This document shows positions 1-37,614 of a stretch of 37,614 nucleotides of DNA, in pieces. Position 1 is the first letter of the stretch. Each line of letters opens with the position of its first letter. The DNA comes from Thermoplasmatota archaeon (lineage in GTDB: Archaea; Thermoplasmatota; Penumbrarchaeia; Penumbrarchaeales; Penumbrarchaeaceae). A program made the translations under genes and the position numbers. The DNA lies in NCBI GenBank assembly GCA_965234725.1, contig CBDDUX010000069.1:1-37614 (forward strand). The letters run 5' to 3'. The notes below the pieces were generated by a model that saw only the letters and a list, made by a program, of their open reading frames with translations, was not told the DNA's origin and did not search any database.

Positions 1-57
1 CGGTGGGCCAGTGTACCTTACATCGATTCAAAAAGTTAGTGAAGTACTGAATTTTTA

Positions 58-212
58 GAAAAGAATTTCGGGCCTTTGGATCTTGGGGTTCGAACCTTGG
101 TCCTTGAAACATCACACCGAAAACCATGTTTCAAGGTGCGCACCATTTCTGAACGACTATGGAGGGAAGAAATTGCTGCTGCATCGACCCCTTCAGGCCC
201 GCCACTTTCTTT
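58..212. repeat. Palindromic structured element with tRNA-3'-end-like terminus
   Basis: Nested inverted repeats: cgggcct (69-75)/aggcccg (195-201), ggggttcga/tcgacccc, and a perfect 11-bp ccttgaaacat/atgtttcaagg (102-136). The right arm ends cccttcaggcccgCCA (to 204), like an archaeal tRNA-Lys/Arg 3' end. Confidence 0.55.
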
Positions 213-400
213 GATTAAAATCTTTTTTATGTGTTATAATCATTTATTCAAAATAAATTTAATATGATCATAAATTTATCAAAGTGTTAATTCATAAGAA
301 TTATCTTATGTTACATTCTGTTATTATATTTTTAATAATAGAGATATATTAACATTCTATTGTAACAAAGATTGATATCCGTCCTAATTCATGTACCCTC

Positions 401-526
401 ATGAGCGAAAACGTGAACATAGAAAGGATATCGATATATCCAGGGGACAACACCCCGGAAAAGAGTAAAAAACTCGCTGATTTCCTTGCAAAGGCAGGCA
501 TCAGATACACATACGAAGCCTATTGA
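401..526 (+). CDS. 41-aa microprotein resembling the N-terminal part of a glutaredoxin fold, no cysteines
   Basis: Hand translation MSENVNIERISIYPGDNTPEKSKKLADFLAKAGIRYTYEAY*. TATA-like aaagattgatat ~30 nt upstream suggests a leaderless mRNA. Followed by the hairpin at 542-569. Below the ORF-track cutoff. Confidence 0.5.
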   Translation: MSENVNIERISIYPGDNTPEKSKKLADFLAKAGIRYTYEAY

Positions 527-541
527 TCAATTCTCAGATCA

Positions 542-569
542 ATAATAGGAACCGGCCGGGTCCTATTAT
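542..569. terminator. Hairpin between convergent small transcription units
   Basis: ataatagga...tcctattat 9-bp inverted repeat around a GC-rich core. Confidence 0.45.
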
Positions 570-663
570 CAGGAATTCCGACCGGACCTCTCCCAAAGAC
601 CAAAATGGCCAATTCTCCCTGCCATGGCCTCGATATTCGATGCAAAGTGAAACGTTGTTCCAC

Positions 664-798
664 TTAGCATCTGGGCCACCTGCAGGGATACATGTTGTTC
701 AGCCTGAACCAGAACAGTGCAGGCACAGACCTTCGAGCTTTCTCTTCCCAATCATATAGGGATGAGAACATGTCAATTGTATCCAAACTTGGGGTCAT
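664..798 (-). CDS. 44-aa micro-ORF (or 5' part of a frameshifted gene continuing into the 569..751 frame)
   Basis: Perfect SD GGAGGTGA (806-813, minus) 7 nt before the ATG at 798. Translation MTPSLDTIDMFSSLYDWEEKARRSVPALFWFRLNNMYPCRWPRC*. Confidence 0.35.
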   Translation of the reverse strand: MTPSLDTIDMFSSLYDWEEKARRSVPALFWFRLNNMYPCRWPRC

Positions 799-1132
799 TT
801 TCTTTTCACCTCCGTTCTTTTTTCAGAAGATGAAGCGATCCCAGCTTGGCAGGGAGCCGTTATCTAAATATACTTCGTATTCCCTTTCAATATTGGGATC
901 AAAGGTCCGTGTCCCTCCCTTCTTTTGTCAGTTCGGCGGGGATATGGACCTCCCCTTCTTCATCTCTATTATTTCTATGGGTGTTTACTATATTAATGGT
1001 TGTGAAAAAAAACCGGGTTCCCAACATGTTATATATATAACTTTCTATGATTTCACTTCTTCAATATTCTTTCCCCTGAGTTATCATGTTCCATTTCATC
1101 TGTTAGGGTTGTTCCTCTAATTCATCTATGTA

Positions 1133-1145
1133 CCTTTAAATAATC
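1133..1145 (+). promoter_or_regulatory. TATA box of first wHTH-TPR gene (leaderless)
   Basis: cctttaaataatc ~30 nt upstream of ATG 1171. An equivalent ttttaaatatt sits ~30 nt upstream of the paralog ATG 2667. Confidence 0.5.
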
Positions 1146-1170
1146 TTCAATTCATTGTATATTGAAGGTA

Positions 1171-2556
1171 ATGCGGATATCAAGAGATGAATTGGTACTT
1201 CTAGGCTTGGACAGGTTGATCCTTAGAAGAGATAGAATGAAACCCTATACTAAGGATGACATCTCGAACGCTCTGGACATATCCGAAAAGACCTTGAATG
1301 AATATTTAACAAAATTGAAAAAAGCAGGTTTGATAGAGAGGAAACAGAAGAAGTTCATCAAGGATCTTGACACGATAATTAAGATCACACCATTAGGTAA
1401 AGAAAGAGTGAAATTGATATGGGAGACAATAGATAGAATGGTACTGACCCCTGAACATCACAATATTCCAACCTGTATCAAGATTAATGTAATCCTGGAA
1501 AGGTTCAGAGACCCTCTGGAAATGCTTTTCTTTCTCTCTCTTTATTCTTCCATGAACGATTTCGACCTTATCATGTTCCTGGATGCATTGAAGATATCCA
1601 AGACCGATCACAATATTGTAAATATATTCTCTGAAATGGAAATCGATGAAGGTGAGGCAGCAAAGGTACCCTTTATTATCACTTTTTCAAAGAGTTCATT
1701 CCATGGAGAATTCGACAGAACAAAACTCGAAGACCCATCCATGGGAAGGGATGTGAATGTTCTTCTGATCATTGCAGAATCACATCAGAAACAGGGAAGG
1801 TTGTCAGAAGCTGTCTCTCTATACGATCACATCCTGTCATCCGGCAACAAGATAACCCAGAACCAATGGTTCATCGCAAGGATGGGGTTGGTCCAGACCA
1901 AAAGGAAGACGGGGGACTTTCAGACGGCTTTTAAACTATTGGAAGAAACAATGGAGATGACAGCCAACAAGACCTTCCTTGCCTATTCAAGACAGTTGAT
2001 GGCATTGATGTATTCCATCATGGGCAACTTCGATGATTCCATGAAACTCTATAATTCATCCATAAGGTCCTTCCATTCCTCCGGCCTTCCCCTCATGCTT
2101 TCGATTGCCTACAATAACAGAGGAACCCTTCATTACAGGAAAGGCGACTATCTTAATGCGGAGGAAGACTGGAAGAAGGCCAGAAAATATGCGAAAGAGG
2201 CAAAGTCAGAATACTGTGAAGCGGCAACAATTACTAATCTGGCCGAACTGAGAGCGAGGGATGGGAATTTTGACATTGCAGTAAAATATCTCCGCAGAGC
2301 CTACAACATTAACAGAACAACTGGAGATTTTGAGAATATGGCCGGAGTGGAATTCAACCTTTCATTAATATACGCAATGAAGAAGGACGAAAGTTCTGCC
2401 CTTGCATATTACCAAAGATCCATGCAAACTGCATATCCACTCCCCTCTCCACCTGAAAAGGAGGAGTGGAAACGTACGCTCATTAAATACTCAAAGGAAT
2501 TCAATTGTCCATTGAATGAGAGATCGTTGGAACTCATCCATTCCTCATGTTTCTGA
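1171..2556 (+). CDS. Winged-HTH (MarR-like) + TPR-repeat protein, putative transcription regulator, paralog 1
   Basis: N-terminal YTKDDISNALDISEKTLNEYLTKLKKAGLIER...KITPLGK (wHTH), C-terminal TPRs (AYNNRGTLHYRKGDYLNAEEDWKKA). Start set to MRISRDEL by alignment with paralog 2. Confidence 0.85.
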   Translation: MRISRDELVLLGLDRLILRRDRMKPYTKDDISNALDISEKTLNEYLTKLKKAGLIERKQKKFIKDLDTIIKITPLGKERVKLIWETIDRMVLTPEHHNIPTCIKINVILERFRDPLEMLFFLSLYSSMNDFDLIMFLDALKISKTDHNIVNIFSEMEIDEGEAAKVPFIITFSKSSFHGEFDRTKLEDPSMGRDVNVLLIIAESHQKQGRLSEAVSLYDHILSSGNKITQNQWFIARMGLVQTKRKTGDFQTAFKLLEETMEMTANKTFLAYSRQLMALMYSIMGNFDDSMKLYNSSIRSFHSSGLPLMLSIAYNNRGTLHYRKGDYLNAEEDWKKARKYAKEAKSEYCEAATITNLAELRARDGNFDIAVKYLRRAYNINRTTGDFENMAGVEFNLSLIYAMKKDESSALAYYQRSMQTAYPLPSPPEKEEWKRTLIKYSKEFNCPLNERSLELIHSSCF

Positions 2557-2666
2557 AATCTACATCATAAGTGAAAATATTCCTAATCATAATATTAGGA
2601 CGGCAATATTTCGAATTATTTTATGATAATTTTAAATATTTAATTGTTAATAAATATAAGAGGGAA

Positions 2667-4031
2667 ATGCGGATCTCTAGAGAAGAGTTGGTCCTATTTG
2701 GATTGGATAAACTGATCAATCACAGAGGAAATAGAGACCCCTATACCAGGGAGGACCTGGCAAATTCACTTGACATTTCTGAAAAGACACTGAATGAATA
2801 TTTGACCAAAATCTCTAATGCTGACCTGATAGAAAGACATCAGAGAAAATTCATCAAGGAATTGGATGTAATATTCAAGATAACTGAAGAAGGGAAAAAA
2901 AGAGTGGAAATGATACGGGAATCCATAGATAGGATGGTCCTCACACCCGAGCATCACAATATCCCCTCATGTATCCTGGTTAGAACCATTCTCGAAAGGT
3001 TCCAGGACCCGTTGGAGATGTTGTTCTTCCTTTCCCTGTATGCATCGAAGAAGGATTTCGATCTTATCATGTTCCTTGACACTCTGAAGATATCACGGGC
3101 GGATTCCAATATCGTGAACATATTTTCAGATATGGAACTGGATGAGGGGGAAGCATCCAGGATACCATTCATTATCACATTTTCCAAGACCTCGTTCCAT
3201 GGTGATTTCGAAAAAGAGATCCTGAAAAGGGATGGATGGTCGGAAAGGGATGTGAGTGCTCTTCTTATTATAGCGGAATCAGAACAGAAGCAAGGTAAGT
3301 TGAACGATGCACTCACACTCTATAATTACATACTTTCTGGAAAGATCAAGATCACACAGAACCAGTGGTTCATAGCAAGGATGGGATTGGTCCATACTTA
3401 CAGGAAGATGGGAGATTTTGAAAAAGCATTGGGGATACTTGATGAAACGGAGACGAATACGGACAACAAGACTTTCCTGGCTTTCTCAAAACAGGTAAGA
3501 GCTCTAATCCTGATGTTGCAAGGCGAATATGATGAAGCCATGAGGCTCTTCAATTTCGCCATCAGGTCATTCAAGACATTCGGACTTCCCCTGATGCTTG
3601 CAATATGTTACAACAATAGAGGTACATTGTACTATAGGATGGATGATTTTGAAAATGCGGGTGAAGATTGGAAAAAAGGAAGAAGATGTGCCACAGAGGC
3701 AAAATCCGAATACTGTGAAGGGGCGATCATAGGTAACCTGGCGGATATATATGCAAGACAGGGGAAATTCGATCTCGCTTTGAAATATCTCAAGAGAGGG
3801 GAGAAGATATCCGAAAAGATAAGTGATCTGGAAATGCTCAGCACCCATTATTTCAATTTCTCATTAGTGTATTTGATGATGAAGGAACTGAAAAAAGCTT
3901 TGGACCTATACAAAAGATCCCTTGAGATCGCTTATCCACTTCCGTCACCATTAGAAAAGGAGGAAAGAAAGAGGTTTATCATTGAATGTGGATTGAAAAA
4001 TGGATTTGACGCAATAGAAAATATGATATAA
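2667..4031 (+). CDS. Winged-HTH + TPR-repeat protein, paralog 2
   Basis: Aligns full length with 1171..2556 (shared TPEHHNIP, ITQNQWFIARMGLV, AYPLPSP). ATG 2667 gives MRISREEL; the ORF-track extension from 2571 is AT-rich promoter sequence. Confidence 0.85.
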   Translation: MRISREELVLFGLDKLINHRGNRDPYTREDLANSLDISEKTLNEYLTKISNADLIERHQRKFIKELDVIFKITEEGKKRVEMIRESIDRMVLTPEHHNIPSCILVRTILERFQDPLEMLFFLSLYASKKDFDLIMFLDTLKISRADSNIVNIFSDMELDEGEASRIPFIITFSKTSFHGDFEKEILKRDGWSERDVSALLIIAESEQKQGKLNDALTLYNYILSGKIKITQNQWFIARMGLVHTYRKMGDFEKALGILDETETNTDNKTFLAFSKQVRALILMLQGEYDEAMRLFNFAIRSFKTFGLPLMLAICYNNRGTLYYRMDDFENAGEDWKKGRRCATEAKSEYCEGAIIGNLADIYARQGKFDLALKYLKRGEKISEKISDLEMLSTHYFNFSLVYLMMKELKKALDLYKRSLEIAYPLPSPLEKEERKRFIIECGLKNGFDAIENMI

Positions 4032-4094
4032 TTGTATTACTAATACTCTACTAGATTGATATTGTTCAATCTAGTTCTCATAGGAGATGTACAT

Positions 4095-4718
4095 ATGGTA
4101 GTGAAGAGAGCGATAATAATTAGGACTAATAATTGCGGCAATGAAGGTATCCAACAAGGACAGCTTGCGAAAATTGGAAGTGTTCTTTCCGAACCTCCTG
4201 ATGGATTGGAGAAACATGGTTGGGAACTTGAGATGTTAGATGGGGATGGTGCAACAAAAGCTATTTTTCTAGAGAAATTAGATTGGGCGTTAGAGATCCT
4301 TCCTGAGGTTCAGCATGTTTTCATATATATTTGTGACACTGGACAATTGTACCAAGGAAAGAACCAATTAACATTCCCAGATGGTAATTATCCATACGAT
4401 GGAGCAGGATCTCTTGATGAAAGATTGTTTAATTTTACTAACCAGAAAGGCGGCCTTTGTGGAAAGATCACTATTGTTGTTGGTGGATGGGAATCAAATT
4501 TCGCAACAGAAAATTTTGCACAACTTTCGCCTTTACCCCCCGATGACCATGTTTACTCCTCAAGATCCCATGGTGAAAATGTTCAAGAAAACATGCTTTA
4601 TGGGGATGCACTTGAAAATCCAAATAATAATGATTTCCTTTCTGCCATTTACGAGGTTAGATTAGCACTTCAAGGCACTCAAACTGTGGTAATAAAGATT
4701 AATGGAACCTATTTATAA
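4095..4718 (+). CDS. Caspase/legumain-like (clan CD fold) protein with catalytic His and Cys substituted
   Basis: SD aggag before ATG 4095. KRAIII / LDGDGATKAIFLEKLDW / VFIYICDTG (cf. xFxYxxxHG) / ITIVVGGWES (cf. xxxxDACxS) occur in caspase-fold order and spacing. Confidence 0.6.
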   Translation: MVVKRAIIIRTNNCGNEGIQQGQLAKIGSVLSEPPDGLEKHGWELEMLDGDGATKAIFLEKLDWALEILPEVQHVFIYICDTGQLYQGKNQLTFPDGNYPYDGAGSLDERLFNFTNQKGGLCGKITIVVGGWESNFATENFAQLSPLPPDDHVYSSRSHGENVQENMLYGDALENPNNNDFLSAIYEVRLALQGTQTVVIKINGTYL

Positions 4719-4755
4719 AGGAAAAAATTGAAATTTGAATTAATATTCATATTTA

Positions 4756-5001
4756 CTATTTTTTCATAGCTCCAATTTCAATTAGATAATTATAATCTAT
4801 TTGATGTTCATCAGTTTTTATTTCAATGTTATTACACCTAACAGAAGTAGATCTTGGTGATGGTCTTAACAATTTCGTTATATCATTTCTTAATGGACTT
4901 TTTTGACCTTTAATTAACACATCAGAGAATTTTAGAAAATTATTGTTGTTTTCTCTCATTTTCTCCACAATCATATTGTTTAGTTCTTCGTTATCATTCA
5001 T
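4756..5001 (-). CDS. Small hypothetical protein (81 aa)
   Basis: SD aaggagg 5-6 nt before the ATG; open frame in very AT-rich DNA; convergent on 4095..4718. Confidence 0.55.
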   Translation of the reverse strand: MNDNEELNNMIVEKMRENNNNFLKFSDVLIKGQKSPLRNDITKLLRPSPRSTSVRCNNIEIKTDEHQIDYNYLIEIGAMKK

Positions 5002-5306
5002 CCAATGCCTCCTTCAATTAAAATTCGAATAGGTATTGGTTTATTAATATTTAATCTCTTTTCAATTTGGTATTTCTTTTTTGATATACTTGTATTAAAA
5101 GGACATATGAGAAATATTGACGACTTTTCCCAAATTAATTTACTGAAAATGATTATCACTTAAACCATTGATTGATGATTTGGATAATTGTTGGAAATTC
5201 AGGAAGGTAAATTCTCATTAAGATCGATCCACTCAAACAGATTATCATAAAATAAGAAACCTTTTATCATTACGGGTCTCTATTGTACCCTATTGGGTGA
5301 TATGCT

Positions 5307-8300
5307 TTGATCAGGACCTTTGCAGCTCTCATGCTGTGTTTGATTATTCTTCAGATCGATCCTTTCCATGTTCCGGCAGAGGACATGGAGGACCTATCGG
5401 GAGATATGATCGGGATAGACCCGATCTATGAAAGGAGAACTCTTACCGCAGGACTCATGGGAACCAGATCGCTCATTGAGAACATGGGGCAGATCGATGA
5501 CGATGATGTCAAGTTCTATTATCCGGGAGATCCCCAGGTCCTCATTCGTTCAGATGGTATTCACGTCAGTTCGGTTACTGAAAATGGAATGATAGGGTAT
5601 TCAATGGAACTGGAGGGGGGGAATTCAGGTGGAAGGATACTGACAGGAGATGAAGGTACAACTTTCAATTTTATCATGGGAAGCGACCCATCAGAATGGG
5701 TCCTCGGGGCAAGGTCATTCAATGAGATAACAGTAGAACAGCTCCGCCCTGGAATGGACCTCAGGGTCCTTGTATCCGAAGAAGGTCCGAAATGGGAGAT
5801 AGAACTTGAAAAAGGGGCTTTGATAGATGATCTCACTCTTGTATATTCGGGGGATTTCCAAAGTTCATGGGTGAAGGACCGGACCATCATGATCGAAAAG
5901 GGAACCACCTCACTTAGGGACGGGCCAGTAATCATATTTCAGAACGGATCCCCCATAGACTGCGAGTTGTCCATGAAAGATGGTCATCTGAGGTTCAATG
6001 TTCCCGATTATGATCCTAAAATGCCCATGATAATCGACCCTCTAATGTCCTCATCGACCCTGATAGGAGGCAATCAGTGGGATATCAGGGCCAAGGTCAA
6101 AGCACATCCTACCGGTGACATAATAGTTGCAGGTTCCGTCGAATCCACAAATATGAAAACCCATAGCACAGCATATGACAGGTCTCAGAACGGAGAGGAT
6201 GATCTGTTCGTTTGCAGACTATCGGCCGATCTTTCAATGATGAGATACGGAACCTACATCGGGGGAACGAAAAGTGACGTGGTCCATGACCTCACGATCG
6301 ACGATGACGGATATGTCTATCTGGTTGGCCAGACTTCTTCAACTGACTTCCCAAGGACGACCGGAGCTCTCATTAATTCATTTCAGGGCGGGGGTTCCGA
6401 TGGTTTCATCGTAAAGGTCTCCCCCGACCTGGGATCGCTCAACTTCTCCACATATTTCGGAGGATCTGGCAAGGATTGGGCAAGCGGCATAGAAGTAGAT
6501 AGTACGGGTATCCCATTTGTATGCGGGTCATCCCAATCCACGGACCTTCCCTCCACATCAGGTTGCTATCAGTCTGAGATGACAGGGATCAGAAATGGAT
6601 TCGTTGCCAAGGTCCATTCCAATGGTAAAGGACTCCATTATCTGACTTACCTCGGGGGGAGTGGATTCGGGGACGATATCGGGGATATCCAGATCGATTC
6701 CGGTGGAAAAGCACTTGTTGTCGGATATTCCAGGTCCAGTGATTTTCCAACCACTTCCGGAGTATTCAAGACCGGAAGTGGCAACTATATGGGATTCGTC
6801 TCAAGATTATCCATAGATGGATCGGACCTTGATATGTCCACATTCCTTGCATATGGAACCAGAATAAATGGAACTGCCATAGATGATCAGGGGAATATTT
6901 TCCTGACCGGAAGAACAGAGACCATCAGTGGTGAATTCCCCGTATCCAGCGATGCCTTTGACAAGGACCTCTCCGGTGATGTGGACGGCTTCATCACCAA
7001 GATGGACAGCTTAGGTGAGAATGTCTTGAAATCCACATATATTGGAGCAAATGAACTATATGGTCAACCACCGGATGTTCAGACAGACTATATCGAGTCC
7101 TGTACTGATATCACACTTGATGATGAGGGAAACGTTCTGGTCACCGGCATGACGGATTCCATCAACTTTCCTTTGACCCTGGATGCTTTTGATAAGACCC
7201 GGAATAACCTTGATGCTTACCTTCTGTATATTGACCCTGACCTTACAACACTACTTTTCTCAACCTTTATCGGAGGATATGATGAGGATAAAGGTTTCGG
7301 GGTTGCAGTGGACAATGATGGCTACATGTATGTCTCCGGGCACACCTATTCGGATCAGACGAACCATGATTTTCCTACAACGGTAGGGGCATTCCAGGAG
7401 GTACATGCTTCTCAATATGACTGGTTCTGCATGAGGTTCAAGATGGATTCATTCTTACCAGGTCCCCCTGAGAATCTGACATCTGTTGCGAACAGCACCA
7501 GTGTCCATCTCAATTGGGAACCGCCTCTATTCGATGGAAATGAAGAGATTATCGACTATCACATCTACTGGGGTCTGTCTCCGGTTACACCAAATTTCCT
7601 GACCAAGACAAGCGATCTGATGTTTGATCATGATGGTCTCACAAAAGGCAAGACCTATTATTACGAGGTGAAGGCAAACAATTCAGTAGGGAAAGGTATC
7701 GGAGCGAAGACGTCAGCAACACCACTTTCGGCTCCGATCTCCCCAAGGATCAACAAGGTTTCACCCGGGGATTCCCATGTGAACATCTCCTGGTCCCCTC
7801 CATGGGACATGGGTGGAACACCTGAGGTCACATACGAAATGCTATATGGAGAGGATCCGAACGACCTTGAAAACCATGTTATTGATATCCTAAAAACCTA
7901 TCACTATGTTTCAGGACTTATCAATGGAAATACCTACTATTTTCAGATCTTCGCCAGGAATATAATAGGTATCAGTGAAGGATCGGATGTTATAAACGCA
8001 ACACCTCTGGGATTACCAAGTACGCCGTTGAACTTCATAACAACAGCAATGGATAAAAGCGTCCTCCTTGAATGGGAGGAACCACTAGACCTCGGAGGCT
8101 CTCCAAATGTTACTTACAACATCTACAGATTTTCTGATGAGACCTTTTCATGGTCGATCCAATCCGGATGGAATGACACGTCCTTCAGGATCACAGGACT
8201 ACTGAACGGCAAGAGTTACACATATTATATTACGGCCAAGAACCCACTGGGAGAAAGTGAGAGAACCGACCTCAGGACAGTGATCCCGCTTGGACCTATT

Positions 8301-9566
8301 TCTGAACCTTTCCATTTGAAGGGAGAGGAATACGGAACATGGGTAAGCCTTTCCTGGACCAGACCCAATTCCACTGGTGGGAAGGAGAATATAACATATT
8401 CTGTCCTCATGGGAGATGACCCTTATGAAATCGAACCGATCGTCAATGGTATCACTTCCACGAATCAGACAGTACTGGATCTGGTCCCGGGAAGGACCTA
8501 TTACTTCTCGGTCAAAGCATTCAATGGGATATTCACCAGCTCCGGATCCAATATCATTTCATTAAGACCCCTGGAACTACCTACTAAACCATTGGACTTG
8601 GAATTTGAAAGAGGGGACTCCTTCATCAACCTTACTTGGAAGGAGCCTGAATACCTTGGTGGAGACACCTCTGTCCGTTATTCCATCCATATGGGAGACT
8701 CGATAACTGAACTCCTGTCTGCAGGGAGATCGAACATACCTCAATTCAATCTCACAGGCCTCGAGAACGGCAGGAACTATTTCGTGTCCGTTAGGGCAGG
8801 CAATTCGAAGGGGGAGGGTCCTTTCTCGAATATCATAAACTCCACTCCGATGAAGATCCCATCTGAACCAAGGAACTTTATCTATAAGGACGATGACAGG
8901 AAACTGGAGATCTCCTGGGATTCACCCTTCGACCATGGAGGATCCGAATGGGTGGTTTACAACCTCTATTTAGGAGACGATCAGGATGAAATGATCTTGA
9001 TCGCAGCGGATCTGACAACAAGGGAATATACTCTTGAAGGACTGGTCAACGGAAGGTTGTATTACATTGGTATAACGGCTGTCAACCCAATGGGTGAATC
9101 TGAGATGGCCGGTCCTTACGAGGCGGTTCCCATGACCACTCCTGGATCCCCTCGAATAACCAATATCACTGTCACAAACGAGGGGCTCATGATCAACTGG
9201 GAAGCCCCTATGGACAATGGCGGATCCGGTGTCTGGTATTACCACATCAAAAGGACAGATGATTCCGGGAAGACCTCTACTTTCAGTATTGGAGGCCATG
9301 TACTTCAATACCTTGACATCGAGGTATTAAAAGGAAAGGAATATAGCTATACCATAACCGCAGAGACATCATATGGTAAAGGAGAACCCAGTGATCCTAT
9401 GGAGGCATTATATCCGGAGGATGAAGTGGAGGAAGGATTCTCTGTGGAACCAATGATGATGATAGCTGCTGCAGCTGCCGTTCTTATCATCTTGATCCTT
9501 CTTGGTATCTTCGCCTTTACAAGGTCTAGAAAAAGGAGAAGGGAAAGAAAAATGTGGGAAGAATGA
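5307..9566 (+). CDS. Membrane-anchored surface protein: signal peptide, SBBP beta-propeller repeats, 7 fibronectin type III repeats, C-terminal TM helix
   Basis: Hydrophobic N-terminus; repeated STYxGGxxxD...YxxGxTxSxDFPTT units; seven PxxPxN...W..P...Y...L.NG..Y...V.A.N..G repeats; TM segment followed by RSRKRRRERK. Confidence 0.9.
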   Translation: MIRTFAALMLCLIILQIDPFHVPAEDMEDLSGDMIGIDPIYERRTLTAGLMGTRSLIENMGQIDDDDVKFYYPGDPQVLIRSDGIHVSSVTENGMIGYSMELEGGNSGGRILTGDEGTTFNFIMGSDPSEWVLGARSFNEITVEQLRPGMDLRVLVSEEGPKWEIELEKGALIDDLTLVYSGDFQSSWVKDRTIMIEKGTTSLRDGPVIIFQNGSPIDCELSMKDGHLRFNVPDYDPKMPMIIDPLMSSSTLIGGNQWDIRAKVKAHPTGDIIVAGSVESTNMKTHSTAYDRSQNGEDDLFVCRLSADLSMMRYGTYIGGTKSDVVHDLTIDDDGYVYLVGQTSSTDFPRTTGALINSFQGGGSDGFIVKVSPDLGSLNFSTYFGGSGKDWASGIEVDSTGIPFVCGSSQSTDLPSTSGCYQSEMTGIRNGFVAKVHSNGKGLHYLTYLGGSGFGDDIGDIQIDSGGKALVVGYSRSSDFPTTSGVFKTGSGNYMGFVSRLSIDGSDLDMSTFLAYGTRINGTAIDDQGNIFLTGRTETISGEFPVSSDAFDKDLSGDVDGFITKMDSLGENVLKSTYIGANELYGQPPDVQTDYIESCTDITLDDEGNVLVTGMTDSINFPLTLDAFDKTRNNLDAYLLYIDPDLTTLLFSTFIGGYDEDKGFGVAVDNDGYMYVSGHTYSDQTNHDFPTTVGAFQEVHASQYDWFCMRFKMDSFLPGPPENLTSVANSTSVHLNWEPPLFDGNEEIIDYHIYWGLSPVTPNFLTKTSDLMFDHDGLTKGKTYYYEVKANNSVGKGIGAKTSATPLSAPISPRINKVSPGDSHVNISWSPPWDMGGTPEVTYEMLYGEDPNDLENHVIDILKTYHYVSGLINGNTYYFQIFARNIIGISEGSDVINATPLGLPSTPLNFITTAMDKSVLLEWEEPLDLGGSPNVTYNIYRFSDETFSWSIQSGWNDTSFRITGLLNGKSYTYYITAKNPLGESERTDLRTVIPLGPISEPFHLKGEEYGTWVSLSWTRPNSTGGKENITYSVLMGDDPYEIEPIVNGITSTNQTVLDLVPGRTYYFSVKAFNGIFTSSGSNIISLRPLELPTKPLDLEFERGDSFINLTWKEPEYLGGDTSVRYSIHMGDSITELLSAGRSNIPQFNLTGLENGRNYFVSVRAGNSKGEGPFSNIINSTPMKIPSEPRNFIYKDDDRKLEISWDSPFDHGGSEWVVYNLYLGDDQDEMILIAADLTTREYTLEGLVNGRLYYIGITAVNPMGESEMAGPYEAVPMTTPGSPRITNITVTNEGLMINWEAPMDNGGSGVWYYHIKRTDDSGKTSTFSIGGHVLQYLDIEVLKGKEYSYTITAETSYGKGEPSDPMEALYPEDEVEEGFSVEPMMMIAAAAAVLIILILLGIFAFTRSRKRRRERKMWEE

Positions 9567-9743
9567 ATAAGCCTGGCCTATCAATAAAATCGTGAAATGG
9601 ATGAATAATTGGCATATCTTCCCATTATCGGTTTTAGATATATTGTAAAAGATTAGAAATATATACAAACCCTTACATTTTATCTCCATTTAAGGTTTGA
9701 TATGATAACCTCCTCTTGAAAGGATTAAATACAATGATTTCAT

Positions 9744-9866
9744 AGGGGTGTTTCGACGGAGTGACACCAAATTTTTTGAATAGAATTATTCAATCCTCTC
9801 TTCCTAATCCCACTCCGTCCTGGTTGAAGGGGTTTCTCGTCCGCGAGTTCAACGCCCCTCAACCAC
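9744..9866. other. Structured intergenic element including a SECIS-like GAA/A hairpin on the minus strand
   Basis: gacggagtg/cactccgtc 9 bp, ttgaata/tattcaa, and tggttga..tcaacca closing the hairpin at 9821-9865. Confidence 0.45.
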
Positions 9867-9883
9867 TCTTCATTCCTTATCTA

Positions 9884-11236
9884 TTATAGCCTGGTACCTT
9901 CCGGAGCTTCCATTATAGTGCCTGATCCCATCTTCAAGCGAGTTTCATCCCTTGCCCTGCGAATTATCGAATATGCCGATTCCAGCAGTTCACTCTCGGA
10001 CCTTGAGACCCTAGCGATACCTTCCTTCACAGCCTGAGATCCAACTGCTGCTGCTTCTCTCGGGAAAACCTCCCATTCTTCCATGTTGGGAATTATGTAA
10101 TCCGGTGTGAGGCCCTTGTCCTCTGCCACCTTTGCAAGTTCCCTGGCTGCAGCAATGCACATGGAATCGGTGATAGTCCTTGCCCGAACATCCAGAGCAC
10201 CCCGGAATATTCCGGGGAATCCGAGAGAGTTGTTGATCTGATTGGGGAAATCCGACCTTCCGGTTGCAACTATGTACGCACCTGCTTCCTTGGCATCCCA
10301 GGGCCAGATCTCAGGTTCGGGGTTAGCAGCAGCGAACACTATGGCTTTATCGGCCATGTCCCTGATCATTTCCTTTGTTATGGTCCCGGGAATAGGTCTG
10401 GAGGCTCCAAGGATCGCATCTGATCCTTTGGTACATGATTCCAAGGTACATTCCCGCGAAGCTCCGGAATACCCGATACAAGCTCTGTATTTTTCCGGAT
10501 TCTTGTTCTTCAATCCCTCAAGGTCCTCTCTTTCCTCGCTCAGGACACCTTTGGAATCGCACATGATGATGTTTTTTGGCCTGACCCCTATCTGAGTGAG
10601 GATGTCAGCTATCCTGAGATTAGCAGCCCCTGCACCTATCATGGTGACCTGCATATCATCCGGGCTCTTTCCAACGAGTTTGGCAGCATTGATGAAACCT
10701 GCGACCTCCACGGTGGCAGTTCCCTGTTGATCATCATGCCAAACAGGAATGTTCATCTCCTTTCTGAGTCTGTCAAGGATCACGAAACATTCAGGTGTCC
10801 TTATATCCTCCAGGTTCACGCCACCTAGAGAAGGTTCAAGGGCCTTCACAGTGCGGATCATCTCCTCCACATCTGTAGTTGAAAGACAGAGGGGAAAAGC
10901 ATCCACGCCTCCCAGGTATTTGAAGAGAAGTGCTTTCCCCTCCATCACGGGCATGGCCGCTTCTGGGCCGATATCTCCAAGCCCAAGGACCCTTGTCCCA
11001 TCAGATATCACAGCTATCGTATTGCCCCTGTTCGTATAGTCCCATACCTTGCTAGTATCGTCATGGATCTCCCTGCAAGGTTGGGCAACCCCCGGAGTAT
11101 ACCAGATGGCAAAATCTTTGAAATCCCTTACAGGTGCCTTGAGGGATACCTCTATCTTACCCCTGTAGAATTGATGCATCACCGGAGCTATCTTACCAGG
11201 AAGCCTGGCCTTTTCTATCCTTTCATCATCTGTCAT
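9884..11236 (-). CDS. mae: NAD(P)-dependent malic enzyme
   Basis: YTPGVA, SDGTRVLGLGDIGP, VMEGKALLFK, NLEDI, HDDQQGTA, GAGAA, ANPEPEI, ATGRSDFPNQINN motifs. Confidence 0.95.
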   Translation of the reverse strand: MTDDERIEKARLPGKIAPVMHQFYRGKIEVSLKAPVRDFKDFAIWYTPGVAQPCREIHDDTSKVWDYTNRGNTIAVISDGTRVLGLGDIGPEAAMPVMEGKALLFKYLGGVDAFPLCLSTTDVEEMIRTVKALEPSLGGVNLEDIRTPECFVILDRLRKEMNIPVWHDDQQGTATVEVAGFINAAKLVGKSPDDMQVTMIGAGAANLRIADILTQIGVRPKNIIMCDSKGVLSEEREDLEGLKNKNPEKYRACIGYSGASRECTLESCTKGSDAILGASRPIPGTITKEMIRDMADKAIVFAAANPEPEIWPWDAKEAGAYIVATGRSDFPNQINNSLGFPGIFRGALDVRARTITDSMCIAAARELAKVAEDKGLTPDYIIPNMEEWEVFPREAAAVGSQAVKEGIARVSRSESELLESAYSIIRRARDETRLKMGSGTIMEAPEGTRL

Positions 11237-12492
11237 TGGGTATTCCTCCTTGGTTTTGGGACTGTAACCGTTCCATCGGGAATTATCAGAACGGAAGGAT
11301 GTCCCCCGATCCTTCTCTTTGCCTCTGATAGGGCCTTTATTGGGTCATCGAATCCTTCCATGAATCCTTTGGTTACCATCTCAGGGGAAAGTCCTGAAAC
11401 GAGAAATATCTTCGAGACCTTTGCAAGCTGGACCATTTTCGCCGCCTTGTGATATCCGAGCCGGTATCCGGAATGGATCTCTGCAAGGACCTGTTCCATC
11501 TCACCAAATCTGGATAAAAGGTCCCAGAAGGCGGAGCTTCCAATACCTTCCTCGCAGAAGGCTGCCAATATCATTATTCCTCCTTCCTTAAGGGCCAGTT
11601 TTCCGTTCTCTATCGCCTTTTGTGCTTGATAGAGGGTCCTGTCCATGGGAGATCTTGCAATTGAGAGAACAATGTCATAAAGATGTGGGATCTCTATCGT
11701 ATAGAGTTCACTTGAAAGCTTGACTGCATCAGAAAAGGTTCGTTTCAGATCACCGATGAACACGTCTGTCAGGACCTTACCCGGACCCTGCACCATTTGG
11801 ATGGAGACATGCTTCCTTCCTTTCATGAACAAGTCAGCAGCTTCTTCCATGTCCTCATGGACAGGATTGCCTTCAAGGGAAAGGGCCTTTGAACCGCCGT
11901 CCAATGCAAAGGAATGGTTGTGCTCCACGCTCCCGTGGGCGGAAAGACCCGGGAAAATTGATTTCCTGCCCCCTGTGAAACCAGCAAAGTAATGGGGTTC
12001 AACCGAGTTTATCAGTATCAGATTATCGTGTTCATCCAGGGATCCCTGGATCAATACCTGAGTACCCCTGGAAGTAGTCCCATAAGATCTATGTGCATCC
12101 TCATCCGAGCAGTTATGGACAAGGACCCGGCCCTTCAGGACCTCATATCTGCCCCCCAGAAGATGCTTAAGTTCTTGATCACTGGAATGGCGATGAGTGC
12201 CTGTTGCGATGTATACCCTGGATAATCGCTTTTCAATACCTGGGATGGAATCGAGGAGTTCAGTAATGACAAGGTGGGATGGTGTGGGTCTATCGCTGTC
12301 ATTGATCACGATACCGATCCGTTCCCCATCAAAGGAGGAACTGCCCCCCTGATCCATGAACCTCTCGATCTGTGATCTTATGATCTTTTCCGGATCCGGA
12401 TCTGCCTCTTCGGAATTTTTAAAAAGAATATCTGCCCCCATGAAACTTGAAGGGTCAAACCCTTTCCCGTTATATTCCAGAAGATCGGTCAC
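11233..12492 (-). CDS. larA: Nickel-pincer LarA-family alpha-hydroxyacid racemase
   Basis: INDSDRPTP, ATGTHR, EPHYFAGFTGGRKSIFPG, NHS, NPVHEDM, YQAQKA motifs. GTG start; 4-bp overlap with the malic enzyme. Confidence 0.9.
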   Translation of the reverse strand: MTDLLEYNGKGFDPSSFMGADILFKNSEEADPDPEKIIRSQIERFMDQGGSSSFDGERIGIVINDSDRPTPSHLVITELLDSIPGIEKRLSRVYIATGTHRHSSDQELKHLLGGRYEVLKGRVLVHNCSDEDAHRSYGTTSRGTQVLIQGSLDEHDNLILINSVEPHYFAGFTGGRKSIFPGLSAHGSVEHNHSFALDGGSKALSLEGNPVHEDMEEAADLFMKGRKHVSIQMVQGPGKVLTDVFIGDLKRTFSDAVKLSSELYTIEIPHLYDIVLSIARSPMDRTLYQAQKAIENGKLALKEGGIMILAAFCEEGIGSSAFWDLLSRFGEMEQVLAEIHSGYRLGYHKAAKMVQLAKVSKIFLVSGLSPEMVTKGFMEGFDDPIKALSEAKRRIGGHPSVLIIPDGTVTVPKPRRNTQ

Positions 12493-12573
12493 GGAAGCAC
12501 CGACCTGACAACTGTAAATGATTATTAATAATTTTAAAAAAAACCCTCATACCTATAAAGGTCACAAAAAAGG

Positions 12574-12788
12574 ATGAAAATGCTAAGCGGGTTTTTTCGT
12601 AAGTCACTCTCGTCAATCACATAAGCGACGTGACTTCGAAATCATTGCAGAAAACAGCCTTCGGCTTCGGTTTTCTGCTGACCTTGCCATCGATGATGTC
12701 AAGACCCGAGCAAAACAGATCGTCAATTGAAGACACTGCTTTGCGGGTGTATGAAAAAGGATTACAACCCGCTTTCATGAATTTTCAT
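12574..12788. ncRNA. Candidate structured RNA (closing stem plus four hairpins), family unknown
   Basis: Closing aagcgggtt/aacccgctt and atgaaaat/attttcat; hairpins at 12595-12641, 12647-12678, 12683-12703 and 12704-12748. Confidence 0.45.
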
Positions 12789-12795
12789 ACAAATA

Positions 12796-12817
12796 GCCCC
12801 GACCCGAAGGCCGGGGC
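12796..12817 (-). terminator. GC-rich hairpin downstream of surface protein copy 1
   Basis: gccccgacccgaaggccggggc (G-U wobble on the minus strand); homologous hairpin at 17033-17058. Confidence 0.6.
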
Positions 12818-12842
12818 ACATGTCTCCTTCAGCTCACCAAGG

Positions 12843-13978
12843 TTTTACTGATCTATATGACCCTCAGGAGCTGGAGGGAGTGCTTCTGCATCATTTTCTG
12901 GCCCGGAAGAACCTGGAAGAGCTGGTCCAGATGTAGCGGCAATATTCCCCGCAAAAGTCGGAGCAAGGTCCACTATCTTCTGGAGCAATGTCTTGGGTTT
13001 GCGGCCCATCCTCTTACCATGAAGGTCCTCACGCCACTGATGCATGTTCTTCTCGATACGAATATTGAGGATGAACAATGCGATTATCACAATGGCAGAT
13101 ACAAGGGCCACAGCTATGAAGATCAGGGCCCAGGAATCCATCAAAGCAGTATTGTCGGTCATCTCAGGATGGCTGTCCCCATCGAAGATATCGGTATTTG
13201 CCTCAACCTCCTCTGCATTGGAGAAACCGTCCTCATCGAAGTCCATGGTCCCATCAAGTGGATTGAAAGGATCAAGCTGGAGGATCAATTCCATTTCATT
13301 GGTTATACCATCAAGGTCAGAATCCTCGTTCATCACCTCAAAAGGCTTGAAAACCACCTTGGAATAGGATTTCCCATCATAGGCACGGATCGACAGATTG
13401 TGATTTTCATTGGTCAGTGTCCTGGTATTGATAACAGCCTTCCAGGTTTCTCCAGTCACTGCTGCTTTCCTCCAGAGACCACCATCAATACGGTATTCAA
13501 CGAAATCCACAAATCCAGAATCATCGGATACCGTACCTTCGACCTCCACACGGTCCTTCAGTTCACCTGTCATGAGACTGGTGATCTGAACAAGGGGCGG
13601 AGGTGTCAGTGAACCGGATCCGATAACACTCTCGATGGTTATAGTGAACTCAAGGACCTCGGAATAGTCCCTCCCGTCATAGGCACGGACGAACACATCA
13701 TAATCACCCCTGCTCATATCTCGGATATCAAGCAGATACTGCCAGACATAGGCACCTTCCGCGACTTCCCAGTCATCCTCGTAGAGGAAACCATCCTTCT
13801 CAACGATACCGACCTCAACCCATCTGAGGGATTTCTCAATATCATTGGCAGAACCTCGTATATAGAACATATCATCGATGATACGCCCGTCGAACAGATT
13901 GTTCACAACAACTTTGGGAGCATCATTGATGGAACGGATACCAACTGTGAATGTGGAGTAAGATGTGTCCATCCCATC
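12843..13978. repeat. 1136-bp exact direct repeat, copy 1
   Basis: Matches 17083-18218 (offset 4240): identical translations on both strands, and base identity wherever compared directly. Confidence 0.95.
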
Positions 13979-16810
13979 GGTTGCAGCAATCGTTACTGTA
14001 ACTACACCATTGAAGTCCATATCAGGGTTCACATGGAGGTAGTTTCCATTATCAAGATACACCTTCACTTTTGATGAGGAGGGCATGAATGAAACGGATA
14101 GGTCCTCGGACCCGCTATCGGTGTCCAGGAGATATTCTTCTATGAAATCGACATTTCCAGTGTATGTCGAATCCTCATCAAGGACGATATCCGGTATCAG
14201 GGATATACCCGGAGCATCGTTCACTGGTGATATCATGATGGGTATCGTATGGTAGGTCTGACCATAGAGATCATAGGGATCGTCAGAGGTGAATACTCGT
14301 AGGTAGTACATTCCTTCATTGTAGTTATAATCGGAGTTTGACCCGACAACAATGATGAAATTATCGGGATCGTCCGTATATTCCGGAGGAAGGACCGTCA
14401 ATGTGATGTCTCCTGCTGCACGATAGATCTTGAATCCCTCATCATTGGAAATGTCCAGATAAGCCTCTTTCATATCCTTATCAAGTAGCTGGAAACTGAG
14501 GTGAATGTCCTGATCCTCGATATCCGAGAAGTAGGGTTCACCGTCACCGGAGATAAGCATTGAGATCTTTCCGGTTGCAATGGCCCTTCCAGTAGGAGCG
14601 GAATACTCTATCAGGATCGGATCTATACCTTCATCACCCGAGATCACAGGAAGGTCCATAGTGGCAAATGGAAGATCGTTTACGGGTAGGACAGTGATAA
14701 AGAAGGGGTCAGAAAATACATCTTTTCCTCCATTGTCCCTTGCTCCGATAACAACCTTGACATCACCGTTCCAGTTCTGGTCCTTGCTTGTGTCTATACC
14801 TAGATATACCGGCCCGCCAGGTACCTCAGCTTCGGTGATGAACAGGTCCAGATGTTTTGATTGGGAATTGGTCTTCACCCAGTAATCGAGGGTTGCCGGT
14901 TCCTGATCAACATCATCGAAGTATTGGGATATCTCGACCCAGTTCCTGTTCACAATACCCTCCGGTACCGATGGAACTATTATTTCCGTCACCGACGGTC
15001 CGTAGTTTGGCCTATCGCCGAGGAGCCTGAGGTTGTCTAACTTAATGATCCCATCCGTATTGGATGTTACATTTATGCGTATTAGGGACCATCCGTCCTC
15101 ATTGGTTGAGACAACTGAATTAAGTTCATTCAGGATAGAACCAGTGGTGGGGTTGAAGTTGACTCTGGCAGTGTAGTCATAGTTGACCTTGATATTGCTG
15201 ACAACTATCTTTCCAGCACTTGCAGCCATGAACTCTATAGGGACGTATGTGAACTCGTTACCAAAGAGGTCGACCTCGTCCGGAAGATGGTTCCTAAGAT
15301 AGGTGTTTATTGCATTTGTATAAGCGGGTGTTCCACCAATACTCTTCTTTCCAACAAGAGCACCGCTCTGGGAATATTCAGCGTTATCGTCAGCTCCTAC
15401 ATCAATGGAGAGGCCTGTGGATTCAAGGTCATAACCAATCACAAGTTTCGGCCAGTATTGTGCATAAGAGGTCGAAGAATAGAGAGGATTATAATTATAA
15501 CCTGAATACGAAAAATAAAAACAATTCTTTGACCATGCTTGTGAAGAGATCATATCATCGTTGTAATAAGTATAAGCTTCCTCGAAATGTGGTTCGTCTG
15601 AAAACTCTGTCTTGTATCTTGATAGCATTATACCATTATTATCCAGAGAACCTGTCACCCATTCCTCATAAAGATCTTTTAGATCATATGAAACATCATA
15701 AAGATCCTCATATGAAGTTGAATAAAACTGTTCATCCATGTGGTATGTGTCCTCTGGCTCAGTTCTATTTCCTGGAAGGTAATCATCATGCCAATCGTAG
15801 AAATGATCCATGTACTGATCTAATAGGGTGTTATCATAATCATAGTTAGTTGACTGATAACTATATTCGGTTGGATGATCATCCAATACTGCAAAAGCAC
15901 CCCAATCTTGATCTATGGAAAAATAGTTGGATGGAGGATTGCTTTCCCATTCGAATCCGTATGAACTGGAATAATGATACCTTCTCACAGGATAATTGAG
16001 TTCATATTGTAAGATGGTTGCTCCAGGTGGAACTTCAAAATCCGGATGATCGAGTTTCCATGCAAGGTAACCTCTGTTTACTGTATATGCAATATATCTA
16101 TCATATGATGTTGATTTGTAAGGATAACCGACATAAACATTATTCATGAAATTTGAACTAGTATACTCCATATATGATTTCGGATAATAATAACCGTACC
16201 CATACCAGTCATCAGTCCCAGTATAATAATCGTAGTTATACATGAGGCTATAGGCCCTTGCAACTTCTATGGTGTTATCAGCGGTGAACATGGATTCCTG
16301 GTATGTTGGAAGAAGAGGATGTGCGATATCAAACTCGACGTTGTTAACGATAGCTCTGCTAGGGAGCTTGATAAAGGTGTCTACTCCATCTGGTGGAGGA
16401 AATACCTCAAGGGTGGTCCCTTGTTTCATCCTGTTGTCGAACATGATGGACTGATTTCCCCATTGACCGACACCGGGTCCGGAGAACCTGTACTCGTCCC
16501 TTCCGTTGTTACCAAGGTCTATGGCAACGTTCGAAGGGTAGACACCGTTCAAAGGTTCTACGGTCACATCGAATTTAAGACCGTCATACGTCGCATTGTT
16601 GTACACGAATATGTTGGCCTCGTTGTTGTATTTTTTTGTACCATGGCTGGTGATTTCCAGGGATGGATCGGTAATGTTAAAGTAACTCTCCATATCCCCA
16701 ATTGTGAACTCCTCAGAATCGATGATCTTGTTCTGGAGGGAAATCACACCATTGAAAAGAGCCGTTCCGGCCAGTAGAATGACCAGACCAATTATCAGGA
16801 ACCTCTTCAT
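12845..16810 (-). CDS. Large membrane-anchored surface protein copy 1 (Tyr-rich DNRLRE-like insert, cadherin/Ig-like repeats, Ca-binding DxDxDG repeats, TM, cytoplasmic tail)
   Basis: Signal peptide MKRFLIIGLV with SD aaggtga; NRGYLAW...DNNGIML...PKLVIGY domain; VNDxP repeats; DSDLDGITNEME/DFDEDGFSNAEE; TM WALIFIAVALVSAIVIIALFIL. Confidence 0.9.
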   Translation of the reverse strand: MKRFLIIGLVILLAGTALFNGVISLQNKIIDSEEFTIGDMESYFNITDPSLEITSHGTKKYNNEANIFVYNNATYDGLKFDVTVEPLNGVYPSNVAIDLGNNGRDEYRFSGPGVGQWGNQSIMFDNRMKQGTTLEVFPPPDGVDTFIKLPSRAIVNNVEFDIAHPLLPTYQESMFTADNTIEVARAYSLMYNYDYYTGTDDWYGYGYYYPKSYMEYTSSNFMNNVYVGYPYKSTSYDRYIAYTVNRGYLAWKLDHPDFEVPPGATILQYELNYPVRRYHYSSSYGFEWESNPPSNYFSIDQDWGAFAVLDDHPTEYSYQSTNYDYDNTLLDQYMDHFYDWHDDYLPGNRTEPEDTYHMDEQFYSTSYEDLYDVSYDLKDLYEEWVTGSLDNNGIMLSRYKTEFSDEPHFEEAYTYYNDDMISSQAWSKNCFYFSYSGYNYNPLYSSTSYAQYWPKLVIGYDLESTGLSIDVGADDNAEYSQSGALVGKKSIGGTPAYTNAINTYLRNHLPDEVDLFGNEFTYVPIEFMAASAGKIVVSNIKVNYDYTARVNFNPTTGSILNELNSVVSTNEDGWSLIRINVTSNTDGIIKLDNLRLLGDRPNYGPSVTEIIVPSVPEGIVNRNWVEISQYFDDVDQEPATLDYWVKTNSQSKHLDLFITEAEVPGGPVYLGIDTSKDQNWNGDVKVVIGARDNGGKDVFSDPFFITVLPVNDLPFATMDLPVISGDEGIDPILIEYSAPTGRAIATGKISMLISGDGEPYFSDIEDQDIHLSFQLLDKDMKEAYLDISNDEGFKIYRAAGDITLTVLPPEYTDDPDNFIIVVGSNSDYNYNEGMYYLRVFTSDDPYDLYGQTYHTIPIMISPVNDAPGISLIPDIVLDEDSTYTGNVDFIEEYLLDTDSGSEDLSVSFMPSSSKVKVYLDNGNYLHVNPDMDFNGVVTVTIAATDGMDTSYSTFTVGIRSINDAPKVVVNNLFDGRIIDDMFYIRGSANDIEKSLRWVEVGIVEKDGFLYEDDWEVAEGAYVWQYLLDIRDMSRGDYDVFVRAYDGRDYSEVLEFTITIESVIGSGSLTPPPLVQITSLMTGELKDRVEVEGTVSDDSGFVDFVEYRIDGGLWRKAAVTGETWKAVINTRTLTNENHNLSIRAYDGKSYSKVVFKPFEVMNEDSDLDGITNEMELILQLDPFNPLDGTMDFDEDGFSNAEEVEANTDIFDGDSHPEMTDNTALMDSWALIFIAVALVSAIVIIALFILNIRIEKNMHQWREDLHGKRMGRKPKTLLQKIVDLAPTFAGNIAATSGPALPGSSGPENDAEALPPAPEGHIDQ

Positions 16811-17032
16811 TTTTGTCACCTTGATCATGTTGAGAGCAGGTCAATTTCTTTAAATCCAACTGTTAACATTCAAAAAGGATTTAAAAAGATTTATATGTCT
16901 GTTTCCATGCTATAAAAAGGTTCCTAAAAAGAATGGAAATAAACTTCATATCTCATGTACCTTCTGGTCTTAACAATATGATGGGACCCATATGCCGAGG
17001 ATCTTCACAAGCGAGCGTTCGGATAGATAGAG

Positions 17033-17058
17033 AAGCCCCGGCCAGAAGGCCGGGGCTT
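17033..17058 (-). terminator. GC-rich hairpin downstream of surface protein copy 2
   Basis: aagccccggcc-agaa-ggccggggctt, perfect 11-bp stem. Confidence 0.65.
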
Positions 17059-17082
17059 ATTTTCCCTTCATTTCACTGAGGT

Positions 17083-18218
17083 TTTTACTGATCTATATGA
17101 CCCTCAGGAGCTGGAGGGAGTGCTTCTGCATCATTTTCTGGCCCGGAAGAACCTGGAAGAGCTGGTCCAGATGTAGCGGCAATATTCCCCGCAAAAGTCG
17201 GAGCAAGGTCCACTATCTTCTGGAGCAATGTCTTGGGTTTGCGGCCCATCCTCTTACCATGAAGGTCCTCACGCCACTGATGCATGTTCTTCTCGATACG
17301 AATATTGAGGATGAACAATGCGATTATCACAATGGCAGATACAAGGGCCACAGCTATGAAGATCAGGGCCCAGGAATCCATCAAAGCAGTATTGTCGGTC
17401 ATCTCAGGATGGCTGTCCCCATCGAAGATATCGGTATTTGCCTCAACCTCCTCTGCATTGGAGAAACCGTCCTCATCGAAGTCCATGGTCCCATCAAGTG
17501 GATTGAAAGGATCAAGCTGGAGGATCAATTCCATTTCATTGGTTATACCATCAAGGTCAGAATCCTCGTTCATCACCTCAAAAGGCTTGAAAACCACCTT
17601 GGAATAGGATTTCCCATCATAGGCACGGATCGACAGATTGTGATTTTCATTGGTCAGTGTCCTGGTATTGATAACAGCCTTCCAGGTTTCTCCAGTCACT
17701 GCTGCTTTCCTCCAGAGACCACCATCAATACGGTATTCAACGAAATCCACAAATCCAGAATCATCGGATACCGTACCTTCGACCTCCACACGGTCCTTCA
17801 GTTCACCTGTCATGAGACTGGTGATCTGAACAAGGGGCGGAGGTGTCAGTGAACCGGATCCGATAACACTCTCGATGGTTATAGTGAACTCAAGGACCTC
17901 GGAATAGTCCCTCCCGTCATAGGCACGGACGAACACATCATAATCACCCCTGCTCATATCTCGGATATCAAGCAGATACTGCCAGACATAGGCACCTTCC
18001 GCGACTTCCCAGTCATCCTCGTAGAGGAAACCATCCTTCTCAACGATACCGACCTCAACCCATCTGAGGGATTTCTCAATATCATTGGCAGAACCTCGTA
18101 TATAGAACATATCATCGATGATACGCCCGTCGAACAGATTGTTCACAACAACTTTGGGAGCATCATTGATGGAACGGATACCAACTGTGAATGTGGAGTA
18201 AGATGTGTCCATCCCATC
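17083..18218. repeat. 1136-bp exact direct repeat, copy 2
   Basis: Matches 12843-13978. Confidence 0.95.
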
Positions 18219-21050
18219 ACTGGCCTCAATTGAAACCGATACAATTCCATTATAGTCCATATCAGGGTCCACATGGAGATAGTTACCGTTGTCAAGATAG
18301 ACATTCACCCTGGATGAAGATGGCGTGAATGACACAGATAGGTCCTCTGTTCCGCCGTCTGCATCTGAAATGTACTCGGAGATGAAATCCACATTGCCAG
18401 TGTACTTAGAGTCCTCATCAAGGATGATATCTGGTATCATGGAGATCCCCGGAGGATCGTTCACAGGTGATATCATGATGGGTATCGTATGGGAGGTCTG
18501 TCCGTAAAGATCGTAGGGATCGTCCGATGTGAATATCTGGAGATAATACATACTCTTTTCATAGTTATAATCAGGAGTTGATCCGATCACAAGGATGAAA
18601 TTATCGGGATCGTCCGTATACTCTGGGGGAAGGACCGTCATGGTGATCTCCCCTCCTGTACGATATATTTTGAATCCCTCATCATTGGAAATGTCGAGAT
18701 AGGTCTCGTTCATATCCTTGTCAAGCAGCTTGAAACTGAGATGGATGTCCTGACCTTCCACATCGGAGAAGTATGGTTCACCGTCTCCCGAGATCAACAT
18801 GGATATCTTTCCGGTTGCAATAGCTCTTCCTGTAGGAGCAGAATACTCAATGAGTATGGGATCGATCCCCTCTTCACCCGAGATCTCAGGAAGTTCCATA
18901 GTAGCATATGGAAGATCGTTCACTGGCTCGATCGTGATGGTGAAGGGGTCAGTAAGTACATCCTTTCCTCCATCATCTCTGGCGCCTAGAACCACCTTCA
19001 CATCACCATTCCAGTTCTCATCCTTGCTTGTGTCTATACCAAGGTAGACCGGTCCTCCGGGAGTGGCCGACTCGGTGATAAAGAGGTCAACATGGTTCTT
19101 CTGTGAGTTGGTCTTGACCCAGTAATCGAGAGTTGCGGGATCCTGATCAACATCATCAAAGAATTGTGATATCTCGATCCAGGTAGGTGTTGAAGTCCCC
19201 TCCTTAACGGGGGGAAGGCTGATCTCGCTGACAGAGGGTGGGTAGTTGGGTTTGGTTCCAAGGAGGTCGAGGTTATCCAACTGGATGATGCCGTCAGTAT
19301 TGGATGTTATGTTGATCGGAATGAGGGACATTCCGTCCTCATTGGTAGAGACAACGGAGTTAAGCTCATCGAGGATGGAACCGGTGGTTGGGTTGAAGTT
19401 CACCCTTGCAGTGTAGTCGTAGTTGATCCTGAGGTTGTCAATTACGATCTTTCCGGCACTGTCGGCCGACAATTTGATCGGAACATAGGTGAACTCGTTG
19501 CCGTATAGATCGACCTCGTCGGGAAGATGGCTCGCAAGATAGGTGTTCATTGCATTCGCATATGCCGGGGTTCCGCCTATACTTTGCCTCCCCACAAAAG
19601 CTCCGGTATGAGAATATTCGATATTATCGTCGGCTCCGATATCGATTGCAAGTCCTGTGGATTCCAGGTCGTATCCAACCCTCAGTTTCGGATAGTACTG
19701 CTGGTATGAGGAAGAGGCAGTGTACAATGGGTTGTAGGTATAACCACAGTAGGTGAAGTAGAAACAGTTCTTCGACCATGGTTGTGAAGAGACCATATTA
19801 TCGTTGTAATAAGTGTACTCATGTTCGAAATGGGGTTCATCCGAGTAATCGGTCTTATACATCGTCAGCATGATACCGTTATTGTCCAGAGCTCCGGTGA
19901 CCCACTCCTGATATAGATCGCTCAGATCATATGACACATCGTAAAGGTCCTGATAGGAGGTGGTATAGAAATGATCCTCCATTTCATAGGTATCCACGGG
20001 TGTTGTCCTGTTACTGGGAAGATAATCATTATACCAGTCCGGGAAATAGTCCGGCCATGGATTCATATAAAGGTAGTCGTAAGAATATTGGTCATATACA
20101 TTGGAGAATTCATCAGGATGTTCGCTTGTGACCGCAAACGCTCCATAGTCCTTTGCCGCCGAGAAATATCTGGATGGCGGTTTGGCTATCCAATCGAACC
20201 CGTAGGAACTGCTGTAATGATACCTCCTAATGGGATAGTTAAGCTCATATTCAAGGATCTGGGCCCCCGGTGGAACTGCAAAATCGGGATGATCGAGATC
20301 CCATGCGAGGTATCCCCTGTTCAGATATGAGATATATCTTTCGTATGAAGTTGATTTGTATGGGTAACCGGTGTATACGTTGTTCATAAAATATGAACTC
20401 GTATAATCCATGTACTCCTTTGGATAATAGTACCCATATCCATACCAGCTGTCGGAGCTGGTGTAGTAGTCGTAATCGTAATTGTAAGCATAAGCCCTTG
20501 CAACCTCTATTGTATTGTCAGAGTTGAACATAGATTCCTGAAAGGTTGGAAAAAGAGAATGTTCGGCATCGAACTCGACATTGCTAACAGTGGCCCTGCT
20601 GGGGAGCTTTATGAACGCATTCACCCCGTCTGGTGGTGGAAAGAATTCCTGGGACTTACCTTGCTTCATCCTGTTGTCGAACAGAATGGATTGGTTTCCC
20701 CATTGACCGACACCGGGTCCGGAGAACCTGTACTCGTCTCTTCCGTTGTTGCCAAGGTCCACAGCAACGTTGGAGGGGTAGTACCCGTTAAGTGGGTCTA
20801 CGGAGATATCGAACGTTAGCCCGTCATATGTTGCATTGTTGTAAACGAGTATATTCGCCTCATTGTTGTACCTTTTTCCATCCCTGCTATATATCTCAAG
20901 GGAAGGATCGGTGACATTGATGAAACTCTCCTCGGTCCCAATGCCGAACTCCTCGGAATCTATGGTCTTGTTCTGGAGGGAGAGTACTCCCTGGATCAAT
21001 GCCATGCTCACCATCAGAAAAATCGTACCCAATATCAGGAATTTCTTCAT
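17085..21050 (-). CDS. Large membrane-anchored surface protein copy 2 (tandem paralog)
   Basis: Collinear with copy 1, 1321 aa, SD ggagga; C-terminal ~377 aa identical to copy 1. Confidence 0.9.
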   Translation of the reverse strand: MKKFLILGTIFLMVSMALIQGVLSLQNKTIDSEEFGIGTEESFINVTDPSLEIYSRDGKRYNNEANILVYNNATYDGLTFDISVDPLNGYYPSNVAVDLGNNGRDEYRFSGPGVGQWGNQSILFDNRMKQGKSQEFFPPPDGVNAFIKLPSRATVSNVEFDAEHSLFPTFQESMFNSDNTIEVARAYAYNYDYDYYTSSDSWYGYGYYYPKEYMDYTSSYFMNNVYTGYPYKSTSYERYISYLNRGYLAWDLDHPDFAVPPGAQILEYELNYPIRRYHYSSSYGFDWIAKPPSRYFSAAKDYGAFAVTSEHPDEFSNVYDQYSYDYLYMNPWPDYFPDWYNDYLPSNRTTPVDTYEMEDHFYTTSYQDLYDVSYDLSDLYQEWVTGALDNNGIMLTMYKTDYSDEPHFEHEYTYYNDNMVSSQPWSKNCFYFTYCGYTYNPLYTASSSYQQYYPKLRVGYDLESTGLAIDIGADDNIEYSHTGAFVGRQSIGGTPAYANAMNTYLASHLPDEVDLYGNEFTYVPIKLSADSAGKIVIDNLRINYDYTARVNFNPTTGSILDELNSVVSTNEDGMSLIPINITSNTDGIIQLDNLDLLGTKPNYPPSVSEISLPPVKEGTSTPTWIEISQFFDDVDQDPATLDYWVKTNSQKNHVDLFITESATPGGPVYLGIDTSKDENWNGDVKVVLGARDDGGKDVLTDPFTITIEPVNDLPYATMELPEISGEEGIDPILIEYSAPTGRAIATGKISMLISGDGEPYFSDVEGQDIHLSFKLLDKDMNETYLDISNDEGFKIYRTGGEITMTVLPPEYTDDPDNFILVIGSTPDYNYEKSMYYLQIFTSDDPYDLYGQTSHTIPIMISPVNDPPGISMIPDIILDEDSKYTGNVDFISEYISDADGGTEDLSVSFTPSSSRVNVYLDNGNYLHVDPDMDYNGIVSVSIEASDGMDTSYSTFTVGIRSINDAPKVVVNNLFDGRIIDDMFYIRGSANDIEKSLRWVEVGIVEKDGFLYEDDWEVAEGAYVWQYLLDIRDMSRGDYDVFVRAYDGRDYSEVLEFTITIESVIGSGSLTPPPLVQITSLMTGELKDRVEVEGTVSDDSGFVDFVEYRIDGGLWRKAAVTGETWKAVINTRTLTNENHNLSIRAYDGKSYSKVVFKPFEVMNEDSDLDGITNEMELILQLDPFNPLDGTMDFDEDGFSNAEEVEANTDIFDGDSHPEMTDNTALMDSWALIFIAVALVSAIVIIALFILNIRIEKNMHQWREDLHGKRMGRKPKTLLQKIVDLAPTFAGNIAATSGPALPGSSGPENDAEALPPAPEGHIDQ

Positions 21051-21212
21051 GTTATTCCTCCAACGAACCTCTATTTTTAATAGCTGAAACGAAGTCTGAA
21101 ACCGTTTTCTAAAACCTAATCACTATTTAAATAATTTTTCCTAACGGCTTTTCATTGTATATAAGAGAAGCAGGTAAATATTAAAAATAAAAATCCAGCT
21201 GGTATGATCATT

Positions 21213-21641
21213 CTAAATAATGATGGACCATAGGACGATGGTCATCAGGATGATAATAAGGATTGCGATACCCAATATCCAAAGATAATAGGTCCTTGGC
21301 AGTCCCTCTTTGAACCCTTTTGTTCCGAAGATAATCGGTATCGGACCGATGAATATCACACCTCCTCCATCGAAGTTCTTATCCGAAATAGTAGAGGTAG
21401 GACCTGGACTTCCTCTTTGATCACTTGAAGGTCCGATCCTGGAAAAGAAAAAGATAAAAAAACCAATGATCAGTAAAAGGACCGATATCAATGGAAGAGG
21501 TCCCTGCATCACAAATACCGGGATGATAAGGACCAAATATATCCTGACCTGGCCCAGAACAATTGAAGCAATAATCCCTGAAAGTCCAAGCAAGATCAGG
21601 AGAACTCCCAATATCATCAAAGGTCTTTTCTTGGATATCAC
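21213..21641 (-). CDS. DUF131 (TIGR00304-like) membrane protein
   Basis: GGGVIFIGPIPIIFGT signature, multiple TM segments. Confidence 0.85.
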   Translation of the reverse strand: MISKKRPLMILGVLLILLGLSGIIASIVLGQVRIYLVLIIPVFVMQGPLPLISVLLLIIGFFIFFFSRIGPSSDQRGSPGPTSTISDKNFDGGGVIFIGPIPIIFGTKGFKEGLPRTYYLWILGIAILIIILMTIVLWSIII

Positions 21642-21715
21642 GTAACCTGATCGTTCAGGCTGTATTCAGGCCTTTGCGTGGAAAGATATATGTCATGATC
21701 CCTGATTCGGGGGGT

Positions 21716-22675
21716 ATGGACCATTCAACGGTTACCCTGATTGGGCCTGAGGAATGGGCGGGCTCAATAGGAAAGGAGACCTCCAACACATCATTCAGCA
21801 TCCGGGCTTTGAAGAAGGATGAGAGGATCGTCTCTGTTCTTTACCCCTCAAAATATCCCGAAAAGATATGGTCCCTGCTTTTCAGCATCTCTTTGACAGA
21901 CAGAGTCCTCCTTAATGTGGAGAAAATTGACAGGGAATTGGGTGAGACCATCATCGCCCTCGATCTCGCAGGCCCAGAAAAAGGATCCTTTCATCTCTCC
22001 GAGAATATGGACCGGTCCAGATTCGAAGCCCTTATCAAGGGAACCATCATAGAAAAATGGGAAGAAATGGACCCGGACCCCAATATCATCAGGGAACAGC
22101 TTCTGGAATATGGAAATGAATGGCCGGAGGGACCGGATGCCGTGGTCGTTGACCAGGCTTTCCCTGTCAAAGGAGTTGGCACGGTTGTCCTGGGATTCGT
22201 CATTTCTGGAAATATCAGTAAGCATCAGGAGCTTTTTGCCTTTCCCGGTGGGAAACGCACACAGGTCAGATCGATCCAGATCCATGACAAGGACCACTCA
22301 TTGGCACCAGCAGGGGCCAGGGTCGGCCTTGCTTTGAAGAACATCGATCCAGAGGACCTGCCAAGAGGAAGTCTCCTATCGGTCGAGGGAGGAGGGATAG
22401 AGAGAAAAGAGGTCCTTGAACTTGACCTCAGGATCTCAAACTACTGGAAGGAGGGCATAGAGGAAGGATCCCATATGCACTTATGGTCATCCCTTCAATT
22501 CGTTCCGGTCACAGTGGAAAAGGTAATCGATGAGATCGGATCGGACCAGGGCAAAAGGATCAAGGTCAGGGTGAGACCTGAAACGGCCGTCTGGACCTCT
22601 CCTTTTTCCAGGTTCGGTCTTGTTCATCTGGACAGCAAGTCCTTCAGACTTTTCGCTGCGGGAGAAACTATTTAG
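21716..22675 (+). CDS. Archaeal SelB-like protein (aSelBL): degenerate G domain + EF-Tu domain II/III
   Basis: VVVDQAFPVKGVGTVVLG, VRSIQIHD, ARVGLALKNI..EDLPRG (domain II); no GxxxxGK P-loop. TATA-like gaaagatatatg ~30 nt before ATG 21716. Confidence 0.8.
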   Translation: MDHSTVTLIGPEEWAGSIGKETSNTSFSIRALKKDERIVSVLYPSKYPEKIWSLLFSISLTDRVLLNVEKIDRELGETIIALDLAGPEKGSFHLSENMDRSRFEALIKGTIIEKWEEMDPDPNIIREQLLEYGNEWPEGPDAVVVDQAFPVKGVGTVVLGFVISGNISKHQELFAFPGGKRTQVRSIQIHDKDHSLAPAGARVGLALKNIDPEDLPRGSLLSVEGGGIERKEVLELDLRISNYWKEGIEEGSHMHLWSSLQFVPVTVEKVIDEIGSDQGKRIKVRVRPETAVWTSPFSRFGLVHLDSKSFRLFAAGETI

Positions 22676-22716
22676 CGCTCCCGGGCAATCCGCCACACAA
22701 GCAGGGGGATGTGCAA

Positions 22717-23910
22717 ATGGAGATAGGTCTCGTCGGAAAACCCAACGTTGGAAAATCGACCTTTTTCGAAGCCTCGACCCTGGCCGGGGTAGAAATCGCT
22801 GACTATCCGTTCACCACCATCAAGGCCAACGTCGGCATGGGATATTTGAGGACACCGGACCCGGGGGGAGACCTCGGTGTCACCCCCCAACCAAAGAACT
22901 CAATAGTCCTCGGGGATGTCAGGCTGGTCCCTGTTGAACTCCTTGATGTCGCCGGCCTTGTCCCTGATGCTCATTCAGGTAAAGGACTGGGCAACCAGTT
23001 CCTGGATGATCTCAGACAGGCAAAGGCCTTTATCCATGTGGTGGATGTATCGGGTTCCACTGATGCTGAGGGAAATCCGGTCGACATAGGATCCCATGAC
23101 CCATCCTCCGACATTGGTTTTCTGGAATATGAGATAGACCAGTGGTTCCTCTCAATAATCAAAAAAGACTGGACCAAAGTATCGAGAATGGCTGAATCCA
23201 CACACACCCCGATCGAAAGACTCCTTTCCGAGAGGCTGACTGGCCTGGGGATCAACATCCCTCACATAACGGAAGGGATCCACCATCTTGGTCTGAACGA
23301 CAGACCAGCTCACTGGTCTGACGAGGAGTTGATAGATCTTTCCATGGAGCTTCGGAAGAACTCGAAACCCATGATAATTGCCGCTAACAAAGCGGATAAG
23401 GCCACTGACGAGATGATCGAGGCTCTGACAAGATCAGCATCTGGCCACCTCATCATACCAACCTGCTCGGAAGCTGAGATGGCCCTGAGGAAAGCGGACA
23501 AGGCAGGATTGATAGAATATGTTCCAGGTAGCCCTGAATTCAAGATACCGGACCCTTCCAGGCTCAATACCGCTCAGATGAAGGCTTTAGACAAGATCAA
23601 AGATATCCTTGATCGGTTCGGCTCCACTAATGTTCAACAAGCGCTGGAAAAAGCAGCATACGAACTCCTGGACCTTATAGTGGTCTTCCCTGTGGAAGAT
23701 GAACACAAGTATACCGACCATGACGGAAGGGTCCTCCCTGATGCCCATCTGATGAGAAAGGGCTCCACCGCCAGGGACCTGGCCTACAAGGTCCATTCGG
23801 ACCTGGGTGACAAGTTCATAAAGGCGATCGATTGTAGGAACAGACGGACCATAGGTGCCGACCATGAACTCAAGAACGGAGATGTGATCAAGATCCACTC
23901 CAACGCCTAG
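22717..23910 (+). CDS. ychF: Translation-associated OBG-family GTPase (archaeal YchF/Ygr210-like) with TGS domain
   Basis: GLVGKPNVGKST, YPFTTI, DVAGLV, GLGNQFLDDLR, ANKAD, C-terminal TGS (TARDLAYKVHSDLG). Confidence 0.9.
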   Translation: MEIGLVGKPNVGKSTFFEASTLAGVEIADYPFTTIKANVGMGYLRTPDPGGDLGVTPQPKNSIVLGDVRLVPVELLDVAGLVPDAHSGKGLGNQFLDDLRQAKAFIHVVDVSGSTDAEGNPVDIGSHDPSSDIGFLEYEIDQWFLSIIKKDWTKVSRMAESTHTPIERLLSERLTGLGINIPHITEGIHHLGLNDRPAHWSDEELIDLSMELRKNSKPMIIAANKADKATDEMIEALTRSASGHLIIPTCSEAEMALRKADKAGLIEYVPGSPEFKIPDPSRLNTAQMKALDKIKDILDRFGSTNVQQALEKAAYELLDLIVVFPVEDEHKYTDHDGRVLPDAHLMRKGSTARDLAYKVHSDLGDKFIKAIDCRNRRTIGADHELKNGDVIKIHSNA

Positions 23911-23922
23911 GAGGGACCTTGA

Positions 23923-26433
23923 TTGGATGTTAGGCTCCTTGTGATCAGCGGTCATTACAGAAGGGACCTGGACGATGTCGCGATAGAACTCTTCGGTAGG
24001 GGGGAGGATGGCAGATCGTATACGGTTCTATACAAGGGATTCAGACCCTATTTCTATATCGTTGAACCCGGGGAAGATATCCGCGAGGCACTTGGATCCG
24101 ATCCCGAGGTGCTGGAGATCACCAACAGGGACCTGTGGACGGGGGGCCGTATTCGAAACTGCCTGAAAGTGACCATACGTTTTCCCTTCGATATACCAAA
24201 ATATCGGAAGAAATTCCAGGACAAAGGTTACTCGATCCTTGCAGCTGACATCCCGTTCATCTACAGGTTCTTCTACGATCTTGACCTTGGAAGCTATCTG
24301 GAAGTAGAGGGAGAGATCATCGATGACGAGAACTTCACAACTGATTCTGTCATAAAAGCGACATCCTTCAAGAAAGTGGAGCCGTTCAAGGTCAAGCTGA
24401 AGGTCCTTTCCTTCGATATAGAGAACTCCATCAGGTCAGGTGAGCTATACATGGTGGGTCATTCCACTTCATGGATGGATCCGGTGGATGAGAAGGATCT
24501 GGACAGCGGTCATGTCGTTCCCTCATTGGATATGGAGGAACAGATGGAAAGGGAGGACATGGTCATCCAGGGACTGGAGGATATCATAAGGTCCAATGAT
24601 CCCGACATAATAACCGGCTACAACATCGACGGATACGATATTCCCCATCTCATGAGAAGGGCTCAGACCCTCTCGATCGAAGGTATCAGGATGGGAAGGG
24701 ATGGATCCTATGTTGAAAATAAAGGGTTCCGTTCATGGAGAGCGAAGGGAAGGATTGTCGTCGATGCATGGTGGGAGGCAAAAAGGGCATTCAGACCGAA
24801 GAAGGAGACCCTGGAAGCTGTCTCCACCATGCTCTTCGGAGAGGGAAAGGATGATATCGACACCTCGATCATTGAAGAGGAATGGGCGAATAGAAGAGAT
24901 GAGGTCATCTCCTACTGCGAGAAGGATGCCGAACTTGCCTTGAGGGTCCTTGACCGTACCCAGGCTGTCAAGAAGGCCATGGCCTTATCCTATGTTGCCA
25001 AACTGCCTCTATTCGATATCATATCCGGAACCACATCTAATATGATTGATTCCATCCTAATCAGGGCGGCCGACAGGAATGATATCGGCATACCCATGAC
25101 CCGAAGAGAAGCAAAGACATCAAAGATCGAAGGTGCCTACGTTCATTCCATCGAACCGGGACTCTATCATTGGGTGATCGTACTGGATTTCAGGTCCATG
25201 TATCCTTCCTTGATGATAGAGAACAATATCTGTTTCACAACATTTACAGGTGAGAGTGACGGTAACATACCATCCCCTATTCCAGGGATATTCTTCTTAG
25301 GACCGGAAAAGAGAAAGGGGCTTGTCCCTGCCATTCTGAAGGACCTGATGGAGGACAGGATCAAGGCGAAAAGGTCCATGAAGGGGACCGATGATCCACA
25401 GGAAAGGGAATTCTATAATGGACTTCAGGAGGCCATAAAGGTCCTGATGAATTCATTCTATGGTGTATTTGCCTCCTATTTCTACAGGTTCACGGATAGG
25501 TCCATAGGTTCTTCCATAACCGCTTATGCCAGAGAGAACATCAAGGGCATCATCTCTACTCTACAAAACGAAGGTATGGAAGTGATCTATTCTGATACCG
25601 ACTCTGTTTTCGTCAGGTCACCTGCAAACAACCTTGATGATACTGTCAGATCAGGGATGGAGCTCTCCAAGAGGTTCTCTGACGGGGCGAGGGTGCTGGA
25701 GTTCGAAAAGGTCTTTTCAAGCTTCTTCACACACGGAAAGAAGAAAAGATATGTCGGGAAGGTCGCCTGGCCGACCGAGGACCTAATTGTCAGGGGATAT
25801 GAGATGAGAAGGACAGATTCCTTCGACCTACAAAGCGAGACCCTATCCCGGGTCTTCGATCTGGTCCTTGATGGAAAGAAGGATGAAGCACTGGAATATT
25901 CAAAAACAATGGTCCAGAGCGTCAGGTCCGGTGAGGTCCCTACTGATAAACTGGTGATATCCAGGTCCGTTCAGGAAGTGGAGGAGGACAGGATCAGGGA
26001 GAAGTACAAGAACCCCGACTCCATGGCAAACATTCAAGCTTTAAGGAAGACCAGAAAGCTGGGTATCGAGCTCGTTCCAGGTATGAAGGTGTCCTGGATC
26101 GTTGTTGATGCAAAGGCAAAACCTCAGATGGTGGAACCTTACATGAACGAGGAGGGGCCACATCCTGTACCTGACCTGTCATATTACGCAGAAAGGCTAG
26201 CCTCCACCCTTTCAAGGGTGACCGAGGTATTCGGAGTTACCGAAAGTGAGTTGCTATCAGGGGTCTCACAAGCATCCTTGTTCGACGATTTCTCCACTGT
26301 GGAAGAAAACCCACATGGGAAGGATAGATCATCCGGGAAAAAGGAGAAAAAGAAAAAGGCAGCAGATGATGGAGATGTATCAACTGAAGGGTCAAGTGAA
26401 CCCGGACCCGTCACGCTGGACAGATGGATGTGA
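23923..26433 (+). CDS. polB: Family B DNA polymerase with 3'-5' exonuclease
   Basis: SFDIE, GYNIDGYD, YCEKDA exonuclease motifs; LDFRSMYPS, KVLMNSFYG, YSDTDS, KKRY polymerase motifs; PIP-like QASLFDDF. SD ggaggga before TTG. Confidence 0.95.
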   Translation: MDVRLLVISGHYRRDLDDVAIELFGRGEDGRSYTVLYKGFRPYFYIVEPGEDIREALGSDPEVLEITNRDLWTGGRIRNCLKVTIRFPFDIPKYRKKFQDKGYSILAADIPFIYRFFYDLDLGSYLEVEGEIIDDENFTTDSVIKATSFKKVEPFKVKLKVLSFDIENSIRSGELYMVGHSTSWMDPVDEKDLDSGHVVPSLDMEEQMEREDMVIQGLEDIIRSNDPDIITGYNIDGYDIPHLMRRAQTLSIEGIRMGRDGSYVENKGFRSWRAKGRIVVDAWWEAKRAFRPKKETLEAVSTMLFGEGKDDIDTSIIEEEWANRRDEVISYCEKDAELALRVLDRTQAVKKAMALSYVAKLPLFDIISGTTSNMIDSILIRAADRNDIGIPMTRREAKTSKIEGAYVHSIEPGLYHWVIVLDFRSMYPSLMIENNICFTTFTGESDGNIPSPIPGIFFLGPEKRKGLVPAILKDLMEDRIKAKRSMKGTDDPQEREFYNGLQEAIKVLMNSFYGVFASYFYRFTDRSIGSSITAYARENIKGIISTLQNEGMEVIYSDTDSVFVRSPANNLDDTVRSGMELSKRFSDGARVLEFEKVFSSFFTHGKKKRYVGKVAWPTEDLIVRGYEMRRTDSFDLQSETLSRVFDLVLDGKKDEALEYSKTMVQSVRSGEVPTDKLVISRSVQEVEEDRIREKYKNPDSMANIQALRKTRKLGIELVPGMKVSWIVVDAKAKPQMVEPYMNEEGPHPVPDLSYYAERLASTLSRVTEVFGVTESELLSGVSQASLFDDFSTVEENPHGKDRSSGKKEKKKKAADDGDVSTEGSSEPGPVTLDRWM

Positions 26434-26457
26434 GGTGAAGTTCTGAGGGACCTCTAC

Positions 26458-27429
26458 TTGATTTCAACTGACGATAGGGCCGACCGCCTTCTATCCAGGA
26501 TAGTCCCTCTCCTTTCGGGATGCAAATATCCACTGAGATCAAGACTTTCCAAAAGTGAGGAATGGACCATAATTACGAACGAGGACCATGATACCATGGA
26601 CCATGACCTCAAGGAAATGGAGGGACTCAGGGAGGGAGAACCACTGTATGCTTCTCTTGGCAGATCAAGATCGATCTCGGGACCAATTACCTCCGCTCAT
26701 GAGCTCAGTGATGATTCCATCCAGATACTCGACAAGCTCCTTGAGGGCATCGATAGGGGAGATATGGTACTCATCCTCATGGACATGGAGAGGAAGCAGG
26801 GTCAGATAAGCGCTTCATACCTATCCGAAAGGGCCATCCTCCAGGGTGCTTTCACAATGGGTTTCGTAATGAGGACAGGTAATTTCAGGGACATGGGTCA
26901 GATCGAGGATCTCAACAGGGACCTTCTGAAGCTCTCCAGGTCCTTCAACGGCATGGTAGGAATACCTCCAAAAGTGACCTCGGAAGGAAGGAACATCGAC
27001 CTCGCTCATCTCATCCGGCACCTGACGGATATGGCCTTCACCCCTGGGATCGTAAACCTGGACCATGCCGATCTTATGCTTACCACCAAGGGCGGGGCTA
27101 TCCTGGTGATGACATGGGGGGCCGCCATGCCCGGAGGTGATAGAGCTGCAACATCTGTCAGGGATGCGCTCACCAAATCCCTTTGCGATGTTGACCTCCG
27201 TTCAGTGAGGAAAGCTCTGGTGAACGTTGTGGGTAGCGGTGACCTGACGCTGGAAGATTCCCTGGTTGCGTCCGAGGTTCTCAAGAAGAGGATCAGACCC
27301 AACTCCAACATCATCTGGGGTGTCAGCATCATTGAGGGCATGGAGGAAGACATGGAAGTGTTCCTGATCCTGTCAACCACCCCCATGGAACTTCTGCTCC
27401 ATTGGTACAGCCATCCAGAAATAGATTGA
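26458..27429 (+). CDS. Divergent FtsZ/tubulin-like protein lacking the GTP-binding signature
   Basis: FtsZ C-domain: PGIVNLDHADL (T7 loop), ALVNVVGSGDLTLED, NIIWGVSI, MEVFLILS. GGGTGTG is replaced by MERKQGQ and there is no GVGGxG. Confidence 0.75.
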   Translation: MISTDDRADRLLSRIVPLLSGCKYPLRSRLSKSEEWTIITNEDHDTMDHDLKEMEGLREGEPLYASLGRSRSISGPITSAHELSDDSIQILDKLLEGIDRGDMVLILMDMERKQGQISASYLSERAILQGAFTMGFVMRTGNFRDMGQIEDLNRDLLKLSRSFNGMVGIPPKVTSEGRNIDLAHLIRHLTDMAFTPGIVNLDHADLMLTTKGGAILVMTWGAAMPGGDRAATSVRDALTKSLCDVDLRSVRKALVNVVGSGDLTLEDSLVASEVLKKRIRPNSNIIWGVSIIEGMEEDMEVFLILSTTPMELLLHWYSHPEID

Positions 27430-28284
27430 TCACTTCAAGGTCCCTGTCCTACCGCATCCCGGACATTCGAACCGATATGGACGATCGTTTGAATAGATGG
27501 GAATATCCGCACCGCAGCGACACTTGACAGTTCCTACCGGTTCATCTTCTCCAGCCCGATCATCTTCATCATCCTCGGACCAATCCACCTCATCCTCCTC
27601 CTCCTCAGTTTCATCCTCATCCTCCCAATCCTCGAATTCATCCTCTAACTGAGGTCCTTCGAACATGTCATCATCCAGAATGGACCTTCTTCTAGGGTCC
27701 TCATTGAAAATATCCGGTTCTTCTTTCGGAAGGGGAGGTCTCTCGAAAACGGGAACATGTGCCTTTTCAACTGTTTTCTGGTTCCCTTCGATCATGGTCC
27801 TCCATGAGGAGGCATCATCCTCTTGTACCGGGTTTCCATCTTCATCTTCTCTTATCAGAGTAGGCCCGTCGTGGACCATTCCCAGAACCTCCTCTTCCTC
27901 ATCATCCTTCAAGAGGTCTTGCATCCTTGTCAGACATTTCAGGAACCTATCCCTGGCCTTATCCTGTCCAGGGTCCAGGTCCAATGATTTGTAGAAGCAG
28001 GCCAATGCCGGCCTAGCCCTGCCGCTGTCCATTAGTATGCATCCCTTGGAATACCAGGCCTTTTCGTCCTCATTGTCGATCTCTATGGCCTCATCCATTT
28101 CTTCCAGAGCCTCTTCAATTCTTGAAAGTTTGGCGAGGATGACTCCTCTGGACGTATGGTTCCTGGAATCTTCCGGATCTGTTTCCACCAGGTCATCGGT
28201 CACTGCAAGGGCGAGCTCGAGGTCACCCTGAGATACTGCGGACTGCAGTTCCCTCTTGAGCCTTTCTATCTTAGAAATGGACAA
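27430..28284 (-). CDS. TPR protein with acidic linker and C-terminal Zn ribbon
   Basis: About three TPRs (AWYSKGCILMDSGRARPALACFYKSLDLDP), D/E-rich tract, KCRCG...ECPGCG. SD aggtga before TTG. Confidence 0.85.
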   Translation of the reverse strand: MSISKIERLKRELQSAVSQGDLELALAVTDDLVETDPEDSRNHTSRGVILAKLSRIEEALEEMDEAIEIDNEDEKAWYSKGCILMDSGRARPALACFYKSLDLDPGQDKARDRFLKCLTRMQDLLKDDEEEEVLGMVHDGPTLIREDEDGNPVQEDDASSWRTMIEGNQKTVEKAHVPVFERPPLPKEEPDIFNEDPRRRSILDDDMFEGPQLEDEFEDWEDEDETEEEEDEVDWSEDDEDDRAGEDEPVGTVKCRCGADIPIYSNDRPYRFECPGCGRTGTLK

Positions 28285-28378
28285 ACAGCATCACCTGTGG
28301 TTCGGAATACCACTCCGACCGTGAATCATATTCATGGGATAAGAACATTTAGGGTTATCCACGAAAAGTACCATTCAT

Positions 28379-29137
28379 TCAGGGTCCTGGGTTGAATGAC
28401 CATAGGGCCGTTTGGGCCAACGCTGTAAAGGAAGATATTCCAAGGATAGCCCCTCTTAGGTCATTACCACCTTCCGATAATACATTTGAATAACCTTCAT
28501 TAAGATGGTCAAGGAGTCTTCCATCAACCGAATCGATGTCTTCGAGGGTGGCAGGTTCTCCCTTACCAATGATCTTTCCGATTCCAGTTCCGAAGATATT
28601 ATCCATCTTCTTGAAGGATCCGATAGAATCCTCGATGATATCCGACCCATCTTCGATCTGCCAGTTGAAAACGTTTCTTACATCAGGATCCGGGTCGATA
28701 TGCCCCAATGCAAGGTCCCTGACGATCTCCCATGTGAACTTCTTCAACCGAGAGGAATAAGCAGCAGGCTGGCAGATAGAAGCCAGTAGAGAGAGGCATC
28801 GGTCTGCATGCTCACGGTCAAGTGCCCTTCTCACCACATACTTTCCGTTGGAATATAGATGGACCCTTGTATCGTTTCCTAAAACCCCCATCCCATAACC
28901 AAGCTTGGCTGACCATCTTGGATCCTTGAATGGTCCGTTTACGAACAACAGACCAAGGATATCGACATCGAGGACGGCGTTTAGACTGGAGCCGGGTCCA
29001 GGAAATCGTCCTTCAGCGGAAAACCTGGTGTGTTCCGAACAGGGTGACAATTCCTTGTTCAAAGCCGGGACCAGCCCCTTTATATCCGGTCTGATCGGAT
29101 TACAGATGATCCGCCAATCCCCATCCATCTTCAACAT
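28379..29137 (-). CDS. Hypothetical protein
   Basis: Long open frame filling the gap between genes; start uncertain (29167/29137/29128). Confidence 0.65.
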   Translation of the reverse strand: MLKMDGDWRIICNPIRPDIKGLVPALNKELSPCSEHTRFSAEGRFPGPGSSLNAVLDVDILGLLFVNGPFKDPRWSAKLGYGMGVLGNDTRVHLYSNGKYVVRRALDREHADRCLSLLASICQPAAYSSRLKKFTWEIVRDLALGHIDPDPDVRNVFNWQIEDGSDIIEDSIGSFKKMDNIFGTGIGKIIGKGEPATLEDIDSVDGRLLDHLNEGYSNVLSEGGNDLRGAILGISSFTALAQTALWSFNPGP

Positions 29138-29190
29138 CTCTTCCTTAAATGGGCAAAAATGGTACATATCTGTTTTGCCTTATCCTGATC

Positions 29191-30540
29191 ATGGAGGGAC
29201 CATCGTTCCGTTCTAATCCAGGGTTAAATGTCGAAGATCTCATCAGGGCGATCATGGATCCCATCTCACCCGGATCGATCCTGGGATCCTCATTGTCAGA
29301 AGGACCCCATGGGCCCATGGTAACAACAATTGAGGAACAGGCTGATCCTGAATTGTTCCTTGATCCACACATGAAGGTCTTTCTGATCGGCATCGGGAAG
29401 GCATCAGAAGATCTTGTTCCGACTGCATATTCCCTGCTTTCACGACAGGGTATTGACATCCTAAAAAGACCTGTAATTATAATTCCAGGACCTGGTAGGA
29501 AAGGTACTCTGAAGGATTATCGGCTATTGAAAGGGGAACACCCCATACCAGGACCGAAAGATCAGGAGAACATGGACCAGCTCTTAGAGATCATTTCAGG
29601 TCTGGATGATAAGGTCCAGGTCCTTGTCCTGCTCTCGGGAGGGGCCTCTTCCCTCTCCTTCCACCCCAGAAAGGGTATCGATCCTGATCTCAAGGTCTCG
29701 ATTATCAGGGAATTGATGGGAAATGGTTCAGATATCGGCTCTCTGAACACTGTAAGGACCTTTCTCAGTTACACGAAAGGAGGGGGCCTCCTCTGTTTCG
29801 GACCCTATCTGAAATGGAGGACCTTGATCCTTTCGGATGTGGTCGGGGATGATCCGAGGTTCATCGGTTCAGGACTCACCTATCCTTGGGAACCCGACCC
29901 TGCTGTCGTGGGTTCGATCATCGAGAAAGGTATAGGTAACAGTTGGATCACAAGAGAAATGATCCAAAACCTTGGAAAGAACAATAGGACAAGATGTGAT
30001 CCCTCAAAGGTCGATAGCAGGACATTCACCATAGCCAATCACAGGACAGCTGCCATGTCTGCTGTTAATGTTCTGAAGTTGAAGGGTTTCTCACCATTCC
30101 AGAGGGATCTCCTACATACCGGAGATGCCAGGCATACTGCTTCGATCCTTATTAAAGAAGCCAGGGAAGTCGTAAAGGCGGGTAATTACGATTCTTTCAT
30201 TTCAGCCGGGGAGACAACGGTCAAGGTCAAAGGAGTAGGAAAAGGGGGGAGGAACTCGGAGATGGTGGCATCCATGTTCGGAAACCTCGAAAGAGAGGAG
30301 ATTGTCATCTGCTTCGGCACTGATGGGAAGGATGGCATATGGGAAGGAGCCGGGGGGTGGGTGACCGGTCAGGACACCCGTACCATCGAAACCGAGAATT
30401 CACTCAAGGAAAATGATACTGGCTCCTATTTAATCAAAAACAACAGAGCAGTCATTACTGATCCTACCGGGAACAATCTGGGTGACCTTTTCATATATCT
30501 TCATCTTTCGGAGCAAGGTCATCCCCGCCTCCGTAAGTGA
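29191..30540 (+). CDS. Glycerate 2-kinase (DUF4147/MOFRL family)
   Basis: GIGKAS, GEHPIP, LLSGGASS, KGGGL, LSDVVGDD..IGSG, GETTV..GGRN, GTDGKDG, TGNNLGD. Start uncertain. Confidence 0.88.
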   Translation: MEGPSFRSNPGLNVEDLIRAIMDPISPGSILGSSLSEGPHGPMVTTIEEQADPELFLDPHMKVFLIGIGKASEDLVPTAYSLLSRQGIDILKRPVIIIPGPGRKGTLKDYRLLKGEHPIPGPKDQENMDQLLEIISGLDDKVQVLVLLSGGASSLSFHPRKGIDPDLKVSIIRELMGNGSDIGSLNTVRTFLSYTKGGGLLCFGPYLKWRTLILSDVVGDDPRFIGSGLTYPWEPDPAVVGSIIEKGIGNSWITREMIQNLGKNNRTRCDPSKVDSRTFTIANHRTAAMSAVNVLKLKGFSPFQRDLLHTGDARHTASILIKEAREVVKAGNYDSFISAGETTVKVKGVGKGGRNSEMVASMFGNLEREEIVICFGTDGKDGIWEGAGGWVTGQDTRTIETENSLKENDTGSYLIKNNRAVITDPTGNNLGDLFIYLHLSEQGHPRLRK

Positions 30541-31282
30541 GCTGGATCAACTCGTAGATCCTTTCGATCCCACTGCCATCAGAAGAGGATACCGGGAATA
30601 ATCGGGAAGCAATACCCAATTCATAGAGAACCTTGTTAATCCCAACACTCAGCTCTCTTGACATAGAGGGTTCATGACCTGCCTCTTGAATGACCTCATC
30701 CATCAGCTGGTCTGGATAGTTCTGCCATCTGGTGAGGTTCTCAAGCATACCCTCTTCCACCAGATCGGCTTTTGAAAGGATCTCGATCGAGGGGATGTTG
30801 AACCTCATCCTTGAAAGGGCTGACAGCATCAACTGGGTAACGAATCCGGTAGGTGTCCTTGCATTGAACGGATCGACCAGGTAGACCAGGTAGGAATTGG
30901 GAACCAATCCCTTTACGAGTTCCCTGGTGGCCTCCCTGAATGAGAAAAGCTCCATCTGACCGGGTGTATCAAAGATGATATACCTTCCCTCTGTAAGATC
31001 AAGTGATTCCCTTATCCTGGTGCTGTAGAGGGCCAGCATATCCGCGGCCACTATCTGGGCACCATTTGGACCAAGGCCGTACTCCTCCATGATGTCGGCA
31101 AGTGTCATCCAATCCCTGACATCGACATCCGCTTCGTAAGGTGATAGGTCTGCGCCTGGATCCAGGTTCACGATCTGGTAGGGATACCCTGTTTCTTCCA
31201 TCCAGTTCCCCATGGCAGCTGCCAATGTGGACTTTCCGCATCCTGCTGTTCCAGTGAGGAACAATCCAACTGTTTCCTGCAT
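30491..31282 (-). CDS. GPN-loop GTPase
   Basis: GTAGCGKST, VNLDPG, GLGPNGA (GPN loop), DTPGQMELF, SKAD. Confidence 0.92.
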   Translation of the reverse strand: MQETVGLFLTGTAGCGKSTLAAAMGNWMEETGYPYQIVNLDPGADLSPYEADVDVRDWMTLADIMEEYGLGPNGAQIVAADMLALYSTRIRESLDLTEGRYIIFDTPGQMELFSFREATRELVKGLVPNSYLVYLVDPFNARTPTGFVTQLMLSALSRMRFNIPSIEILSKADLVEEGMLENLTRWQNYPDQLMDEVIQEAGHEPSMSRELSVGINKVLYELGIASRLFPVSSSDGSGIERIYELIQLTYGGGDDLAPKDEDI

Positions 31283-31285
31283 CCT

Positions 31286-31510
31286 TCAACCTCCGGAAGC
31301 GACCGCGATAAGCCGGATATCATTTCCCTTGATATCGGTCATAAGAGTATCAAGGGGCAATGGTTCAGGTCCGTTGAAGATAAGGACCCCATCGACAGGC
31401 TGACCCATCTCCCTGATCAGGTCCATTAGGGTCGAATCTCTATCGATATCAATAACGATCCTTTCATTCTCCCTTTCCAGATGGACATTGATCCTGATAT
31501 TCTTCACCAA
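31286..31510 (-). CDS. Ubiquitin-like ThiS/MoaD/SAMP protein
   Basis: 74 aa, beta-grasp pattern, C-terminal IRLIAVASGG diglycine. Confidence 0.85.
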   Translation of the reverse strand: MVKNIRINVHLERENERIVIDIDRDSTLMDLIREMGQPVDGVLIFNGPEPLPLDTLMTDIKGNDIRLIAVASGG

Positions 31511-31589
31511 CCTGAAGTCTACGGCACTGCGGTCCGATCAAACCTGATGTTCGATCGGTATTAATCTTTTCCCGACAATCATTGGAGGA

Positions 31590-32252
31590 TCAACCCCTGA
31601 TGGCATACATTATAAGATTGTCAGAGCCGTCATCCCTTCTGGAAAACAGGGACATTACCATGGAGGTCACAAGGAGTCCCACTCCCATACCCATTGGGAA
31701 CCCAGTAAGGATCCTGGTTGGATTCGTGGACTCGTAACTCCATCCGAAGGGGAGGAGCGACATTGTTGAAAGCGCCTGGATCCCTCCATCCATCGCGGTT
31801 GGGGTTAAAAGAAGGATTATGACAGAGGCGAACAGGATACCTGAATGTCTTCCAAGGAATCCTTTCCTGAACTTTCTTGGAAGTATCGAATTGAATACCA
31901 TTGTGGGATGATCATGGGCCTGGGCCCGGGTAAGAAGTATCGCTCCGAACATCACCCCAATGAAGATAGAAACATCCCTTGTGCAAACGGGCATCTGGTT
32001 TCCCTTTATTATCAAGGTCCTATCCATGATCTGATGGCAGTTCAGGTCCCCGAAGGTATAGACCAATCTGGGGAACGTGTCCATTGAGCTCCATCGGTCC
32101 GAATGGTCGATCCAGTTGGCATTGGCATCCAGATCTGTTACAGTTTCCCTAGGCTGTGAAAGGGGAGCAAGGAACAGTGATACAACAAGCATTAGGTCCA
32201 GAAATGCCAGGAATAATGGGACCCTGTGGACCTTGACACTTGCTATGATCAT
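31590..32252 (-). CDS. DUF2085 membrane protein
   Basis: CHQ..R, QMPVCTRD, PTAMDG, TNPTRILTG motifs; TM segments. Confidence 0.85.
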   Translation of the reverse strand: MIIASVKVHRVPLFLAFLDLMLVVSLFLAPLSQPRETVTDLDANANWIDHSDRWSSMDTFPRLVYTFGDLNCHQIMDRTLIIKGNQMPVCTRDVSIFIGVMFGAILLTRAQAHDHPTMVFNSILPRKFRKGFLGRHSGILFASVIILLLTPTAMDGGIQALSTMSLLPFGWSYESTNPTRILTGFPMGMGVGLLVTSMVMSLFSRRDDGSDNLIMYAIRG

Positions 32253-32297
32253 GCAACTTGAACGTGGATTTGGATTAAATCACTACTGGTAGGTCTA

Positions 32298-33437
32298 TCA
32301 CAGTCCCAGCTTCTTGGCGATAACCATGCGCTGGACCTCGGACGTTCCCTCACCAATGGTGTACAGTTTTACATCCCTGAAGAACCTCTCCACGGGGTAT
32401 TCCTTGGTGTAACCGTAACCTCCGTGGATCTGGACAGCTTCAACGGCAGCCTTTACCGCGACCTCGGATGCGAAGAGCTTAGCCATGGCTGCCTCTTTTC
32501 CGAAAGGTATCCCCTTGTCTTCAAGGAAGGCAGCCCTGTGGACCAGAAGACGAGCGGCCTCTATCTCCGTGGCCATGTCCACCATCTTCCACTGGATCGC
32601 CTGGAATTTGGATATGGGCTTACCGAACTGCTCCCTCTGCTTGGAGTATTCCAGGCACTCATCGAGGGCTCCCTGGGCAAGACCAACCGCCAGAGCACCA
32701 ATGGCGGTCCTCCCACGATCCAATATTCCCATCGCCCCTATGAAGCCATTTCCTTCCTCTCCGATCAGGTTCTCTTTGGGAACCCTGCAGTCCTCTAAAT
32801 GAAGCTGGGATGTCAATGATCCTCTGAGGCCCATCTTGTCCTCTTCACTACCGTATATGAGGCCGGGTGTCCCCTTTTCGACGATAAAAGCACTGATCCC
32901 CCTTGCTCCCTTGGTCTTATCGGTCTTGGCCATTACCGTGATGACCTCAGCCACGCTTCCGCTGGTTATGAACTGTTTTGAACCATTGATCACCCACTCA
33001 TCACCTTCAAGGACCGCAGTTGTCTGAAGACCGGCAGCATCGGATCCTGCATTCGGTTCGGTAAGTGCCCATGCGGCAATGCCTTTCCCGTTTAAAAGAC
33101 CAGGGAGGTATTTTTTCCTCTGCTCCTCGTTCCCCATTTCATAGATATGACCAACACCAAGGGAATTATGAGCCTCGACCGTGAGACCCGTTGAACCGCA
33201 GACCCGTCCAATTTCCTCAAGTGCCAGCATGTAACAGACGGCATCTATTCTCGAACCTCCGTATTCCGGCGGTACCGTCATCCCCATCAGACCAAGGGCC
33301 CCAAGCTTCCTGATGGTCTCCCAGGGGAACTTCTCCTCCTTGTCGGTATCAGCCGCTATGGGCTTTATCTCTTTCTCAGCGAACTCCCTGACCATGTTCT
33401 TTATCATTTTCTGCTCATCCGTGAAACCGAAATCCAT
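32298..33437 (-). CDS. Acyl-CoA dehydrogenase (short/branched-chain type)
   Basis: [50 protein letters not shown]. Confidence 0.95.
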
Positions 33438-33624
33438 GCCAACACCTCTTGTACTTCGACCCGATCATTGGGCGATATGTCACAGGTCCGCATCACCTAA
33501 ATGATTTGAATAACTTTCCGTTTGCCGATCCGTAACGGTCACAATTCCCTTCCAGACCCTTGGACAGGACCATGGCTTCGAAATGTTATATAACGGGGTT
33601 TCCGATACGGGGAAGGTTTCTCAA

Positions 33625-34596
33625 ATGCTCGAACAGGGGATCGGGGAGCTTTTCCACTCCTCAACGGCCGAAGAGATAAGGGAATGGAACAGGGATCACA
33701 AACTGAGGGGTCTGGTGGACAAGATGACCACCGCCAGGGCCGCGGTGGAAAAATATGTACAAGATGGAATGTACATAGGTATAGGCGGATTCGGACACAT
33801 TCGGATCTCCATGCCTCTCATTTATGAGATAGTCAGGCAGAGGAAGAAGCATCTGATGGTATCTGGCCATACGGCTGTCCACGACCTGGATGTCCTAATA
33901 GCCGGAGATTGCGTGGACGCCGTCGATGTGGCATATTCCTTCGCCTATGAGACCAGAGGCCTTTCAAAGAATGGAAGGAGAGCGGTTGAATCGGGAAGGA
34001 TAAGATGTACCGAATGGACGAATGCAGCTCTTTCCTGGAGGCTCAAGGCGGCTGCCATGGGACTTCCTTTCCTTCCGGCAAGGACGATGCTCGGTTCGGA
34101 TACGTTCAAATATAGTGCTGCAAAGACCATTGAGTGCCCTTTCACCGGGCAAAAACTTGTTGCTCTTCCAGCCCTGATGCCGGATGTATCGGTCCTTCAT
34201 GTGCACTATGCTGACAGGTTTGGAAACTGTTTGATCAAGGGAACAACGGTCAAGGATGATGACCTTGCCAAGGCTTCAAAGAGAGTCATCGTTACGGCAG
34301 AGAGGATCGTGCCTGATTCATTCTTCAGAGATGCTCCTGAAAGGACCACCATCCCCTATTTCTGCGCTGATGGTGTGATCGAAGCAGCCCATGGAAGTCA
34401 TCCTGGGAATATGCCCTATGAATACTACTTCGACGAGGAGCATATCAGGAACTATCTGAAAGCAGGAGCCACCGAGGAGACAATGAAGGAATACCTTGAT
34501 AAATGGGTCTTCTCCGTTGATGACTTCGATGGGTATCTCGACCTGGTCGGGACTAAAAAGCTAACCGAACTCAGAAGACTGGAGGAATTGAGATGA
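33625..34596 (+). CDS. CoA transferase subunit A (glutaconate CoA-transferase GctA-like)
   Basis: DGMYIGIGGF, RLKAAAMGLPFLP, LGSD, CPFTG, DRFGN, HPGNMP. ttatataa at ~33586 favours a start at 33625. Confidence 0.88.
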   Translation: MLEQGIGELFHSSTAEEIREWNRDHKLRGLVDKMTTARAAVEKYVQDGMYIGIGGFGHIRISMPLIYEIVRQRKKHLMVSGHTAVHDLDVLIAGDCVDAVDVAYSFAYETRGLSKNGRRAVESGRIRCTEWTNAALSWRLKAAAMGLPFLPARTMLGSDTFKYSAAKTIECPFTGQKLVALPALMPDVSVLHVHYADRFGNCLIKGTTVKDDDLAKASKRVIVTAERIVPDSFFRDAPERTTIPYFCADGVIEAAHGSHPGNMPYEYYFDEEHIRNYLKAGATEETMKEYLDKWVFSVDDFDGYLDLVGTKKLTELRRLEELR

Positions 34597-35357
34597 CCGG
34601 ATACTCCTCTATTGAGATGATGGCAGTTGTGGCCTCACACCAGCTTGAGGATGGGAAGATCGTTGGCCTGGGGACTGGATTGCCAATGATCGCCGGTCTG
34701 TTGGCGCAGAAGACACATGCCCCAAAACTTATAATCTTCTTTGAAGCAGGTAGCATCGCACCTCAAGTCCCTACTCTCCCCATCTCCGTTGGAGATTCCA
34801 GATGCGGCCATCGTCCGGTGGCTGCCACGGGCCTTTCAGGTATTATGGAGACTGGCCAGAGAGGGATGATCGATTATGCTTTCTTAGGAGGGGCGGAGGT
34901 GGACATGTATGGCAACATCAATTCCACCGTCATCGGGGACCATGACTCACCAAAGATAAGATTACCTGGCAGCGGAGGAGCAAATGATTTTGGGTCTCTG
35001 GCCTGGAAGACCATGATCATAGCAAGACATGACAAGGCAAAGCTCCCGGAAAGGGTCAGTTTCATTACAACCCCAGGATTCATCGACGGACCTGGAGCCA
35101 GGGAAAGAGCAGGTCTTCCCGTGGGAACCGGACCTTACAGAGTGATCACGAACCTTGCCCTCATGGGATTCGATGAGGAAACCTGCAAGATGAAACTTAT
35201 TAGCGTTCATCCAGGGGTCACGGTTGAACAGGTGATCGAAAACACTGGGTTCGAAATGATCATCCCTGATAATGTGACAACCTCGCCCGAACCCACCGAG
35301 GAGGAGCTTAGAATTCTGAAAGAGATCGATCCGGCAGGAATCATCATCAAACGATGA
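34593..35357 (+). CDS. CoA transferase subunit B (GctB-like)
   Basis: GTGLP, FEAG (catalytic Glu), FLGGAEVDMYGNINST, RLPGSGGAND, SVHPGVT..V..NTGF. ATGA overlap with subunit A. Confidence 0.9.
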   Translation: MTGYSSIEMMAVVASHQLEDGKIVGLGTGLPMIAGLLAQKTHAPKLIIFFEAGSIAPQVPTLPISVGDSRCGHRPVAATGLSGIMETGQRGMIDYAFLGGAEVDMYGNINSTVIGDHDSPKIRLPGSGGANDFGSLAWKTMIIARHDKAKLPERVSFITTPGFIDGPGARERAGLPVGTGPYRVITNLALMGFDEETCKMKLISVHPGVTVEQVIENTGFEMIIPDNVTTSPEPTEEELRILKEIDPAGIIIKR

Positions 35358-35426
35358 CCACGGAAAAAAGGTTGAACACCTTGCGAAAATCATTTATTGC
35401 ATTTGTCCTCTTTACCGATGGATCCA

Positions 35427-35485
35427 TGGAGATATTCCGGGTACCAGCATCCCGTACTAACCCATTTATGGGACCGGATTCTCCA
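35427..35485 (+). promoter_or_regulatory. Structured 5' leader of the thiolase gene
   Basis: tggaga/tctcca and tccgg/ccgga enclose gtac..gtac and cccat-tt-atggg. TATA-like aaaatcatttatt ~35385-35398. Confidence 0.35.
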
Positions 35486-35525
35486 ATAGTCCTTATTTAA
35501 TTAGAAGGAACAGTGGAGGTAGAAC

Positions 35526-36950
35526 ATGATAACTTTTAGTGAGGAACAGTTGAAGATCCCGGAAATGTCAAAGCCAGTCTATATGGTCACTGGTGGAATG
35601 TCCAAATTCGCCAGGGCGATGCCTGATAAGAGGACCGAAGAAATATGCATCGATGCCTTAACCGAGGCTGCCCAGTTCATCGATATGACACCGGCAGCAC
35701 TGAAGAAATTCATACATACAGCGTACTATGGCCATTTTGCAGATCATTTCGGCGACCAGCTGCTTGGTGAGGCAGTGATCCATGACAGGCTTGGCCTGGA
35801 CCCTCTTGGGAATATCGGTGTAAAAACCGGAGGAGCTACGGGAGGTTCAACACTCTGGGAAGCATATAAGACGGTGGCTTCCGGATATTCGGACTGTGCT
35901 CTTGCCATGGGATGGGAAAGGATGGACGAAGTGCCCACAGATGAGGGGAACCACCTGATCTCATGTGCTGCTGATAAGGATTGGGAAACGCCGCTAGGTC
36001 ACATTTATACTGGTTATTATGCTGTAATGGCGCAGAAATACTGGCAGGTATTTGGAAAAGAAGAGGATTCTTTCAGGAAGACACTTGCCGAGATAGCTGT
36101 CAAGAACAGGGGATATGCTCGGATGAATCCCCATGCTCAGGGGCCCATGGATATCAGTGTGGAAGATGTTCTGAACTCCCCGATCGTTGCTTACCCATTG
36201 AGAGCTCTTGATTGTTGTCTGATGAGCGTTGGTGCGGCTTGTGCCATTCTGGCAGATGAAAAGACCGCCTATGAGATGACGGACAATCCTATCAAAATAG
36301 ATGTTACTGCAGGAAGCCACACATTAAGGGTTGCAGACAGGAGGCACATGAAGATACCCCTGCTACCAAATGAAACAAAAGAACAGTACACCGACCTTGG
36401 GACCCGCTTCCCGGGCGGGGACCGGTATCCTGGCTTCACTGGTTTCCTGGCCGCAAGAATGGCAGCCTACTATGCTTACAACATGACCGGGATCGAAGAC
36501 CCAACAAAGGACCTTGACCTTGTCGAACTCCATGATGCATTCACAATAAGCGATATCCAGACCTATGAGGATATTGGTATCAGACCCTATGGCGAGGGTA
36601 GAACATATGTTGAATCAGGAGATTGCTATCACACCAATCCCAATACCGGAGAGCCAGGCAGATTACCGGCAAATCTCTCAGGCGGTCTGATCGGCAATAT
36701 GCATGCCGTTGGTGCAACAGGTATCATGCAGGTGATCGAGGTAGGGCACCATATCTGGGGGCGCTGGAATGAGATGCATGGTGACGAGTCGAAATGGGAA
36801 AGGTTCGGCCGTGTTAAACCAAAGGACTGGAAGGATCTCCAGGTAAAGGGAGCAAAACGTGGATTGGCCATCAGCCACGCTGGTGTCGGATCACATGTTA
36901 CAGCCACGATCCTTCAGCATCCCGATCATGTTCTTGAAAGGAGGGTTTGA
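35526..36950 (+). CDS. SCP2-type thiolase-fold protein lacking catalytic cysteines
   Basis: SD ggaggt; TGGATGG, AVKN, PLRALDCC, VELHDAFT, NLSGGLIGNMHAVGATG, AISHAG. Confidence 0.9.
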   Translation: MITFSEEQLKIPEMSKPVYMVTGGMSKFARAMPDKRTEEICIDALTEAAQFIDMTPAALKKFIHTAYYGHFADHFGDQLLGEAVIHDRLGLDPLGNIGVKTGGATGGSTLWEAYKTVASGYSDCALAMGWERMDEVPTDEGNHLISCAADKDWETPLGHIYTGYYAVMAQKYWQVFGKEEDSFRKTLAEIAVKNRGYARMNPHAQGPMDISVEDVLNSPIVAYPLRALDCCLMSVGAACAILADEKTAYEMTDNPIKIDVTAGSHTLRVADRRHMKIPLLPNETKEQYTDLGTRFPGGDRYPGFTGFLAARMAAYYAYNMTGIEDPTKDLDLVELHDAFTISDIQTYEDIGIRPYGEGRTYVESGDCYHTNPNTGEPGRLPANLSGGLIGNMHAVGATGIMQVIEVGHHIWGRWNEMHGDESKWERFGRVKPKDWKDLQVKGAKRGLAISHAGVGSHVTATILQHPDHVLERRV

Positions 36951-36951
36951 A

Positions 36952-37545
36952 ATGAGCAATGAAGGAGAGATAGGCAAGGTGAGGATCGAGAACTCCAGGT
37001 ATAAGTTCGAAGGGAAATTTCATCATATTGAGAAGAACCAGCCTATTTATAATGCTGAGGGAAAATTACAAGGGGTCACAAACCCAAGGAACATGACATA
37101 TGTGCACACCTACGGCGGGGAATCTGTCTTCTTCGAATCACTTGGCAAAGGCAAATTAATTGCCTCCAGATGTGACAACCCGGATTGTGAATCCCACGGA
37201 TCACTTTTTATCCCTTTCAGGATCCACTGCCCGGACTGTCTTTTTAAGAACAGCCCCTTTGACATAACAAGTAAAGCAAAGGAGAATGCAACGGTCCATA
37301 CCTTCATGATCACCGAAAGGACCGGGGCTTTCAATACCCTTCCAAAACCTATCAAGTTCGTCAACGTTGAGTTCGAAGGTGTTCCGACCATTCTCATGGG
37401 ACCTCTCGCGATCGGTGAACCGAAGATAGGTATGAAGGTGAGCCCAATTTTCAGGACGAAGGACCCAACCTTCACGATCCTGGATATCCAATGGGTCCCC
37501 AAAGGAACTGCTGAATCCGAACTTCCTGATGGATATACTTACTAG
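36952..37545 (+). CDS. DUF35 Zn-ribbon/OB-fold protein (thiolase partner)
   Basis: FFESLGKGKLIASRCDNPDC...PFRIHCPDC, VHTFM, KIGMKVSPIF. SD aggagg before ATG 36952. Confidence 0.88.
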   Translation: MSNEGEIGKVRIENSRYKFEGKFHHIEKNQPIYNAEGKLQGVTNPRNMTYVHTYGGESVFFESLGKGKLIASRCDNPDCESHGSLFIPFRIHCPDCLFKNSPFDITSKAKENATVHTFMITERTGAFNTLPKPIKFVNVEFEGVPTILMGPLAIGEPKIGMKVSPIFRTKDPTFTILDIQWVPKGTAESELPDGYTY

Positions 37546-37564
37546 TCGAAAATATCCACCAAAA

Positions 37565-37598
37565 GCTGAAGGGAACCGAAATTCTATATCCCTTCAGC
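37565..37598 (+). terminator. Hairpin after the DUF35 gene
   Basis: gctgaaggga/tcccttcagc 10-bp inverted repeat. Confidence 0.5.
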
Positions 37599-37614
37599 CA
37601 TTTGGTACGAAAAT

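Follow-up and report, generated by a model that had tools for sequence, protein, structure and literature searches.

What kind of system is encoded at one end of an archaeal contig where two regulator-like genes lie in tandem before a gene for a caspase-fold protein, and which of the short ORFs around them is a real gene? A sequence-only reading of the window (the whole 37,614-nt stretch of DNA analysed; contig CBDDUX010000069.1) had suggested an archaeal peptide-sensing regulatory or conflict system in an AT-rich block. The AT-rich block was borne out, with a GC content of 0.34–0.41 over 1–5 kb as compared to 0.40–0.53 elsewhere in the window. The locus border carries a tRNA-Lys-associated direct repeat. 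The locus and its neighbour comprise the following features:

401–526, + strand: second small ORF (41 aa), convergent with the 44-aa ORF and conserved only within the genus
542–569, no strand assigned: palindromic hairpin with 14-nt arms, a 93% complementary inverted repeat (I2)
664–798, − strand: conserved micro-ORF (44 aa), stop codon TAA at 664–666 (codon alignment and profile search)
799–813, − strand: strong Shine-Dalgarno site of the micro-ORF, reading GGAGGTGA, 7 nt, then ATG
1134–1141, + strand: TATA-like box TTTAAATA, 37 nt 5′ of the regulator 1 ATG (sequence reading)
1171–2556, + strand: regulator 1 (461 aa), with a winged HTH (about residues 1–95), a helical linker and a TPR domain (about residues 195–440) (Pfam)
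2631–2638, + strand: TATA-like box TTTAAATA, 36 nt 5′ of the regulator 2 ATG (sequence reading)
2667–4031, + strand: regulator 2 (454 aa), tandem paralog of regulator 1
4050–4075, + strand: perfect 10-bp inverted repeat with a 6-nt loop (I9), between regulator 2 and the pseudo-legumain gene
4095–4718, + strand: predicted legumain/caspase-fold pseudo-protease (207 aa), with GGAG 8 nt before the ATG (AlphaFold2 and fold searches)
4756–5001, − strand: unsupported 81-aa ORF in the GC-poorest part of the window
5307–9566, + strand: gene for a 1419-aa surface protein, neighbour of the module (Pfam: DUF7948, SBBP and five fn3 stretches)

The two regulators are full-length wHTH+TPR paralogs, as had been claimed; they share 277 of 440 residues (63% identity; BLASTP E 0.0), and both match Pfam TPR_12 strongly (E 1e-23 for regulator 1 and 7e-23 for regulator 2). 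The wHTH domain of regulator 1 exceeds the Pfam cut-offs of HTH_Crp_2 (27.9 bits; cut-off 27) and HTH_5 (24.1 bits; cut-off 22), and that of regulator 2 scores under both. The best HTH matches of these proteins are all winged-helix families (HTH_Crp_2, HTH_5, HTH_34, TrmB, and MarR in Pfam; Lrs14/Sta1-type in NCBIfam), in agreement with the earlier reading of the DNA-binding domain as winged rather than XRE-type. Searches of Pfam and NCBIfam found no NTPase family (NACHT, NB-ARC, or AAA_16) in either regulator. STAND regulators (MalT, AfsR/SARP) thus differ from these NTPase-free proteins of approximately 460 aa, which consist of wHTH, linker and TPR, although an Atlas model of a 43%-identical relative was nearest to AAA_16/NB-ARC/BTAD-TPR proteins (TM 0.48–0.64; a lead only) and both Pfam TPR_MalT and NCBIfam AfsR gave weak matches to the regulators. 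Regulator 1 is 91% identical to its ortholog in G004, another species of the genus. Regulator 2 clusters with the copy from genome G003 in the regulator tree, which dates the duplication to within the genus; its counterpart in G004 is split over two frames. The spacing of 36–37 nt between each putative TATA box and the ATG fits a very short leader or leaderless transcription, and the stretch at 1127–1178 is near-identical in G004.

For the 207-aa protein no Pfam match was found; its AlphaFold2 model (pLDDT 71, pTM 0.72; 46-sequence alignment as input) had caspases as top Foldseek matches (probability 1.00, E 5e-5), and VIA placed OaAEP1, legumain, and metacaspase-4 at Z 14.2–14.3 over 182–188 residues. 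The best VIA match was OaAEP1, a peptide asparaginyl ligase (Z 14.3, rmsd 3.0, 184 aligned); legumain 4aw9 (Z 14.2, rmsd 3.1, 182 aligned) and metacaspase-4 (Z 14.2) were close to it. The protein is modelled as having the caspase-hemoglobinase alpha/beta fold of clan CD. Its likeness to legumain/asparaginyl endopeptidase and GPI8 (clan CD, C13) lies in the fold (GPI transamidase Z 13.1 in VIA), whereas the catalytic dyad is missing, with Thr82 at the His position and Trp132 at the Cys position, and Peptidase_C13 matched none of twelve family members scanned against Pfam; the earlier designation as a pseudo-caspase therefore holds. The nucleophile Cys is found in none of the 46 family sequences, most of which have Glu or Asn at this position, and the His is kept in 34; Y78, D81, G131, and S134 are invariant in all 46. 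A PDB search with the partner family profile gave legumains as best by sequence, at a non-significant E of 0.24, in a register that sets IYIsDH of the family on legumain DHG and ilnGerSG on IEACESG. Pseudo-caspases and pseudo-orthocaspases, which are thought to work by binding rather than cleavage, resemble the module protein in having a clan CD fold that has lost its dyad; these include c-FLIP, the Raptor caspase-like domain and the bacterial Tyr/Ser orthocaspase variants (VIA matches to Raptor at Z 11.9 and c-FLIP at Z 10.8), but the module protein is legumain-like and not C14. As far as the available text of a survey of C14 homologs goes, pseudo-variants occur in Bacteria only, and 93 of 93 archaeal sequences have the His-Cys dyad (PMC6426788).

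Of the 23 other genomes of the taxonomic family, 22 yielded regulators, as compared to none of 17 genomes from elsewhere, and partner matches occur in 18 of 24 family genomes, with nine such matches in the window's own genome, where the partner family is expanded. A regulator lies directly upstream on the same strand, 65–595 nt away, of 37 of the 57 partner matches; the regulators are tied to caspase-fold genes family-wide, as the sequence-only reading had proposed, and not scattered over the random contexts that would have refuted it. The pair of regulator and pseudo-legumain seems to occur only in a single family of uncultured Thermoplasmatota. Within the older and larger part of the partner family, 37 of 46 sequences carry an N-terminal hydrophobic segment plus three to seven N-glycosylation sequons, and the partner is followed by an approximately 460-aa protein with a hydrophobic N-terminus; partners with this segment, which is present in most paralogous modules, are probably exported. 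The window partner has no N-terminal hydrophobic segment. Six genera have intact partners of this kind, at 11 distinct places in all; the partner hydropathy maximum is ≤1.85 at 11 distinct clade-A places (see below) as compared to ≥2.37 at 12 other places. All 16 regulators whose partner has a non-hydrophobic N-terminus form, together with two unclassified regulators, one group in the regulator tree (support 93/97). This group of 18 (clade A), in whose part of the tree regulator 1 lies, branches from within the regulators that are paired with a hydrophobic-N-terminus partner; judged by the tree, the window belongs to a derived clade characterized by a partner without hydrophobic segment and by a co-travelling micro-ORF.

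That micro-ORF is the 44-aa ORF at 664–798, one that the earlier reading did not single out and that is conserved in six of seven genera. The conserved part of the peptide is its C-terminal tail, ...FWFRLNNMYPCRWPRC in the window; an alignment of seven relatives from five genera gives a basic and aromatic family motif, ...RLxNxYPCRWPRC, in which the Asn is near-invariant and the terminal Cys invariant. None of the aligned peptides has a hydrophobic stretch or export segment; export, if any, may take another route. In the codon alignment, synonymous codons are exchanged for Arg (AGG/AGA/CGC/CGG/CGT), Pro (CCC/CCA/CCG), and Cys (TGC/TGT), and the stop codon, whether TAA, TAG, or TGA, is at the same position in all aligned sequences; mismatches to G001, a further species of the genus, number 13, 30, and 12 by codon position. 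These codon comparisons show the predicted ORF to be protein-coding and under coding selection; an 11-nt block of its Shine-Dalgarno site (803–813) is identical in G001.

A profile search for the peptide gave 19 matches in 14 of 24 family genomes and no match in genus g4 (three genomes), G003, or G002. Thirteen of these 19 matches are near a clade-A regulator or partner (within about 2 kb), six have neither regulator nor partner within 1.5 kb, and each of the eight matches under E 1e-12 has a regulator within 1.5 kb. The ORF linked to clade-A regulators encodes 21–44 aa. The window, G001, G004, and G022 have the peptide gene upstream in divergent orientation, and G010, G015, G008, and G013 have it 3′ of the partner; because gene order differs between these groups of genomes while the linkage is kept, the linkage has outlived rearrangement. 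In G008 and G013 the entire trio, peptide included, has been independently duplicated in tandem. Taken as gene-neighbourhood evidence, this shows that the three genes have been inherited together in different genera even where they were rearranged. A conserved adjacent micro-ORF with an invariant C-terminus accompanies the regulators closest to those of the window, and the refutation by unconserved micro-ORFs that had been foreseen for the locus failed, a point in favour of the original idea.

The other small ORFs fared unevenly. The ORF at 401–526 matches its relative in G004 at 85% identity and that in G001 at 53% over 34 aa; it shows nine synonymous and six non-synonymous changes against G004 (counted by eye) and 12, 24, and 12 mismatches by codon position against G001, highest at the wobble position. 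It has no paralog in its own genome and no Pfam, NCBIfam, or PADLOC match. A 142-aa ORF at 692–1120 was rejected as a gene; stops interrupt its frame in G001, which makes it an antisense shadow of the micro-ORF at 664–798. The 81-aa ORF at 4756–5001 has no relative in its own genome or in any retrieved locus, and its sole Pfam match is at chance level. The claim of flanking micro-ORFs thus holds in part; the ORF at 401–526 stands at the genus level, and those at 692–1120 and 4756–5001 are unsupported. Between the two convergent small ORFs, the hairpin at 542–569 (folding −12.7 and −14.0 kcal/mol, z −1.95 and −2.17) probably terminates transcription in both directions. The inverted repeat at 4050–4075 (folding −12.4 kcal/mol, z −2.95) might serve as an operator or form an attenuator hairpin. 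The surface-protein gene at 5307–9566 keeps its position in G003 and G004; it is possibly a regulated target of the module rather than a demonstrated member of it.

We tentatively read the locus, at somewhat short of an even chance, as a lineage-specific three-gene module with a duplicated regulator that forms an intracellular switch of regulator, pseudo-protease, and peptide. Its first component would be a cytoplasmic one-component transcription factor with a winged HTH and a TPR sensor, its second a cytoplasmic dead legumain/caspase-fold protein, and its third the 44-aa peptide, acting through its C-terminal tail. The wHTH domains would bind the promoter regions of the module, and the peptide tail would switch the TPR superhelix of the regulators; the pseudo-legumain, with Y78, D81, G131, and S134 framing the old active-site cleft, would bind the tail without cleaving it, so as to hold or present it. 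The entire cycle would run inside the cell, and its output would be transcription of the module itself and probably also of the adjacent giant surface-protein gene. A bolder version, which we consider unlikely, would have a ribosomally made peptide of 21–44 aa control the wHTH-TPR regulator by its invariant tail (...WPRC), with a pseudo-protease descended from an exported ancestor acting as cytoplasmic, non-cleaving peptide receptor or chaperone; this three-part signalling device would be the first archaeal peptide-responsive TPR transcription switch, arisen independently of bacterial RRNPP systems.

The evolution of the partner bears on a plainer, though somewhat unlikely, explanation, in which the locus consists of regulator and cargo only: the regulators would be local transcription factors with an unrelated ligand, the cytoplasmic pseudo-legumain a drifting or decaying relic of an exported protein, and the micro-ORF an independent small protein in chance synteny. 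The partner is very fast-evolving; genus-level positional relatives are 22–33% identical, as compared to 56–63% for their regulators, and those of the window partner in G003 and G001 are 22–28% identical to it. In G004 the partner is a pseudogene (five TGA, two TAA) despite an intact regulator and peptide, so that it is dispensable at least there, and the cassette at 4033–5254 has no detectable DNA similarity to G004 between flanks that are 88–92% identical. In the older part of the family, moreover, TPR binding of the mature partner would be impossible because of its hydrophobic segment and sequons; with an approximately 460-aa protein encoded next, the simplest account of such loci is an operon and its regulator. 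The older pairing is thus more simply understood as a target under its regulator, which could apply to the window as well. Decay is, however, at odds with the intact non-hydrophobic partners at 11 places in six genera with their four invariant cleft residues, and mere synteny with a peptide linkage that survives at least one rearrangement and the independent duplication of the trio.

Compared with the intracellular switch that we favour, quorum sensing of the RRNPP type is decidedly unlikely. Here the peptide would be exported, trimmed, re-imported, and bound by the TPR domain, with the paralogs as receptors of two specificities. RRNPP systems (PlcR-PapR, NprR-NprX, Rgg-SHP, AimR-AimP) do resemble the module, as both encode a cytoplasmic protein that binds DNA and bears a TPR array at its C-terminus, beside a short ORF conserved at its extreme C-terminal end, and some RRNPP peptides (SHP, ComS) are without classical signal peptides, as in our locus. 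They differ in their XRE-type HTH, as opposed to a winged one; the module also has a pseudo-protease as third gene and an archaeal host. Its peptide is without export signal, its tail stays conserved from genus to genus and has not split into pherotypes, and no oligopeptide transporter or export gene was found among the window genes; for its two receptors, the window has a single peptide gene. Similarity in the TPR part is weak: Pfam RNPP_C matches regulator 2 only (18.9 bits against a cut-off of 26.5; E 0.0011), and NprR chains in a PDB sequence search reach about 1e-4 over 76 residues, being outscored by LGN/Pins and designed TPR proteins. Homology to RRNPP receptors, at which the initial reading had hinted, is thus not supported.

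A conflict or defence system, the other half of the original proposal, is very unlikely, be it a TPR plus caspase-fold sensor (TPR-CHAT-like) or a small toxic peptide with regulators. An AT-rich, hypervariable cassette, the tRNA-Lys-associated repeat, the expansion to nine partner matches in the genome and a weak similarity of the regulator wHTH to that of Csa3/CasR would suit it, but PADLOC offered no support, returning only generic TPR models, CARF/CasR/Csa3-type wHTH models, and one weak LmuC match. Among 20 further window proteins we found no nuclease, NTPase, cas, or gRAMP gene; the protease is dead in all 46 members, and the synteny of regulators and peptide is stable from genus to genus, not patchy. 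TPR-CHAT/Csx29 (type III-E CRISPR) and separase likewise couple TPR-type repeats genetically to a caspase-fold protein, and the VIA list includes SAVED-CHAT (Z 13.5), a CRISPR-associated caspase regulator complex (Z 7.4), and separase (Z 7.1), whereas here the genes are separate, the protease is inactive, the DNA-binding domain is on the TPR protein, and there is no CRISPR context. The idea of a TPR gating a clan CD protease thus loses its point, with the nucleophile absent throughout and the partner of most paralogous modules probably exported. A RiPP-like precursor with the legumain-fold protein as recognition or cyclisation scaffold is hardly to be expected: OaAEP1 as top structural match and the near-invariant Asn and invariant terminal Cys of the peptide would suit it, but no member has the nucleophile Cys, no modifying enzyme or exporter is conserved beside the trio, and conservation sits in the C-terminal "core", opposite to RiPP precursors, in which it is usually the leader that is conserved.

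Firmicutes and their phages are known to have peptide-sensing TPR regulators. A literature search found no such regulator described in Archaea; in the available text of PMC12700828, "archaea" appears in the reference list only. The module of regulators, dead legumain fold, and peptide gene is undescribed. Its three small genes, clear-cut peptide motif, and pair of paralogous receptors make the locus a compact, testable candidate for an archaeal peptide-sensing TPR regulator and for an archaeal dead caspase homolog, and the probably exported and probably cytoplasmic forms of the pseudo-legumain provide a natural comparison set. Because the pair of regulator and pseudo-legumain is expanded and seemingly restricted to one family, it may help these archaea to control their surface and secreted proteins.

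The window (37.6 kb) opens contig C69 of a 3.5-Mb archaeal genome (114 contigs, 97.65% complete); in a public source, relatives of its proteins carry the label Thermoplasmatota. This genome and those with which it was compared are all assemblies of the metagenome type, divided into many short contigs. The features considered here are as follows.

401–526, plus strand: second small ORF, 41 aa
664–798, minus strand: peptide micro-ORF, 44 aa, with GGAGGTGA upstream, followed after 7 nt by ATG
1171–2556, plus strand: regulator copy 1, 461 aa
2667–4031, plus strand: regulator copy 2, 454 aa
4095–4718, plus strand: partner of the regulators, 207 aa
12845–16828 and 17085–21050, minus strand: two tandem giant surface-type protein genes, 1327 and 1321 aa

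Both regulators gave strong TPR matches and an N-terminal winged HTH in Pfam, confirming the tandem wHTH-TPR paralogs of the sequence-only reading; copy 1 scores above the cut-offs of the HTH_Crp_2 and HTH_5 models, copy 2 below them. The copies are 63% identical, and each gene carries TTTAAATA 36–37 nt 5′ of the ATG, a spacing that fits leaderless or near-leaderless transcripts. In a maximum-likelihood tree built from 32 regulators (each place represented by a single frame; duplicate loci, the frameshifted copy 2 of G004 and an 834-aa weak match were left out), copy 1 grouped with copy 1 of G004 and copy 2 with the copy of G003, both genomes representing other species of the genus; judged from this comparison, the two regulators are the product of a within-genus duplication. 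The block is AT-rich, as first described (GC of 0.34–0.41 in the first 5 kb vs 0.40–0.53 in the remainder of the window), with a minimum of 0.335 at 4001–5000. NCBIfam returned generic TPR and wHTH matches alone, far under cut-offs, and PADLOC returned nothing specific; Rfam gave no match in the whole window at the gathering threshold and none in 1–1250 at E up to 1, and ARAGORN found no tRNA in the window. The two giant surface-type proteins are 83% identical overall and 100% identical over their last ~365 residues, a difference suggesting recent gene conversion or duplication; one of the pair contains a Big_7 domain.

Relatives of the regulators (E up to 1e-20) were found in 22 of the 23 other family genomes, with up to nine per genome, and in none of the 17 genomes searched that belong to different families within the same order, class or phylum. 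Regulator homologs are tied to caspase-fold genes across the family, as the earlier proposal had anticipated: 37 of 57 partner matches have a regulator match directly upstream on the same strand, with 65–595 nt between the matched spans, and 36 of the 82 listed regulator matches have a partner match downstream; these figures, to which related genomes do not contribute independent samples, are lower bounds, because many unpaired cases lie at contig ends or under thresholds.

The 207-aa partner itself had no match in Pfam, NCBIfam or PADLOC, and a word-index search of 5.8 billion proteins retrieved only the protein itself. A full phmmer scan reported two giant repeat proteins (one cadherin-like, with 14 stretches, and one with DUF7933), which were rejected as repeat-inflated chance, because the pairwise match was a short FPDGxYxYD motif that is unconserved in positional relatives. 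Those relatives were reached through synteny: G003 and G001 (a further species of the genus) each carry, immediately 3′ of the regulator, a gene with 22–28% identity to the 207-aa protein, and a profile of the three sequences matched 57 places in 18 of the 24 family genomes, including nine in the window's own genome. A single-sequence AlphaFold2 model was unusable (pLDDT 34); a model based on a 46-member family alignment, which is dominated by exported-type paralogs (i.e., partners with a hydrophobic N-terminal segment), reached a pLDDT of 71 and a pTM of 0.72. Its best Foldseek matches in the PDB were caspase-9, -6, -8 and -7 and MALT1 (probability 1.00, E from 5e-5), and an independent all-against-representatives structure search placed OaAEP1 first (Z 14.3, rmsd 3.0, 184 aligned residues), ahead of legumain (Z 14.2), metacaspase-4 (14.2), SAVED-CHAT (13.5), Dronc (13.2) and GPI transamidase (13.1); folds outside clan CD started near Z 8–9. 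Legumains were also the best matches of the family profile among PDB sequences, with an E of 0.24 that is not significant and with both active-site motifs in register. The nucleophile position is Cys in none of the 46 sequences (Glu in 21, Asn in 16, Lys in four, Asp in two, and Trp, Leu and His in one each), and the catalytic His position retains His in 34; in the 207-aa protein, Thr82 takes the place of the His and Trp132 that of the Cys. The residues framing these positions (Y78, D81, G131 and S134) are invariant in the 46-sequence alignment, and the former active-site region is the best-conserved region of the family. Because the fold matches, the motifs are in register and the catalytic residues are replaced, the 207-aa protein is, on this model, a legumain-like pseudo-protease, which bears out the pseudo-caspase originally proposed; it has the legumain fold in common but lacks the dyad and a significant family match.

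The other eight partner genes of the window's genome encode proteins of 230–249 aa with a hydrophobic N-terminal segment and several N-x-S/T sequons, some of them conserved. Such a segment is present in 37 of the 46 aligned sequences, which mostly carry 3–7 sequons vs 1–2 in the window's subgroup; from hydropathy and sequons only, we infer that these partners are exported, or anchored with the domain outside the cell. In six of the eight paralogous modules, a protein of ~460–500 aa with a hydrophobic N-terminus is encoded next after the partner (on C60, C50, C111, C57, C7 and C95, the gene following the exported-type pseudo-legumain encodes 458–525 aa). The one such protein scanned had no Pfam family; a beta-propeller is hinted at by recurring W..W/D...IY motifs and by a faint match to a beta-propeller repeat. 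Comparison of this third gene product with the neighbouring 1419-aa surface protein of the window showed no significant similarity. The locus on C7 contains two near-identical exported-type pseudo-legumain genes 6 kb apart (L053 3986–4678 and 10380–11078); a regulator lies directly upstream of the first only, and the second comes after the gene for a 1320-aa fn3 protein and before that for a beta-helix/NosD-like protein. The regulators nearest to the window's have partners without a hydrophobic N-terminus at 11 distinct places in six genera (hydropathy maximum ≤1.85), whereas the partners at 12 other places show a maximum of ≥2.37. In the tree, all 16 regulators with partners of the non-hydrophobic type, together with two unclassified ones, form one group (support 93/97; hereafter clade A), which is nested among the remaining regulators under midpoint rooting.

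The 1.17 kb 5′ of regulator 1 is 88% identical to G004 overall and ~98% identical over 540–1010. Six-frame comparison with more distant loci identified a minus-strand frame ending in RWPRC that is kept in G001 (57%) and in five other family genomes (G022, G015, G010, G013 and G008). The corresponding 44-aa micro-ORF is coding, as its codon alignment shows by synonymous variants (Arg as AGG, AGA, CGC, CGG or CGT; Pro as CCC, CCA or CCG; Cys as TGC or TGT) and a stop (TAA, TAG or TGA) at one fixed position; "GGEK"-like residues 5′ of the peptide in several relatives are the ribosome-binding site read in frame. The peptides have 21–44 aa, with variable, acidic N-termini and a tail with the consensus W-F/Y-R-L/F-x-N-x-Y-P-C-R-W-P-R-C, with the penultimate Pro and terminal Cys shared by all seven aligned sequences. 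G010 has a variant tail with Ser in place of Asn and RYPRC, the tail ends in CC in G008 and G013, and the peptides of the window and G004 are identical across 52 aligned residues. An Atlas search with the 44-aa peptide gave no usable match, and a peptide profile gave 19 matches in 14 of 24 genomes (1–3 per genome). Each of the eight matches scoring better than E 1e-12 has a clade-A regulator no more than 1.5 kb away, and 13 of the 19 have a clade-A regulator or partner within ~2 kb; six have neither at that distance, one of them at a contig edge. Regulator, partner and peptide follow in that order on one strand in G010, G015, G008 and G013, with the entire trio tandemly duplicated in the latter two; the window, G004, G001 and G022 carry the peptide gene upstream of the regulator, in divergent orientation. 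The window's genome has a single copy, and none of its eight other modules has an adjoining peptide gene. The suggestion that micro-ORFs flank the module thus holds in part: the 44-aa ORF stands, as does ORF 401–526, which looks real (identity is 85% to G004 and 53% to G001, and the changes are biased to the wobble position) and was found neither beyond the genus nor as a paralog within its genome. For the 81-aa ORF, no relative turned up in the own genome or the compared loci, and a 142-aa ORF (692–1120) was rejected since the same frame has stops in G001; its conservation is an antisense shadow of the 44-aa ORF, because the two frames share wobble positions.

Further upstream, the orthologous locus of G004 is preceded by a tRNA-Lys(CTT) gene (L033 6738–6814), the last ~19 nt of which (3′ strand of the T-stem, acceptor and CCA) recur ~190 nt downstream as a direct repeat (window 186–204) that looks like an old integration footprint; its 15-nt core occurs once in the window. 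Homology to G004 begins only at position 47, the window start being a contig end; the tRNA-Lys of the window's genome lies on its contig C1, ~640 nt from the contig end, where the ORFs show no sign of an integrated element. Conservation between the window and G004 covers segment 47–205, which separates the tRNA site from the repeat and includes a perfect 11-bp hairpin (102–136; -14.1 kcal/mol, z -2.45); Rfam and ARAGORN gave no match there. In G001, a 116-aa ORF on the minus strand (L013 3833–4183), thioredoxin-like by eye, is located upstream of the module beyond two small ORFs; the matching position falls beyond the end of the window's contig.

These comparisons show the joint inheritance of three genes, which encode a DNA-binding TPR protein, a catalytically dead protein of the legumain fold and a short peptide whose tail is conserved. 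We tentatively favour a switch, a reading that we consider possible and no firmer than that: the peptide tail would be the ligand of the regulator's TPR sensor, the pseudo-legumain would hold or present this tail via its conserved cleft, and the output would be directed at the promoters of the module itself and perhaps at the surface-protein gene next to it.

The main rival, which we regard as rather unlikely, is a plain regulator with its cargo, the pseudo-legumain being a drifting relic. It is favoured by the partner's speed of change, as partners within the genus are 28–33% identical (BLAST pairs) vs 56–63% for the regulators, and by the partner being a pseudogene in G004. While the flanks of the window align with G004 at 88–92%, the 1.2 kb at 4033–5254 that hold the partner and the 81-aa ORF have no detectable DNA similarity there; the slot is occupied by the remains of a gene akin to the G003 form, which contains five TGA and two TAA stops and frameshifts, and regulator 2 is split across two frames. 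The G004 locus (L033 9366–15860) is decaying more widely, its large DUF7948/SBBP/fn3 surface-protein gene being broken into ORFs of 600, 494 and 155 aa.

The RRNPP pair is the closest functional likeness to the module, but the likeness drawn in the sequence-only reading does not extend to membership: the HTH is winged, RNPP_C scores under the cut-off, and NprR is outscored by generic TPR proteins. Next in rank is a genuine quorum system of the RRNPP-like kind, which appears improbable: the peptide lacks a segment for export, the window has no transporter gene, and the tail is undiversified. Little speaks for a conflict system, which seems very improbable, and little for a RiPP-like pathway, which we consider more improbable still. 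STAND-type TPR arms were structural neighbours of a regulator relative (Atlas), a lead only. Full-text literature searches for archaeal RRNPP/tetratricopeptide or Thermoplasmatota TPR-winged helix-small peptide found no such module. A published survey of C14 caspase homologs covered 93 archaeal sequences and found none that lacks the dyad (PMC6426788). Legumain (C13) is named as one of the putative peptidase genes in a genome paper on Thermoprofundales, an entry that may or may not belong to the pseudo-legumain family (PMC6461988).

The proposed switch would apply to clade A. Where the partner is of the exported type, the pairing cannot reflect a cytoplasmic TPR domain binding the mature protein, and is most simply read as a regulator beside the operon that it targets. 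In the clade-A modules, where the hydrophobic N-terminus has been lost and a linked peptide has appeared, these changes suggest a new intracellular relationship.
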